Shown here: positions 1 to 64,000 of the stretch, in pieces | How the letters are laid out: each line of letters starts with the position of its first letter | Position numbering within the stretch: position 1 is the first letter of the stretch | From: an uncultured Candidatus Rokubacteria bacterium | GTDB taxonomy: Bacteria > Methylomirabilota > Methylomirabilia > Rokubacteriales > CSP1-6 | DNA length: 64,000 bases | Assembly: GCA_963789955.1 (NCBI GenBank) | Contig: CAWBMV010000034.1 | Span: 640,001-704,000, forward strand | Reading direction: 5' to 3' | Program-made: the position numbers and the translations under genes | Notes under the pieces: model-generated | Database searches by the model: none | What the model was told of the DNA's origin: nothing | Seen by the model: only the letters and a program-made list of their open reading frames with translations

Positions 1-362
1 GCGAGCTCGGAGACGGTCGCGCCCTCGGGCTGCAGGACGAGGTGCTGCTTGACCCGCCCGGACTCCAGCTGGCTCAGGACGTCCAAGGTGGATGCGCCCC
101 GGTCGAGCTCGTACTCACCCGCCTTCAAACGCCGGGTGGTGCCCCGGAGCCCGGCCAGGACGACGAAGCCCGCGCGGCTTCGGATCCCACCGGCCTGCTG
201 CAGACGGTTAGCGATCTCCAGGACGCCGTCGTGGGCTGGAATCTCCACGAGCACCGGACCGGCCTGGAGCGCATCGGTGGGCGTCGCGACTTCGTAGCCC
301 AGAAGGGCGACGACGGCGACCCCAACGAGCATGAGGAGGGCGATGGCGGCACGCAACCCCAT
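1..362 (-). CDS. mltG: Endolytic transglycosylase MltG (YceG family), N-terminal part; runs off the window
   Basis: Manual translation from ATG at 362: MGLRAAIALLMLVGVAVVALLGYEV...IANRLQQAGGIRS...LKAGEYELDRGASTLDVLSQLESGRV...PEGATV; N-terminal TM helix plus YceG-type LKAGEY and PEG motifs. Confidence 0.85.
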   Translation of the reverse strand, partial: MGLRAAIALLMLVGVAVVALLGYEVATPTDALQAGPVLVEIPAHDGVLEIANRLQQAGGIRSRAGFVVLAGLRGTTRRLKAGEYELDRGASTLDVLSQLESGRVKQHLVLQPEGATVSEL

Positions 363-388
363 GATTTCCCAGTGTAACATCGGGGCTC

Positions 389-397
389 TGGTATACT
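389..397 (+). promoter_or_regulatory. Extended -10 promoter (TGgTATACT) upstream of rpoA
   Basis: TG at 389-390 and TATACT at 392-397 in the mltG/rpoA divergent spacer. Confidence 0.5.
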
Positions 398-454
398 GTG
401 ATGCCTTGGTGGCCGAATTACCCCGATCACACTGGCTCGCTTCTAGGGGGTCCC

Positions 455-1447
455 ATGCTTGAGTTGCAACTGCCCACCCGTCACGATTGGACTGTCCAGG
501 ACAAGACTTACGGCAAGCTGTCGATCGAGCCTTTCGAGGCCGGCTTCGCCCTGACCGTCGGTATCGCGTATCGCCGGGCGCTTCTTTCGGCGATCCACGG
601 CGCCGCGCCGACCTGGGTCAAGATCGAAAACGTCCTGCACGAGTTCTCGCATCTGCCGGGTGTGATGGAAGACACGCTCGACATCATGATGAATCTCCGC
701 AAGGTCGTGTTCACCTTGCACGTGAACCGGCCCAAGATCCTCCGGCTCCGCGCTCAGGGCAGCGCGGTCGCCAAGGCCAGCGACTTCGAGACCGACGCGG
801 ACATCGAGGTCCTCACGCCCGACGTGGTCCTGGCGACCCTCGACAAGGACGGGGTCTTCGAGATGGAGGTCTGCGTCGAGCGCGGCCGCGGCTACGTGTC
901 GGCCGAGAAGCGCGAGCCCGAGGCCCTGCCGATCAACGCGATCCTCCTGGACGCCGACTTCTCGCCGGTCAAGCGGGTGAACTTCCACGTCGAGCCCGTG
1001 ACCGAGGGCCGCGAGCGGCTGGTGCTCGAGGTGTGGACCGACGGCAGCGTCAGTCCGGCGACCGCGGTCGGCGAGGCGTCGCGGATTCTCGAGGACCACT
1101 TCGATCTGCTCATGGACTTCCCGGAGGTCTCGCCGCAGGAAGAGGCCGCCGAGCGCGACGAGGCGCGGCCGCGCACCGAGCTGAACGAGAACCTGTTCCG
1201 CAACGTCGACGAGCTGGAGCTGTCGGTCCGCGCGTCGAACTGCCTCAAGACCGCGAACATCCGGACCATCGCCGACCTCGTGCAGAAGACGGAAGCCGAG
1301 CTCCTGAAGACCAAGAACTTCGGCAAGAAGTCGCTGAACGAGATCAAGACGATCCTGGGCGAGATGAGCCTGTCACTCGGCATGCGCCTGGATCCGGAGG
1401 AGCTGGAGCGCCTGCGCTCCCAGTACGAACGCGCCTACGAAGCCTAG
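455..1447 (+). CDS. rpoA: DNA-directed RNA polymerase subunit alpha (stand-alone, divergent copy)
   Basis: [33 protein letters not shown], alpha-[16 protein letters not shown]...[17 protein letters not shown] upstream of ATG 455. Confidence 0.95.
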
Positions 1448-1451
1448 GGCG

Positions 1452-1580
1452 GGCAGGTCGCTGAAAATGGCCCGGCTGCTTCGTTGGCGCCCTCGGCTAC
1501 ACGCTCAACGTACAGCGAGTACGCCTCGCGTGTAGCCTTCGGGCGCCGCCTCGCATCCGAACCTTTTTGAGCGACCTGCC
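1452..1580. repeat. 129-bp nested palindrome (MITE/REP-like) with 16-bp terminal inverted repeats
   Basis: ggcaggtcgctgaaaa ... ttttgagcgacctgcc (1 mismatch); inner pairs ggcgccc/gggcgcc, ggctacacgc/gcgtgtagcc, cgtac/gtacg; between convergent genes. Confidence 0.8.
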
Positions 1581-1657
1581 GGCGTTGCCGGTCCGACTCG
1601 AAGAAGATCTAGCCCGACCGGAAAGCAACTGCACTCGCTCGGTGCGGGCTTCGCTTG

Positions 1658-2893
1658 CTAGCGGGAGAGGCGGGTTTTGATGCGGTCGACGGCTTCTTCG
1701 GTTGAGGCGCGGGCGCCGAAGGCGGTGAGGCGGAAGTAGCCCTCGCCGCTCGGGCCGAAGCCGGCGCCGGGGGTGCCGACGACGTGGGCCTCGTTCAGGA
1801 GCTTGTCGAAGAAGTCCCAGGACGATAGACCGCCCGGGGTCTTGACCCAGATGTACGGGGCGTTGCGCGCACCGTAGACCGTGAGTCCCGCCGACTCGAG
1901 TCCTTCCCGAATGATCCGCGCGTTCTCCATGTAGTAGTCGACGAGCGCGGTGACCTGCTTCTTGCCCTCGGCCGTGTAGGTCGCGGCGGCGGCGCGCTGG
2001 ATGACGTAGGCCACCCCGTTGAACTTGGTGGACTGGCGGCGGACCCAGAGCGAGTTGATGCTCACCGTCTCGCCCGAGGCCGAGCGGCCCTGCAGCTCCT
2101 TCGGTACGACGGTGTAGGCGCAGCGCGTGCCCGTGAAGCCCGCGGTCTTCGAGAAGGAGCGGAACTCGATCGCGACCTCGCGCGCGCCCTCGATCTCGTA
2201 GATCGAGTGCGGGATCGCCGGGTCGCGGATGTAGGCCTCGTACGCCGCGTCGTAGAGGATGACGGCGCTCCGCTCGCGCGCGAAGTCGACCCAGGTCTTC
2301 AGCGCCGCGCGCGTCAGCACCGCGCCGGTCGGATTGTTCGGGTAGCAGAGGTAGATCAGATCGACCGGCCGGTCCGGGATGCGCGGCTGGAAATTGTTCT
2401 CGGCCGTGCACGGCAGGTACACGATCCGATCGTAGCGACCGCTCGCGTCCGCGTTCCCGGCGCGTCCGCCCATCACGGTGACGTCGAGGTACGCGGGGTA
2501 TACCGGGTCGCTGAGCGCCACGACACAGTCCGGCCCGAAGATCTCCTGGATGTTGCCCGTGTCGCTCTTGGCGCCGTCGCTCACGACGATCTCGTCGGCG
2601 GTGAGCTTGATGCCGCGCTCGCCGTAGTCGTGACGGATGATCTCGTTGACGAGGAAGTCCCAGCCGGTCTCGGGCGGATAGCCGCGGAACGTTTCCGGCC
2701 GCGCCATCTCGTCGACGGCCTCGTGCATCGCGCGGATCACCGCGTCGGGCAGCGGCCGCGTCACGTCACCGATCCCCAGGCGGATGAGCTTCGCGTCGGG
2801 GTGCGCCGCCTGATATTCACGCGTGCGCCGGCCGGTCTCGCTGAAGAGATAGCTGGCGCGCAGCTTCAAGTAGTGGTCGTTTATCCGGGTCAT
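1658..2893 (-). CDS. dapL: LL-diaminopimelate aminotransferase
   Basis: [66 protein letters not shown]. Confidence 0.95.
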
Positions 2894-2904
2894 GACGCAC
2901 GATT

Positions 2905-5178
2905 CTAGCAGATCGGTTCGGGGTCGAGGCAGACGCGGTCGATCCGTCCCGAAGCCCACCGTGTGACGGTCAAGGTGGCGCCGTCGGTCTCGAAGATGAG
3001 CGCGCCGTCACGATCGGTCCGATAGATCTGAGCGCCGGCCTCGGAGAGTCGCGCCACGACGCCGGCATCGGGATGTCCGTACGCGTTACGCGCTCCGACC
3101 GAGATCGCCGCGAGCCTCGGGCCGACCGTGCGCAGGAACTCGGAGCTCGTCGAAGAGCGCGAGCCGTGATGGGCGACCTTGAGGACCATCGAATCCAGGC
3201 GCGCCCCCGCGGCGGTCAACTCGCGCTCACGCGGGATGCCGATATCGGAGGTGAGCAGGAACGAGGCGAGCCCCATGTCGATTCGCAGCACCAGCGCGGC
3301 TTCGTTGCGCCGCCAACCGTTCACCGCGGTGGAGGGGAGCGCCGCGAGCTCAGCGCCACCGAAACGCCGCGTCGTCGGAGGATTCGCCGCGGTCCACTCC
3401 TCGTCGATCGCGAAGAGGCGCCGGACCGCGCCCGCGCCGCCGGCGTGATCGCTATCATCGTGGGTGACGGCGAGGCCGGCCAGTCGCAGAATGCCGCGAT
3501 TCCAGAGGAACGGAGCGACCACACGCTCGCCGGCGTCCAGACGCATCGGGCCGCCTGATCCCGCGTCGATGAGCAGGGCACGGCCGTCGGGCGTCTCGAC
3601 GACGATCGCGTCGCCCTGGCCCACGTCGAGGATGGTGAGCCGCAGCAGACCGTCGGCCGGCCGCACGAGCGGCCACGCCGCGACGCCGACCGCCAGAGCG
3701 AGAAGCGCGGCTCCGAGAAGGAGCCATGCACGCGCGCTGCTCACCTCGCGATCTCGGCCGACGCGCCAGACGAGCAGTGATGCGAGTCCGCCGACGTAGC
3801 ACGTCACGGCGACCCAGCCCGGAGCCGGGAGATAGAGGACCGCACAAGGCACCTTGGCGGCGACCGCGACGAGCCCGCGCAACGCCAGCAGGACGGGCCA
3901 GACGGCGTCGAACGCCACCGCCGCGACGCTGTCGCTGAGAAACGACAGGCCGACGGCCACGAGCCCGCCGACCGTGGCGACCCCGGCGAGGGGAACGACG
4001 CCGAGATTCGCGATCAGGCCGATCGTCGAAAGCTGATTGAAGTGGGTCAAGGAGATCGGTAGCACCGCCAGCTGGGCGGCCGCGCTCACGGCGAGCGCGC
4101 CGAGGACCAGTCCGCGCGGCAACGGGGCGATGACGATGCCGAGCGTGGCGGCGAACGAGAGCTGAAAGCCCGGGTCGAAGAGGTCGCTCGGCCGAGCTGC
4201 GAGGATCACGAGCGCTGCCAGCGCCAGGCTGTTGGTCACGGACGCGTCGCGATCCAGGAGCGACGCCACCAGCACGAGCACGGCCATGACGACGGCGCGG
4301 AGCACGGAAGGCTCCGGCCCGACGACCAGCGCGAACCCGATCACCACGATGATGGCCGTGACGGCCGAAGCTCGGTGGGGCAGGCGCAGAAGCCGACAGA
4401 GCGCCCAGACCGACGCCGCCAGGATTCCCACGTTGAAGCCGGATACGGCCAGGACGTGGTAGACGCCGGCCCGGCGGAAGGCGTCGTCGACGTCGCGCGG
4501 CAGCTCGGTTCGGTCGCCGAGCAGGAGCCCCGCAAGCAGCGCGGCCGACGTGGGCGGCAGGGCGCGCCCAATGGCCGCGACCGACTCGTGCTTGACCCGC
4601 ACCGGCCACGGCGGCCCCGGATCGTCTAGCGCGGTCACCGAATCGGCGCGCGTCGTGGCCAGGACGAAGATGCCGTCGCGCGCGAGGTGCGCCGCGTAGT
4701 CGTAGGTCCCGGGATTTCGAAAGCCGGCGGCGCGACTCAGCCGCAAAGGGGCGGCCACGCGCTGCCCTTCGGTCAGCGGCGGCAAGACGCCGTAGGCCGT
4801 CACCTGGATGAGACCCACCCGAGGCTCGTCGTCCACGCGTACGGCGTCCAGCAGAAGGCGAGCGCGATCGGGAGCCCACCGCCGTGGCTCTGCAACCAAC
4901 CGCCCCTCGACGCGAAGCGTTTGCGGGAGAGCCAGGCGGCCGACGTGATCGGGCGGAAGCGGCGCGTCACTGCCTCGGAGCGCGCCCACAGCGACGACGC
5001 CGAGCAGCAGCGCCGCCGCGGCCGCGAGCGTTCGAGCGACCGCGAGCGACGCGAGACACGCAACGACGGCGACCAGCCACGCCACCAGGAAGAGCTCGAG
5101 CGCCGCGAGGGAGGCCACGGCAATGCCCCCGGCAAAGGCGACGGCGACGGGAGCAATCGGTGTCCGCTTGAGATTCAC
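2905..5178 (-). CDS. comEC: DNA internalization competence protein ComEC/Rec2 (OB + Competence + MBL domains)
   Basis: [51 protein letters not shown] start overlaps comEA stop (GTGA). Confidence 0.93.
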
Positions 5179-5657
5179 TTGGCGATCGTGACGAGCGCGC
5201 GAAGCTTCTCGACCTTGCGGACGCTCATGCCTCGAACGCGCCCGAGATCGTCGATCTGCGTGAAGGGGCCCTCCGCGGCCCGGAGGTCGACGATCCGGCG
5301 GGCGAGAGCCGGCCCGACCCCCGGCAACCGTGTGAGCTCGTCCGACGTCGCGCGGTTGAGATCGATCGTGTCGGACGGAACGTCTGTCGGAGCGCTTCGA
5401 GGGCGCGGCGACTCCGATGGCGCCGTGCCGCGGCGCGAGCGTCGAGGCGCCGGCTCGGGCGACGGTGCGGATGACGCTCCTTCCTCCGAGCGCGGCACTG
5501 CCAGACTCGAGGCCGGTGCCGGTGTCCGATCCAGCTGTTCGAGATAGTCGGCGACATCGGGCCTGGCTCGTCGCCAGTGGCCGATCGCGAGCCCGAGGCC
5601 GGCGATCGTGAGCAGGATCAGCAGCACGACGATCTGACGACGCGTGTAGAGGATCAT
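5175..5657 (-). CDS. comEA: ComEA family helix-hairpin-helix DNA-binding protein
   Basis: N-terminal TM, linker, IDLNRATSDELTRLPGVGPALARRIV...GPF...DL.RVRGM. Confidence 0.92.
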   Translation of the reverse strand: MILYTRRQIVVLLILLTIAGLGLAIGHWRRARPDVADYLEQLDRTPAPASSLAVPRSEEGASSAPSPEPAPRRSRRGTAPSESPRPRSAPTDVPSDTIDLNRATSDELTRLPGVGPALARRIVDLRAAEGPFTQIDDLGRVRGMSVRKVEKLRALVTIAK

Positions 5658-5781
5658 GAGGCGACGATCCCACGCGCCGTGCCCGCGCGACTAGAGTCGA
5701 AAAATTCTGACGGCGCCGGACCCGGGGCGGCGCGCGACTCCCGCTAGTTCTGGACCGCTGCTGGAACGCGGTGGCGACGGA

Positions 5782-6894
5782 TCAGGGCACGAGCGCCGCC
5801 CGCGTGATGGTGGTCGTGTCCTTGGCGTGCCACTCGGACTCTGCAAACGCCTTGTTGATGTGCTCGAGCGGATACTTGTGCGAGATGAGCCGGTCGAAGG
5901 GAAACCGGGTCCGGTTGCGTACGAGAAAGTCGAGAGCGCGTGGGATGACCCCGGGGTCGTACTGGATCACGCCCACGATCTTCTTCGAGCCCCACACGAG
6001 CAGCGACGGCTCGAGCTCGATCTTTGCCCCGCGGCTGATCGTCCCGATCTCCAGGTAGGTTCCGCCGGAGCGGAGCATCTCGATCCCTTCCGGGATGACC
6101 TGAGGAAATCCGACGAAGTCGCACGCGACGTCGGCGCCCGCGCCGCCCGTCCACTTGCGGACGAGGTTGACGCGCTCGCGGCGGTCGGTGACTTCCTTGA
6201 CGTTGATCGTATGGTCGGCGCCGAACGCGCGCGCCAGGTCGAGGCGTCCCGCGAGCTGATCGACGACGATGACGGTGGCCGCGCCCATGTCCTTGGCGAC
6301 GGCGGCCGCCTGGATCCCGAGCCCTCCCGCGCCCTGGATGACGACGGTTCCTCCGAACGCGAGCCCGGCGCGGTCGAGGCCGAAGATGACCTGGGAGAGC
6401 GCGCAGTTGACCGGCGACACCAGCTCGTCGGGCAGGGCGTCGGGCACGACGAAGATCGCGCCACGGGGGCGCAGGTAGTAGTACTCGGCGAAGGCACCGT
6501 GAAAGTGCGGGAACTGCGATGGACCGGCCGGGCGCTCGATCTTCGCCGGGCAGGCGGCCGGCTCGTTCGCCAGGCACGCGTAGCAGCGCCCGCACGGATA
6601 GAAATACGTGTAGGCGACGCGGTCGCCCTCCTTCAGCGGGCGACCCAGCGAGTCGGTCTTGACTCGCGCGCCGAGCTTGGCGACTCGGCCGGTCATCTCG
6701 TGGCCGAAGATCCAGCCGTCCTCCGGCAGCCGCAGGGGCGCGTCGCCTCGCCAGAAGTGGAGATCGGAGCCGCACACGTTGGCGAGCGAGACGCGGATGA
6801 GGACCGCGTCGGGCTCGACGTCGGGCACCGGCACCTCGCGGATCTCGAACGGCTTGCCCGGACCGAAGAACACCGCCGCCTTGCCGCTGCTCAT
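5782..6894 (-). CDS. Zinc-dependent (MDR) alcohol dehydrogenase
   Basis: CGSD...GHE, CGRCYAC...C structural Zn site, GAGGLG Rossmann motif; ATGA overlap with lysC stop. Confidence 0.9.
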
Positions 6895-8114
6895 TGGCGG
6901 ACTCCTCGGGCGACGTCGAACGCGTCGTGCAGGCTCCGCACCGCCAGCTCCGCGTACTTGTCCTCGATCACGCACGACACCGCGATCTCCGACGTCGAGA
7001 TCATCTGGATGTTGATGCCCTCACGCGCGAGCGTGGCGAACATCGTCGAGGCCACGCCGGAGTGGCTGCGCATCCCGACGCCGACGATGGAGACCTTGGC
7101 GACCCGCTCGTCGTGCACGATGCCGCGCGCGCCGATCTCGCGCACGACCTCCGAGAGATCCTTGACCGCCCGCGCGTGGTCGCCGCGCGGCAGGGTGAAG
7201 GACATGTCGGTGTAGCCGTCCTGGCTGATGTTCTGCACGATCATGTCGACGACGATGTTCTTGGCGGAGATGGCCCCGAAGACCCGCGCGGCGATGCCGG
7301 GCCGGTCGGGCACTCGCAGGATCGAGATCTTCGCCTGGCTCCGGTCGTGCGTCACGCCGGTGACCACCGCCTGTTCCATGCCGGCTTCCTCCTTCGTCAC
7401 GAGCGTGCCCGGATCCGGGCGGAACGTGGAGCGCACGTGGACCGTGACGCCGTACTTCTTGGCGAACTCGACCGAGCGGGTCTGGAGCACCTTGGCGCCG
7501 AGGCTCGCCAGCTCGAGCATCTCGTCGTAGGCGACGCGCGCGAGCTTTCTGGCGTCGGGCACGATGTTCGGATCCGCGGTGTAGACGCCGTCGACGTCGG
7601 TGTAGATCTCGCACACATCCGCCTTCAGCGCCGCCGCCAGCGCGACCGCGGTGAGATCGGAGCCGCCGCGCCCGAGCGTCGTGATCTCGTCCTCGTCCGA
7701 GAGCCCCTGGAATCCGGCGACGACCGCGATCTCGCCGGTGTCGAGCGCGCGCCGCACGCGATCGGCGTCGATCTGCGTGATGCGGGCCTGCGTGTGCGCG
7801 TGATCGGTTCGCATGCCGATCTGCGGACCCGTGAAGGACTTCGCCTTGAGGCCGAGCGACTGGAGCGCCATGGACAGGAGCGCGATCGTCACTTGCTCGC
7901 CGGTCGACAGCAGCATGTCCATCTCGCGCAGGTCGGGCGTCGTCGAGATCTGTCGGGCGAGCGAGAGGAGGCCGTCCGTGGTCTTGCCCATGGCCGAGAC
8001 GACGACGACCAGCTGATTGCCCGGCGCGCTGGCGGCGACTCGCCGCGCGACGTTCATGATCTTGTCGGCGTCGGCGACCGACGATCCCCCGAACTTCTGG
8101 ACGAGCACCGCCAT
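6891..8114 (-). CDS. lysC: Aspartate kinase
   Basis: [38 protein letters not shown], two C-terminal ACT domains. Confidence 0.97.
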
Positions 8115-8223
8115 GGCTGGCGAGAGCCTACACGACGCCCGCGCCGACCGCAAAGATGGAGGGCGTCGCGGCCCGAGAGCGACACGTCGATCGCGACGCA
8201 CGCGCGCGGAATGCCGCATGCCT

Positions 8224-9243
8224 CTAGCCGGCCGGCGCCGGGTTCGTCGCCCGGCCGCGCGTGGGCGGCCTCACCGAGACTCACGTTCTCGCGCAGACAG
8301 GTAGAGCCAGCCGAGCAGGGTGATCGGCAGGATCTGAGTGGCGTGAAACAGCAGCGCGTAGCCGAACCCGGTCGAGCGCGAAACGCCGAAGAGTCCCACG
8401 GCGAGCACGGCTGCCCCGTGGAAGGTGCCGACGTAGCCCGGAGTGGACGGGAGCGAGACGCCGAGCCCGACGAAGGCGAGCACCGCCCAGGGCGCGGCGA
8501 AGGGAGGTGCAAGTCCAGCGCCAGCAGTACGGTCCACGCCGCGAACGCGGGCGCGAGCCAGACCGCGATCGTCCAGACGATCAGCGGGAACGCGTGCGAC
8601 GGGGTGCGGATCCCGTCGAGGCCGCGCACGAACGTCTCGAGCGTGGTGAGCGCCCGTCGCTGCAGCCTGGGCCAGCGGCTGGCGAGGCGCGCGATGAGCC
8701 GCGGCAGCACCGGCGGGCGCAACGACGAGGGCGATCAGGACTCGCGACGCCGGCCAGATCGATCGCGAGGATGGCCACCGCCCCGACCTCGATGATGCGC
8801 GGCACCGGAATGACGAGCACCAGCACCGCCAGGATGAGCACGACGACCAGGCCGTCCAGGACCCGCTCGACGACGAGCGTGGCGAGCGTCGTCCAGAACG
8901 GATGCAGGCGCGCCGCGCTTGCGTCGGCCGCGCTCCAACGCCGGGCGACCACGTAGACACGCGCGACCTCGCCCGCGCGGGCTGGGACCACGTTGTTGAC
9001 CATGTAGCCGATCATCATGGCGGGCGTGAGGCCAGGCGGGTTCGAGCCCGGCGGAAAGAGATACCACCAGCGTCGCCCGCGCACCCAGATCTGGAGCGGC
9101 GCCATGACGACCGCGACCAGCATCCAGCCCCAGTGGGCGTCGCGCAGCTGACGACCGAGCTGGGCGAGATCGACGCTCCAGAAGAGATAGACGAGTAGGG
9201 CGACACTGATCGCGACGCCGAGCGCGATGTGGAGCCGGTTCAG
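8224..9243 (-). CDS. Lysylphosphatidylglycerol synthase TM-region / flippase-like (UPF0104) membrane protein; several frameshifts, ends approximate
   Basis: Segments in three frames: [50 protein letters not shown]. Confidence 0.75.
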
Positions 9244-10298
9244 AGGCCGAGCTGCGCCAGGACGGCGTCGACTCGCGGCGGCACCGTGGTCGGGCGCGAC
9301 GCGGACTCGAGCGCGGTGTCCGGGTCCTTGAGCCCGTGGCCGGTGAGCGTCAAGACGAGAGTCGAGCCGGGCTCGAAGCGCCCGGCCTTGACGAGCTTGA
9401 TCAAGCCGGCCACCGTCGCCGCCGACGCCGGCTCCATGAAGATGCCCTCTTCGTGGGCCAGCAGGCGATAGGCGCGCAGAATCTCTTCGTCGGTGACGAT
9501 GTCGATCCAGCCGCGTGAATCTTTCATCGCCTCCAGCGCCGGGCCCCACGAGGCCGGGTTGCCGATCTTGATCGCGGTCGCGACCGTCCGCGGCTCCTCG
9601 ATCACCCGGTTCTCGTAGATCGGCGCGGCGCCGGCCGCCTGGAAGCCGACCATTCGCGGGAGCTCCTTCACGCGGCCGGCCCGGTGATACTCGCGGTAGC
9701 CGCGCCAGTACGCGGTGATGTTGCCCGCGTTGCCGACGGGAATCAGGTGATAGTCCGGCGCGCGTCCGAGCTGATCGCAGACCTCGAACGCCCCGGTCTT
9801 TTGCCCCTCGAGCCGGAACGGATTCACCGAGTTCACGAGCGTGACGGGATACCGCTCGGCGATCTGCCGGACGATCGTCAGCGCCTGGTCGAAGTTGCCG
9901 TCGACCATGAGGACCTTGGCGCCGTGGATGGCGGCCTGCGAGAGCTTGCCGAGCGCGACCGAGCCCTTCGGCACCATGACGAACGCGCGGATGCCGGCGC
10001 GCGCGGCGAACGCGGCGGCCGAGGCCGACGTGTTGCCGGTCGAGGCGCAGATGACGGCGCGCGAGCCCGCCTCGAGCGCCTTCGACATCGCCACGGTCAT
10101 CCCGCGGTCTTTGAACGAGCCCGTCGGATTGAATCCCTCGCACTTCAGATAGATCTGCATGCGCGCGTCGGTCGCCTCGGCGAGCCGCGGCGCCGGAACG
10201 AGCGGCGTGTTGCCCTCGTGGAGCGTCACGATCGGGGTCTTGTCCGAGACCGGGAGGAAGTCCCGGTATTCCTCGATCACGCCGCGCCAGGCCTTCAC
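9240..10298 (-). CDS. thrC: Threonine synthase
   Basis: EGNTPL, NPTGSFKDRG, CASTGNTS, PVGNAGNI, EPASAA, LTGHGLKDP; coupled to hom. Confidence 0.96.
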   Translation of the reverse strand: MKAWRGVIEEYRDFLPVSDKTPIVTLHEGNTPLVPAPRLAEATDARMQIYLKCEGFNPTGSFKDRGMTVAMSKALEAGSRAVICASTGNTSASAAAFAARAGIRAFVMVPKGSVALGKLSQAAIHGAKVLMVDGNFDQALTIVRQIAERYPVTLVNSVNPFRLEGQKTGAFEVCDQLGRAPDYHLIPVGNAGNITAYWRGYREYHRAGRVKELPRMVGFQAAGAAPIYENRVIEEPRTVATAIKIGNPASWGPALEAMKDSRGWIDIVTDEEILRAYRLLAHEEGIFMEPASAATVAGLIKLVKAGRFEPGSTLVLTLTGHGLKDPDTALESASRPTTVPPRVDAVLAQLGL

Positions 10299-11633
10299 GC
10301 CGGACTGCCCTCGACCCGGATCATGGTCGTGGCCGCGGCCACGTCACGCAGCCGGTCGATCTTCGCCAGCGCCGCCCGCATGTCGCGCTCGCGCGCCTCG
10401 TGGGTCAGCATGACCACCGGCACCGCCTCGCGGACCCCACGGCCCTTCTGGATGACGTTGGCGATCGAGATGTCGTTCTCACCCAGGATGCCCGCGACCT
10501 TCGACAGGACGCCCGGCCGATCCTGAGCGGTCACGCGCAGGTAGTAGCGGCAGCGGATCGCCTCCATCGGCGTGAGCGGCAGCGGCGTGGGTCCGACCGA
10601 CGGCAGCTCGATCGCGAGCGACGGGATGCCGTGGGCGATCCGTCGCGCGATTTCGATGACGTCCGACAGCACCGCCGAGGCCGTCGGCATCTGACCGGCG
10701 CCTCGGCCGTAGAACATCAGATCGCCGACCGCGTCGCCGGTCAGGAAGATGCCGTTGAACACGCCGGACACCGCGGCCAGCGGCGAGGCGGCCGGAATCA
10801 TCGTCGGATGGACGCGGACTTCGACGCCGCCGGCGCCACCCGGCGCGTCGGGCGCCGTCGCCTTCGCGATCGCCAGGAGCTTGATCCGATAGCCAAGCTC
10901 TCGCGCATAGTCGATGTCCTGGGCCGTGACCCGCGAGATCCCTTCGGTATGGATATGCTTGAGATCGACGAAGGTCCGAAAGGCCAGCGCCACGAGGATC
11001 TGCAGCTTGTGGGCCGAGTCCATGCCCTCGATGTCGAGCGTCGGGTCGGCCTCGGCGTAGCCGTGAGCCTGCGCTTCCTTGAGGACCAGCGAGAAGTCCA
11101 GACCCTCGTCGGTCATCTTGCTCAGGATGTAGTTGCAGGTGCCGTTGACGATACCGGCCAGCGACAGCACCTGGTTGGCCACCAGACCGTCCTTGACGGC
11201 GCGGATCAGCGGGATGCCGCCGGCCACCGCCGCCTCGAAGCCGAGCGCGACGCCGGCGCGCCGCGCCTCTTCGTACGAGCTCGACGCCGTGGTGCGCGAG
11301 GAGCGCCTTGTTGGCGGTGACCACGTGCTTGCCGGCGGCGAGCGCCCGCGAGATGAACGAGCGCGCGGGCTCGAGGCCTCCCACGAGCTCGATCACGACG
11401 TTGATCGACGGGTCGGCGAGCACGCGGGCGGCGTCACCCGTCAGCGGCAGGGACTTGAGGTCGAGGCCTTCACGCGGGCGGGTGAGGTCGGTATCGGCGA
11501 CGGCGGCCAGGATGAGGCGCGCGCCCGCCCGCTCTTCGAGCATCTGGCGTCGGCTCTGGAGGATCTTCGCGACCCCGGCGCCGACGGTGCCGAGCCCCAG
11601 CAGACCGATGCGTACTTCGCGCGCAGCGCTCAC
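10295..11633 (-). CDS. hom: Homoserine dehydrogenase with ACT domain; frameshift near 11275
   Basis: GLGTVG, VVTANKALLA (frame 1); AGGIP, GIVNGTCNYIL, GYAEADP, YGRGAG, ACT domain (frame 2). Confidence 0.93.
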
Positions 11634-11654
11634 GATTGATCTCCGCCGGTCAGG

Positions 11655-12825
11655 TCAGCGGCTCAGCTGCTTGAGTCCGCGCAGCGCCTGGCGAATCCGC
11701 TGCTCGTTCTCGACGAGCGCGAACCGCACGTAGCCCTCGCCGTACTCGCCGAAGCCGATGCCCGGTGAGACGGCCACCTTGGCCTCCTGGATCAAGAGCT
11801 TGGAGAACTCGAGCGAGCCCAGGCTACGGAAGGCGTCGGGAATCGGCGCCCAGACGAACATCGTGCCCTTCGGCTTGGGCACGTTCCACCCGATCTTGTT
11901 GAGCCCGTCGACCAGGACGTCGCGGCGCTTTCGGTGCAGGTCGACGATCTCGGCGACGCACTTCTGGTCGGCCTCGAGCGCGACGATGCCGGCGATCTGG
12001 ATCGGCTGGAAGGCGCCGTAGTCCAGATAGGACTTGATGCGGGCCAGCGCGGCGATCATCCGGGAATTGCCGCAGCACGAAGCCGAGCCGCCAGCCGGCC
12101 ATGTTGTACGACTTCGAGGTCGAGAAGATCTCGACGCCGACGTCGCGCGCGCCCGGCACCTCGAGGAACGACGGCGGCTGATAGCCGTCGAACGTGAAGT
12201 CGGCGTACGCGAAATCGTGGACGACCATCAGCCGATGCTCGCGCGCGAAATCCACGACCTTCACGAAGAAGTCGCGGTCCACGCACATCGTCGTCGGGTT
12301 GTGCGGGAAAGACAGAATCAGCAGCTTGGCCTTCGGCCACGCCAGCCGCGCCGTTTCCTGCAGCCGCGCGAAGAAATCCCCGTCGGGCGTGAGCGGCACC
12401 GAGCGCAGATCGCCGTCGGCGATGACGACCGAGTACGAGTGGATCGGATAGGTCGGGTTCGGCACGAGCGCGCCGTCACCGGGCTGGAGCACGGCCAGCG
12501 CCAGATGCGCCATGCCTTCCTTGGCGCCGATGGTGGCGATGACTTCCGAGTCCGGGTTCAGATCGACCTTGTAGCGGTCGCGATACCACTTCGCCATCGC
12601 GACCCGCAGCCGCGTGATACCGCGTGACGCCGAATAGCGGTGGTTCTTCGGATTCTTCGCCGCCTCGACGAGCTTGTCGACGATGTGCTTGGGCGTCGGC
12701 ATGTCGGGGTTGCCCATGCCGAGGTCGATCACGTCTTCGCCGCGAGCTCGCGCCTTGGTCTTGAGGTCGTTGACGATGGCGAATACGTACGGCGGCAGTC
12801 GTTTGATTCGGTAAAACTCGTCCAT
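11655..12825 (-). CDS. alaC: Class I/II PLP aminotransferase, AlaC-like; frameshift near 12070
   Basis: [43 protein letters not shown], then [21 protein letters not shown]. Confidence 0.85.
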
Positions 12826-12853
12826 GGAGGACTCCTCTTCGACCAGCCCACCG

Positions 12854-12882
12854 ATGATACGCGTGGCCGCCAGGAGTGTCAA
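12854..12882 (-). promoter_or_regulatory. Sigma70-type promoter for the alaC-hom-thrC operon
   Basis: Minus strand TTGACA-17 nt-TATCAT; GAGGAG SD before alaC ATG. Confidence 0.8.
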
Positions 12883-12979
12883 GAAAGGTACGTTCTCATG
12901 CGGGGTTAGGAGCCACGCTCGTGCCGAAACTGACGCGAAATGTTGCCACCATTGTCGTTATGGCAGCGGGAGTGTCCTC

Positions 12980-13023
12980 CAAACCCTTGATTGTTCATGG
13001 GGGAGTTCCGGCACGCCCCTTGC
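12980..13023 (+). promoter_or_regulatory. Sigma54 -24/-12 promoter with upstream IHF site for the M23 peptidase gene
   Basis: CGGCACGCCCCTTGC at 13009-13023 (GG-N10-GC); AATCAAGGGTTTG on minus strand at 12980-12992 matches WATCAANNNNTTR. Confidence 0.7.
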
Positions 13024-13059
13024 CACTTCAGGGCCTTCGTGGTCGCCCAGGAATCGTCC

Positions 13060-14017
13060 GTGGACACTTTGGCCGGCTCAACGGCGGAACCCGCCAGGCC
13101 GGCGGCGCCGAGCGCCAGCGCGGCACGTCCGCGCCGGCCCAACCGGAAACAGTTCAGCCTGCTCATCGTCCGGGGCGACGGTACCCGGGTCATCCGATTC
13201 AACTTCCCTCGCCCGGCAGCCATCGCGGCTTTCGCGAGCTTCGCGGTCGCCCTGACGACGTTCTGCGGCCTCCTGACCGACTGGCTCCAGCTGCGACAGC
13301 TCACGGTCGAGGCCAGGACGTTCAAGTCGCAGATCGGCCGAGCAGCAAGCGTCGATCGATGCCTTCAACCGCCGGGTCGTCGAGCTCCGTACCGAGATGA
13401 CGAGCTGGCGCGACCTGCACGCGAGAATCTGGGAGCCGTTCGGGCCGGAGCTTCAGCCCGGCGGCCGTGACCGTGCGGTCGGTGGCGGCGCGCTCCGCGT
13501 CGACCGCGTGACCGGCAAGCTCTCGCCGCGCGACGAGCTCGAGCGTCTCGCCGAGAGCGTGGCGGAGCAGGGCGAGAGCCTGAAGGCGCTCGACCGGCTC
13601 GTCGCGCGCGCGGGCAAAGCTCTGGCGGCGCTGCCCTCGCGGTGGCCGATCCGTGGCGCCGTCAATTCCGAGTTCGGGATGCGACAGTCGCCGTGGACCT
13701 CAGGCACCGAGTTCCACAGCGGTCTCGACATCCGCGCGCAGCACGGCACGCCCATCCGCGCTCCGGCTGGCGGCGTCGTGACGATCGCCGGGACCTATCA
13801 GGAATACGGCATCACGGTCATCCTCGACCATGGCCAGGACATCAAGAGCGTCTACGGCCACCTGTCGAAGACGAACGTCAAGCCGGGTGACCGGGTCGAG
13901 CGCGGCGCCGTGGTCGGCTGGTCCGGGAACACCGGCCGCTCGACCGGCGCGCACTTGCACTACGAGATCATGGTCAAGGGCCAGGCGGTCAATCCCCGCG
14001 CCTACCTCTGGGATTAG
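13060..14017 (+). CDS. M23 family metallopeptidase with N-terminal TM and coiled coil; frameshift near 13345; start approximate
   Basis: PSRWPIRG, FHSGLDI, YGHLS, GNTGRSTGAHLHYE (HxxxD and HxH). Confidence 0.88.
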
Positions 14018-14022
14018 GGAGA

Positions 14023-14084
14023 TGGGGGCCTCGAAGGCCCCCAAGCCCCCCAGCGCTCGGAGACGCCCCGGCGTAGCCGGGGCG
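14023..14084. repeat. Two-hairpin intergenic element (REP-like or terminator)
   Basis: tgggggcc-tcgaa-ggccccca (14023-14043) and cgccccggc-gta-gccggggcg (14064-14084) between convergent genes. Confidence 0.6.
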
Positions 14085-14132
14085 CCCCTCGAAAACGGTT
14101 CTGAAGGTCTTGCCGTAGTCGAACGCTTCCGG

Positions 14133-14943
14133 CTATTTCTTGCGGGACGCGCGCGCGATGAAATCGAGACTCAGCGCGTTGAAAACGTCCGGACGCTCGA
14201 GGAAGTATCCATGGCCGGCGGTCGGGACCGTGCGGAGCTCGGCGCCGGGGATGCGGGCCACGATCTCGCGAGCGAAGCGCGGCGGTACGAGGATGTCGTC
14301 CTCGGCGACGCTGACGAGCGTCGGGCAGCGGATGGCTCCGAGACGCTCGATCGCATCGTGGGCGGCGACCGCTTCGCCCTGCCGAAGAAATCCGGCCAAG
14401 GATTGCGGGTAGGGGTTTGCCAGCGAGTTCTGTAGCAGCGCCTCGATGAACTCCGGACGCTCGGCGTAGGTCGTCGGGGAGAAGAGCCACAGGCCCAGGG
14501 TCCGCAAGGTCGCCTCGCGACCAAGCCCGATTCGCATCTCGCGCCACGCCGAGTTCAGCGCCAGCATGTACGCATCCGGGCGCGCGAACGTGCAGGCCAG
14601 ATGCAGCGAGCGTACGCGCTCCGGCCGCGCCAGCACCAGCTCCTGCGCGATCATGCCGCCCATCGACACGCCGAGCACGTGCGCGCTATCGACGCCGAGC
14701 GCGTCCATGAGCCCGAGCGCGTCGGCGGCCATCATGCGCGTCGTGTACGGCTCATCGGGAGCATCGGTCTGACCGACCCCGCGATTGTCGAACGCGATCA
14801 CCCGATGCCGCGCGCGCGAAGTCGGCCATCTGCAGTGCCCAGGCCAGATGATCCCCACCGAACCCCATGATCAGGACCAGCGGGTCGCCCTCGCCGACGT
14901 CCTGATAGAACATCTGAATATCCCCGACGCGAACAGTCGGCAC
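14133..14943 (-). CDS. Alpha/beta hydrolase (enol-lactonase-like); frameshift near 14820
   Basis: PLVLIMGFGG, FDNRGVG, GVSMGG nucleophile elbow, AGH. Confidence 0.88.
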
Positions 14944-15093
14944 GGGTCAGCTTCTAGGCTCGCAAGTCGTTACGCGCGTGAGTGTCAGGAGCGGGGACGG
15001 GGGCGTGGGGGGCTCTCGTGAGCCCTGTGTAGGCACGGTTGCAGAGATCGCGAAGCACGAACCAAGTCTACAGCACCCATCCGCGCGCAGGGC

Positions 15094-16119
<1,026 letters not shown>

Positions 16120-16127
16120 GGCGGGCC

Positions 16128-17105
<978 letters not shown>

Positions 17106-17119
17106 GGCGCCCCCTGGAG

Positions 17120-18176
17120 CTATCGCTTACGTGTGATTTCCGCGAAGGCCTCGAGCGTGCGCCCGATGTCCTCCGCGTCGATGTCTTTGTGAGTCACGCA
17201 CCGAATCTCCGTAGGACCGATCGCGTGGATCTTCACCTTGCGGGCGCCGCAGCCCGCGACCAGCTCGCTCGTCGCGGCCGCCGACGACTCGGCCCCGCCG
17301 CGCTCGACACGGAATATCACAATGTTCGTCTGCACGCTCGCCAGATCGACCGAGAGACCGGGGAGCTTGGCCAGACCCTCCGCCAGGGCGCGGGCGTTCG
17401 CGTGATCCTCGGCGAGGCGGTCCACCATCTTCTCCAGCGCGACGACGCCGGCCGCCGCGATCACCCCCGCCTGACGCATCCCGCCGCCCAGCATCTTGCG
17501 CACGCGGCGGGCCTTGCCGATGAGCTCGCCGGAGCCGCAGATCACCGAGCCGACCGGGGCGGCGAGGCCCTTCGAGACGCAGAACGTGACGGAGTCGACG
17601 TCGCGGACGAAATCGCGGGCCGGGCGCTTGAGCGCGACGGCCGCGTTGAAGAGCCGCGCCCCGTCCATGTGCACCGGGACCGACGCTTCGTGGGCCACGG
17701 CGGCGATGGCGCTGATCTCCTCGGGCGTGCAGCACGTGCCGCCGTGACGATTGTGCGTGTTCTCGACGCAGACCAGGCCGGTCGGCGGCACGTGGATGTT
17801 CGCGGGACGCAACGCCGCTCGGACCTGGTCGGGCGTGAGAAAGCCGCGCGCCGTCTTGACCGGCCGCATCTGGAGGTTGCCGACCACCGCGGCGCCGGCC
17901 ACCTCGTTGTTGAAGATGTGCGAGTCCAGGTCGAGGACGACTTCCTGGCCGGTCTGCGTCTGGCTGACCACGGAGATGAGGTTGCCCATCGTGCCGGACG
18001 CGACGAAGAGGCCGGCGGCCTTGCCGAGTCGCTCGGCCGCGAGCGCCTCGAGCCGCTTGACGGTCGGATCCTCCTCCCAGACGTCGTCACCGACCTGGGG
18101 CGCGTGCCATGGCGTCGCGCATCTCGGGAGTGGGGAGGGTCAGCGTGTCGGAGCGGAGGTCGACGATGTCGTGCAC
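17120..18176 (-). CDS. ltaE: Low-specificity L-threonine aldolase; frameshift near 18100
   Basis: [57 protein letters not shown]. Confidence 0.92.
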
Positions 18177-18179
18177 GGC

Positions 18180-18959
18180 TTATCTCTTGGTGCCGGCGAC
18201 GCCGGCGCTGATGAGCCGCTGCTTGCCGCGGCGGCCCCATTCGGTGAAATCGTAGTCGACGGACAGCCGCCGGAGCAGGTCGATCGCCTCGGCGTTCTTG
18301 CCCTCGTAGAAGTTCACCTCGGCGAGCAGATACAGCGTCTCCGGGATGACGGCGGTGCGCGAATAATCCTTCAGCACCAGCTCGAGCCGCTGCCGCGCCG
18401 AACTCGGATTGCCCTGAGTGAAGTAGTAGTTGGCGACCCACACTTCCTTCTGGGCGATTCGCTCGCGGCACTTGTCGATCTTGGCGAGCCCGTCGGTCGC
18501 GTACCGGCTCTGCGGGTACTCCTTCACGAGCTTCTTGAACTGGTCGAGCGCCCGCTGGGTCAGCGCCTGGTCCTGCTCGACGGGCTTCATCTGGTCGTAG
18601 TAGCTCATGGCCAGCCGATACTGGACCAGGTCCGCGATCTCGTGCCGGGGGAAGAACGCCAGGAACCCCTCGAACTCTTTCACCGCCTTGTCGAACTCGG
18701 CCTCGCGATAGAAGGCCTCGCCGATGTAGAACCGCGCTTTCGGCGCGTACGACGAGTTCGGGTGGCGCTCGACGATCTTCCGGAAATTCTGCCGCGCCTC
18801 GTCGTACCGGCGATTGTTCAGCTCGGTCTCACCGGTCTTGTAGAGCTCATCTGGAGGCAGGATCGGCGTCGGCGCAGGCGTGAGCGCTGCGCAGCCGGCC
18901 ACGAGCAGCGGCAGGCCCAACGCGAGGACACGTACAAGCAAGGCGGGATACCCTAACAT
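18180..18959 (-). CDS. bamD: Outer membrane protein assembly factor BamD (TPR lipoprotein)
   Basis: Lipobox LVAGC, TPR repeats, DQ...A...F..LV..YP.S.YA, AQKEVWVANYY. Confidence 0.88.
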   Translation of the reverse strand: MLGYPALLVRVLALGLPLLVAGCAALTPAPTPILPPDELYKTGETELNNRRYDEARQNFRKIVERHPNSSYAPKARFYIGEAFYREAEFDKAVKEFEGFLAFFPRHEIADLVQYRLAMSYYDQMKPVEQDQALTQRALDQFKKLVKEYPQSRYATDGLAKIDKCRERIAQKEVWVANYYFTQGNPSSARQRLELVLKDYSRTAVIPETLYLLAEVNFYEGKNAEAIDLLRRLSVDYDFTEWGRRGKQRLISAGVAGTKR

Positions 18960-19075
18960 CGAAATTGGCCAATACATATAGCACAGTCCCAACGGAAAAA
19001 CCCCCTGCCAACCCCTGAGAGGCGGCCGCCGGGCCTATCCCTGAACTGGCCATCAGGGGTAAGATGTGGGGCCCA

Positions 19076-20326
19076 ATGAAGCGCAAGCTGCTCTTCACGC
19101 TCGGCTGCCTGGTCGGCCTGGCGACACTCTCCTACGGCGGCTACGCGTGGTACAACGCGATCACCTACGTCTCCACGGACGACGCCTATGTCGAAGGTAC
19201 GATCTCGCCCATCAGCGCGAAGGTGGCCGGGCACATCGTGGAGCTCCTGGTTCAGGACAACCAGGCGGTGAAGAAGGGCGATCTGCTCATGCGGGTCGAT
19301 CCCCGCGATTTCCAGGCCAAGCGCGACCAGGCGCGTGCCGCGGTCGCCACCGCCGAAGCCACCGTCCGGGCCGCGCGCTCCGAAGTGCCGCTGGCCCGCG
19401 AGGGCACGCACGCGCAGATCGAGCAGGCGCGGGCGTCGCTGCAAGTGGCACTGGTCGGTGTGAAGTCGGCCGAGTCGGCGGTCGAAGAGTCGCGCGCGCG
19501 ACTCGAGGCCAAGCGGTCCGCGACCGACGCGATGCGCGCCGACATCGCCGGCGCCCAGAGCACGTACCGCCAGGCCGGCCGCGAGCTCGAGCGCATCAAG
19601 AGCTTGCTCAAGAGCGACCTGGTGGCGCGGCGAGACTACGACCAGGCCGAAGCCGCCTATGAGACCTCCGGCTCGACGGTCGAAGCGCTGCAACGACGTA
19701 TGACGCAGTCCGAGCGCGAGATCCAGCAGGCGGAGGCGGAGCTCGGTAACCGCGCCCACGCCGTCGACCAGGCGCGGCAGCGCGTCGCGGAGTCGCGGGC
19801 CGCGCTGGCGCTCGCCGAGAGTCAGATCCATCAAGTGACGATCAAGGACGCGGAGGCGAGTCGTGCCGAGGCCCGGCTGCGCGAGATGCAGGCCGACCTC
19901 GCTTTCGCCGACCTCCAGCTCGAGCACACCGAGGTGCGAGCCCCGCTCGACGGCGTCGTGTCGAAGCGGAGCGTCGAGCTCGGGCAGGTGGTCCAGATGG
20001 GCCAGCCGCTCCTGGCGATCGTGCCGCTCCAGGACGTGTGGGTGGTGGCGAACTTCAAGGAGACGCAGCTCGGTCGCCTCCGGACCGGCATGAAGGCGGC
20101 CGTCGAGGTCGACGGCTATCCCGACAAGTCGTACACCGGGACGATCGAGTCGATGAGCGCGGGGACGGGCGCGCGCTTCTCGCTGCTTCCCCCCGAGAAC
20201 GCCACCGGCAACTGGGTGAAGGTCGTTCAGCGCGTCCCGGTCAGGATTCACCTCGACGGCAAGATGACCAACCCGCACACCTTGCGGGCGGGGATGTCGG
20301 TCGTCGTCACGATTCGCGTTCGCTGA
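19076..20326 (+). CDS. HlyD/EmrA family periplasmic adaptor
   Basis: STDDAYV, long coiled coil, WVVANFKETQL, FSLLPPENATGNWVKVVQRVPV. Confidence 0.92.
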   Translation: MKRKLLFTLGCLVGLATLSYGGYAWYNAITYVSTDDAYVEGTISPISAKVAGHIVELLVQDNQAVKKGDLLMRVDPRDFQAKRDQARAAVATAEATVRAARSEVPLAREGTHAQIEQARASLQVALVGVKSAESAVEESRARLEAKRSATDAMRADIAGAQSTYRQAGRELERIKSLLKSDLVARRDYDQAEAAYETSGSTVEALQRRMTQSEREIQQAEAELGNRAHAVDQARQRVAESRAALALAESQIHQVTIKDAEASRAEARLREMQADLAFADLQLEHTEVRAPLDGVVSKRSVELGQVVQMGQPLLAIVPLQDVWVVANFKETQLGRLRTGMKAAVEVDGYPDKSYTGTIESMSAGTGARFSLLPPENATGNWVKVVQRVPVRIHLDGKMTNPHTLRAGMSVVVTIRVR

Positions 20327-20337
20327 CGACGAGTCGC

Positions 20338-20842
20338 TCAGACCGCCAAGAGCTTCTCCATGACGATCGTGTCGACCCACTTGCCATCGAGCTGACCCTG
20401 CTCGTGGTAGATGCCCACCGTGCGAAAGCCGGACTTCGCGTAGAGCGCCATGCCGCCGGCGTTGCCGGGAAACGCGGACAGCACGAGCTTGTGATAGCCG
20501 TGTGTGCGACCGAGCTCGGTCAATTTCTCGAGCAGGACCCTGCCCACGCCCTTCCCGCGCCACCCGCGCTCGACGTACACGGAGATGTCGGCGACGAAGC
20601 GATAGGACTCGCGAGCGTTGAACACGTTCAGACTCGCCCAGCCGATTGGACGTGTTCGGCCCTATCTCGGCGACGATCACCGGGTGGCGCGCATCGCGGC
20701 CCGCGAGCCACTGGCGGCGCTCGTCGGGCGTCCGTAGCTCGGTCTCGAGCGTCGCGACCCGGTCTTCGATCCCCTGGTTGTAGATGCGGCAGATCGCCTC
20801 GGCGTCCGCCGCCGACGCGAGCCGGAGACGATAGGCCGTCAC
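20338..20842 (-). CDS. GNAT N-acetyltransferase (phosphinothricin/arsinothricin ArsN1-like); frameshift near 20650
   Basis: IYNQGIEDRVATLET, then FNARESYRFVADISVYV, RGKGVG, GFRTVG, GKWVD. Confidence 0.85.
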
Positions 20843-21813
20843 GTCAGCTCTCGGCTGTCGAGCCGTCCGTCCTTCTTGAGCCGCTCGAACTCGTCGAGGG
20901 TTTTCGCGACACCGTCGGCGAGCGAGGTGGGAGGGGCGGGACCGAGATCCTTCTGATAGCGCCTGTCGTCGAGCTCCGCCGGGAACGGGAGCGCCTGCTC
21001 CACGCGGGTGATCGTGCCGGTCACCGACGGCCGCGCCGCTTCGATCGTTCGCACCACGTCCGCCACCGACGCCGAAGCGCCGTGCAGGTTGTAGACGCGG
21101 GCGCCGTCGAGCCGCGCGGCGGCCGCGGCCAGCAGCGCGCGCGCGACGTCCTCGGTATAGATGAGATCGGTCGCCCCGCCCCAGCGAATCTGGAACGGAC
21201 GGCCGAGGACCGCCGCCTTCATGGCCAGGGTCGGATCGGCGGTGAGACCGAAGTCGCGACCCGGTCCGTAGACGGTCAGCGGACGGAAGCCGGACGACGG
21301 GATCCGGTGCTCCTCCCAGTAGACGCGCGCCGTCTCCTCGTTGGCGACCTTGTACACGCCGTAGTGCGTCGCCGGGTGCGCCGGCGCGTCGTCCTTGATG
21401 GGGCCGGGCGGATAGAGGCTGGGCGCGCCGAAGACCGCCGCCGACGAGACATAGACCACGCGCTCGATCTGACCCGCGGCCGCGCGCACGACGTCGAAGA
21501 CGTTGGCGGTGCCGACCACGTTGATCGCGGCGCCGCGCGGCGGATCCTGCCGGCACAGCGGCACCTGCCACGCGGCGAGATGGATCACGCGGCGGATCGC
21601 GTGGTCGCGCACCACGCGCGCGAGGCTCTCGCGGTCGGTGATGTCGCCGCGGACGATCGCGATGCGGCTCGGCGCGTCGGGTCCCGCGATCATGCGGATG
21701 CGCCACGGATCGTCGCCGAGGTCGTAGACCACCGGATGCTCGCCCGCGGCGAGCAGACCGCGCACGACCCACGCGCCGATGCAGCCGAACGCGCCGGTGA
21801 CCAGGGTCGCCAT
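20839..21813 (-). CDS. NAD-dependent epimerase/dehydratase (extended SDR)
   Basis: LVTGAFGCIG, IHLAA, NVVGT, SSAAVFG, YGVYK, VYGPG. Confidence 0.9.
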   Translation of the reverse strand: MATLVTGAFGCIGAWVVRGLLAAGEHPVVYDLGDDPWRIRMIAGPDAPSRIAIVRGDITDRESLARVVRDHAIRRVIHLAAWQVPLCRQDPPRGAAINVVGTANVFDVVRAAAGQIERVVYVSSAAVFGAPSLYPPGPIKDDAPAHPATHYGVYKVANEETARVYWEEHRIPSSGFRPLTVYGPGRDFGLTADPTLAMKAAVLGRPFQIRWGGATDLIYTEDVARALLAAAAARLDGARVYNLHGASASVADVVRTIEAARPSVTGTITRVEQALPFPAELDDRRYQKDLGPAPPTSLADGVAKTLDEFERLKKDGRLDSRELT

Positions 21814-21835
21814 GAACCGGAATATAATGCCCCTC

Positions 21836-22591
21836 GTGTTCCAGAGCGAGCGGTTCTTCCGCGAAGCGTGGCCCCAGATCTCGCAATCGGTCGAGTCCGG
21901 GACGGACGCGGCGAGCGACGTGCAGTGGATCGCCGGCGTCGTCGGGCTCGAGACCGGCGCGCGCGTGCTCGACGCGCCGTGCGGCTTCGGCCGGCACTCG
22001 GTCGAGTTCGCGCGGCGCGGCTGCGACACGACCGGCGTGGACTTCAGCGAGACCGAGCTCGGCCGCGCGCGCAAGGCGGCCGGCGAGGCGGATGTCTCGC
22101 TCGCGCTCGAGTGCCAGGACATTCGCGACATGGAGTTCTCGAGCGAGTTCGATCTGGCGGTGAACCTCTTCAGCTCGATCGGCTACTTCTCCGAGGACGA
22201 GGACCGCCTCGTGCTCGACCGCTTCTGGCGCGCGCTCAAGCCCGGCGGCGCCTTCGTCGTCGACACCCGCAACCGCGACCAGTGCGTGCGGTCGCTGCCG
22301 CCCGAAGAGCGGATGCGGCGCGGTAGCTCGACGATCCGCGTCGAGAACGAGTTCGATCCGACGACCAGCCGCTGGCGCGCCCGGTGGTGGCGGCTCAAGC
22401 GCGCGTCGGCGAAGTCGGCGGAAGGCCCTCCGGAATTGATCGGCGAGAGCGAGATCCGGCTCTACTCGGCGCACGAGCTGCTCCACATGCTGCGGCCGGA
22501 GCGCTGGCGCAAGGTCGAGCTCTTCGGCGGTCTCGACGGCACCCCCTTCTCGCTCGATACCCACCGGCTCGTCGTCGTGGCCTGGAAGTAG
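21836..22591 (+). CDS. Class I SAM-dependent methyltransferase (alternative ATG at 21827)
   Basis: VLDAPCGFGRH, GVDFS, FSSIGYF, LKPGG. Confidence 0.88.
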   Translation: MFQSERFFREAWPQISQSVESGTDAASDVQWIAGVVGLETGARVLDAPCGFGRHSVEFARRGCDTTGVDFSETELGRARKAAGEADVSLALECQDIRDMEFSSEFDLAVNLFSSIGYFSEDEDRLVLDRFWRALKPGGAFVVDTRNRDQCVRSLPPEERMRRGSSTIRVENEFDPTTSRWRARWWRLKRASAKSAEGPPELIGESEIRLYSAHELLHMLRPERWRKVELFGGLDGTPFSLDTHRLVVVAWK

Positions 22592-22650
22592 TAGAATCCA
22601 GCACTCGCGCATCCCACAACTTCCTGAAGTGAAGTAAGGAGATTCGCTCG

Positions 22651-23634
22651 ATGGCCACTGAGCGTCCCCTCGTCGTGCTCGCCGGCCCCATTCACCCCGA
22701 CGGCAAGGCGCTGCTCGAGAAAGAAGCGCGTGTCGTCGTGTGCGAGGACGAGACCGAGGCGGGGCTGGTCAAGGCGGCCACCGATGCGCAGGGAATCCTG
22801 TTCCGTATCCGGCCGCGGTGCACGGAGAGCCTGATGGCCGCGTGCCGCTCGCTCAAGGTGGTCGGCCGGCACGGCGTCGGGCTCGACACGGTGGACATCC
22901 CCGCCGCCACGAAGCTCGGCGTCGCGGTCGTGCACGCGCCCGGCTCCAACTCGCAGGCCGTCGCCGAGCACGCGCTGATGCTGATGCTCACCTGCGTCAA
23001 GCGCACGTTCGCGGTCGACAAGGCGACCCGCGCGGGCGACTGGGGCACCGCGCGCGCGGGCAACACCGAGCTCGGCGGAAAGACCCTCGGCATCGTCGGC
23101 GTCGGTAACGTCGGCCGCCGTGTCGCGAAGTTCGCGGGCGCGCTCGGGATGCGCGTGCTCGGCCACGACAAGTACGTCGCCGACGACGAGCTCCGCCGGC
23201 GGGGCGCCGAGCCGGTGGCGAGCCTCGAAGCGCTGCTGCCGCAGGTCGACGTGCTCACGTGCCATACGCCGCTCACCCCCGAGACGCGGCACATGATCAA
23301 CGAGAAGACCATCGGCCTCATGAAGCCGGGCGCGATCTACATCAATACGTCGCGCGGCCCGGTCCAGGACGAGCGCGCGCTCTTCGAGGCGCTCACGCGC
23401 GGCAAGCTCGGCGCCGCCGGGCTCGACGTCTGGGAAGACGAGCCCACGTCGGCGGACAATCCAATCCTGAATCTGCAGAACGTCGTGTGCTCCTCGCACG
23501 TCGCCGGAGTCACGCGCGAGGCCACCCGCCAGGCGGCCATGCAGGTCTCGGGCGAGATGCTCCGCGTCTTGCGCGGCGAGCGGCCCGACGTGCTCGTCAA
23601 TCCAGAGGTCTGGGCGCGCCTCGGCCAACGGTAA
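22651..23634 (+). CDS. D-isomer-specific 2-hydroxyacid dehydrogenase (SerA-like, no ACT domain)
   Basis: GRHGVGLD, NSQAVAEH, GVGNVG, INTSRG, GLDVWEDEP, SHVAG; AGGAG SD. Confidence 0.92.
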   Translation: MATERPLVVLAGPIHPDGKALLEKEARVVVCEDETEAGLVKAATDAQGILFRIRPRCTESLMAACRSLKVVGRHGVGLDTVDIPAATKLGVAVVHAPGSNSQAVAEHALMLMLTCVKRTFAVDKATRAGDWGTARAGNTELGGKTLGIVGVGNVGRRVAKFAGALGMRVLGHDKYVADDELRRRGAEPVASLEALLPQVDVLTCHTPLTPETRHMINEKTIGLMKPGAIYINTSRGPVQDERALFEALTRGKLGAAGLDVWEDEPTSADNPILNLQNVVCSSHVAGVTREATRQAAMQVSGEMLRVLRGERPDVLVNPEVWARLGQR

Positions 23635-23722
23635 CGCGCCCCGGTCCCGCCGCCCGATCGAGAAGGCGGCCGCGTCCGATCCGCGGGAACGCCATCGGCC
23701 CAAACAGAGGTAGAATCCCCCT

Positions 23723-24511
23723 ATGCCGATCGACGCGCGTCACCCGCGGGAAATCCGGCAGGACATCCGGCGCGGCAAGCTGACGGGAATCACCGCGGGC
23801 CTTGGCCAGAACTTCGTCCAGGCCAACCTGGCGGTGCTCCCGAAGGAGCAGGCGTACGACTTCCTGTTGTTCTGCCAGCGTAATCCGCGACCGTGCCCGC
23901 TGATCGAGGTGACCGACGTCGGCTCGCCCGAGCCGGTGGGCGTGGCGCCCGGCGCGGATCTCCGGACCGACATCCCGCGCTACCGGATCTACAAGGACGG
24001 TGTCCTCGCCGACGAAGTGACCGACGCGACACCGTACTGGCGCGACGACCTGGTGGCGTTCCTGCTGGGGTGCTCGTTCACCTTCGAGTGGGCGCTGCTC
24101 GAGGCCGGCATCAAGCTCTGGCACGTCGACCACGGCAAGAACGTCGCGATGTGGAAGACGTCGACACAATGCCGGCCCGCGGGAGTCTTCCACGGGCCGA
24201 TGGTCGTGTCGATGCGGCCGATCCCGGCGGCGCAGCTCGCGAAGGCGGTGACGGCGAGCGCCCGGTTTCCCGGCGCCCACGGCGCGCCGGTGCACGTCGG
24301 CGATCCCGCCGCCATCGGCATCGCGGACATCGCGCGCCCCGACTGGGGCGACGCGCAGGAGTTCGCGCGCGGCGACGTGCCGGTGTTCTGGGCGTGCGGC
24401 GTCACGCCTCAGGCCGTCGCGCTCGCGTCGCGTCCGCCGTTCATGATCACGCACAGCCCGGGGCACATGTTCATCACCGACGTTCCGAACTCCGCGCTGG
24501 CGGCGATCTAG
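23723..24511 (+). CDS. DUF1445 / YcsI putative hydro-lyase (D-glutamate cyclase family)
   Basis: VQANL, FCQRNPRPCP, DLRTDIPRY, GCSFTFE, HGAPVH, VFWACGVTPQ, ITHSPGHM. Confidence 0.92.
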   Translation: MPIDARHPREIRQDIRRGKLTGITAGLGQNFVQANLAVLPKEQAYDFLLFCQRNPRPCPLIEVTDVGSPEPVGVAPGADLRTDIPRYRIYKDGVLADEVTDATPYWRDDLVAFLLGCSFTFEWALLEAGIKLWHVDHGKNVAMWKTSTQCRPAGVFHGPMVVSMRPIPAAQLAKAVTASARFPGAHGAPVHVGDPAAIGIADIARPDWGDAQEFARGDVPVFWACGVTPQAVALASRPPFMITHSPGHMFITDVPNSALAAI

Positions 24512-24515
24512 CGCA

Positions 24516-25226
24516 TTGCGGTTTCTGCCGGCAGGCGATCTCGCTGTTTGCGTCGAGCTCGGCGAGGCGATCAGCGTCGAGGTCAACACGCGAGTCCGTG
24601 CGCTCGAGTTCTTGATCCAGCAGAAGGGACTGACCGGCGTCGTCGAGACGGTGCCGGCCTACTCCTCGCTCCTCGTGTACTACGATCCGCGCGCGGTCGG
24701 CTACGAGCCGCTGTGCGCCGCGATCGCCGAGCTGGTCCCGCAGGCGACCACCGCGGTGCTGCCGCCGCCTCGCACGGTCGAGCTGCCCTGCTGCTACGAC
24801 GATCCCGAGCTCGGCTTCGACCTCGCCGCCGCCGCCAAGCGGCTCGACCTCTCGCCGGACGATCTGGCGCAGCTCCACGCCGGCGCCGAGTATCTCGTGT
24901 ACTTCATCGGCTTCACGCCGGGTCTGCCGTACATGACCGGGATGCCCGCGCGGATCAACATCCCGCGGCTCGACACACCGCGCACGAAGACCCCGCCGGG
25001 CAGCGTCGGTATCGGCGGCATCCAGTGCTGCGTCTACTCGGTCGAGAGTCCGGGCGGCTTCTGGATTCTCGGACGTACGCCCGTGCCGCTCTACGACCCG
25101 AGCGCGGCCGAGCCCACGCTCTTGCGACCCGGTGACCGTGTCCGTTTTCGCCGGATCGATCGCGCCGAGTTCGGCGCGATCGGCGCCGCGGTCGCGGCAC
25201 GGAGCTACCGCGCGGTGATCTCGTGA
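24516..25226 (+). CDS. pxpB: 5-oxoprolinase subunit B
   Basis: PAGD, VPAYSSLLV, IGFTPGLPY, PR, GSVGIGG, SPGGFWILGRT, GDRVRF. Confidence 0.9.
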   Translation: MRFLPAGDLAVCVELGEAISVEVNTRVRALEFLIQQKGLTGVVETVPAYSSLLVYYDPRAVGYEPLCAAIAELVPQATTAVLPPPRTVELPCCYDDPELGFDLAAAAKRLDLSPDDLAQLHAGAEYLVYFIGFTPGLPYMTGMPARINIPRLDTPRTKTPPGSVGIGGIQCCVYSVESPGGFWILGRTPVPLYDPSAAEPTLLRPGDRVRFRRIDRAEFGAIGAAVAARSYRAVIS

Positions 25227-26158
25227 TCAAGATTCTCGACGCGGGTCCGCAGACGACGGTCCAGGACCTCGGCCGTACCGGGCAGATGCGCTATGGCATT
25301 CCGCCGTCGGGCCCCGTCGATCGCTTCGCGTTCGTGCTGGCCAACCGGCTCGTCGGCAATCCCGACGCCGCAGCCGCGCTCGAGTGCACCTTGATCGGTC
25401 CGCGGTTCGAGGTCACCGCCGCCGGCGCGATCGCCGTCACCGGCGCCGACATGCCGGTGAGCGTGAACGGCCAGGCCGCGGCCGCGTGGACGACGATCGC
25501 GGTGAAGCCGGGTGACGTCGTCAAGCTCGGGCCGGCGCGCACCGGTGTCAGGTCCTACATCGGCTTTGCCGGCGGGCTCGATGTCCCGCTCGTGCTGGGA
25601 TCGCGATCGACGTATCTGCGCGGCCGCGTGGGCGGGTTGCAGGGTCGCGCGCTCAGGAAGGACGACACGCTCGCGACGTTGGCATCCGGTCCGGTCGCGC
25701 CCCGCCGCGTCGCGAAGCAGGCGATCCCGGACTATACGGGCGAGCCGACCGTTCGTGCGATCCTGGGACCCCAGGCCGACCGCTTCACGGCCGGCGGCAT
25801 CCGGGCGCTCTTCGACGGTCGCTACGAGGTGCTGCCGCAGTCGGATCGGATGGGGTCACGCTTGCGCGGGCCGCGGATCGAGCACGCGCGCGGTCACGAC
25901 ATCGTCTCCGACGGGATCGCGCTCGGGTCGATCCAGGTGCCCGGCGACGGACAACCGATCGTGCTGCTGGTCGACCGGCAATCCACGGGTGGCTACACGA
26001 AGATGGCCACGATCTGTTCTAGTGACATCTGGCGCGTCGGCCAGGCGAGACCGGGTCAGTCGCTCCGCTTCCAGCAAATCGGCGTGGAAGAGGCGCACCG
26101 GCTGCTTCGCGAGTCCGACACCGCGCTGGAAGCCGCGGTGAGAGAGGAGATCGCATGA
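25223..26158 (+). CDS. pxpC: 5-oxoprolinase subunit C (carboxyltransferase-like)
   Basis: TTVQDLGR, ANRLVGN, LGSRST, SDRMG, GSIQVPGDGQPIVL, QSTGGY. Confidence 0.9.
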   Translation: MIKILDAGPQTTVQDLGRTGQMRYGIPPSGPVDRFAFVLANRLVGNPDAAAALECTLIGPRFEVTAAGAIAVTGADMPVSVNGQAAAAWTTIAVKPGDVVKLGPARTGVRSYIGFAGGLDVPLVLGSRSTYLRGRVGGLQGRALRKDDTLATLASGPVAPRRVAKQAIPDYTGEPTVRAILGPQADRFTAGGIRALFDGRYEVLPQSDRMGSRLRGPRIEHARGHDIVSDGIALGSIQVPGDGQPIVLLVDRQSTGGYTKMATICSSDIWRVGQARPGQSLRFQQIGVEEAHRLLRESDTALEAAVREEIA

Positions 26159-27480
26159 GCATCGACAAAGAGCTGAACGAGTACGCCGCGAAATCCGGCC
26201 GCTCGCGCGTCCTGCACGAGGAAGCGCTCGCGGTCATGCCCGGCGGCAACAGCCGCACGACGACCTTCTTCGATCCGTATCCGTTCGCGATCCAGCGGGG
26301 CCAGGGCGCCCACATCTGGGACGCCGACGGCATCGATCGCCTGGATTTCAACGGCAACTACACGAGCTTGATCCTCGGGCACGCGCCGCCGGACGTCGTG
26401 AAGGCCGTGCAGCAGGCCGTCGAGCTCGGCCTGTCGTTTCCGGGACCGACCGAGCACGAGGTGCGGCTGGCCGAGCTCCTGACCCGCCGCGTGCCCTCCG
26501 TCCAGGCGATCCGCTTCACCAACTCGGGAACCGAGGCCACGATGAACGCGGTGCGCCTCGCGCGCGCCTTCACCGGACGGGCGAAGATCGCGAAGTTCGA
26601 GGGCGCCTACCACGGCACGCACGACTGGGTGATGGTGAGCGTCAGCGGCGACGCCAAGTCCGCCGGCAGCCGGCGGCGGCCCAAGCCGGTCGCGTGGTCG
26701 GCGGGAATCCCGCCGGCCGTCCTGAAGCACGTCGTGGTGCTCCCGTGGAACGACGCGGAGGGCTGCGCCGAGATCCTCGAGGCTGAGGCGGGGCAGCTGG
26801 CCTGTCTGATCGTGGATCCGATGATGTGCAACGCCGGCCTGGTCCCGCCGGCCGACGGGTTCCTGGCGCGGCTGCGCGAGATCACCGAGCGCCACAATAT
26901 CGTGCTGATCTTCGACGAGGTCATCTCGTTCCGGACCGCGTGGGGCGGCGCGCAAGAGCGCTTCGGCATCCGACCCGACCTCACGACGTTCGGCAAGATC
27001 ATCGGCGGCGGGCTGCCGGTGGGCGCCTTCGGCGGGCGGCGCGACATCATGGACTTCTACGACCCGCGCAAGGGCGGCGCGCGCATCAGCCACGGCGGCA
27101 CCTTCAACGCGAATCCCGTGACGATGGCCGCCGGCCTCGCGACCATGAACGCGCTCACGCCCGACGCCTACGCGCGCCTCGACGCGCTCGGCGAGCGCCT
27201 CCGCGGCGGCGTCGCGCGCCTGCTCGCGGCGACGCGGCGGCGCGGCCAGGTGACCGGGCTCGGATCGCTGTTCTGGTTACACTGGACGTCGGAGGCGCTG
27301 ACCGATTATCGTTCTGCGCGGCCCAAGGACGGGGAGACGCCGGTGCGCGTGTTCCTCGGGCTCCTGAACGAGGGCATCTTGTTGACCCAGCGGGGACTCG
27401 GCGCGTGCTCCCTCGCGATGACCGACGAGGACGTGGATCGCTTCATCAACGCGCTCGCGCGCGTGCTCGCGCGAGGATAA
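26155..27480 (+). CDS. Class III PLP aminotransferase, glutamate-1-semialdehyde aminomutase-like paralogue
   Basis: MPGGNSR, RFTNSGTEATM, KFEGAYHG, LIFDEVI, GKIIGGGLPVGA, HGGTFNANP. Confidence 0.88.
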   Translation: MSIDKELNEYAAKSGRSRVLHEEALAVMPGGNSRTTTFFDPYPFAIQRGQGAHIWDADGIDRLDFNGNYTSLILGHAPPDVVKAVQQAVELGLSFPGPTEHEVRLAELLTRRVPSVQAIRFTNSGTEATMNAVRLARAFTGRAKIAKFEGAYHGTHDWVMVSVSGDAKSAGSRRRPKPVAWSAGIPPAVLKHVVVLPWNDAEGCAEILEAEAGQLACLIVDPMMCNAGLVPPADGFLARLREITERHNIVLIFDEVISFRTAWGGAQERFGIRPDLTTFGKIIGGGLPVGAFGGRRDIMDFYDPRKGGARISHGGTFNANPVTMAAGLATMNALTPDAYARLDALGERLRGGVARLLAATRRRGQVTGLGSLFWLHWTSEALTDYRSARPKDGETPVRVFLGLLNEGILLTQRGLGACSLAMTDEDVDRFINALARVLARG

Positions 27481-27490
27481 GGAGCCGACG

Positions 27491-28270
27491 ATGGCCAAGT
27501 TCATCGATCTCAACGCCGATATGGGCGAGAGCTGGGGGCGCTGGACGCTCGGCGCGGACGAGGAGATCATGCCGTACCTCACCTCGGCCAACGTCGCCTG
27601 CGGCTTCCACGCCGGTGATCCGCACGTGATGCGCAAGACCGTCGCGCTGGCGCTGCGCCACGGCGTCGCGATCGGCTCGCATCCGTCGCTGCCGGACCTG
27701 ATGGGCTTCGGGCGGCGCGTGATGGACGTCTCGCCGCAAGAGCTGAAGGACTATCTCTGCTATCAGACCGGCGCGCTCCGCGAGTTCGTTCGCGCCTCGG
27801 GCGGAGAGCTGCAGCACACCAAGCCGCACGGCATCCTCTATTCCATGATCGAGAAGGACGAGGCGCTGGCCACCGCGGTGGCCGAGTCGGCCCGCGAATC
27901 GGGCAAGGACTTGATCCTCATGGCGCTCGGCTCCGGGAAGTACGACCGCACCGCCCGCAAGATGGGCGTGCGGGTGGCGTCGGAGGGCTTCGCCGACCGC
28001 GCGTACAACGTCGATCTCACGCTCGTGTCGCGCAAGCTGCCCAACTCGCTCATCACCGATCCGGAGCGCGCCGCCGCTCAGGCCGTGAAGATGGCGATGG
28101 AAAGCAAGGTGCGCACGATCGACGGCGTCGATATCGACATCTCGGTCCAGACCATCTGCTGCCATGGCGACACGCCCGGAGCGCAGAAGATCGTCCGCGC
28201 CGTCCGCGAAGCGCTCGATCGGGCCGGCTGTCAGGTCAAGCCGCTCCGCGACTTCTTGCCGAAAGCGTGA
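27491..28270 (+). CDS. pxpA: 5-oxoprolinase subunit A (LamB/YcsF)
   Basis: DLNADMGES, SANVACGFHAGDP, KPHG, EGFADRAY, CCHGD. Confidence 0.93.
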   Translation: MAKFIDLNADMGESWGRWTLGADEEIMPYLTSANVACGFHAGDPHVMRKTVALALRHGVAIGSHPSLPDLMGFGRRVMDVSPQELKDYLCYQTGALREFVRASGGELQHTKPHGILYSMIEKDEALATAVAESARESGKDLILMALGSGKYDRTARKMGVRVASEGFADRAYNVDLTLVSRKLPNSLITDPERAAAQAVKMAMESKVRTIDGVDIDISVQTICCHGDTPGAQKIVRAVREALDRAGCQVKPLRDFLPKA

Positions 28271-28286
28271 GGCGGCGGCGGTCCTC

Positions 28287-29404
28287 GTGACCACAGCGCT
28301 CAAGCGCACGCCGCTCTATCACGAGCACGTCGCGGCCGGTGCGCGGATGGTGCCGTTCGGCGGGTGGGAGATGCCCGTGCAGTACACCGGCATCATCGAG
28401 GAGCACCGCGCGACCCGCGGCGCCGTCGGGCTCTTCGACGTGAGCCACATGGGCGAGTTCGAGGTGGAGGGCCCCGGCGCCCTCGCCGCGCTCCAGCACC
28501 TGACCACCAACGACGTGGCGGCCCTCGAGGTCGGCCAGATCCAGTATTCGGTCCTCTGCTACCCGAACGGCACGATCGTCGACGACCTCACGGTCTATCG
28601 CATGGGCGACGAGCGCTACATGCTCACCGTCAACGCGGGGAACATCGACAAGGACTGGGCGCACGTGACGAAGTCGACGGAGCACGTCAAGGACGCGCAG
28701 TGGCGCAACTCGTCCGAGGGCACGGGCCTCATCGCGGTGCAGGGGCCCAAGGCCGAGGCGCTCGTCGGCCGACTCGCCGACCGCGACGTGACGGCCATCG
28801 GCTACTACCGCTTTGCGCGCGGAACGGTCGGCGAGGTGCCGACGTTGATCTCGCGGACGGGCTACACCGGTGAGGACGGCTTCGAGCTCTACGCGCCCGC
28901 CGACGGGACCGCGCAGCTCTGGAAGGCGCTCCTGGCGGCGGGCCGTGCCGACGGCGCCACCCCGGTCGGGCTCGGCGCCCGCGACACCTTGCGGCTCGAG
29001 ATGAAGTACGCGCTCTACGGCAACGACATCGACGACACCACCAACGCGCTCGAGGCGGGACTCGGCTGGGTCGTCAAGCCCGCCAAGGGCTGAGTTCATC
29101 GGCCGGGAAGCGCTCGAGAAGGTCCGCGCCGAGGGCCTGCGGCGGCGGCTGGTCGGCATCGAGATGGTCGACAAGGCCGTTGCGCGTCATGGTTACCCGA
29201 TCAAGAAAGACGGCCGCGCGGTCGGCGATCGTCACCTCCGGCTCCTACGGCCCCTCGGTCGACAAGTACATCGGGATCGCCTATGTCGAGACCGCGCTCG
29301 CCGCCGTCGGCACCGCGCTCGATGTCGAGATTCGCGGCCAGGACAAGGCGGCCCAGATCGTGCGCACACCGTTCTACGCGTCCAAGGTGAAGAAGGCTGG
29401 CTGA
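28287..29404 (+). CDS. gcvT: Glycine cleavage system T protein; indels near 29091 and 29227
   Basis: LKRTPL, FGGWEMPVQY, FDVSHMGE, RTGYTGEDGFE, GLGARDTLRLE, VTSGSYGP. Confidence 0.93.
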
Positions 29405-29416
29405 GGCGAGGAGAGA

Positions 29417-29810
29417 ATGGCCAACGTACCCAAGGACCTCAAGTACACGCGCGAGCACGAGTGGGCCAAGCAGGAAGGGGACCGCGTGCGCGTGGGCATC
29501 ACCGCCTACGCGCAGGAGCAGCTCGGCGACGTGGTCTTCGTCGAGCTCCCGAAAGTCGGCGCCAGGGTGACGGCGACCAAGAACTTCGGCGTCGTCGAGT
29601 CGGTGAAGGCGGTGTCCGATCTCTTCGCGCCGATCTCGGGCGAGGTCGCCGAGGTCAACGGCGAGCTCGGACAGAACGCCCGAGATCGTCAACCAGGATC
29701 CCTACGGCAAGGGCTGGATGCTGGTCGTCAAGCCCTCGAGCAAGGGCGAATGGGATCAGCTGCTGACCGCGCAGCAGTACGAGGAGCTCATCGCGCAGGG
29801 AGGCCATTGA
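29417..29810 (+). CDS. gcvH: Glycine cleavage system H protein; frameshift near 29675
   Basis: [26 protein letters not shown], lipoyl motif VESVKAVSD, then [13 protein letters not shown]. Confidence 0.93.
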
Positions 29811-31160
29811 TGCCCTCGCGCTACATCGCCAACACGCCCGACGAGCAGAAGAAGATGCTCGGCGTGATCGGCGCGGGCTCGCTCGAGGACCTGCTGGTCA
29901 AGATCCCGCCCAAGGCCCGGCTGGCGCGGCCGCTCAGCCTCACCCCGGCCTTGGCCGAGACGGACCTGATCCGGCACATGGCGGCGCTGGCAGGCCGAAA
30001 CGCGAACGCGGAGTCACACGTATCGTTCCTGGGCGGGGGCTCGTACGACCACTACATCCCGAGCCCGATCAACCACATGGTCCTGCGCGGCGAGTTCTTG
30101 ACGGCGTACACGCCCTACCAGCCCGAGGCGAGCCAGGGCACGCTCCGGACGATCTACGAGTACCAGACGATGATCGCCGAGCTGACGGGCATGGACGTCG
30201 CCAACGCGTCGATCTACGACGGCGCGTCGTCGCTGGCCGAGGCGGCCTTGATGGCCCACTCGGTCACGGAGCGGCGCGAGATCGTGCTCTCGCGCGCGCG
30301 TGCACCCGCTCTACAAGCGCGTCACCGCGACCTACTGCGAGGGACCGGGCGTGCGGCTTCGCGACGTGCCGGCCCCCGACGGCGTCACGGACCTCGCCGC
30401 CGCGCGGCAGCTCGTCAACGCGAAGACGGCGGCGCTGGTCGTGCAGACGCCGAACTTCTACGGCTGCCTCGAGGACGTCGCCGCCGCGGCCGAGGTCGCG
30501 CACGCGGCCGGCGCGCTCCTGGTGGTGGTCGCCGACCCGGTGAACCTCGGCGTGCTCGAGGGGCCCGGCAAGCTCGGCGCCGACATCGTCGTGGGCGAGG
30601 GCCAGGGGCTCGGCGTGCCGGTGGGCTTCGGTGGCCCGAATCTCGGCGTCTTCGCCGCCAAGAACGAGCTCGTGCGCCGCATGCCCGGGCGGCTGGTCGG
30701 CGCCACGGTCGATCGCGACGGCAAGCGCGGATTCGTGCTGACCCTGCAGACTCGCGAGCAGCACATCCGCCGGGCGAAGGCGACGTCCAACATCTGCACC
30801 AACGTCGCGCTCTGCGCCCTCATGGCGACCATCTATCTCGCGACGCTCGGGCGCAGAGGGCTCGTCAAGGTCGGCGAGCTCTCGACGGCCAAGGCCCACT
30901 ACGCGGCCGAGCGCCTGGCGAAGGTGCCGGGGGTCTCGCTCCGCTTCGCGGCGCCGTTCTTCAAGGAGTTCGCGCTCAAGCTGCCGAAGGCGCCCGATCG
31001 CCTGATGCCGCGGCTGGCCAAGCAGGGGTTCCTCGCCGGCGTTCCGCTCAAGACCTTCGACCGCGCCCTGGCCGACTGCCTGCTGGTGGCGGTGACCGAG
31101 AAGCGGACGAAGGCCGAGATCGACGCCTTCGCGGCGGCGCTCGAGAAGGCGGTGGCGTGA
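29810..31160 (+). CDS. gcvPA: Glycine dehydrogenase subunit 1; frameshift near 30297
   Basis: [58 protein letters not shown]. Confidence 0.94.
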
Positions 31161-32620
31161 TGGCCGACGCCTACGACAAGCTGATCTTCGAGCTCTCCTC
31201 GCCCGGCCGGGTCGCCTGGTCCTTACCGGAGGCCGACGTGCCCGAGGCCGACGCGCGCAAGCTCCTGCCGGCCAAGCATCTCCGGCGCGACGCGCCCGAT
31301 CTGCCCGAGGTCTCCGAGTTCGACGTGGTCCGCCACTACTCGCGCCTGTCGCGAATGAACTACGGACTCGACACGCATTTCTATCCGCTCGGCTCGTGCA
31401 CGATGAAGTACAACCCGAAGCTCAACGAGGACATGGCGCGGCTGGCCGGCTTCGCCAAGGTGCATCCGTTGTCGCCCGAAGCGTCGGCGCAGGGCGCGCT
31501 CCAGCTCATGCACGAGCTGGCGCGGGACCTCGCCGAGATCGCGGGGATGGACGCCGTCTCGCTCCAGCCCGCGGCCGGCGCCCAGGGCGAGCTGGCCGGA
31601 GTCCTCATGATCCGCGCCTACCACCAGTCGCGGAACGAGAAGCGGACGAAGGTGCTCGTGCCCGACTCGGCGCACGGGACCAACCCCGCGTCGACCGCGA
31701 TCGCCGGCTACGAGGTCGTCGAGGTGAAGTCGCTGCCGAACGGCGAGGTCGACGTGGACGCGCTCGCGCGCACGCTCGACACCGACGTGGCCGCGTTCAT
31801 GATCACCGTGCCGAACACGCTCGGCATGTTCGAGCCGCGCATCGTCGAGATCACCGAGCTGTGCCACGCCAAGGGCGTGCAGGTCTACATGGACGGCGCC
31901 AACCTGAACGCGATTCTCGGCATCACGCGTCCGGGCGATCTCGGCTTCGACGTCTGCCACTTCAACCTGCACAAGACCTTCACGACGCCGCACGGCGGCG
32001 GCGGCCCGGGCGCGGGCCCGGTCGGCGTCAAGGCGCACCTCGAGCCGTTCCTGCCGGTGCCCGTCGTCACGAAGGACGGCGACGAGTACGCGCTCGACTG
32101 GAAGCGGCCGCGGTCGATCGGCAAGCTGCAGGCCTTCTGGGGCAACTTCGGGATGCTCGTGCGCGCCTACACCTACATCCGCACGATGGGACCCGACGGG
32201 CTCCGATCCGTCTCCGACAACGCGATCCTGAACGCGAACTACATCATGAAGCGGCTCGAGCAGGTTTACGATGTCGCGGTGCCCGGGCCCTGCATGCACG
32301 AGTGCGTGCTGTCGGCGCGGCGTCAAAAGAAACTGGGAGTTACGGCGACCGATATTGCCAAGCGCCTCCTCGATCTCGGCTTCTACGCGCCGTCGACCTA
32401 CTTTCCGCTGATCGTCGAGGAAGCGCTGATGATCGAGCCGACCGAGACCGAGGCGAAGGAGACGCTCGACGCGTTCTGCGACGCGATGATCCAGATCGCG
32501 CGCGAGGCCGAGACGAACCCCGCGGTGATCCACGACGCGCCGGTCACCACGTCGGTGCGACGGCTCGATCAGACGAAGGCCGCGCGCGAGCCGAATCTGC
32601 GCTGGACGCCTCGCGCCTAG
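31160..32620 (+). CDS. gcvPB: Glycine dehydrogenase subunit 2
   Basis: [60 protein letters not shown]. Confidence 0.96.
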
Positions 32621-32754
32621 CTCGCCGCCGGCATGGCTTGCTGCCTTCTACGGCGGCGGCTATAGTGCCCGCGATGACCGGACCGACTCGCCCGTCGCGA
32701 GACCCGCGCGGTCGCCGGTCGAAATCCACCGAGTCGCGTGCCGGGAGGTGCGCC

Positions 32755-34019
32755 ATGCGCAGACGGGTGCTGCTTGCTCTCCTTCGTTCTGTTGCTCGTT
32801 GCTCCCATCAGCGCGCGCGCGCTCCCGCCAGGGACTCCCGAGGAAGTCGGCCTGTCCAAGGAGCGACTGGCGCGAATCGGACAGATGCTGAACGGTCAGA
32901 TCGAGATGCGCAGCTTTCCGGGCGCCGTCGCGCTTGTCGCGCGGAAGGGGCGCGTCGCGTACTTCGAAGCCGTCGGGCAGCTCGACCCGAAGACCGGCTC
33001 GCCGATGTCGAAGGACGCGATCTTCCGGCTCTACTCGATGACGAAGCCGTTCACGTCGGTGGCCGCGATGATCCTCGTCGAGGAGGGGCGCCTGCGCCTG
33101 ACCGATCCGGTCGGCACGTACCTGCCGAAGCTCCTGAAGCTGGACGTGGCGGCGCAGGGCACGGACTCGAACGGAAAGGCCACCTACACGGTCGTCCCGT
33201 CCGAGCGTCCGGTGACGGTCTACGATCTCATGCGCCACACCTCGGGGCTGGTCTATGCGGGATCCACGCGCAACGAATACGTGAAGGATCTGTACGCGAA
33301 GGAGAACGTCGGGTGGTCCGGCGTCACCCCGGCCGAGCAGGTCGAGGCGCTCGCCAAGGTTCCCCTGGCCCGTCAGCCCGGGACGATGTGGGAATATGGC
33401 CTTTCGACCGACGTGGTCGGACGCGTTGTCGAGTCGGTCGCGGGCATGCCGCTCGGGCGATTTCTCGACGAGCGCCTCTTTCGCCCGCTCGGGATGAAGG
33501 ATACGACGTTCCTCGTGCCGCCCGACAAGGTCAAGCGTCTGGCCCAGCCCCTCGCCGTCGATCGCGCGACGGGCAAGCCGATCACCCTGCACGACGTCAC
33601 GGTCGCGCCGAAGAACGACGCGGGCGGCGCCGGCGCCGCCGGGACCGCGATGGACTATGCGCGCTTCCTGCAGATGCTGGCGAACGGCGGCTATCTGGAC
33701 AGTAAGTGGATCCTCGCCGGGACGACCGTCCGTCTCATGACCGCGGATCACCTCGGCGACATCAAGCCCGCCATCCCGCTGCTCGCGCCGGGCTACGGCT
33801 TCGGTCTGGGCTTCGCGATCCGCCGCGCGGACGGTCTCGAACGGCGTCGCCGGCTCCGCCGGCGAATACAACTGGGGCGGAGCGGGCGGCACGATGTTCT
33901 GGGTGGATCCGAGAGAGCAGCTGGTCGCCGTGCTGATGACCCAGGCGCAGCCCGGACCCTGGCAGCGTGAGTTTCGCGAGCTGTTCCGCCAGCTCGTCTA
34001 CCAGGCCATCGTCGACTGA
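32755..34019 (+). CDS. Exported serine hydrolase, beta-lactamase/EstB family; frameshifts near 32785 and 33840
   Basis: GGAGG SD, signal peptide, IFRLYSMTK (SxxK), LMRHTSGL, PGTMWEYG, WGGAGGT.FWVDP. Confidence 0.88.
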
Positions 34020-34074
34020 CCGCCGCGCTCGAGAGCGCTGAGCGTCCATCACGGTCCCATGCGATGCTAGGGCC

Positions 34075-34878
34075 GTGACGGACACCTGGCGCCTGCTCGT
34101 GACCGAGCCCACCGATGGCGCCACGAACATGGCGATCGACGAAGCGGTGTGGCTCGGGCGGCGCGCGGGCTCCTCGCCGCCGACCGTGCGGTTCTTCGCG
34201 TGGGAGCCGCCCACCATCTCGCTCGGCTACGGCCAGCCGCTCGATCGCCACGTCGACCTCGCCGCGTGCCACCGCTTCGGAGTCGGCATCGTCCGGCGAC
34301 TCACCGGCGGGAGCGCCATCTACCACGACGGTCCCGAGCGCGAGCTGACGTACAGCGTCGTGGCATCCGCGGACGACATCGGCGGCGGCGCGCGCGACCT
34401 GCTGCACAGCTATCAGTGGATCGGCCGTGCGCTGGCCACCGGACTCCGAGCGCTCGGCGCCCCGGTCGAGATGGTCGGCGTCGCGCGCGGCGACGAGCCG
34501 ACCCCCGCGTTTTGCTTCGCGCGCACGGGAAGCTGCGAGATCGAGCTGGGCGGGCGCAAGCTCGTCGGCAGCGCGCAGCGGCGCTACGGCCAAACCTTTC
34601 TCCAGCACGGATCGATCCTGCTCGGCGTCGATGCGGCTCGCCTGGCCGCGGTCTTCCCGACGACCGCCGATCCGCTCGCGACCTTGACGACGCTCGAGGC
34701 GGCGCTCGGTCATCGACCCAAATTCGACGACGTGGCCGCCGCGCTCGCGGCGGCGTTCGAGCGCGAGCACGGCATCGACCTCCGGCCCGACGGACTCGAC
34801 GCGCAGGAGACCGCGACGGTCGAGCGCCTCGTGCGCGACAAGTACGCCACCGACGCCTGGCTCACGGGTCCGGCGTGA
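34075..34878 (+). CDS. Lipoate-protein ligase / octanoyltransferase (LipM-like)
   Basis: NMAIDEA, ISLGYGQ, RRLTGGSAIYH, CFA, KLVGSAQRR, LQHGSI; near gcv operon. Confidence 0.88.
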   Translation: MTDTWRLLVTEPTDGATNMAIDEAVWLGRRAGSSPPTVRFFAWEPPTISLGYGQPLDRHVDLAACHRFGVGIVRRLTGGSAIYHDGPERELTYSVVASADDIGGGARDLLHSYQWIGRALATGLRALGAPVEMVGVARGDEPTPAFCFARTGSCEIELGGRKLVGSAQRRYGQTFLQHGSILLGVDAARLAAVFPTTADPLATLTTLEAALGHRPKFDDVAAALAAAFEREHGIDLRPDGLDAQETATVERLVRDKYATDAWLTGPA

Positions 34879-35315
34879 GCCGCGAGTATCCGGACTATCC
34901 GCGGGTCGGCGTCGGCGCCGTCATCCTCCACGAGGACAAGGTGCTGCTCGTGCGGCGCGGCAAGGCGCCGTCGTTCGGCAAGTGGAGCCTGCCCGGCGGT
35001 CTCGTCGAGCTCGGCGAGTCGACCAAGGAGGCCATCGAGCGCGAGATCCGCGAGGAGTGCGGGATCAAGATCCGCGTCGTCGACGTGGCGGGCGTCATCG
35101 ACCGCGTCGTGAAGGATGACGCGGGTCGCGTCCGCTATCATTACGTGCTGGTGGATTACCTGGCGTATCCCGATTCGCTGGACGTCGAGGCGGGCGACGA
35201 TGCCGCCGAGGCGCAATGGTTCGAGATCGGCCGCCTGGCCGAGCTCGACACCACCCAGGGCCTCCTGGACATGATCCGGCGAGCCGAGACGCTGAGAGGA
35301 GGAACGCGCGGGTGA
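34875..35315 (+). CDS. NUDIX hydrolase
   Basis: Nudix box GGLVELGESTKEAIEREIREECG. Confidence 0.9.
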   Translation: MSREYPDYPRVGVGAVILHEDKVLLVRRGKAPSFGKWSLPGGLVELGESTKEAIEREIREECGIKIRVVDVAGVIDRVVKDDAGRVRYHYVLVDYLAYPDSLDVEAGDDAAEAQWFEIGRLAELDTTQGLLDMIRRAETLRGGTRG

Positions 35316-36797
35316 AAGTCGACATCGTCACCAAGCGACTCGAAGAGGTCCCGGCCGACGCGCTCGTGGTCGGTCTCCACGTCGGCGAAACGAAGCTGCC
35401 GGAGCGTCTGGCGCGCCTCGATCGCGCGGCGCAGGGGCAGCTCAAGCGGGTGCTCGACGCCGAGAAGTTCTCAGGGAAAGCCGGCCAGGTGACGCACGCG
35501 CACGCCGACGGACGGCGCATCGTCGTCGCCGGGCTCGGCCCGCGGGCCGAGGCGAGCTCCGAGGTTCTGCGCCGGGCGGCGGCGGCGGCGGTGCGCCGGG
35601 CCCGCGATCTCGGCGCGCGCACGGTGGCCGCCGAAGCTCCTCGGCGATCGGCTCACCGCGCGCCAGCGCGCGCAGGCCGTCGTGGAGGGCGCGATTCTCG
35701 GCACGTACCACTTCGACCGGTACAAGCGCGAGAAAGCCGAGAGGATCGTCACCGAGCTCCGCCTGGTCGAGCCCGACGCGCGCCGCGCGCGCGAGGCCAA
35801 GGACGGCATGCGACGAGGGGAGAGCTTCGCGCTGGCCACGGCGTTCGCGCGCGACCTGATCAACGCGCCCGCCAACGATCTGCACCCGACCGATCTCGCG
35901 CGCGCCGCCACCGAGCTGGGGAAAGAGTCGCGCATCGAGGTCAAGGTGTTCGAGCAGGCCGAGTGCCAGAAGATGGGGATGGGCGCGTTTCTCGGCGTGG
36001 CCGCCGGGAGCGAGCAGCCGCCGAAGTTCATTCACCTGACCTACAGCCCGTCCGGCCGGCCCGCCGCGGGGCGCAAGCGCAAGAAGATCGTGCTCATCGG
36101 CAAGGGCATCACGTTCGACTCCGGCGGGCTCGACCTCAAGCCCCCCGACGGCATGCTGCGCATGAAGTACGACATGGCCGGCGCCGCGGCCGTGCTCGGC
36201 ATCATGCACGCGCTGCCCGCGCTCAAGCCCGCCGCCGAGGTCCACGGACTGATCGCGGCGACCGAGAACATGCCGTCCGGCTCGGCCATTCGTCCGGGCG
36301 ATGTGCTGAGGGCCATGAACGGCACCACGATCGAGATCGGCAACACCGACGCCGAGGGGCGCCTGACCCTGGCCGACGGCCTGTGCTACGCGAACACGAA
36401 CATCCAGGCCGACGAGATCATCGACATGGCGACCTTGACCGGCGCCTGCGTCATCGCGCTCGGCCAGCTCTGCTCGGGGCTCATGGCGAACAACCAGCCG
36501 CTGGCGAATCGCCTCATGAAGGCGGCGGAAGCGGCCGGCGAGCGGCTCTGGCAGCTGCCGCTGATCGACGAGTATCGCGACAATCTCAAGAGCGAGGTGG
36601 CCGACCTCAACAACGTCGGTCCGCGCGGCGGCGGCGCCATCACGGCCGGGCTCTTTCTCAAGGAGTTCGCGGGCAAGACTCCGTGGGCGCACCTGGACAT
36701 CGCGGGGCCGGCCTTCACCGAGAAGGACCTGCCACTGGCGCCGAAGGGCGCGACCGGATTCGCGGTGCGTACGGTCCTCACGTACCTGAGCGACTGA
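35312..36797 (+). CDS. pepA: Leucyl aminopeptidase (M17); frameshift near 35637
   Basis: GKGITFDSGG, MKYDMAGAA, NTDAEGRL, DMATLTGA, HLDIAG. Confidence 0.94.
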
Positions 36798-36800
36798 GCC

Positions 36801-37684
36801 GTGGCGGGCGCGGTCGATCTGCATTCGCATACGACCGCGTCCGACGGCACTCTGGCGCCGCGCGAGCTGGTACGGCTGGCCGCGCGCCACGGCGTCCGGG
36901 TCCTCGCCGTGACCGATCACGACTCCACCGGCGGCGTCCGGGAGGCCATGGACGAGGCGCGCAGCCTGCCGCCCCTCGAGATCGTCCCCGGCCTCGAGAT
37001 CAATTGCGACGTGCCCGGCGCCGAGATCCACGTGCTCGGCTACTGTGTCGACTGGGAAGCGCCGTGGTTCCAGGAATTTCTCGGCGCGCAGCGGGAGGAG
37101 CGACGGCAGCGCGTCTACCGGATCGCGGCGCGGCTCGGCGAGCTCGGCATGCCGATCGAGCCCGACGCGGTCTTCGCCCTCGTGAAGGAAGGCTCGGCCG
37201 GCCGCCCGCACGTGGCGCAGGCGATGGTCGACCGCGGCTACGTGAAGTCGATCCGCGAGGCGTTCGATCGCTACCTCTCGCTGAACGGTCCCGCGAACGT
37301 GCCGCGCCGGCGGCTCACACCCGTCGAAGCCGTCCGCATCATCCGACGCGCGCGCGGTGTGCCGGTGCTCGCTCACCCCGGGCTCGCGAATCGCGACGAG
37401 CTGATTCCCGAGCTGGTCGACGCCGGGCTCCTCGGGATCGAGGCGTTCTATCCGGAGCACTCGTCCGGGCAGATCACGATGTATCGCGAGATGTGCTCGC
37501 GGCTCGGCCTGGTCGCCACGGGAGGCTCCGACTTTCACGGCCCGCGCGTCGGCGGTGTCCGGCATCCCGGCGTCCAGCCGGTTCCGGACGACGCCTGGCA
37601 GGAATTGCGGCGCCGCCTCGCGCGGCTGGCCGAGGATGCGCCGAGCGCGCCCCCAGCGCCCCCGCGCCGAACCCGGCGCGATGA
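36801..37684 (+). CDS. PHP-domain phosphoesterase (TrpH/YciV-like); 3' end ambiguous because of an indel
   Basis: DLHSHTTASDG, TDHD, GRPHVA, LAHP, GGSDFHG. Confidence 0.88.
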
Positions 37685-38064
37685 CCACGATCCAGGCGCA
37701 GATCTTCGGCTTCACGGATTGCCAGGACACGCGCAAGGCGCAGCGCTTCTTCAAGGAGCGCGGCGTCACCGTCCACTTCGTCGACCTGAAGGAGCGCCCG
37801 GCGGCGCGCGGCGAGCTCAGACGGTTCGCCGAGAAATTCGGCGCCGCGGCGCTGATCGATCGCGAGGGCGCGCGCTACAAAGCGCTCGGCCTGCGCGTCG
37901 CCCTCGACTCGCCCGAGCGCCTGCTCGAGCGCGCGTTGACCGAGCCGCGCCTGCTCCGGACTCCGCTCGTGCGGTGCGGAGGGCGCGTGGCGATCGGTCA
38001 CGCGCCCGACGTGTGGCAGGAGTGGCTGGAGACCGCGAAGCAGGGAGGGGGCAAGCCCGCATGA
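37681..38064 (+). CDS. ArsC/Spx-like family protein
   Basis: QIFGFTDCQDTRKAQRFFKERG, LLRTPLVR. Confidence 0.8.
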   Translation: MTTIQAQIFGFTDCQDTRKAQRFFKERGVTVHFVDLKERPAARGELRRFAEKFGAAALIDREGARYKALGLRVALDSPERLLERALTEPRLLRTPLVRCGGRVAIGHAPDVWQEWLETAKQGGGKPA

Positions 38065-39207
38065 CTCCGCGTCCGTTCACGATCAAGGTCGCCGACGAGG
38101 TGCTGGCCGATCTCCGCGCTCGGCTCGAGCGCGTGCGCTGGCCCGACGAGGCTCCGGACGCCGGCGTGGCGCTACGGCACGAGCGTCGCGTACATGAAGG
38201 AGCTGGTCGAGTACTGGCGCACGCGCTACGACTGGCGCGCGCACGAGTCGCGGCTGAACACCGTGCGGCAGTTCACGGTCGAGCTCGACGGGATCGACCT
38301 CCACTTCATCCACGAGCCCGGCGTGGGGCCCGCGCCGATGCCGCTCCTGCTCTCGCACGGGTGGCCCGGATCGATCGTGGAGTTCGAGCGGATCTTGCCG
38401 ATGCTGACCGATCCCGCGCGCTTCGGCGGCGATCCGGCGGACGCGTTCACCGTCGTCGCGCCGTCGCTGCCGGGCTACGGATTCTCCTTCCGCGCGAATC
38501 AGCCGCGCTTCGGCGTCGAGGAGATCGCCGACACGTTCGCGCGACTCATGACCGACGTCCTCGGCTACCGCCGCTTCGCCGCGCAGGGCGGCGACTGGGG
38601 CGCCTTCATCACGTCAAGGCTCGGTCTGCAGTACCCCGAGCGCCTGGCCGGTATCCACCTGAACCTGCTCGCGGTACGCCGCGACCCGACGCTGCCCGAC
38701 ACGCCGACCGCGGAGGAGCGCGCGTACATCAAGCAGCTCCAGACCTGGCAGCGCGAGGAAACGGGCTACCAGTGGATCCAGGGCACGCGGCCCCAGACCT
38801 TGGCCTACGGTCTCAGCGACTCCCCGGTCGGGCTGGCGGCGTGGATCGTCGAGAAGTTCCGGACGTGGAGCGACTGCGGCGGCGACGTCGAGCGCAGCTT
38901 CTCGAAGGACACTTTGCTCACCAACGTGACGGTCTACTGGGTCACCGGGGCCATCAACTCGTCGTTCTGGCCGTACTACGCGCGCTTCCACCGTCCGTGG
39001 CCGCTGCCGGACGGCAAGCGCATCACGGTGCCCACGGCGTACGCCGCGTTTCCGCGCGAGATCCTGCTGCCGCCGCGCGCGTGGGCCGAGCGCGCCTACA
39101 ACATCCAGCGCTGGACCACGATGCCGGCCGGCGGCCACTTCGCCGCCCTCGAACAACCCGAGGCGCTGGCCGCCGACATTCGCGCCTTCTTCCGCCCGCT
39201 CCGCTGA
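38061..39207 (+). CDS. Epoxide hydrolase (EHN + alpha/beta hydrolase); frameshift near 38165
   Basis: RPFTI...DLRARL...WP, YDWR, HGWPGS, PSLPGYGFS, QGGDWG, GGHFAALE. Confidence 0.92.
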
Positions 39208-39230
39208 TCGCGCAGAGTCGCCCGGAAGCT

Positions 39231-39259
39231 GGGCCAGGCCGGCGAGGCAGCCTGGCCCG
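39231..39259. terminator. GC-rich hairpin between convergent genes
   Basis: gggccaggc ... gcctggccc; no U-tract. Confidence 0.35.
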
Positions 39260-39282
39260 CTTCCCGCTCGACTCGCCCCGAT

Positions 39283-39669
39283 CTAGCCGATGATTCGACG
39301 AGCCTTGGCGGGATTCGAGACCGTGATGATCACGGTCGCGCCGCCGCGCCCGGCGGTGGTCGCATAGGCCGATTTGATGTTGACGCCGCCGCGCGCGAGC
39401 TTGTCGGCGACTCGCGCGAGCGCCCCGGGCTTGTTGCTGACCCGCTTGGCGAACGCGACTTCTTCGGTGAAGCGCACGCGCGCCTTCCGCAGCGCACGCT
39501 TGGCGAGGGTCGGCTTGTTGACGACCATGCGAATCTTGCCCCGCCCCGCGGCCTCGGCCGCCGAGAGCGAGAGAATGTTGACCCTGGCGTCGGCCAGCGC
39601 GCGGCCGATTCCCGCGAGAACGCCTCTCTTGGACCGGAGCGTCAGGACGAGCTGACTCGTCTTGGGCAT
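39283..39669 (-). CDS. Tandem ACT-domain protein (very basic)
   Basis: Two repeats SKRGVLA...VNILSL and NKPGALA...VNIKSAY; AGGAG SD. Confidence 0.8.
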   Translation of the reverse strand: MPKTSQLVLTLRSKRGVLAGIGRALADARVNILSLSAAEAAGRGKIRMVVNKPTLAKRALRKARVRFTEEVAFAKRVSNKPGALARVADKLARGGVNIKSAYATTAGRGGATVIITVSNPAKARRIIG

Positions 39670-39710
39670 CGTGCGTCTCCTTGGTCTCACTTCGGTGAGC
39701 TGCACGTCCG

Positions 39711-40560
39711 TCAGCGCGTGTAGGCGGGAAACACGCGCCGCACGCACTCCGGATCGTTCATTCCGAGCATCCCGCTGACGAGGCGGCGCGCGGCGCCGCG
39801 CACGACCACGAACGTGATGCGCGCCGTGGCGACGATCTGGTCGCCGGCGCGCGCGACGATCTCCGGTCTCTGGTAGCGCGCGATCGTCGTGGCGGGGGCG
39901 CACCGCGGCCCGGGCGCCGGTCACCGTGACGGGCGCCTCGTAGGAGGCGGGACGATGGAGCGATACGCGGAGCTCGGTCGTCATCCCCGATTCGCCGGTG
40001 GCGAGCGCGCCGAGCCAGAACGCGGCCTCGTCGAGCAGGGTGGTCAGCGCGGCGGGCGCCAGCGAGCCATCGGACCTCCGAAACGGCGCGCGCGGCTGCC
40101 ACGTCGCGCGCACCGCGTCGGCATCGAACGCCGAGCCGGGCGCGAAGCCCGAGCTCGTTGTCGGTCCCGCACGCAAAGCACGTCCGCGAGATCGGCAGCG
40201 GGTGGTCCGGTTGTCGTGCCCGTCGGCCGGAGCGCGCCGGTTTCGCGGGGCCGGCGAGGCCAGGGCGCGACGCGGCCGTCGACGAGCACACCGTCGGTCT
40301 GATCGGACAGCACGAAGGTCTCGGCCGAGGCTTCGCGGGCTCGCCGCAGGGTCAACGGCAGCGCCGAGGGGGACGCGGCGGCGATAGATCCCGGAGACTT
40401 CGCGCGGCGCGGTCGCACCCGCGAGCGTGTCGAACACCGCCAGCACCGAGCCGCCGTGCGCGGTCTCGGGGAGACCCTGCAGGGCGGGATCGAGCGTCAG
40501 GATCAGATCGGGGCCGCTGACCTCCAGAGCGTGACGTAGGGTGGCATCAATGGTGATCAT
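39711..40560 (-). CDS. Double hot-dog (PaaI/thioesterase-like) protein; several frameshifts
   Basis: LQGLPETAHGGSVLAVFD, CFACGTDNELGL, LTTLLDEAAFW, MTTELRVSL. Confidence 0.7.
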
Positions 40561-40574
40561 GCGATAATTTTCGA

Positions 40575-41756
40575 GTGTCGCCGCCCATTTTAGCCGACAA
40601 GGCTTTCGTCCGGGCGACGATCACCAACTTTTTCTTCTTCTTCAGCCTCAATTGCTTCATTCTCCTGCCGCTCTACATCGAGGGCATCGGCGGGAGCGAA
40701 GTCGAGATCGGGCTCGTGATGGGCGTCTACAACGCGATCGGCATCCTGTGCCAGCCCCTCGTGGGCCCGATGGTCGATGCGTTCGGACGGCGGCGGTTCA
40801 TGATGACCGGGGCGGGCCTGGTGATCGCGGCGGCGCTCCTGGCCACGACGACGCCGTCGATTCCGCTCCTGGCGCTCGTGCGCGCCCTTCAGGGGATCGG
40901 CTTCTCTGCGTTCTTCGTGGCGAACTATTCGTACGTGCTCGACCTGACTCCGCCCTCGCGTCGAGGCTGGGCGCTCGGGATCTACGGCGTCGCGGGGCTC
41001 GTGGCGACCGCCATCGCGCCGCTCGTCGGCGAGGCGGTGGTCCGCCGGATGGGCTTTCGCCCGCTCTTCATCCTGTCCACCGCGATGGCGATCGTCGCGG
41101 CCGGCTACGTGTGGAGCCTGCCCCGCGGGCGGCCGGGCACGCCGCTGCCGGTGGAGGGCTCGTTGTGGCAGCGCGGCGGACTCGACGAGCTCCGTCATCG
41201 CCACATGGTCGTGACACTCTTCTTCGGCCTCGGCGCCGGCACGATCTTCGTCTTCGTGCCCACCTTTGCCGATAGCCTCGGGATCGAGACACTGGCGCTC
41301 TTCTACACGGCATTCGCGGTGGCCGCGATCGGCGTGCGCGTCTTCGGGGGGCGTCTCATCGACACCCATGGGCGGCGCGCGGTGATCGTGCCGTCGATGT
41401 TCGTGCAGACCGGCGCGACCGCGCTGCTCGCGCTGCTCGGCTTCGTGGTCACCCGCACGAGCCTGACGCCGGTCGTCCCCGTGCTCGTCGTGATCGGGCT
41501 GATGTCGGGCAGCGCGCACGGTCTGCTCTATCCGGGGCTGGCGGCGATGGTGACCGATCATGCGCCGGAGACGCGGCGCGGGGTCATCGTCGCCATGTTC
41601 AGCGCCGTGTTCCTGGTCGGGCAGACGGCGGGCTCGTTCGCGTTCGGCTACGTCACGCACGCGATCGGCTACCGCTTCATGTGGATGATGCTCGCGTCGT
41701 TCTTGCTGCTCGGCGCCGCGCTCAGCATGCGGCTGGTCGAGCGTCGCGTCACCTGA
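40575..41756 (+). CDS. MFS transporter
   Basis: About 12 hydrophobic segments, GPMVDAFGRR and GRLIDTHGRR motif-A repeats. Confidence 0.9.
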   Translation: MSPPILADKAFVRATITNFFFFFSLNCFILLPLYIEGIGGSEVEIGLVMGVYNAIGILCQPLVGPMVDAFGRRRFMMTGAGLVIAAALLATTTPSIPLLALVRALQGIGFSAFFVANYSYVLDLTPPSRRGWALGIYGVAGLVATAIAPLVGEAVVRRMGFRPLFILSTAMAIVAAGYVWSLPRGRPGTPLPVEGSLWQRGGLDELRHRHMVVTLFFGLGAGTIFVFVPTFADSLGIETLALFYTAFAVAAIGVRVFGGRLIDTHGRRAVIVPSMFVQTGATALLALLGFVVTRTSLTPVVPVLVVIGLMSGSAHGLLYPGLAAMVTDHAPETRRGVIVAMFSAVFLVGQTAGSFAFGYVTHAIGYRFMWMMLASFLLLGAALSMRLVERRVT

Positions 41757-41802
41757 CCGCCGGCGCTATACTGACTCCACCGTTTCGGGGACAGGAGCCG
41801 GC

Positions 41803-42342
41803 ATGAAGACCAAGGTCCGGATCGGCGTGATCATCCTGTTGATCTTCGCGGTGCTCGGCGTGCCCGAGCGCGCGTACGTGGCCCCGGAACGGCCGGACGT
41901 CGTGCCGCCGAAGCCGACCGGCGCGCAGGAGGTCGACGTCGTCGCGGTCATGGTCGATCAAGCCACGCAGCAGCCGACCGTCATGCTCCAGGGCAAGCGC
42001 GACAAACGCTCCGTCGCCCTCGCCATCGGGCTGGCCGAGGCGACCGGAATCGCCGTGCCGCTGCAGGGTGTGACGCCGCCGCGGCCGCTCACCCACGACC
42101 TCTTCCTGACATTGTTCGGCCGGCTCAAGGTGTCGCTCACGCGCGTCGTCATCACCGATCTGCGCGACGACATCTTCTACGCCATCATCTACCTCAACGC
42201 GGGCGGGCCCGAGTTCCAGCTCGACGCGCGCCCGTCGGACGCGATCGCGCTGGCGATCCGCGCGAAGGTGCCGGTGCTGGTCGAGGAGCGCGTCTTCGAG
42301 AAGGCCGGCACCACCGCGCCGCCACGCCGCCCGTCGATCTGA
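41803..42342 (+). CDS. Bifunctional nuclease (DUF151/BFN) family protein with N-terminal hydrophobic segment
   Basis: IGLAEA, RPLTHDL, IFYA.I, DARPSDAIALA; AGGAG SD. Confidence 0.9.
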   Translation: MKTKVRIGVIILLIFAVLGVPERAYVAPERPDVVPPKPTGAQEVDVVAVMVDQATQQPTVMLQGKRDKRSVALAIGLAEATGIAVPLQGVTPPRPLTHDLFLTLFGRLKVSLTRVVITDLRDDIFYAIIYLNAGGPEFQLDARPSDAIALAIRAKVPVLVEERVFEKAGTTAPPRRPSI

Positions 42343-42346
42343 CGCC

Positions 42347-43288
42347 ATGGCCGAGTCCGAGCGAAACGAGAAGGAGTGGGCGCTCCAGCGGCGACTCGAG
42401 GACGTCTTCGTCAAGCTGGGGGAGAAGTACGGCGACCTGACCGGCCGCGTCGAGACGAAGATCAAGTCGACGATCACCTTCGACGACGTCGGCGGGCTCC
42501 GGCAGGCGAAGACCATCCTCAAAGGATTCGCGCTCGCGCTCAGCGAGCCCGACCTCTACCGGCAGTGGGGCATCGAGCCGCCGAAGGGGCTGCTCCTCTA
42601 CGGACCGCCGGGCACCGGGAAATCGAAGCTCGCGCAGGCGCTCGCCACGACGTCGGGCGCGATCTTCTATCACCTGAAGCTCATGAACCTCACCTCGAAG
42701 TTCGCCGCCAACACCGCCGATCTGCTGCAGGAGATCTTGAAGATCGCGATGGCCGAGGGACCCGCGGTGCTGTTCCTCGACGAGGCCGAGGCGCTCTCGC
42801 TCGAGCACCTGTTGCCGCCGCCCCAGGCGCGGGAAGCGAGCGCGCGGCTGGTCGCGGCGCTGTGCGAGAAGCTGGACGCGATGAGCACGACCGAGCGAAT
42901 CCTGGTCGTCGCGTCCACCACGCACACCGATGCGCTCGATCCCGCGCTGGTCGCGCCGGGACGCCTCGACCATCTCATCGAGATCCCGCCGCCCGATCCG
43001 GCGGCCCAGCGCGAAATCCTGGAGCTGATCCGTCTCCGCACGGAGAAGACCGCGGGGCGTCCGCTCTTCGAGAAGATCGACTACGACAAGATCCTGCCGG
43101 TCATGGGGGGCATGAGCGGCGCCGACCTTTCGGTGATCGTCCGGCGCGCCCTCGAGGTGAAGGTGCGCGCGGCGGCCGAGCGACCGGACGCGCCGCCCGT
43201 CTCGACCGACGACCTGCTGGACGCGATCGACAGCTACAAGGGCGTGCGGGGGGTCGTGGAGAAGATTCGCTACGGTCAGTATCTGTGA
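42347..43288 (+). CDS. Single-domain AAA+ ATPase (CDC48/proteasome-ATPase clade) with C-terminal GQYL
   Basis: TFDDVGGL, PKGLLLYGPPGTGKS, LFLDE, LDPALVAPGRLD, SGADL, ends RYGQYL*. Confidence 0.88.
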   Translation: MAESERNEKEWALQRRLEDVFVKLGEKYGDLTGRVETKIKSTITFDDVGGLRQAKTILKGFALALSEPDLYRQWGIEPPKGLLLYGPPGTGKSKLAQALATTSGAIFYHLKLMNLTSKFAANTADLLQEILKIAMAEGPAVLFLDEAEALSLEHLLPPPQAREASARLVAALCEKLDAMSTTERILVVASTTHTDALDPALVAPGRLDHLIEIPPPDPAAQREILELIRLRTEKTAGRPLFEKIDYDKILPVMGGMSGADLSVIVRRALEVKVRAAAERPDAPPVSTDDLLDAIDSYKGVRGVVEKIRYGQYL

Positions 43289-43692
43289 TCGCGTCGACGA
43301 AGATCCGCGTCCGCTACAAGGACACGGACTGCATGAAGGTCGTCTACTACGGCAACTACCTCACGTACTTCGAGGTCGGCCGGGTCGAGTTTCTCCGCCA
43401 GCAAGGGCTCGCGATGTCCCACGTGGATCGGCAGATCCATCTGCCCGTCGTCGAGGCCCTGGTCCGCTACCGCAAGCCGGCGCGACTCGACGATCTGCTG
43501 GAGGTGCGCTGCTGGGTGAGCGAGCGGCGGCGGGCGAGCTTTCGCTTCGCCTACGAGATCCGCAACGAAGAGGGCGAGCCGGTCGCCACGGGATCCACCC
43601 TGCATGCCTGCCTGGACCCGGCGACCAGCGAGATGGTCGCCGTGCCGGCCTGGCTCCTGGAGCGGATGCCGATCGTCGATCAGTCGAAGTAA
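43285..43692 (+). CDS. Acyl-CoA thioesterase (YbgC/FadM, 4HBT family)
   Basis: RVRYKDTDCMKVVYYGNYLTYFEVGR, YRKPARLDD; GTGA overlap with AAA gene. Confidence 0.9.
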   Translation: MIASTKIRVRYKDTDCMKVVYYGNYLTYFEVGRVEFLRQQGLAMSHVDRQIHLPVVEALVRYRKPARLDDLLEVRCWVSERRRASFRFAYEIRNEEGEPVATGSTLHACLDPATSEMVAVPAWLLERMPIVDQSK

Positions 43693-43727
43693 GCGGCCGA
43701 CCGTTGTATACTCCGTAACCGGCCTCG

Positions 43728-44708
43728 ATGATCGAAGTCGATCACCTAACCAAGAGCTACGGCCCCGTCGCCGCGATCCGCGACGTGTCGTTCAGTGTCT
43801 CCCCGGGCCAGATCGTTGGGTTCCTCGGACCCAACGGAGCTGGCAAGTCGACGACGATGCGGATCCTTGCCTGTTTCATGCCGGCCTCGAGCGGCGCCGC
43901 GAAGGTCGCGGGCTACGACGTCTTCGCCCAGTCGATGGAGGTCCGGCGCCGGATCGGCTACCTGCCCGAGAACGTGCCGCTCTACACCGACATGCGCGTG
44001 GCGGCGTACCTCGACTTCGTCGCCGAGGTGAAGGGGGTCGGACGGCTGGAGCGGCGGCGGCGTGTCGCCGACGTCATGGACCGCTGCATGGTGTCCGACG
44101 TGCAGAATCGACTGATCGCCAAGCTGTCCAAGGGCTATCGCCAGCGCGTGGGGCTCGCCCAGGCGATCGTGAGCGATCCCGACGTGCTCATCCTGGACGA
44201 GCCGACGATCGGGCTCGACCCGAAGCAGATCACGGAGATCCGCTCCCTCATCAAGTCGCTCGCCGGTCAGCACACGGTGATCCTGTCGACGCACATCCTG
44301 CCGGAAGTCTCGATGGTCTGCGACGCGGTGATCATCATCAACAAGGGAGCGATCGTCGCCCAGGGCCCCATCGACACCCTGGTCGAGCAGTTCTTCCCGA
44401 CCTCGCGGCTCGAGGTCGAGATCGTCGGCCCGTCGCCGGTGGTCCGCGAGCGGATCCGCGCCATCCCGGGCGTCCTGTCGGTCGAAGACCAGCCGCCCGC
44501 GAACGGCGTCGGCCGGTACACCGTCGAGGCGGCCCGCGATCGTGACGTGCGGGCCGAGATCTTCCAGCTGGCCGCGCAGCAGCGGTGGGATCTGCTCGAG
44601 CTCAAGCGCGTGGGGCTGACGCTCGAGGAGGTCTTCATCCGGGTCGTCGCCGGCGAGGAGTCCACCCAGGCTTCCGGCGAGGGCTCCGTGGAGGCACCGG
44701 CGCCGTGA
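43728..44708 (+). CDS. ABC transporter ATPase (GldA-like)
   Basis: GPNGAGKST, GYLPE, LSKGYRQRVG, LDEPT.GLDP, STHILPEV. Confidence 0.92.
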   Translation: MIEVDHLTKSYGPVAAIRDVSFSVSPGQIVGFLGPNGAGKSTTMRILACFMPASSGAAKVAGYDVFAQSMEVRRRIGYLPENVPLYTDMRVAAYLDFVAEVKGVGRLERRRRVADVMDRCMVSDVQNRLIAKLSKGYRQRVGLAQAIVSDPDVLILDEPTIGLDPKQITEIRSLIKSLAGQHTVILSTHILPEVSMVCDAVIIINKGAIVAQGPIDTLVEQFFPTSRLEVEIVGPSPVVRERIRAIPGVLSVEDQPPANGVGRYTVEAARDRDVRAEIFQLAAQQRWDLLELKRVGLTLEEVFIRVVAGEESTQASGEGSVEAPAP

Positions 44709-45472
44709 AGATCTGGGCGATCTTCAAGAAGGAGATGCGCCTCTACTTCACCTCGCCGGTGGCGTGGGTCGTGTTCACGATCTTCCTCCTGATCGCGGGC
44801 TACTTCTTCTACTCGATCTTCGCGTTCTTCACCTTGGCCTCGATGCAGTCGGCGATGAACCCGCAGATGGGCCGCGACCTGAACGTGACCGACAGCGTCA
44901 TGCGGCCGCTGTTCTCGAACATCAGCGTGATCCTGCTCCTGCTCATGCCGCTGGTGACGATGCGGCTCTTCGCCGAGGAGCGGCGCTCCGGCACCATCGA
45001 GCTGCTGCTCACGTACCCGGTGCGCGACGGGGCCGTGCTGGCCGGAAAATACCTCGCGGCGCTCGGCCTCTACGCGATCATGATCGGGCTCACCCTGCTC
45101 TATCCGGGCATCGTGGTGTACTTCGCGCGGCTCGAGTGGGGCCCGATCCTCACGGGGTATCTCGGGCTCCTCCTGATGGGGGCGACGTTCATCGCCGTCG
45201 GCGTCTTCGCCTCGTCCTTGACCGAGAACCAGATCGTGGCGGCGATCACCACCTTCGGAGCGCTCCTCATCTTCTGGATCCTCGGCTGGAGCGCGGACTA
45301 CGCCGGCGGGACGGCCGGCAAGGTGCTGCAGTTCCTGTCGATCCTGGAGCACAACGACAGCTTCTCGAAGGGCGTGCTCGACACGAAGGACGTCCTCTAC
45401 TATCTGAACTTCACGGTGCTCGCGCTGTTCCTGACCTTGCGCTCGCTCGAGGCCCGCCGATGGAAGGGATGA
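44705..45472 (+). CDS. ABC-2 permease (GldF-like)
   Basis: KKEMRLYFTSP, TMRLFAEERRSGTIELLLTYP, SSLTENQIVA. Confidence 0.9.
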   Translation: MKIWAIFKKEMRLYFTSPVAWVVFTIFLLIAGYFFYSIFAFFTLASMQSAMNPQMGRDLNVTDSVMRPLFSNISVILLLLMPLVTMRLFAEERRSGTIELLLTYPVRDGAVLAGKYLAALGLYAIMIGLTLLYPGIVVYFARLEWGPILTGYLGLLLMGATFIAVGVFASSLTENQIVAAITTFGALLIFWILGWSADYAGGTAGKVLQFLSILEHNDSFSKGVLDTKDVLYYLNFTVLALFLTLRSLEARRWKG

Positions 45473-46993
45473 TCCGGCGGCTGCTCGACTGGGGCGGCTA
45501 TCTCGGGATCGCCGTGCTGGCCTTCGGGGCGATCCTGCCGTTCGTGCGGCCGGAATGGAATCGGTTCCGGTGGATCTTCCTCGCCGTCGGCGTCCTGCTC
45601 GTCCTGGTGTCCTTGCTCGCCCGGGTCGAGGACTATCGCGGGCTCTTCGGCCGGCGCGCGATGAAGTACGGCCTGAACACCGCCGTCGCGGTTGCGCTGG
45701 TGCTGGGCGCGACGGTCGTCGTCCAGGCGCTCTCGTTCCGCCACAGCGCGCGCTGGGATCTCACCGAGAACAAGCGTTTCAGCCTGTCGCCGCAGACCAT
45801 CCAGCTGCTCGGCGGTCTCAAGACCGACGTGAGCGCGGTCGCGTTCTTCCGCAGCGATCAACCCGGCAAGCGGGTGGCCGAGGACCTCCTGAAGCAGTAC
45901 GCCCGCTATTCGAACGGCAAGTTCACCTGGAAGAGCGCCGACCCAGACCGTGAGCCCGGGCTGGCCCGGCGCTACGGCATCGAGTCCTACGGCACGATCG
46001 TGCTCGAGACCAAGGCCAAGTCGGAGAAGGTGCTCGACGCCGAGGAAGAAAAGCTGACGAACGGTCTCGTCAAGGTCACGCGCGAGGGCAAGCGCCTCGT
46101 CTACGTGGTCCAGGGGCACGGCGAGGCCGAGCTCGGGAGCACCGAGCGGCCGGGATTCAGCGAAGCGAAGTCGGCGATGGAAAAGGCCAACTACGACGTC
46201 AAGCCGCTCGTCCTGGCGCGCGCGGGCAAGGTCCCGGACGACGCGACCGTCGTCATCCTCGCCGGGCCGAAGAACGATCTGTTCCCGCCGGAGCTCGACG
46301 CCCTCGACGCGTACCTGGGCCGGGGCGGCAAGGTGCTGGCGATGATCAATCCGTTCCAGAACGAGGGGCTCAAGAAGCACCTCGTGAAGTACGGATTCCA
46401 GCTCGACGATGACCTGGTCGTGGAGCAGAACCCGATCGGGCGCCTCTTCGGAATCGGACCGGAGGTCCCGATCATCCAGCAGTACGACTCGCATCCGATC
46501 ACGCGGGACCTCGCCGGCATCACGACCCTGTTCCCGCTGACGCGCTCGATCACCGCGCTCAAGACCCCGCCGAAGGGCGTGACCGTGCAGACGCTCGCGA
46601 AGACCAGCCCCGACAGCTGGGGCGAGACCAATCGCGCGGATCTTCAGCGCGGCGTGGCGCAGCCCGATCGCTCAGGACTTGAAGGGCCCGCTGGCGGTCG
46701 CGGCGGTCGCGACGATGGACAAGGCGCGGATGGTCGTCTACGGCACGTCCAACCTCGCCGCGAATCAGTTCCTGAACATCCAGGGCAATCGCGACTTCTT
46801 CCTCAACACCGTGAGCTGGCTCGCCGAGGAAGAAGATCAGATCTCGGTCCGTCCCAAGGACGTGAAGCAGACCCCGGTGTTCATGAGCTCGAACCAGGCG
46901 CAGGCCGTCTTCCTCCTGCCCGTCGTGATCCTGCCCGCGCTCGTCCTCGCCGGCGGGATCGTCGCCGTCGTCCGCCGCCGCGCGGCGAACTAG
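45469..46993 (+). CDS. GldG-family ABC auxiliary protein; frameshift near 46670
   Basis: WDLTENKRFSLSPQT, GHGE, LAGP, HPIT, GNRDFFLNTVSWL, C-terminal TM. Confidence 0.85.
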
Positions 46994-47005
46994 TCGGGCG
47001 GTACC

Positions 47006-48773
47006 ATGCGCTGGCAGACGACCGCAGCCCTGGCCGTCATCCTGATCGCCCTGGGCGCCTTCTACTACGTCTACGAAATCCGGCTGGGCCCTGAGCGCGA
47101 GAAGACCGAAGGGCGCAAGGGCCGCGTCTTCACGGTCGAGCCGGCCGACGTCGCGGAGGTGGAGCTCAAACGCGCCGATTCCACGGTCAAGCTCAAGCGC
47201 GCAGGACGACGGCTGGCAGATTCTCGAGCCGGTGAACGCGCGGGGCGACCGCGGCGCCGTCGACGAGACGGTGACCTCGATCGTGACGGCCCGCATGGAT
47301 CGCGAGATCGAGGCCGAGCCGAAAGCGCTCGGCGACTTCGGGCTCGACCGCCCGGCCGCCGAAGCGACGCTCAAGCTCAAGGACGGCAAGCAGATCGGTC
47401 TGGTCCTCGGCGCCAAGAGCCCGACCGGCGTGTGGGTGTACGCGCGCGAGGCGGGCAAGCCGGCGGTCTTCGTGGTCGGCGACTCGGTCCTGCGCGACAC
47501 GACGCGACCGGTCGCCGAGTTCCGCGACAAGACCGTGCTCGCGTTCGAGCAGAAGGACGTGACGGGGCTCGAGCTCGACATGCGCGACGAGAAGATCGCG
47601 CTCGAGCAGGCCGACGGCCGCTGGAAGGTGACGAAGCCGCGGCCGCTGCCGGCGGACGCCGACACGGTGCGCGACTTCCTCGACAAGCTCCGCGCGGCGC
47701 GCGTCAAGGAGTTCGCGGCCGACGCGCCCAAATCGCTGGAGCCGTTCGGCCTCGACAAGCCGGTGCGCCTCGACGTCCAGACGGGGCGCGAGAAGGACCG
47801 CGCGACGAAGACCTTGCTGATCGGGCGCGCCGACCCGGCCAAGAAGGGCGTCTACGCCATGCGGCCGGGCGAGTCGGCGGTGCTGCTGATCCCCGACGAG
47901 ACGTGGACGGCGGTGCCGAAGAACCTCGCGGTCCTGCGCGACAAGAGCGTCGTCGGATTCGATCGCGACAAGGTGACGAAGATCGAGATCGAGAGCCCGA
48001 AGGGCACGGTCACGATTGCCAAGGACGGCGACCGCTGGAAGATCACCGCGCCGCAGGCGCTGGCCGCCGATCAGGTCGAAGCCGGCGCGGTGCTCTTCAA
48101 GCTGCGCGACCTCCGGGCCCAGGCGTTCCTGACCGACGACGCCTCGGGGATCCCGCGCTATCTGGCCAAGCCCACGGTGCGGGTGAACATCACCGAGCAA
48201 GGCGCGTCGGCGCCGCGGACGGTGCTGCTGGCGCCCTCGACCGAGAAGCGCGGCGGCTCGCCCAGCGCCTACGCGGCGGTGGCGGGCCAGGGGCCGGTGG
48301 TGCTGGTCGACGGCAAGGCGCTCGAGGATCTGGGCCGATCGTCCGACGATCTGCGCGACCGCACGCTCATGTCCGGGCTCGAGCCGCGCGACATCAAGCG
48401 CATGCGCGTGCGCGCCGGCGGCCAGACCGTCGTGGTCGAGCGGAGCGGGGAGAGCGACTGGAAGCTGGTCGAGGGCGGAAGCGGCGCCGCGAAGTCCGCG
48501 ACCGTGGACAACCTGCTCTACTCGCTCCGGGCGCTGAAGTGGAAGACGATCGCGGCGCCGACCGGCGACGAGCCGGCCAAGTACGGGCTCGATGCGCCGA
48601 CCTTCGAGGTGACGCTCCTGAAAGCCGACGGCAGCGAGGCCGGCGCGCTGCTGGTCGGAAAGCGCGAGGGCGACCAGGCCTGGGTCAAGCTCAAGACCGC
48701 GCCGGCGATCTACACCGTGGACGTCAAGCAGCTCGGTGAGACGCCGAAGGTCCCGAACGACTTCAAGAGCTGA
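47006..48773 (+). CDS. DUF4340-like repeat periplasmic protein; frameshift near 47205
   Basis: N-terminal TM, repeated W...P...AD...V / FGLD.P / (L/F)RDK units; follows GldG-like gene. Confidence 0.75.
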
Positions 48774-49743
48774 TCAGTCGAGCAGGCCGAGCTCCCGGTA
48801 GCGCGGGGCGATCCGCTCCGAGATGAGCCCGAGCCGCTTCAGCCGCGGCATCAGATTCTCCTGGAACAGAAAGCTGTTGAACGACTTCGTCGTCTGGGAA
48901 TTTCGGATGGTATCGCGCCACAGCTCCTCACCGTCCCAGCCCATCTCGTTCCAGACGCTCTTCACCGACTGAAAGCCCGTCCGCTCGTCGCGCGCGTACA
49001 TGTGGTCGCACGCCCTGAAGGTGAAGTCCTCGAGGTACTCGCGCTTGGCCGGCTCCATGTTCGGGATCGACCGCCGCAGCGCGAAGTACCCGAAGTTCAC
49101 GTGACGCCCTTCGTCCTGCAGGACGTAGTCGAGCAGCTGCGCCGAGCGTCGGGTCGCCCGTCTGCTTGCGCATGAGATTGAAGGCCGCGATCGCGAGGCC
49201 CTCGACGATCATCTGCATGCCCAGGAGCTTGAGCTCCCAGAGGTTCGTGGCCAGGATCTCGTCGAGCAGCGCCTTGAGCAGCGGGTCGACCGGATAGATC
49301 TTGTGGAGCTTCTTGACGTAGCGCTCGAACACCTCGACGTGCCGGCCTTCGTCGACGACCTGGGTCGAGGCGTAGAGCTTGGCGTCGAGCTCGGGGATCG
49401 AGTTCACGAGCTGTCCGCACACCACGAGGGCGCCCTGTTCGCCGTGGAGGAACTGCGAGAGGCGCCAGGCGGAGACGCGGATCTCGACTTCCTTGCGCTC
49501 CTCGGCGGTGAGCTTGGGAAAGAAGTCGGTGCCCATGAACGCCATCTGCACGTTGAGCACGGGCCCTTCGGCGCCGACCGGGCGGTCCCAGTCGATCGCG
49601 ACCGAGCCGTTCCACTGGTTCTTCTTGGCGGTCTCGTACAGGGTCGCGAGCTCGTCGTGCGTCGGTACGTAGTCGTAGTCCCACAGGGTTTCCAGCTGGT
49701 AGGTCACCCGTCGGGCCGCGGCTGCTCCGTGTGTTGTCGTCAC
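48774..49743 (-). CDS. Ferritin-like diiron protein (AurF-like); frameshift near 49140
   Basis: SQFLHGEQGAL, DEGRHVE, MIVEGLA, QDEGRHVNFG (two ExxH). Confidence 0.8.
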
Positions 49744-49871
49744 GCGCTCACCTCGGATTGGACTCCGAATCGATCAGGGTCCGACATTCTACCCCGCCGG
49801 TGCCGTGCGCGCTCGAATCGGGACGAAGTGCCGTTGTCGCCTGGCCCATGGACCTGGAGTAGGATGGTGCC

Positions 49872-50570
49872 GTGCCCGACGACGCGATCTACCTGGAGCA
49901 GATGGAGCTGGGGCCGATGCAGAACTTCGTCTATCTCATCGGCGACCCGCAGGCCCGCGAGTGCGTCGTGGTCGACCCGGCGTGGGAGATCGACACGATC
50001 GTCGAGACCGCCCAGGCCCGCGGCATGACGATCACGGGCGCGCTCGTCACCCACACCCACCAGGACCACGTGGGGGGCAGCCTCGAGTCCTGGGGGATGC
50101 CTGGGCGCATTCCGGGGATCGAGGACCTGCTGGAGCGCGTGAAGGCGAAGGTCTACGTCCACAAGGCCGAGCGCGAGTTCCTGAAGGGCTTCGGCTCCGA
50201 CCTCGTGAAGGTCGACAATCACTCGACCCTGGCGATCGGGCGACTCACCTTGACCTTCATGCACACGCCCGGACACACGCCGGGCTCGCAGTGCTTCCTG
50301 ATCGACGGCCGGCTCGTGTCGGGCGACACGCTCTTCATCGGCTCGTGCGGCCGGACCGATCTGCCGGGCAGCGATCCGAGCGAGATGTACTATTCGCTCA
50401 CGCAGCGGCTCGGCGCGCTGCCCGAATCCACGGTGCTGCTGCCCGGGCACAACTACGGCGGCGCGTCGTCGACGATCGGCGACGAGAAGCGCGGCAATCC
50501 CTTCATGCGCTTCCCGTCGCTCGGCGACTTCCTGCGCGTGATGGGCGGCGGCCGAACCGCCGGGCCCTGA
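49872..50570 (+). CDS. MBL-fold metallo-hydrolase (glyoxalase II-like)
   Basis: THTHQDH, HTPGHTPG, GDTLF, GRTD, PGHNY. Confidence 0.9.
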   Translation: MPDDAIYLEQMELGPMQNFVYLIGDPQARECVVVDPAWEIDTIVETAQARGMTITGALVTHTHQDHVGGSLESWGMPGRIPGIEDLLERVKAKVYVHKAEREFLKGFGSDLVKVDNHSTLAIGRLTLTFMHTPGHTPGSQCFLIDGRLVSGDTLFIGSCGRTDLPGSDPSEMYYSLTQRLGALPESTVLLPGHNYGGASSTIGDEKRGNPFMRFPSLGDFLRVMGGGRTAGP

Positions 50571-50585
50571 CGCGGCGCGCCCCGC

Positions 50586-50967
50586 TCACGCGCCTTCACC
50601 GCCGTCCACTGCCAGGATCTGCCCGGTGATGTAGCGCGGGCAGGTGGCGAAGAACACGACGGCCGCCGCCAGCTCGTCGAGGCATGTGGGACGGGCGGAC
50701 CCCGCGGAGATTCAGATCGAGCAGTCGATCGTACTGCGCGAGCGATGTCGTCGCGAAGGGCGTGCACTCGAACCGCGCCGCGCGATCGGCGGCCACACGC
50801 CGCGCCGCGCGTCCCGATCGGTGATAGCCGATGGCCACGTCCATCCCCGCGCGGGCCAGCGCCAGCGCGATCGCGCGTCCGACGCGAATGGCGCCGTCCG
50901 TGACGAGCGCGCGCGGCCGTTGTCTGCCGGAACCGGTAGCGCGGGGTGCTATCCTCGAAGAGTCCAT
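50586..50967 (-). pseudogene. Internally deleted SDR (pteridine reductase-like) remnant; start uncertain
   Basis: ALVTDGAIRVGRAIALALARAGMDVAIGYHRS and, in another frame, AVVFFATCPRYITGQILAVDGG*; middle including YxxxK is missing. Confidence 0.65.
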
Positions 50968-51571
50968 GTCGAACGGTGTGCGGAACTGGCTCAAGGTCCG
51001 ATTCATCGCGGGTTTCTTCGTCACGGTTCCCGCCTTTCTCACCGCGTGGCTCCTCTGGATTTTCTGGAGCCGGATCGACGACGTGTTCGCTCCGATGTAT
51101 CAGCGGATTCTCGGGCGCGACCTCCCTGGACTCGGGTTCCTGACGGCCGTCGGCATCATTTTCATGATGGGCACGATCGCCCGGAACGTCGTCGGGCGCC
51201 GCGTGCTCGCCTGGGGCGACAAGCTTCTGCTCCGCGTGCCGATCTACCGGCGGCTCTATCCGTCGGTCAAGATGCTGATCGATTCGTTCTCGCCCGAGCG
51301 GCGGAGCGCCTTCGGCGCGGTGGTGCTGGTCGAGCATCCGCGCCAGGGCGAGTACGCGTTCGGCTTCGTCACCAGCCATGTCGTCGTCGAGACCCAGCAC
51401 GGCAAGCGTGAGATGGTGACCGTCTTCATCCCGACGAACAACCTCTATCTGGGCGACGTCGTCCTGGTTCCGCGCGACGACGTCGTGCCGACAGGTCTGC
51501 CGGTCGAGGAAGGCGTGCGCATCATCCTGTCGGCGGGCAATGCAACCCCGCGACAGCTCCCCAGAAGCTAG
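50966..51571 (+). CDS. DUF502 family membrane protein
   Basis: FIAGFFVTVP, PGLG, RVPIYRRLY..VK, VLVEHPR, VFIPT. Confidence 0.85.
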   Translation: MSNGVRNWLKVRFIAGFFVTVPAFLTAWLLWIFWSRIDDVFAPMYQRILGRDLPGLGFLTAVGIIFMMGTIARNVVGRRVLAWGDKLLLRVPIYRRLYPSVKMLIDSFSPERRSAFGAVVLVEHPRQGEYAFGFVTSHVVVETQHGKREMVTVFIPTNNLYLGDVVLVPRDDVVPTGLPVEEGVRIILSAGNATPRQLPRS

Positions 51572-52212
51572 CGCGCCCCGCGCCCCGTCGAAAGCTGCTG
51601 CGCCCACTCGGTCACCGCCTCGCCCAGCGGGAACAGCTTGCCGAAGAAGAAGTGATCGGCGCCTTCGATCGCGGCCGTCTTGATCCACGGCCGCGCTGCC
51701 GTGAACCGGGCGAACTCGTCGGGCGGACAGTACTGGTCTCGAGTGCCGGCGACCGCAAGGGTCGGAATCTTCCGGTCCTCGAGGAACCCGAAGTCGGACA
51801 TCGCCAGGGGCGGGGCGATCAACGCCATGCCGGCAATCCGACTATCTCGGCTGCCGACCAGCGCGGCGATCCTCGAGCCGAACGAATATCCGGCAATGGC
51901 GAGCGCGCTACTCCCGATCGCCTTGGCCAAGGTGTCGAGCGCGGCGATGGCGTCGTCTTGCTCGCCGACTCCACCCCCATGGGCACCGCCGGACGCGCCG
52001 ACTCCCCGGAAATTGAAGCGTAACGTGGCGAGACCGAGGCTCGAGCACACCTCCTGGACCCGCACGACGACAGGATTGTCCATGTCACCGCCGTAGAGTG
52101 GGTGAGGATGGCAGATCACGACACCAGCGGTAGGGGAGGCGGGTAGGGCCAGGAGAGCCTCGAGGCTCAAATCCCGTCCCACAGCCAGACTTACGGACTG
52201 TTCGGGTATCAT
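51568..52212 (-). CDS. Alpha/beta hydrolase (HPHP-type)
   Basis: CHPHPLYGGDMDNPVV, RFNFRGVG, GYSFG, GADHFF. Confidence 0.88.
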   Translation of the reverse strand: MIPEQSVSLAVGRDLSLEALLALPASPTAGVVICHPHPLYGGDMDNPVVVRVQEVCSSLGLATLRFNFRGVGASGGAHGGGVGEQDDAIAALDTLAKAIGSSALAIAGYSFGSRIAALVGSRDSRIAGMALIAPPLAMSDFGFLEDRKIPTLAVAGTRDQYCPPDEFARFTAARPWIKTAAIEGADHFFFGKLFPLGEAVTEWAQQLSTGRGAR

Positions 52213-52252
52213 GTGCCGCCATGAGAATACGGGTGGGGGCTTCGCGCGTCCA

Positions 52253-52771
52253 ATGATCGTGTTGACCTGCCTGCTGACCCGCCGCCGCATCGGCGCCTAT
52301 CTCGATGGAGCGCTCGAGGACGGAAGCGCCAAATCCGTCGCCACACACCTGAGCGGATGCACACGGTGTCAGGGTGAAGCCGAGAATATCCGGAGAATCC
52401 GTGCTCTCCTCCATCGCACCTTGAGCCTCGGTCAGAACCGTGCCGAGCCCGCCGACTGGTCCGGCTTCTGGCCCGGGGTCGTCCGCGGAATCGAGGACGC
52501 CAAGCATCGCGGGGCGCCGGCTCCCGTGCCAGTCCCGCGAAGCTGGTGGTGGCGACCCCGATTGACGCTCGGCGGCGCGCTCGTCGCGGCCGTCCTCGCC
52601 TCGGTCACGCTCTGGCAGTTGACGTCCGGTCCTCTCGCTCCCGAAGCTCCCATCTTCGTCAGCTCGGCCCACACCGACGATCCGCGAGGGACCGTCGTGG
52701 TGTACTCGCCGCATGAGCAGCAGGATGTGGCGGTCGTGTGGGTGTTGGGGCTCGACGACTCTTCTGACTGA
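52253..52771 (+). CDS. Putative zinc-finger (zf-HC2) membrane anti-sigma factor
   Basis: C...AYLDGAL...HLSGCTRC (HxxxCxxC), TM helix, short C-terminal domain. Confidence 0.75.
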   Translation: MIVLTCLLTRRRIGAYLDGALEDGSAKSVATHLSGCTRCQGEAENIRRIRALLHRTLSLGQNRAEPADWSGFWPGVVRGIEDAKHRGAPAPVPVPRSWWWRPRLTLGGALVAAVLASVTLWQLTSGPLAPEAPIFVSSAHTDDPRGTVVVYSPHEQQDVAVVWVLGLDDSSD

Positions 52772-52921
52772 TCGGCGCGGGGAGCGGGGGCGGGTGGGGC
52801 TGCCCGTGACCTGCGCGCCTCATGCGCTGCTAGCTTCTGCTGACACTGTGTACGTTCCGGGCAACCGTGCCTACACAGGTCACGGGCAGCCCCACCCGCC
52901 CCCGCTCCCCGCGCCGATCAG
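52768..52921. repeat. Long inverted-repeat element, copy 2 (opposite orientation to copy 1)
   Basis: Perfect 46-bp arms (52768-52813 and 52876-52921) around a 62-nt loop; GCAACCGTGCCTACACAGG at the loop/arm junction. Confidence 0.88.
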
Positions 52922-53111
52922 CCCTTTCGGGCTTAGGTCTGAAATCCAGGGAGGCTCTTGAACGTCGCGCTTCGGTTCATGCGCTTGGTGGCCGCTGCAT
53001 ATTGGTTGCGCTGCAGGTGGCGTTACTGCCAACGCCAGGGGTGGGTCGATTTAGCTCTGGGCGTGCTGGTTTGTTTCGGGAGTGGCGCGCGGGCTGCGCC
53101 GCTGGCGGGGG

Positions 53112-54048
53112 TTAGCGGGCTTTCAGGGTGGTGAGGCGTTCGCGGGCCAGGGATGTTTCTTCGGCGCGGGGGAAATTGTCGACGAGGTATTGGAGGCGGG
53201 CCTGGGCGAGCGCCGGCTGCTTCAGGTCGAGGAGCGCGAGCGCTTCCTTGTACAGAGCGGTCGGGACCTTGTCGGCGCGCGGGTAGTTGGCCTGGACCTT
53301 CTTGAATTCCTGCACGGCTTGCTCGAGTGACTCGGAGGCCTTGTCGTTCTGGCTCGCGTCGGTGAACCCGCGTGCGAGCGAGAGATAAGCCTCGCCGATC
53401 CAGTACTGGGCGCTGCCGGCGAGCTCATGATCGGGATAGCGCCGGAGGAACTCGCGGAATCCCGCGATCGCGAGCGAATAGCTTCCCTTGCTGAAGTCGA
53501 TGTACGCCGCCTGATAGATGTCCTGCGGCTGGAGCGCGCCGGTGGTCGGTCGAGGCGGCACAGCTGCGACCGCCCCCGGAGTCGATCCTGCCGATGTTCC
53601 GGCCGGTGCGCCAGAAGTAGGACCGGCGAGACGCTCCAGGCGGAGTGGCCACCGGAGGCCGAGGCGTTGTCGCGGCAGCGCCGGCCGCACCGGCTGCCGG
53701 AGCGGTCGCGCGCAGCTGCCGATTGACCGAGTCCAGCTTCGTGCTGAGCTCGTCAACGCGGCCCGACAGGCTCGTCACCGTATCATTGAGGCTGTCGATC
53801 TGGCGGTTGAGCGTCGCGACTTGCCGGTCGCGCTCGCCGGCTTGCTCGCGCACGCGCTTGTCGACTTGCGCGGAGATGGCGTCCGCGTCGACTCTGCCGC
53901 GCTGGGCCGATTGCTGGGCGGCCGCCATCTCCTGGCGGAGCTGCAGCAGATCCTGTTGGGTGGCGACGCCGGTCGCTTCCTGAACCTCGGCGCAGCCGGC
54001 CAGCGACAGGGCGAGGAGAAGCCCGAGCCCTCTCCCCGCCGACAGGAC
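53112..54048 (-). CDS. cpoB: Tol-Pal system protein CpoB/YbgF (lipoprotein, coiled coil + TPR); frameshifted, start uncertain
   Basis: LAGC lipobox, coiled coil, YQAAY, AQYWIGEAY, KVPTALYK; downstream of pal. Confidence 0.8.
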
Positions 54049-54059
54049 CTTACGCGGGC

Positions 54060-54642
54060 CTAGCGAGGCTTGACGAGGAAGTTCGCGCGGCGATTCTTCG
54101 CCCAACACGCCTCGGTCTTCTCGGTGCAAACCGGCCGCTCCTCGCCGTAGCTGATGATGGTGATGCGGTTGGCCTGGATGCCCTGGGACACGAGATAGTT
54201 CATCGTCGCTTTCGCGCGCCGCTCGCCGAGCGCCAGGTTGTACTCGTTGGTGCCGCGCTCGTCGCAGTGGCCTTCGATCAGCACGAGGTTGTCGCCGTTC
54301 GACTTCAGCCACGTTGCGTTGGCGTCGAGAGTCTTCGCGTCCTCGGGGCGGATGTCGTACTTGTCGAAATCGAAATAGACTTCTTTCAGCGCCGCGACGG
54401 CCATGAACTCCTTCGGCACGGGCCGCGGAGCCGGCGCCGGGGCCGCCGCAGCGGGAGCGGGCGGAGCCGGCGGCCGGCGAAGGCGCGCTCGGAGCCGGCG
54501 CCGGAGCCGGGCTCGGCGCGGCCGCCGGCGCCGGCGCGGCTGCCGATGCCGCCATCGTCGCGGGCCGCTTCGCGCAGCCGGTGATCATCAGCCCTGCCAG
54601 CAGCAGCGACATCAGCGTGACTTGCGCGGCGCGCGTAACCAT
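54060..54642 (-). CDS. pal: Peptidoglycan-associated lipoprotein; frameshift in Ala/Pro linker
   Basis: ITGC lipobox, VYFDFDKY, EGHCDERGTNEYNLALGERRA, SYGEERP, NRRA. Confidence 0.93.
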
Positions 54643-54695
54643 GACGCCTCCTTGAGCCTCCGCTCTAAACGCCCGTTGTTCAGCCACTGATGCTA

Positions 54696-56057
54696 TCACG
54701 GGAGGCGCGGCGACCATGAGGGACTTGTGGACTCCGCCGCGCCCGACGTGATCTGTGTCGTCGACGTGCCGTCGAGCAGCATGATGTACACCTGCCAACG
54801 ACCCGAGCGGTTCGACTGGAACGCGAGATGGCGTCCGTCGGGTGCCCACGCCGCGCCCTGATTGTCCCCTTGACCGGTCGTCAGCGGGCGCGCGTTCGTC
54901 CCGCCGGGGCTGATCGCCCAGAGGTTGTGCGTGCCCTCCCGCTGTGTGTAGACGATCGTGTCGCCTTTCGGCGACCACCGCGGCTGCGTGTGGAAGCCGC
55001 CGTTGGTCAGCTGCCGCACGTTCGAGCCGTCACGGTCCATCACGAAGATCCGCGGCTGACCGGCCCGATCGGACACGAACGCGATCTGCTGGCCGGTCGG
55101 TGACCACGACGGCTCCGTGTCGATCGAGGCGTGACGCGTGAGGCGCTGGAGCGCGCCGGTCGCGACCGTGAGGATGTAGATCTCCGGATTGCCGTCCTTC
55201 GAGAGCGTGAGCGCGAGAAATTGACCGTCGGGGCTCCAGGCCGGGGACGAGTTGATCCCGTGAAACGAGGAGAGCGTCTGGATGCCGCGTCGCGGCTCGA
55301 AGGGGAACAGGCGGAAGAGGTCGGGGTAGCCGTTCATGAACGACGTGAAGGCGATCGACCGAGCGTCCGGGCTCCACACGGGCGAGAGATTGATCGAGCC
55401 GTTGCGGGTCACCGGGCTCGTACCGACCCCGTCGTAGTCGGCGACGACGATCTCCTTCGCGCCGGACGGGCCGACGACGTACGAGATCTTCGTGTCGGCC
55501 ACGCCCTTCTCGCCGGTGAACTGCAGGACGATCTCGTCGGCGATCTTGTGGGCGAGTCGCCGGCGCCAGTCGGCGCCCGACGTCGGCGGCTGCGGCGCCG
55601 CGGCCTCGAACTTGCGCGACGCGATCAGGCGGAAATTCGGCGATGTCAGGTCGTAGAGCCGGACTTCGGCCTCGACGCGATCACCGCGGATCGTCAGGAG
55701 CCCATGGGCGCCGGCGTGAGCGCCGGCCGCCGCGAAATTGATCCAGGCTTGTTGGAGCGCCTCGGGGTTGTTCGCGGGAATGCGATCCGTTCCGGCCACG
55801 ACGCTGAACAGGCCGGAGAGCGTGAGGTCGTTGCCGGCGACCGTGGGGAGAAGCCGCGAGAGGCCCCCGGCGTCGGATCCGTTGACGATTGCGAAGTCGG
55901 GAAGCGCGATGTTGAGCTTCGTACTGCCGCCGCCGGTGACGTTGATGTAGACGTCCGGCGGGGCTTGAGCGCGCACCGGCGACGTCGGCGCCCAGAGGCC
56001 GACGGCCGTGAAGACCATGAACCCGGTGAGGAGCATGACGAGAGCGATACGTCGCAC
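54696..56057 (-). CDS. tolB: Tol-Pal beta-propeller protein TolB
   Basis: Signal peptide, AHKIADEI, repeated P.WSPDG (PD40) motifs. Confidence 0.92.
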   Translation of the reverse strand: MRRIALVMLLTGFMVFTAVGLWAPTSPVRAQAPPDVYINVTGGGSTKLNIALPDFAIVNGSDAGGLSRLLPTVAGNDLTLSGLFSVVAGTDRIPANNPEALQQAWINFAAAGAHAGAHGLLTIRGDRVEAEVRLYDLTSPNFRLIASRKFEAAAPQPPTSGADWRRRLAHKIADEIVLQFTGEKGVADTKISYVVGPSGAKEIVVADYDGVGTSPVTRNGSINLSPVWSPDARSIAFTSFMNGYPDLFRLFPFEPRRGIQTLSSFHGINSSPAWSPDGQFLALTLSKDGNPEIYILTVATGALQRLTRHASIDTEPSWSPTGQQIAFVSDRAGQPRIFVMDRDGSNVRQLTNGGFHTQPRWSPKGDTIVYTQREGTHNLWAISPGGTNARPLTTGQGDNQGAAWAPDGRHLAFQSNRSGRWQVYIMLLDGTSTTQITSGAAESTSPSWSPRLP

Positions 56058-56060
56058 CGG

Positions 56061-56929
56061 TTATCCCCCTGTCGGATCGAAGCCGAACTGCAGGCCGATC
56101 CTTAGTACGGGTTTCTTGAAATCGTCGGGCAACGGCGGAAACGGTCCGGCGTCGTTGAGCGCCCGGAGGGCGACCTGATCGTAGTACGCGTTGCCCGAGC
56201 TCTTCTCGATCGCGGCCAGGTTCAGCCGGCCGTCGCGCCGGATCTCGAACACGACGATGGGCTGCGAGCCGGGAATGGCTCGCCCGTTCCACTGCGCCCG
56301 AATCTTCTCGGTCACCTGGCGAAGGTAGTACGCGTACGGAAAGTCGGAGACGTTGAGCGTGAGCGGGCCGGCCCCCGACGCCGACCCTGTCGCCGCGCCG
56401 AGCGGTGGCGGCGGGGGGGCGCTGCTCTCGCGCCGAGCCGGTGCCGCGGTCGGCGTGGGCGTCGGTGTCGCGCTCGCCACCTTGGGCAGCTCCTTCTCAT
56501 CGGGCCGCGGCCGGGTTGGCGCCGAGGGCGGCGGACTACGGCGATCGGGGAGCCCGATCGAATCTCGCGCCGGCAGATCGCGCACCGGGAGGTCGCGGGA
56601 CGGGAGGTCGCGAGAGGGCAGATCGCGGGCGACCTCGCGCCGCGGCAGCTCGGCCGGGGGAGCCGGTTTGGGGGCCGGCGCCTCCTCGACCTTCGGAGGC
56701 GGAGGCATGGTGACGCCCTTGGGCGACCCGATGGCCGCGGTCGCCGGAGCGAGCACGACGTACACCGCGGCTTCGTTCGCCGGTCGCTCCACATCGAGGC
56801 GCCAAAGATCACCACCGCGAGCAGGATGACGTGCAGGATCGCGGAGACGAACGTCGGTCCCAGCGGCAGCCGAAGTCGGCCCAGCGCCGGCCCGATGTGG
56901 AACTGCATCCGGAGAGCCCCGGCAGGCAC
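56061..56929 (-). CDS. TolA/TonB-family protein; frameshift near 56790
   Basis: SAILH TM motif, Pro-rich linker, C-terminal Y...I..QW...SSGN..YD..ALRA domain; between tolR and tolB. Confidence 0.82.
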
Positions 56930-56942
56930 TGCCGTCGCGGTC

Positions 56943-57368
56943 TCAGCGCTCCCGAGCCGGCTCGGTGACCATTCCGAGTCGCTCGATGCCCGCGCGACGG
57001 ACGCGGTCCATCGTCTCCACGACCGCGCCGTACGAGAGCGCGGAGTCTGCCTTGAGGTAGAGCGTCTTGTCGTTGCGGTTGGCGAACGCCTGGCGAAGGG
57101 TCAGTTCGAGCCCGTTCGGCGGCACCCGCTTCTCGTTCAAGAAGAGCGTCTGGTCCTTGGTGACGGTGAGCACCATGCGCTCTTCGACGGCGGTGGGCTT
57201 CGACGCGGCCCTCGGAAGGTTGACGTCGATTCCGCGGTACATCATCGGCGCGGTCAGCATGAAGATCAGCAGCAGGACCAGCACGACGTCGACGAGCGGA
57301 ATGATGTTGATCTCGGCGAGGTTGGTGCCGATCCGGCGCGGGCCCTGGGACTCCTCGGCCTTGAACAT
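56943..57368 (-). CDS. tolR: TolR/ExbD
   Basis: EINIIPLVDVVLVLLLIFM, LKAD...YG. Confidence 0.9.
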   Translation of the reverse strand: MFKAEESQGPRRIGTNLAEINIIPLVDVVLVLLLIFMLTAPMMYRGIDVNLPRAASKPTAVEERMVLTVTKDQTLFLNEKRVPPNGLELTLRQAFANRNDKTLYLKADSALSYGAVVETMDRVRRAGIERLGMVTEPARER

Positions 57369-57378
57369 CGCGGCCGGC

Positions 57379-58086
<708 letters not shown>

Positions 58087-58138
58087 GCACGCTCCTTTCG
58101 TTTGCGTTCCGCTTATCTACGGCATTATAACCACATCC

Positions 58139-58894
58139 GTGCGGCGCACCCTCCTCCTCCCGCTCGTGCTCGCCGCGCTCGGCGTGGGTACCCCGGAGGC
58201 GCGGGCCCAGGATGCACGGGCCGCGGTCGAGGCCTTCGTCGCCCGTGTGTCGGACGTCCAGATCAACGACCTCGTCATCGACCAGAACCTGACCCTGTAC
58301 CACCCCGACGGGCAGCGCCGCGTGTCGGGGGGCGAGCAGCGCATGCTGTTCAAGCTTCCGCAGCGCCAGCGCGTGGAGCAGACCGTCGAGGGGCAGCGCG
58401 AGATCCAGCTCACGGTCGGTGACCGCGTCTGGGTGCGGCGGGCCGACGGCAAGGTGTCGCAAGCCGCCGCCCCCGAGGCGACCCGCACGCTCACGCACGT
58501 GCTGGTTCCGGTGAAGCGGCGAGCCGCAGACCTGCTGGCGGATTGGCGTTCGCGGGGCATCCGAGACGATGTGAGTCATGTGACACGCGTGGGGGGCCGA
58601 CCGGTCACGGTGATCGGCGCGCGGCCGGGCGATCACGAGGTTCCGGCGGTGTGGCTCGACCCGGACTATGGCGTCGTGCGGATCGTCACGCGCGAGCGGC
58701 TCCCGAACGGCACGCGGCTGCTCGACCTGACGTTCTCCGAGCATCGGCCGCTGGTCGGTAAGCTCTACTTCCCGTATCGCCAGGAAGTCTTCGTCGACGG
58801 CAAGCTGCTGGTGCTGCTCACCGTGCGCTCGGTGGCGATCAACACCAATCCCGCCGATGCGCTGTTCGATCCCGCCAGCCTGAAGTCACCCTGA
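58139..58894 (+). CDS. Exported LolA/LppX-like beta-rich protein
   Basis: Signal peptide, P.RQRVE, VWLDP, C-terminal N...DALF; fold assignment is inference. Confidence 0.55.
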   Translation: MRRTLLLPLVLAALGVGTPEARAQDARAAVEAFVARVSDVQINDLVIDQNLTLYHPDGQRRVSGGEQRMLFKLPQRQRVEQTVEGQREIQLTVGDRVWVRRADGKVSQAAAPEATRTLTHVLVPVKRRAADLLADWRSRGIRDDVSHVTRVGGRPVTVIGARPGDHEVPAVWLDPDYGVVRIVTRERLPNGTRLLDLTFSEHRPLVGKLYFPYRQEVFVDGKLLVLLTVRSVAINTNPADALFDPASLKSP

Positions 58895-59673
58895 TGCACT
58901 TCGCGTTCCTGGGGACATCGGCTTCGGTCCCGTCCGCCACGCGCGACACGACGTCGATCGTGGTCGTGGTGCCGGCCGGCGCGGTGCTGATCGATTGCGG
59001 CGGCAGCCCGATCCAGAAGCTCCAGCGCGCCGGTATCGATCCGCAGGCGCTCGCGGCGGTCGTCATCACCCACATTCACCCGGATCATTCGTACGGGCTC
59101 CCGGCGCTCGTCCGGAACTTCGGCGTGCTCGGACGTCAGGCGCCGCTGACGATCTACTGCCGGCCGGAGCACGTCGAGCCGCTGCGAAGCCTCCTCACCC
59201 TGTTCAACACGCTCCAGCGCCCCGGCATGTTCACGGTCATCGTGCGGCCCATCGATCTCACGGAGGGCGCCCACGCCTTCGACCTGGGACCCCTGACGGT
59301 CAGAACTTCGCCGAACGACCACGGCGGCATGCCCAACTTCGCCGTGCGGGTGGACGCGGCGCGGGCTCAGAGCCTCGTGTACTCGTCCGACACGCGGCCG
59401 TGTGACGCGGTGGTCGCGCTTGCCCGCGGGGCCGACACCTTGGTCCATGATTCGACGTACTCGGAGCGTCACCGCAGCCGCGCCGGCGGGCACGCGCACT
59501 CGACGGCCGCCGAGGCCGGCGACGTTGCCGCGCGCGCGGGGGTGCGGCGCCTGATCCTCACGCACATCGGCGCCGAGTACCACGACGACGTGGGAGCGCT
59601 GGCCGAAGAGGCCCGCGAGCGGTTCTCCGGCGACGTCGAGGTTGCGCGCGAGCTCGTTCCGTACCCGCTCTAG
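58894..59673 (+). CDS. Ribonuclease Z-like MBL hydrolase
   Basis: FLGTSA, LIDCG, THIHPDH, YSSDT, HDST, AHST, LTH. Confidence 0.8.
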   Translation: MHFAFLGTSASVPSATRDTTSIVVVVPAGAVLIDCGGSPIQKLQRAGIDPQALAAVVITHIHPDHSYGLPALVRNFGVLGRQAPLTIYCRPEHVEPLRSLLTLFNTLQRPGMFTVIVRPIDLTEGAHAFDLGPLTVRTSPNDHGGMPNFAVRVDAARAQSLVYSSDTRPCDAVVALARGADTLVHDSTYSERHRSRAGGHAHSTAAEAGDVAARAGVRRLILTHIGAEYHDDVGALAEEARERFSGDVEVARELVPYPL

Positions 59674-59700
59674 CCTCTCGTCTCACCTCGTTCGCTCGCT

Positions 59701-59837
59701 CGAGGCGCCGCGCCCGGCGAGGGTCGCGGACACGCGACCGACGCCGTCTCCCGCTCGCCCGAATCGCGGCTCTTCGAGCCGCGGGCGGGCGGCACGGCGG
59801 TCACGTCCCGCGACCCTCGCCGGGCGCGGCGTCCTCG
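59701..59837. repeat. 137-bp nested palindrome between convergent genes
   Basis: 24-bp perfect arms 59706-59729 and 59808-59831; inner cgcggctc-ttc-gagccgcg hairpin. Confidence 0.8.
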
Positions 59838-59891
59838 CGTGATCACGGCTGGGACACGACCGGCGCGGTGAGGATGCGATCTGTTTGGAGC

Positions 59892-60464
59892 TCAGCGGGA
59901 GGTGAAGGGGCTGCCGTGGATCCAGAAGCGGAGGCGGAGGTCCACGGCGCGGGTGATCCCGATGCGGGGGCCGGAAGCGATGCGGAAGTCGCGGGGACGG
60001 TCCGGAGGCTCGATCGTGAAGAGGCCGCGGGTAAGGTCGGCCCCGTTTTCGCGCGACGTGATGCCGAGAGCCCGCGTGAGATTGCCAGGTCCGCTGGCCA
60101 GTCGGCTCGAGTCCGCGTCGACTCCCCGCCGCCGCGCCATCGTCGCGAGCCCGGCGACCGGCTCCAGGGCGCGGATCAATACGCATCCCGGGCGGCCCGA
60201 CGCGCCGGCAATGGCGTTCAGGCAGTAGTGGATCCCGTAGTTCAGGTAGACGTACGCGAAGCCGCCCTCACCATAGAAGAGCCAATGGCTGCCGGGCCTG
60301 AACGCCGCGTGCGATGCGGCGTCCTCCGGCCCGAGATACGCTTCCGTCTCGACGATTCGGCCCGCGGTGAGCGAGCGGCCGCGCCGTGATACGACGACGC
60401 ACCCGAGGAGATCGCGCGCGACCGCGCGCGCCGGGCGCGCATAGAAGCGACGCGGCAGCGGCAC
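59892..60464 (-). CDS. mpg: DNA-3-methyladenine glycosylase (MPG/AAG family)
   Basis: GRIVETEAY, AYVY..YGIHYCLN, VLIRALEP, SGPGNL, GPRIGI. Confidence 0.93.
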   Translation of the reverse strand: MPLPRRFYARPARAVARDLLGCVVVSRRGRSLTAGRIVETEAYLGPEDAASHAAFRPGSHWLFYGEGGFAYVYLNYGIHYCLNAIAGASGRPGCVLIRALEPVAGLATMARRRGVDADSSRLASGPGNLTRALGITSRENGADLTRGLFTIEPPDRPRDFRIASGPRIGITRAVDLRLRFWIHGSPFTSR

Positions 60465-61685
60465 CTAGGCGAGGCGCTCGGCGACGAGGCGTCTGAGCGA
60501 GTCGAAATCGAAGGCGACGCCCGTGCGGCTCGGCGGCTCGCCCTCGGTCTTGAGCCCCGTTTCGCTGATGATCGCGCAGATGGTCTGCTCCGGGTCGAGG
60601 CGCTTGTCCGCGAGCAGACGGGCGAGCACTGCCAGGGCGGCGACGCCGGTGGGCCCGGCCCAGACGCCCTCGACCGTGGCGAGCCGCCGCTGGGTCTCGA
60701 GGATCTCGTCGTCCTCGGCGTCGCCGGCCACGCCCTTGCCCTCGCGAAGAAGTCGCAGAACCCACTCGCCTTTCTTGCCGGGATCTCCGGCCGCGAGGCC
60801 TTCGGCGACGGTGTAGCCGATCTTGAGCGGCGTGATCGCCGTGCCGTCGCGAAACGCGCGGGTGACGGCGTTGGCGCGCCGGGCCTGCGCGGCGACCATC
60901 AGCGGCGCGCGCGCGATCCAGCCCGCCTCGCGCATCTCGCGGAAGCCGCGCGCCGTCGCGATGAACGTCTCGCCGACGGCCACGGGCGCGACCACCACGT
61001 CGGGCACCGCCCAGCCCGTCTGCTCGGCGATCTCGTAGGCGAGCGTCTTCTTGCCTTCCTGCTTGTAGGCGTTGCGCGAGGCGCCGCAATCGAAGAAGAG
61101 GTGGTCCTCGACGAGCCGATCCCAGATCTTGATGAGGTCGTCGTAGACACCTTTGTAGATGATGAGGTCCGTCGTCGTCGCGGCCATGTGCAGGAGCTTG
61201 GGCGCCGAGGCCCGCTCGTAGGCGAAGATCAGCGAGCGGAGCCCGGCACGCGCCGAGTAGGCGGCGATCGACGAGCCCGCGTTTCCCGAGCTGACGACGG
61301 ACGTCGCGCGATAGCCGAAGCGCAGCGCGGCGCCGATCGCCGTGGCCGACGAGCGGTCCTTGACGGTCCCGGTGGGGTTCGCGCCGTCGAACTTCAGCAG
61401 GAGCCGCCGCACCCCCAGCTCGCGGGCGAGCCGCGGGCAGTCGAGCAGCGGCGTGCCACCCTCGCCGAGCGTGACCCGATGGGCCGGATCCGCGATCGGA
61501 AGAACCGGTGCGTAGCGCCAGAGGCCCGAGCCCGCGAGCAGCCCCGGGCCGGCGGCGCGCATGCGGGCGATGTCGTAGCGGAGCTCGAGAAGGCCGCGGC
61601 ACGCGCTGCACTCGAGCCGGTAGGTCAGCGGATAGACCGCTCCGCAGTCGATGCAGGTCAGGTTCTCGGCCAGGGATTCGGTCAC
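60465..61685 (-). CDS. Threonine synthase-like PLP enzyme (second paralogue, N-terminal Zn ribbon)
   Basis: CIDC...CSAC, LWRY, TLGEGGTPL, NPTGTVKDR, SSGNAG, EGKKTLAYE, ETGLK. Confidence 0.85.
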   Translation of the reverse strand: MTESLAENLTCIDCGAVYPLTYRLECSACRGLLELRYDIARMRAAGPGLLAGSGLWRYAPVLPIADPAHRVTLGEGGTPLLDCPRLARELGVRRLLLKFDGANPTGTVKDRSSATAIGAALRFGYRATSVVSSGNAGSSIAAYSARAGLRSLIFAYERASAPKLLHMAATTTDLIIYKGVYDDLIKIWDRLVEDHLFFDCGASRNAYKQEGKKTLAYEIAEQTGWAVPDVVVAPVAVGETFIATARGFREMREAGWIARAPLMVAAQARRANAVTRAFRDGTAITPLKIGYTVAEGLAAGDPGKKGEWVLRLLREGKGVAGDAEDDEILETQRRLATVEGVWAGPTGVAALAVLARLLADKRLDPEQTICAIISETGLKTEGEPPSRTGVAFDFDSLRRLVAERLA

Positions 61686-62674
61686 GTGCGCTTGCCGAAC
61701 CGTTCTTCGACCATCGCCAGCATCGTCTCGATGCGGTGGCGCAGGGTGTGTTCCGCGAGCGCGCGGCGGCGCGCGTTGGCGCCGATCTCGCGCGCTTCGT
61801 CGGGGTGCTCGAGGTGCACGTCGAGCTGGCGGCGCAGCTCGCCCAGGTCGCGATAACCGACGATCTCCTCGCCGGGCTTGAAGAGCGGCAGCAGGTCGTC
61901 CTTCAGGTCGACGACCTGACAGGCGCCGGCGGCGGCGAGCTCGAAGGTCCGCGTGTTCACGCCGACGATGTCGTTCATCGGATGGTGGTGGTTGAGCGAC
62001 AGGCTCGACGCGGCGTACACGAGGAGCTTTTCGTTCCCGAACACGGGCGGCCCTGCGATCGCGCGCACCATCGGATCGTCCGCGGCCGTCCAGCCGCCGC
62101 CCCAGAGCTTCAGCGGGTAGTCGCGCAGCGCCCGGACGAAGCGCTCGCGGTACGGATAGCGGTTGCCGACGAACGAGATCTGCGCCCCGTAGCGCTTGGC
62201 CTCGTCCGGTGTCGGCGTCACCGGATGGTGCGCGGACGGCACGCAGTACATCGGCAGGTACGCGAGGTTGCGCAGCCCGACCTGCTCGAGGCTCCTCATC
62301 GCGTAGCGCTCTTTCGTGAAGAAGAGATCGTAGGCCTCGATCGCCTCGAACGGCATCATCCAGAGCGGATTGTCGGGAAAGAAGTTCAGGAAGAGCGCGT
62401 CGATCTTGCGCTTCACGCGCGCGATCAGCGCGGCGGTGATCGGTCCACCCTTGATGACCAGGACCAGACTCGGACGCCAGGCCAGGCACTCGCGCTCGAG
62501 CGATCGGAGCAGGAGCGCCTGGTACGCGCCCTTCGTGCCGCGATTCTTGTAGAGGGCGTTGTCCTTGCGGTATTCGAACGTGCGGACCTCGTGACCGAGC
62601 GCGCGCAGCTCGTCGGCGAAGTCCATCCCCATGAGCCCGGGCCGTTCAAAGGGGAGGACGACCAGCCAGCGCAC
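61682..62674 (-). CDS. CgeB-like glycosyltransferase (Glyco_trans_1_2)
   Basis: FFPDNP, ISFVGN.Y.YR, NTRTFELAAAG, EHTLRHR. Confidence 0.82.
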   Translation of the reverse strand: MRWLVVLPFERPGLMGMDFADELRALGHEVRTFEYRKDNALYKNRGTKGAYQALLLRSLERECLAWRPSLVLVIKGGPITAALIARVKRKIDALFLNFFPDNPLWMMPFEAIEAYDLFFTKERYAMRSLEQVGLRNLAYLPMYCVPSAHHPVTPTPDEAKRYGAQISFVGNRYPYRERFVRALRDYPLKLWGGGWTAADDPMVRAIAGPPVFGNEKLLVYAASSLSLNHHHPMNDIVGVNTRTFELAAAGACQVVDLKDDLLPLFKPGEEIVGYRDLGELRRQLDVHLEHPDEAREIGANARRRALAEHTLRHRIETMLAMVEERFGKRT

Positions 62675-62719
62675 GGCTCGTAGCGTAGCATACGGGCCGC
62701 GCTGTATCATGGCCGCGCC

Positions 62720-63478
62720 GTGAAGGTTCGAGCCCTGCAGCGACAGGTACCTTCGCTCCTGCTCTTCGCCGCGCTGCTCGTGATCTGGCAGGTGTTGCCG
62801 CCTGTCTTCGGGATTCGCGAATACCTGTTACCCGGTCCGGTGGCCGTGGTCCGCGCGGCGCTGAGCTTCTCGATCCCGTGGCATACGCACCTCTGGGTCA
62901 CGACGCTCGAGATCCTCGGCGGCTTCGTGCTGGCCGGCGTCGCCGGTGTCGCGCTGGGCGTCGCGATCGCGTGGTCGCCGACGATCGCGCGAGCGCTGGT
63001 GCCGTTCCTCGTGTTCGTGAACACCCTGCCCAAGGTCGCGGTCGCCCCGCTGTTCCTGCTGTGGCTCGGCTACGGCATCGTGCCGAACGTCCTCATCGCC
63101 GCGCTGATCGGCTTCTTCCCGGTCGTGATCAACACCGCGATGGGGCTCACCCAGGTCGACGACGAGATGCTCGACCTCGGCCGCGTGTTCGGCGCGCCGA
63201 CGTGGAAGGTCTTCCTGAAGATCCGCCTGCCGAACGCGCTCCCGTACGTGCTCTCGGCGCTGAAGATCACCGCGACCGCCGCGGTGGTGGGTGCGATCGT
63301 CGGCGAGTTCGTCGCCTCGCAGGCCGGCCTCGGGATGGTCATCGTCAACGCGCAGACGAACCTCAACACGCCGGTGGCATTCGCCGCGTTGCTCTGGATC
63401 TCGATCATCGGTCTCGCGCTCTACGGCGCCGTGGGCCTGGCGGCCCGCTGGTGGGCCCCCTGGGCCGACACGACCTGA
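62720..63478 (+). CDS. NitT/TauT-family ABC permease
   Basis: LPGP, PKVAVAPL, FFPVVINT, KIRLPNALP, GAIVGEF...GLG. Confidence 0.9.
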   Translation: MKVRALQRQVPSLLLFAALLVIWQVLPPVFGIREYLLPGPVAVVRAALSFSIPWHTHLWVTTLEILGGFVLAGVAGVALGVAIAWSPTIARALVPFLVFVNTLPKVAVAPLFLLWLGYGIVPNVLIAALIGFFPVVINTAMGLTQVDDEMLDLGRVFGAPTWKVFLKIRLPNALPYVLSALKITATAAVVGAIVGEFVASQAGLGMVIVNAQTNLNTPVAFAALLWISIIGLALYGAVGLAARWWAPWADTT

Positions 63479-63510
63479 GAGCGTGGCGCCCACCCCAGGA
63501 GGACATGTCG

Positions 63511-64000
63511 ATGAAGCTGAATCGGACCGCGTATCTGATCGGCGCGACCTTGCTCGTCGCGGCGGCCGGGCTCGGCACGCCGCAGGCCCAGCCGGCACAG
63601 AAGGTCGTGTTCGCGCTGAACTGGTTCGCTGTCGGCGACCACGCCGCGTATTGGGTCGCGCTCGACCGCGGGTATTACCGCGCCAAGGGGCTCGACGTCG
63701 AGCTCCAGAACTCCAAGGGCTCCGGTGACTCCATCGCCAAGGTCGATACGGGCCGCGCCGACGTCGGCCTGGCCGACGCGGTCGTCGTCATCCCGCGCAT
63801 CGCGCAGGGGGCGAAGATCAAGGTCGTCGGGGCGGTGTTCGACAACACCCCGCTGAACATCTGGACGCGCAAGGACACAGGTATCGCCAAGCCGAAGGAC
63901 CTGGAGGGCAAGACGTTGGCGGCGCCGCCCGGTGACGCCCAGCGCCAGCTCTTCCCCGCGTTCGCGAAGATCAACGGCGTCGACGAGGCCAAGGTGAAGT
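63511..64000 (+). CDS. NMT1/THI5-like ABC substrate-binding protein; runs off the window
   Basis: AGGAGG SD; MKLNRTAYLIG signal peptide, LNWF...HA...VALDRGYY...GLDV, KPKDLEGK. Confidence 0.88.
   Translation, partial: MKLNRTAYLIGATLLVAAAGLGTPQAQPAQKVVFALNWFAVGDHAAYWVALDRGYYRAKGLDVELQNSKGSGDSIAKVDTGRADVGLADAVVVIPRIAQGAKIKVVGAVFDNTPLNIWTRKDTGIAKPKDLEGKTLAAPPGDAQRQLFPAFAKINGVDEAKVK

Follow-up and report, generated by a model that had tools for sequence, protein, structure and literature searches.

A second RNA polymerase alpha subunit encoded outside the ribosomal protein operon in Rokubacteriales, and its possible place in an oriented alpha heterodimer

The window (the whole stretch of 64,000 nucleotides analyzed here) contains an rpoA gene that lies between mltG and dapL. 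Is this gene the displaced sole rpoA of the organism, an artefact of binning, or a second alpha subunit with its own position in RNA polymerase? In the following, the gene and its product are called rpoA2 and A2, respectively, and the features of the locus are collected in Table 1.

Table 1. Features of the rpoA2 locus (positions within the window)
Feature	Position	Strand	Remarks
mltG, 5′ part (endolytic transglycosylase)	3..380	-	divergent upstream neighbor; TIGR00247, 234 bits for the full ORF
Extended -10-like TGgTATACT, predicted rpoA2 promoter	389..397	+	read from sequence; conserved in relatives
Shine-Dalgarno-like AGGGGG	445..450	+	4 nt before ATG; read from sequence
rpoA2 (A2)	455..1447	+	second alpha subunit, full length: 330 aa plus stop, ORF without internal stops
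R40-R41	572..577	+	E. coli R44-R45 (alignment with E. coli rpoA); R45 is a β-binding determinant (PMC3294249)
L61-H62-E63-F64-S65	635..649	+	E. coli L65-H66-E67-Y68-S69, within β-protected 65–75
Remodeled loop PVTEGRER, P181–R188	995..1018	+	stands for E. coli 189–200; 4 residues shorter
Alpha C-terminal domain, PF03118	1181..1360	+	90.6 bits; R265, N268, C269, G296, K298, S299, E261 (E. coli numbering)
A2-specific C-terminal tail	1397..1444	+	ELERLR..ER..E; conserved across 98 A2 sequences
dapL (LL-diaminopimelate aminotransferase)	1658..2959	-	convergent downstream neighbor; TIGR03542, 608 bits

Two rpoA types in Rokubacteriales

A2 possesses all three Pfam domains of RpoA (PF01000 with 97.9 bits and PF01193 with 57.8 bits, in addition to PF03118), and its closest solved relative is an RNA polymerase alpha chain (E 8e-84 in HMMER alignments). 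On the rpoA equivalog TIGR02027 (cut-off 227.8 bits) A2 scores 322.9 bits and the second alpha of the genome, A1, 286.9 bits. The matches to TIGR00247 and TIGR03542 bear out the flanking genes given in a preliminary description of the locus, and no ribosomal protein gene is adjacent to A2. Among relatives, mltG is found upstream of A2 in 81 of 86 loci with enough flanking sequence, the five exceptions all being copies of a further type, A3, that is carried by some genomes of the genus. The downstream neighbor dapL recurs in only 30 of 70 such loci.

The rpsM-rpsK-rpsD-rpoA-rplQ position, a usual although not strictly required location of rpoA, is held not by A2 but by A1. The preliminary description had proposed a search for a second rpoA in the rpsD-rpoA-rplQ context, and A1 was indeed found there (rpsK-rpsD-rpoA-rplQ, C34:329211-330156), ∼310 kb from A2 (C34:640455) on the same contig. 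With A2 as a query, a third rpoA copy is also found on contig C16 of the source genome. rpoB and rpoC are each present as a single gene, and the β, β′, and ω genes lie at C34:∼304–312 kb. The automatic annotation names both rpoA genes just “RNA polymerase subunit alpha”.

Two distinct rpoA types coexist throughout the order Rokubacteriales. Among the 41 relatives searched, A2 was found in 40, and A1 and A2 types together in 35; A1 was not found in five (G001, G004, G009, G012, and G020), of which G001 has 99% completeness and 10% contamination. When 145 genomes of the order were queried with A1, 118 gave at least two matches, 24 gave one, and three gave none, match counts per genome not being copy numbers. 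Absences in these metagenome-assembled genomes (MAGs) are uninformative, since no rpoA of any type was found in two genomes of 97% and 91% completeness. Having two rpoA genes that differ from each other and are both retained throughout the lineage is a feature shared with the Francisella-type pair of alpha subunits.

A2 might be the sole rpoA moved away from its operon, which its being the only rpoA in related genomes would have indicated, or it might have entered the bin on a contaminant contig. The source genome, a Rokubacteriales MAG, does have 5.14% contamination. However, A1 and A2 share one contig of ∼1.27 Mb (C34) here and single contigs in six other genomes (G000, G011, G036, G038, G040, G063, and G083 in all), which already refutes this reading, and the arrangement recurs over the order. 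We give relocation or artefact practically no weight.

The A1 gene of the source genome (G000) contains one extra base, and thereby a frameshift, compared with G013 and G011. We considered this operon rpoA as a pseudogene and dropped the idea, because the near-identical contigs that cover the site, a single one in each of three DNA runs and one RNA run, do not contain the extra base.

Conservation at the segments assigned to β and β′

According to the Discussion of PMC3294249, footprinting in E. coli shows that β protects alpha residues 30–55 and 65–75 and β′ protects residues 175–185 and 195–210; the same paper mentions that insertions at positions 180 and 200 of alpha block binding of β′ only. 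The assignment of segments used here is this E. coli footprinting as summarized in that one paper. Conservation was counted over 98 distinct A2 and 39 distinct A1 sequences in E. coli numbering.

On the β side, L65, H66, E67, F68, and S69 are each present in 98 of 98 A2 sequences, whereas H66 occurs in none of the 39 A1 sequences. Column entropy over residues 62–72 amounts to 0.48 in A2 versus 2.13 in A1. R44 and R45 are kept in every sequence of both types, and the A1 segment 30–55 is well conserved (entropy 0.32). That A2 retains the R45 equivalent and the HEFS motif, as first described, therefore holds for all 98 sequences. The altered form of GFG.TLGNALRR, which had also been pointed out, is present as a 12-residue variant at A2 residues 30–41, but it does not set A2 apart: the wording “G[FY]ALTVG” is common to A2 and the operon copy A1 and is thus a lineage trait, and the change of N41 to Ile is found in only 43 of 98 A2 sequences.

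On the β′ side, the situation is reversed. The A2 loop of the source genome is without R191, G193, T196, D197, and Y/L198 (E. coli residues 195–198 are missing and R191 is replaced by threonine), and it is four residues shorter than in solved alphas (HMMER) and in the alphas of E. coli, Nitrospira, and Methylomirabilales. R191, L192, G193, D197, and Y198 are present in 39 of 39 A1 sequences versus 0 of 98 A2 sequences, T196 likewise being absent from all A2. The loop has a fixed length of 12 residues in A1 (39/39) and ranges from 7 to 15 residues in A2 (n = 98), with column entropies over residues 189–200 of 0.31 and 1.84, respectively. Hence, the loop signature of RpoA, R191-x-G-x-x-T-D-[YF]-[DE]-K, is not found in A2. 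K86 and K200, both β′ determinants, are arginines in 97 of 98 A2 sequences, and V180 is kept. The earlier claim of a loop shortened by about four residues is correct for the source gene and does not extend to the order, where length varies; its companion claim, that the shortening is no read error, follows from the remodeled loop in all 98 distinct A2 sequences. In M. tuberculosis, a compensatory hotspot in rpoA (A180–T187) is said, in an excerpt of PMC11137121, to contact β′; we did not count it as evidence on the A2 loop.

The two motifs are normal for bacteria. In a set of 119 diverse representative alphas, H66 is found in 109, E67 in 111, Phe or Tyr at 68 in 110, R191 in 99, and D197 in 87, and the single-copy rpoA of the sister orders and of Nitrospira retains the 65–69 and 191–198 motifs. 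Some representatives of the set likewise show decay on one side. The two Rokubacteriales copies are degenerate at opposite places, A1 at residues 62–72 and A2 in the 191–200 loop. On the footprint segments given in PMC3294249, this amounts to a complementary loss of β and β′ determinants as in a Francisella-type pair, with R45 kept in both copies.

This reciprocal pattern of conservation and decay lends support to the initial suggestion that A2 is a paralogue specialized for one alpha position. We propose, with a probability of roughly 60%, that A2 and the operon-encoded A1 form an oriented heterodimer, in which A2, on the β side, would contribute the working C-terminal domain and A1 would occupy the β′ side. 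Each copy would have relaxed exactly the surface that it no longer uses, so that only the A2/A1 pair would offer both a β-binding and a β′-binding surface. Two features count against this proposal. A1 keeps R44-R45 and is thus not stripped of every β determinant, and in A2 the two lysines are merely replaced by arginine next to an intact V180, so that A2 may still bind β′. Separately, no substitution at the dimer-interface positions 35, 38, 39, 46, 50, and 227 would prevent homodimers from forming, which likewise counts against a heterodimer.

The same residues might be read as the opposite orientation, with A1 on β and A2 on β′: the R44-R45 pair and the conserved 30–55 segment would equip A1 for β, and K86R, K200R, and V180 would equip A2 for β′. 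We consider this quite unlikely, since the losses observed are the reverse of those expected, A1 having lost the β-protected 65–75 segment and A2 the loop in the β′-protected 195–210 segment.

C-terminal domains, tail, and upstream region

The C-terminal domain is best conserved in the orphan copy A2, and of the two proteins it is A1, from the operon, that has diverged further. As described initially, A2 has kept this domain with the motifs “VRASNCL” and “NFGKKS”; R265, N268, C269, E261, K291, G296, K297, K298, and S299 are found in 98 of 98 sequences. R265, N268, C269, G296, K298, and S299 together with E261 are what we take to be the residues by which alpha contacts DNA and sigma. In A1, E261 and K291 are lost, K297 is changed, and the entire domain is absent in 16 of 39 sequences. 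In family f4 and in f3, of which one genome was searched, A1 consists of the N-terminal domain only: matches to full-length A1 are confined to residues ∼2–250 in the f3 genome as well as in all 16 f4 genomes searched, and 15 f4 loci and one f3 locus show the order rpsD, short A1 open frame, rplQ. In f4, the rplQ match starts where the A1 open frame stops, and the one f4 copy that was translated (L122) comprises 249 amino acids. The tail of A2, with Glu at position -15 in 98 of 98 sequences and Arg at -12 in 94, occurs neither in A1 nor in single-copy relatives.

Over residues 1–235, column entropy is 0.76 in A2 versus 1.03 in A1, and A2 branches in the tree are shorter, indicating that A2 is under stronger constraint than A1. 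One could take this to mean that an A2 homodimer is the sole working alpha, with A1 as a decaying relic or a protein that now works outside the polymerase; the faster evolution of A1, its loss of HEFS and, in one family, of the C-terminal domain, and its lower score on the rpoA model speak for this. Yet A1 open frames are retained across the order, R44, R45, R191, G193, D197, and Y198 are invariant with a fixed loop length in all 39 sequences, and in f4 the match to rplQ starts at the end of the A1 frame. Moreover, the lone frameshift, that of G000, is missing from the contigs of the DNA and RNA runs described above. We regard this reading as very unlikely.

A2 had also been credited with its own promoter. 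A consensus scan of positions 250–1750 for two-hexamer promoters and terminators gave no match, so this part of the claim takes a different form: the predicted promoter is an extended -10-like element, and of 94 distinct upstream regions from relatives, 88 contain TATA[ACG]T no more than 160 nt ahead of A2 and 67 include the TGn extension. A transcription start ∼7 nt downstream of position 397 is predicted. The conserved element is visible only through comparison of upstream regions. When upstream sequences of relatives are aligned, a GGGGG or GGAGG run precedes the start codon. An Rfam scan of positions 250–1750 returned just two matches to miRNA models, far below threshold and located on an inverted repeat, and the 5′ leader (403–470) does not fold better than shuffled sequences (z = +1.41). 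Contigs from three metatranscriptome runs of two studies (X16 and X17 of P11, X18 of P12) cover positions 422–1334 of the window with 0–7 differences, and contigs of X15 (P10) cover parts of A2 and also A1. These were not counted as expression, because such libraries can contain DNA and contigs carry no expression level. A promoter beside mltG would uncouple the supply of A2 from the ribosomal protein operon.

A conserved promoter of its own outside the ribosomal operon might also be expected of a regulatory or alternative alpha, in which case A1 and A2 homodimers would form two polymerase populations or A2 would replace A1 conditionally. The conserved A2-specific tail, the further copy A3 in some genomes of the genus, interface residues compatible with homodimers, and R45 in both copies agree with this. 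On the other hand, each copy has relaxed a near-universal segment tied by footprinting to one large subunit, so a homodimer of either copy would be without one of the two surfaces, and an A1 homodimer of f4 would be entirely without C-terminal domains. The stronger constraint on A2 and its occurrence in 40 of 41 relatives also fit an accessory factor poorly. We regard two populations as unlikely and retain the A2/A1 heterodimer as the preferred reading.

Origin of the pair and comparison with known alpha pairs

In the tree, A1, A2, G025, and P0025 fall into one clade (support 98/94), and the branching inside both the A1 and the A2 clade follows the families, which suggests a vertical history of both copies. 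G025 (family f2, 73% complete) shows just one rpoA, located in the operon and carrying both motifs; it branches as the sister of A1 (100/100). The P0025 loci are ordinary S4-rpoA-L17 operons. A tree in which A1, A2, and A3 are constrained to group together is not rejected (p-AU 0.162). The A1 and A2 stems are long, so that long-branch attraction is possible. P0120, one of ten odd representatives, is a Myxococcota MAG.

To our knowledge, Francisella is the one case of an alpha heterodimer shown biochemically. Its α1/α2 pair (Charity 2007; Mukhamedyarov 2011, PMC3294249; solved as PDB 6wmp, with chains labeled alpha 1 and alpha 2) is oriented by complementary determinants, and its assembly was demonstrated biochemically, as the passages of PMC3294249 considered here report. 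Judged against these passages, the proposed Rokubacteriales pair also consists of two non-identical rpoA genes, one operonic and one elsewhere, is lineage-conserved with long branches, and has lost β and β′ determinants complementarily. Unlike the Francisella pair, it is of independent origin in another phylum. The residues differ as well: the part of PMC3294249 dealing with them gives R45Q in α2 and K200T in α1 for Francisella, whereas in Rokubacteriales residues 65–69 are lost in A1 and 191–198 in A2, with R45 in both. The locations appear to be swapped, since in the account of PMC3294249 the operon copy of Francisella probably binds β, whereas in Rokubacteriales the orphan copy would do so. 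One Rokubacteriales family has a predicted β′-side alpha without a C-terminal domain, for which no Francisella counterpart is seen in the portions of PMC3294249 used here.

Compared with the canonical RpoA homodimer of E. coli or Thermus, A2 has the same three domains and the C-terminal domain residues of E. coli, but it is encoded outside rpsD-rpoA-rplQ, carries a remodeled loop and its own tail, and is accompanied by a second, different alpha. The proposed pair would be asymmetric like archaeal and eukaryotic Rpo3/Rpo11 (Rpb3/Rpb11), with subunits made unequal in size by the missing C-terminal domain of f4 A1. In contrast to Rpo3/Rpo11, both Rokubacteriales alphas have a complete N-terminal domain of the bacterial kind, insert domain included, and there is no hint of Rpb10/Rpb12-like helpers. 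The resemblance is an analogy and not a common descent of the split. Chloroflexus species and Streptomyces avermitilis also have two rpoA genes per genome, with one located away from the operon, according to the section of PMC3294249 on such duplications. There, the Chloroflexus alphas are described as free of drastic substitutions in the dimerization or β/β′ regions and possibly still equivalent, and the S. avermitilis duplication as fairly recent. As far as this section goes, the Rokubacteriales case differs from both in that its decay is reciprocal and order-wide. Our literature search found no report on Rokubacteria, and a 2026 review (PMC13374769) treats the alpha homodimer as general for bacterial RNA polymerase; the word “Francisella” is absent from its text.

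Taken as a whole, the scenario in which an alpha heterodimer, both obligate and oriented, underlies the Rokubacteriales polymerase, with an origin independent of Francisella, is in our judgment evenly balanced between true and false. A2 would then be the β-side subunit with the only fully functional C-terminal domain, and the f4 enzyme would work with a single alpha C-terminal domain. The stages would lead from G025, with both motifs in one gene, to f1 with split roles and on to f4 with domain loss, in parallel to the unequal Rpb3/Rpb11 pair.

If this is true, the order would provide a second independent, order-wide case and make the splitting of the alpha dimer a repeatable evolutionary path; repeated splitting was predicted in 2011, in a passage of PMC3294249. 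Intermediate stages and a natural alpha without a C-terminal domain would be at hand, as would a natural system for the role of each alpha C-terminal domain, one family seeming to manage with one. Footprint-based maps of β and β′ contacts on alpha would become testable through evolution. rpoA is used as a single-copy marker gene. Its duplication in Rokubacteriales, an abundant uncultured soil order, would affect estimates of completeness and contamination.

Gene content and context of the orphan rpoA

The orphan rpoA (A2) is an unbroken frame whose translation carries PF01000, PF01193, and PF03118, the three Pfam domains of bacterial RNA polymerase α, and scores 322.9 bits against the rpoA equivalog TIGR02027 (cut-off 227.8). 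Its best solved relatives are polymerase α chains (top E value 8e-84). The preliminary description of an unusual rpoA at this place is confirmed: the gene encodes an intact α with a remodelled loop between mltG and dapL, and all sequence details listed for it are present in the translation and alignments. The upstream neighbor is mltG at 81 of the 86 A2 loci whose flank is long enough to tell, all five exceptions being copies of a third gene (A3), and dapL lies downstream in only 30 of 70. Of 94 distinct A2 upstream regions, 88 contain a −10-like TATA[ACG]T, which in 67 is extended by a preceding TGn. The C-terminal tail ELERLR[SA]Q[YR]ER[AS][YF]E[AT] is conserved order-wide in A2 and occurs neither in A1, the operon rpoA, nor in single-copy relatives.

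The spacer between the stop codons of A2 and dapL holds a nested inverted repeat, and a scan of it found no T-run terminator. Two contigs from one RNA-library run have other sequence in place of the 209-216 nt separating the genes, indicating that the spacer varies between strains.

Features of the rpoA loci in the source genome G000 and in G025 (bare positions refer to the window)
Feature	Position	Strand	Description
mltG			upstream of A2, divergent; TIGR00247
−10-like element	389-397		candidate, TGgTATACT; window's version of TATA[ACG]T
A2 (rpoA2)	455-1447	+	330 codons
Nested inverted repeat	1449-1583		outer arms 31 nt (81% complementarity), inner arms 19 nt
dapL			downstream of A2, convergent; TIGR03542
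A1	C34:329211-330156		same contig as A2; in rpsK-rpsD-rpoA-rplQ; 36-46% identical to A2
rpsD-rpoA1 spacer	L146:4062-4191		contains high-depth stretch, 4128-4180
Extra base in A1	L146:4608 (G000:C34:~329608)		splits the frame
A3	G000:C16:6684-7673 (L002:1498-2487, L145)	minus (L002)	79% identical to A2
G025 rpoA	L177:997-1962 (G025:C235)		single copy, in S4-rpoA-L17

The window corresponds to C34:640001-704000 of the source genome, a 6.77-Mb MAG of 38 contigs (87.2% complete, 5.14% contaminated). A search with the A2 protein located three rpoA places in it (A2, A1, and A3); rpoB and rpoC are each present once. Compared with two relatives, A1 has an additional base that breaks it into two frames. 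Three DNA runs, each from a different study, and one RNA-library run each have a single contig over this site, and all four contigs lack the base; the DNA contigs show 3-4 other differences over 174-237 bases and the RNA-run contig 24 over 264. The break was therefore attributed to misassembly or to a change private to this genome, and the possibility that A1 is a dead gene was rejected. In G011, a MAG of few large contigs, single-base breaks interrupt the frame of A2 and, close to its 3′ end, that of A1, which suggests indel errors in both assemblies. A1 and A2 are both covered by RNA-library contigs, a coverage that does not equal proof of transcription. Between rpsD and A1, the contigs covering a stretch of ∼50 nt add up, in each of the four runs, to a depth of thousands and have many different flanking sequences, and 124-128 nt are missing here from some contigs. 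The stretch resembles a short, widespread repeat or a miniature mobile element.

A3 has every A2 motif and lacks both the mltG neighbor and the conserved −10 element. It occurs in five genomes (G000, G006, G010, G011, and G014), with TTG apparently the start codon in three of the five copies, that of G000 included. The A3 clade is nested inside the A2 of the genus, from which it branched off recently. The G000 copy adjoins an open frame that is transposase/integrase-like in appearance.

Reciprocal conservation of the β and β′ segments

The alignment, numbered after E. coli RpoA, comprised 39 different sequences of A1 and 98 of A2/A3. Each residue of the segment L65-H66-E67-F68-S69 is present in 98 of 98 A2 sequences, whereas in A1 the segment is scrambled and H66 occurs in none of the 39 (column entropy over 62-72, 0.48 in A2 versus 2.13 in A1). 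The loop at 189-200 behaves in the opposite way: R191, L192, G193, D197, and Y198 are found in 39/39 A1 and 0/98 A2, and the 12 residues between E188 and L201 in every A1 become 7 to 15 in A2 (entropy 0.31 versus 1.84).

Both motifs are the bacterial norm, as judged from 119 diverse representative α proteins (H66 in 109, E67 in 111, F/Y68 in 110, R191 in 99, D197 in 87, and R45 in 117), and both are kept in the seven sister-order rpoA examined. Among the 119, P0114, P0120 (from a Myxococcota MAG), P0033, P0091, and P0088, and P0143, P0149, P0130, and P0049, display one-sided decay, with HEFS kept beside a degenerate or shortened 191-200 loop, or HEFS lost and the loop kept. Other lineages may thus also have split α roles.

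The Discussion of PMC3294249 summarizes hydroxyl-radical footprints of E. coli α, in which β protects residues 30-55 and 65-75 and β′ protects 175-185 and 195-210. The same source reports that two-residue insertions at 180 or 200 and changes at K86 or V173 block β′ binding and leave the α2-β subassembly unaffected, and that R45A blocks β binding. Read on this summarized map, A2 has kept the β segment and released the β′ loop, and A1 has done the reverse. The retention of R44-R45 in A1 counts against a full loss of β determinants.

The C-terminal domains differ as well. R265, N268, C269, G296, K298, S299, E261, K291, and K297, which we take to contact DNA and sigma, are each found in 98/98 A2 (entropy over 250-320, 0.19). 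A1 keeps R265, G296, K298, and S299, carries C269A, no longer has E261 or K291, and is altered at K297. In family f4, the domain is gone from A1: all 16 f4 genomes searched, and the one f3 genome, match only ∼residues 2-250 of full-length A1. The gene order rpsD, short A1 frame, rplQ was seen in 15 f4 loci and one f3 locus; in f4 the rplQ match starts exactly at the end of the A1 frame, and the single f4 copy translated (L122) has 249 amino acids. Searching these f4 and f3 genomes with the A2 query, at E values up to 1e-5, revealed no separately encoded C-terminal domain. An odd full-length operon-type α (L159, G033:C358:1-2500) lies on a 2.6-kb contig of the f4 genome G033; its identity to A1 is just 38%, that of the adjoining L17 just 55%, and the contig is perhaps a contaminant.

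Distribution and origin of the two α types

A second rpoA in the rpsD-rpoA-rplQ operon, as envisaged in the preliminary description, is present as A1 on the contig that carries A2, and both types were found in 35 of 41 Rokubacteriales genomes, G000 included. Five of the 41 yielded A2 alone and one, G025, a single rpoA of intermediate type. Seven genomes (G000, G011, G036, G038, G040, G063, and G083) have A1 and A2 on a single contig. Across 145 genomes of the order, an A1 query gave at least two matches in 118, one in 24, and none in 3, figures that are not copy numbers. G110 and G106 (rated 97% and 91% complete) gave no rpoA match, and G001 (rated 99% complete, 10% contaminated) gave A2 only; since near-complete bins can lack rpoA, the absence of a copy from these MAGs is unreliable. 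In sister orders of the class, nearly every genome possesses one rpoA, whose product shares 49-55% identity with A2.

In a careful maximum-likelihood tree of 49 α proteins, with which a quick tree of 98 rows agrees, A1 forms one clade (100/98) and A2 with the nested A3 a separate one (100/99). Each follows the family structure of the order as sampled, with f5 placed differently in the two. A1, A2, the G025 α, and the operon α P0025 together form a clade (98/94), within which the G025 α is sister to A1 (100/100). A tree constrained to group A1, A2, and A3 without G025 is 22.7 log-likelihood units worse and survives the topology test (p-AU 0.162). From this clade and this test, the simplest reading is that rpoA was duplicated within the lineage and that both copies then changed faster. 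The A1 and A2 stems are both long, and the second rpoA may alternatively have arrived by transfer from a close relative. As regards the duplication, G025, the only f2 genome searched (73% complete), may represent the state preceding the split of α roles. Its α shares 50-51% identity with A1 and A2 alike, keeps both the HEFS segment and the loop (RLGQVIDYEKL), and has a canonical C-terminal domain with an A2-like KTKNFGKKS.

A putative oriented α heterodimer

In a homodimeric enzyme, every α must carry both surfaces, because either α may come to adjoin β or β′; with two genes, each copy would be free to give up whichever surface has become dispensable to it. The reciprocal pattern is what a subfunctionalized asymmetric homodimer would predict. 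It sharpens the earlier proposal of a paralogue specialized for one α position, which it supports: from the reciprocal loss of surfaces, A2 would be the β-side α carrying the working C-terminal domain and A1 the β′-side α, a reading to which we assign a probability of about 0.6. Against this heterodimer counts that K86 and K200 undergo only a K-to-R change in A2, and the aligned dimer-interface residues present no bar to homodimers. The comparative signal from which we infer this mechanism is strong.

The nearest known counterpart is Francisella α1/α2, for which PMC3294249 describes a heterodimer by reconstitution, with orientation indicated by sequence. That article also mentions rpoA duplications in Chloroflexus, where the pair has no drastic substitutions in dimerization or β/β′ regions, and in Streptomyces avermitilis, where the event is called fairly recent, and it predicts further cases. 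The Rokubacteriales pair differs from that of Francisella in its independent origin and in the determinants affected, position 45 being Q in Francisella α2 whereas R44-R45 is retained in A1. The roles of operon and orphan copy would be swapped, and one Rokubacteriales family has lost a C-terminal domain. None of the papers listed in the literature searches reports a second rpoA in Rokubacteria; most subscription journals lay outside these searches, so one may have been published.

In oriented E. coli α subunits, the β-associated C-terminal domain is reported to occupy the promoter-proximal UP subsite beside sigma, a placement that would fit the retention of E261 solely in A2. In family f4, the polymerase would retain one α C-terminal domain only.

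Follow-up and report, generated by a model that had tools for sequence, protein, structure and literature searches.

A candidate 20S proteasome cap in Rokubacteria-type Methylomirabilota: an AAA protein of one module whose C-terminal GQYL motif is conserved

The window analyzed here is a stretch of 64,000 nucleotides from the genome of an uncultured Candidatus Rokubacteria bacterium. One of its forward-strand open reading frames encodes a 313-aa AAA protein with the C-terminus EKIRYGQYL (Table 1), and we use GQYL-AAA as shorthand for this protein and its family. Throughout, own order, own class, and other families are relative to the window's genome, which is of a Rokubacteria-type Methylomirabilota, and f4 to f9 and g5 are family and genus labels. 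A Pfam AAA domain spans residues 82 to 214 (E 3e-27), while the same search returned no OB or coiled-coil family match (PF17758 and PF16450 were absent from GQYL-AAA and both were found in a control ARC) and no match to the BPA domain PF10759, the fold being that of an AAA protein. Since the stop-to-stop frames of several orthologues are just 313 to 316 codons long, there is no hidden N-domain, and the annotated start is real. The original prediction of a GQYL-ending protein with only about 40 residues ahead of the AAA domain, and without the coiled coil and OB domains of ARC, agrees with the ORF, the Pfam search, and these frame lengths. The N-terminal 40 residues are family-specific, with R15 invariant and G29 and G33 nearly so among 119 proteins.

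Table 1. Features at the GQYL-AAA locus, in window coordinates; residue numbers refer to the 313-aa protein.
Feature	Position	Strand	Basis
DUF151/bifunctional-nuclease-domain gene	41803..42342	+	PF02577, E 3e-34; ends 4 nt before GQYL-AAA start
GQYL-AAA, single-module classic-clade AAA with C-terminal GQYL, candidate 20S proteasome cap	42347..43288	+	ORF; Pfam AAA; model
N-terminal 40 residues: predicted helix 2-28 and short strand 35-38; no OB fold, no Pup-binding coiled coil	42347..42466	+	Model
Walker A GPPGTGKS (86-93), intact	42602..42625	+	K-[T/S] in 80/101 own-order and 18/18 other-family proteins
Pore loop 1 SKFAAN (117-122), aromatic kept, canonical Gly lost	42695..42712	+	Sequence, alignment
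Walker B LFLDE (142-146), intact	42770..42784	+	DE in 82/101 own-order and 16/18 other-family proteins
Sensor 1 region STTH (190-193), Thr for Asn	42914..42925	+	Sequence, alignment
SRH LVAPGRLD (201-208), first Arg to Ala, second Arg (R206) kept	42947..42970	+	Sequence, alignment
Tail KIRYGQYL, where a long predicted helix (287-308) ends; candidate motif for docking on the alpha ring	43262..43285	+	Conservation, model
YbgC-like acyl-CoA thioesterase gene over the GQYL-AAA stop codon (GTGA overlap), probably unrelated	43285..43692	+	TIGR00051 above cut-off

GQYL-AAA scored under the cut-off of all NCBIfam families that it matched. The best scores were for PAN (TIGR01242, 169.3 bits against a cut-off of 500) and Cdc48 (TIGR01243, 159.8 bits against 802.65), the latter in keeping with one AAA module rather than an N-domain and two, and the weakest of these was for ARC (TIGR03689, 94.2 bits against 504.75), where a true ARC from locus L057 reached 703. 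The monomer, predicted from a 49-sequence alignment, had a pLDDT of 91 and a pTM of 0.87. Foldseek searches with this model returned the AAA modules of p97 and PAN (TM 0.73), and VAT and p97 were the best relatives among solved structures. Database labels for GQYL-AAA are generic only, and its named close relatives are from Rokubacteria/Methylomirabilota.

It had been proposed that GQYL-AAA sits in a tight operon between a DUF151 gene and a thioesterase gene. The arrangement itself is real, as the short gap and the stop-codon overlap in Table 1 attest, but it is seen in the own order only. A DUF151 gene lies directly upstream for 83 of the 100 own-order proteins with room upstream and for 0 of 17 from other families; the association with the thioesterase is looser, and none of 18 other-family loci matched it. 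A functional link to DUF151 or the thioesterase is unsupported outside the own order, and the operon gives no functional clue. One singleton record (P0023) is a 467-aa DUF151-AAA fusion. The own-order neighbors (DUF151, thioesterase, MFS, and ABC transporter genes) include no proteasome genes. Of the 7 loci from family f9, 3 have GQYL-AAA in a tail-to-tail order with arc or arc-pup; we take this as a hint only, since the convergent arrangement comes from a single genus and the loci are not independent. Near GQYL-AAA in families f6 and f8, on the opposite strand, we observed JAB-like, ThiF/E1-like, and distant AAA genes (L049:4941-6514, L054:4866-5696, and L060:601-1266), which possibly make up a bacterial ubiquitin-like system. 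A promoter and terminator scan near the GQYL-AAA gene found nothing above chance.

The original prediction had staked itself beforehand on conservation of the tail among orthologues, and we found that GQYL is conserved across the class, being terminal in 69/69 orthologues from own-class genomes at 42-95% identity. These loci were found by whole-protein score, as 29 top matches and 40 picked for divergence among 108 non-self matches. Over all loci examined, many of which are one genome fetched twice, 147 of 149 end in GQYL-stop; of the other two, one runs into a contig edge at GQYL, and the other carries a frameshift. The genome contains 48,143 six-frame ORFs of at least 40 aa, only 4 of which end in GQYL, namely, GQYL-AAA, Bpa, and C-terminal fragments from two ARC genes; terminal composition predicts about 0.03 by chance, an expectation that is rough because most such six-frame ORFs are spurious. 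Column counts were made on an alignment of 119 distinct full-length proteins, all of them with a terminal GQYL. Conservation there peaks in the tail, at a column mean of 1.0 versus 0.67-0.88 elsewhere, although this alignment cannot itself test the tail, being restricted to GQYL-ending rows. K306 and R308-Y309, ahead of GQYL, are also invariant there. The tail codons differ synonymously across orthologues, and the three stop codons are all used. Since the downstream genes differ and the tail codons vary, we ruled out that tail conservation is a by-product of overlap with the next gene. A scan for the tail pattern, blind to variant tails, covered 38 of the 64 parts into which the genome collection is divided and returned 116 stretches. 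Of these, 5 matched by chance, and the other 111 came from the family, as members or as tails of members; the 111 carry mostly Rokubacteria, Methylomirabilota, or NC10 labels, with a few others. A genome scan with the family alignment as query was dominated by matches to Walker A. In one NC10-labelled genome, a 75-codon remnant (L263) has the N-terminus joined to the C-terminal end with GQYL kept, as the result of either an internal deletion or misassembly.

A further point on which the prediction depended was the presence of 20S and Pup genes, and a full Pup-proteasome gene set was found: the genome encodes arc, dop, prcB, prcA, pafA, pup, and bpa away from the GQYL-AAA gene. The genes arc-dop-prcB-prcA-pafA lie on the same contig as GQYL-AAA, about 145 kb off, and prcA matches TIGR03691 with 330 bits. 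There is no pup between dop and prcB; a pup whose product ends in GGE lies apart from this cluster (G000:C6:162984-163196, L374), and two relatives have two pup genes each. We also observed a second arc (G000:C20:68153-69731), which like the first is about 62% identical to an outside ARC query, and a third PafA/Dop-family gene (C16:3426-4574) that adjoins a transposase. Both arc copies and prcB are frameshifted in this genome, whereas the arc frames of relatives are open. Genes split by frameshifts, among them pepA-like and GldG-like housekeeping genes as well as arc and prcB, occur at 35216-36797 and 45400-48773 of the window and at G000:C34:829762-834136, and the frameshifts in arc, prcB, and the housekeeping genes are probably sequencing indels of the assembly. 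The ARC copies seen in families f8 and f9 (L057, L170, and L410) end in GHYL, while GQYL-AAA there still ends in GQYL. In PrcA, K52 is invariant in 21/21 aligned sequences, and position 26 is Arg or Lys; K52 and the position-26 residue are described as contacting GQYL in the PafE-20S structure (10.1101/249060).

Across the own class, protein and profile searches agree that the GQYL-AAA gene is present as a single copy in 109 of 151 sampled genomes; prcA was found in 120 and Bpa above cut-off in 24 of the 151. By hand count, and with related genomes that are not independent, 90 of the 109 carriers have prcA, in line with the anticipated co-occurrence with 20S genes. Among the 19 prcA-negative carriers, 15 have at least one of ARC, Pup, and ligase fragments, the last often located at contig ends, and in the other 4, which are 63-87% complete, the searches for ARC and ligase gave no match either. 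G009 and G013 of genus g5 (93% and 100% complete) showed no prcA, ARC, or ligase, with one HslV-range match as the only prcB-like hit. Both keep GQYL-AAA, Bpa, and Pup, and the absence of their core genes reflects recent loss or a gap that both assemblies share. Family f8 (prcA in 0/6) was considered as a group of proteasome-less carriers and set aside, as assembly breaks are the likely cause, with ARC, prcB-like, and ligase fragments lying at contig ends. Both genomes of family f5 (100% complete) are without GQYL-AAA, prcA, ARC, and ligase. Family f4 has prcA in 18/20 genomes and GQYL-AAA in 2/20, and since it mostly keeps the proteasome without GQYL-AAA, we regard GQYL-AAA as an accessory part. 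The most distant member, at 38% identity, comes from a Deltaproteobacteria-labelled genome (G151) that has prcA on the contig of GQYL-AAA, two ARC, and three ligase-family genes; one of two genomes of that class carries the gene. Some of the genomes counted for the class and used in the alignment are marked unpublished (G031, G040, G067, G090, and G131), and no claim is made on these alone.

The motor of GQYL-AAA had been described as having both Walker motifs intact but a pore loop 1 of SKFAAN, a sensor 1 of STTH, and an SRH of LVAPGRLD, and all of these are as described (Table 1). As a sign of decay, however, STTH alone is weak evidence, since Ser or Thr at sensor 1 is reported as a tolerated AAA+ variant (PMC5039278, PMC12529919). 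The pore-loop Gly at position 121 is present in 0/101 own-order and 7/18 other-family proteins, and an aromatic residue occupies position 119 in 93/101 own-order proteins. The sensor-1 Asn is found in 10/101 own-order (Ser in 56, Thr in 30) and 14/18 other-family proteins. According to PMC12529919 and PMC5039278, p97 uses both SRH arginines as fingers that act in trans, and hydrolysis requires the SRH. We found the first of these arginines in 0/101 own-order and 9/18 other-family proteins and the second in 119/119. Walker A or B is broken in 35/101 own-order proteins, with recurring changes of Thr/Ser to Ala in Walker A and of Glu to Gln, His, or Ser in Walker B, while the motifs are intact in 12/12 aligned proteins of the sister family introduced below. 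All five catalytic residues (Walker A, Walker B, the sensor-1 Asn, and the two SRH arginines) are kept in 0/101 own-order and 8/18 other-family proteins; three of the five are canonical in the window's protein, which has Thr at sensor 1 and has lost the first SRH Arg. That Walker changes are repeatedly tolerated while the tail stays constant suggests that docking is under stronger selection than hydrolysis, and the motor is probably slow or inactive in Rokubacteria. Since Walker A, Walker B, and the second Arg are intact and Ser or Thr is known to occur at sensor 1, some ATPase activity of the window's protein is possible, and it could still hydrolyze ATP slowly.

These residues bear directly on whether GQYL-AAA could be an active, ATP-dependent, and tag-independent unfoldase cap that threads substrates into the 20S core, like a VAT or PAN without its N-domain. 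We consider this unlikely, as the full catalytic set is missing from every own-order protein, Walker A and B substitutions recur, the pore-loop Gly is gone in 101/101 own-order proteins, and there is no substrate-binding N-domain. What speaks for such an unfoldase is the fold shared with the p97 and PAN AAA modules, the retention of both Walker motifs, the aromatic pore residue, and R206 in the window's protein, and the other-family proteins in which the catalytic set is complete and the pore loop is of the KWY type (8/18).

The nearest proteins outside the family form an unnamed AAA family of about 500 aa (P0238, P0404, P0405, P0430, P0458, P0463, P0464, and P0488), which we call the IGF family, as its members carry a C-terminal IGF followed by a variable tail and no GQYL. 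They have intact motifs and a conserved N-domain of about 200 aa without a Pfam match. Their C-terminal IGF, as we presume, resembles the docking loop of ClpX/ClpA. A profile alignment of GQYL-AAA with the IGF family gave an E value of 2e-92 and 43% identity over 272 columns, including a distinctive small subdomain. In this alignment, KIRY of GQYL-AAA falls on SIGF of the sister family (IRY on IGF), which indicates that GQYL was added directly behind the ancestral tail. In trees of AAA modules, built from 41 of 80 rows with the N-terminus and final eight residues of GQYL-AAA removed, GQYL-AAA and the IGF family are joined at 100/100, with the same topology under a mixture model. Together they lie among Cdc48 D2 modules (95/91, mixture model) and apart from ARC, PAN, D1, and FtsH. 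A clade of GQYL-AAA with ARC is rejected (p-AU 2e-5) by an AU test that covers the family plus ARC without the sister group, a deeper link of ARC to the family plus sister, with its long stem, being outside it. Identity between GQYL-AAA and ARC is about 35% over the AAA core. The comparison to a shortened ARC that the original prediction implied was thus wrong on ancestry: the trees, with the IGF family as sister, rule out a truncated-ARC origin and place GQYL-AAA in a separate Cdc48-D2-like lineage, from which it follows that GQYL was gained independently of ARC, either convergently or through the capture of a short segment. When we looked for hosts of the IGF family, one metagenome scan was empty and another filled with Cdc48, and the Atlas returned its own clusters and generic AAA rows.

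Ancestry also weighs on the idea that GQYL-AAA works in a mixed or transient complex, as an ARC co-subunit that supplies exposed tails or damps the motor, or as a factor that helps to assemble the alpha ring or plugs it. The subunits of mixed rings are usually close paralogues. GQYL-AAA belongs to another, distant lineage, so a mixed ring with ARC counts as less likely, and the absence of GQYL-AAA from most f4 genomes that retain the proteasome speaks against a mixed complex as well. On the other hand, the GQYL of Mpa is described as concealed by its beta-grasp domain, with extra factors proposed (PMC8142254, 10.1101/249060, PMC12288473), and the tail-to-tail loci with arc or arc-pup in f9, as well as the ARC copies ending in GHYL beside GQYL-AAA in f8 and f9, would fit a partnership of this kind. 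We regard it as improbable.

Our reading of GQYL-AAA as a cap builds on what was observed, namely, a tail that is conserved, proteasome genes in the genome, a lineage separate from ARC, and catalytic residues that have eroded. Two traits of GQYL/HbYX-type regulators are present, namely, a conserved free C-terminal GxYx and a cognate 20S core with a pocket lysine in the genome, and a GQYL-based link of GQYL-AAA to the 20S core is very likely. That the tail instead serves outside the proteasome, as a structural end or for another partner of a general chaperone-like AAA, is highly unlikely: it would fit the non-proteasome neighbors of the own order, the few good-quality genomes that keep GQYL-AAA with no core genes found, and a conserved tail that is longer than GQYL (KIRYGQYL) and partly inherited from the IGF motif, but GQYL was added only in a lineage with a GQYL-type proteasome, genomes without core genes keep Pup (5/5 tested) and often Bpa, and the gene fragments seen at contig ends suggest that the assemblies broke there.

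Beyond such a link, we see an even chance that GQYL-AAA is a ring-shaped, Pup-independent 20S cap with little pulling force that sets the state of the gate or competes for alpha rings. Ring formation is suggested by the invariant, trans-acting R206 and the AAA fold of the monomer model, and, by analogy with PafE and Mpa structures, GQYL would insert into the K52 pocket of PrcA. With no coiled coil for Pup and no beta-grasp domain hiding its tails, such a ring would occupy the alpha rings and set the gate, admitting unfolded or adaptor-delivered substrates rather than pulling folded proteins, and it would compete with ARC and Bpa for alpha rings. The other-family members with all catalytic residues may still be ATP-driven caps. 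An engineered PafE ring with six GQYL motifs is reported not to have activated the core of Mtb (10.1101/249060), and a GQYL-AAA hexamer might likewise bind without opening the gate. In the model, five residues follow the last helix of GQYL-AAA, the final three with a pLDDT of 62, and these five may be too short to reach the alpha-ring pocket. More tentatively, and with somewhat more doubt than conviction, we propose that GQYL-AAA is a third, independently evolved GQYL regulator, derived from a Cdc48 D2 module by loss of the N-domain and gain of GQYL behind the ancestral IGF tail. In Rokubacteria, it would then form a ring of pseudo-ATPases, which would gate or block the 20S core or provide ARC with exposed docking tails.

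Compared with known systems, GQYL-AAA resembles Mpa/ARC (TIGR03689) in its classic-clade AAA module, its C-terminal GQYL, and its presence in the same genomes. Unlike Mpa/ARC, it is without coiled coil, OB, and beta-grasp domains, has a separate ancestry and eroding catalytic residues, and is usually encoded outside the proteasome operon, in a genome that has two real arc genes besides. With Bpa/PafE (PF10759), it shares the GQYL tail, a gene away from the proteasome operon, and a likely independence from Pup, but the folds are unrelated, and bpa is a separate gene found in far fewer class genomes (24/151 versus 109/151). Cpa is likewise a Cdc48-related AAA protein whose gene lies outside the proteasome locus and co-occurs with the core. 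It is, however, a full-length Cdc48 homologue, whereas GQYL-AAA is one module plus GQYL; Cpa is further described as having no penultimate tyrosine and as binding even without its last five residues (PMC6017811, PMC6466877). PAN and the D2 module of VAT/Cdc48 give the best sequence, profile, and fold matches, and the penultimate tyrosine is as in HbYX, although GQYL-AAA has no N-domain or D1, falls below the family cut-offs, carries a bacterial-type GQYL rather than HbYX, and does not group with PAN rows in the trees. The IGF family, its closest relative (E 2e-92; 100/100), differs in its N-domain of about 200 aa, its fully intact motifs, and its IGF and variable tail in place of GQYL.

Reviews list three bacterial proteasome regulators (Mpa/ARC, Bpa, and Cpa), all actinobacterial and two of them with GQYL (PMC12288473, PMC6466877). 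In the portions available to us of the literature on bacterial and non-actinobacterial proteasomes, GQYL, Cdc48, and Rokubacteria/Methylomirabilota, no such protein is described, although an entry in some survey table may have escaped us. GQYL-AAA is a real, conserved, and unnamed family that falls outside ARC, Bpa, Cpa, and PAN, yet it bears the features of a GQYL-type 20S regulator, here on a new scaffold. If it acts as one, it would be a conserved fourth bacterial proteasome regulator, bacteria outside the actinobacteria would have regulators of their own, and the docking key would have arisen more than once. If the pseudo-ATPase reading is true as well, a transition from motor to gatekeeper would be preserved stepwise in one phylum. 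Intact and eroded members of the family form matched sets that can be compared directly. Mpa, with its tails hidden by the beta-grasp domain, does not robustly activate wild-type cores in vitro, and the 35-kDa GQYL-AAA, which has no beta-grasp domain, would be a natural test of six exposed GQYL tails. Finally, while contigs from RNA libraries may be DNA, metatranscriptome contigs from four soil or sediment studies cover the GQYL-AAA gene, some of them across both of its neighbors.
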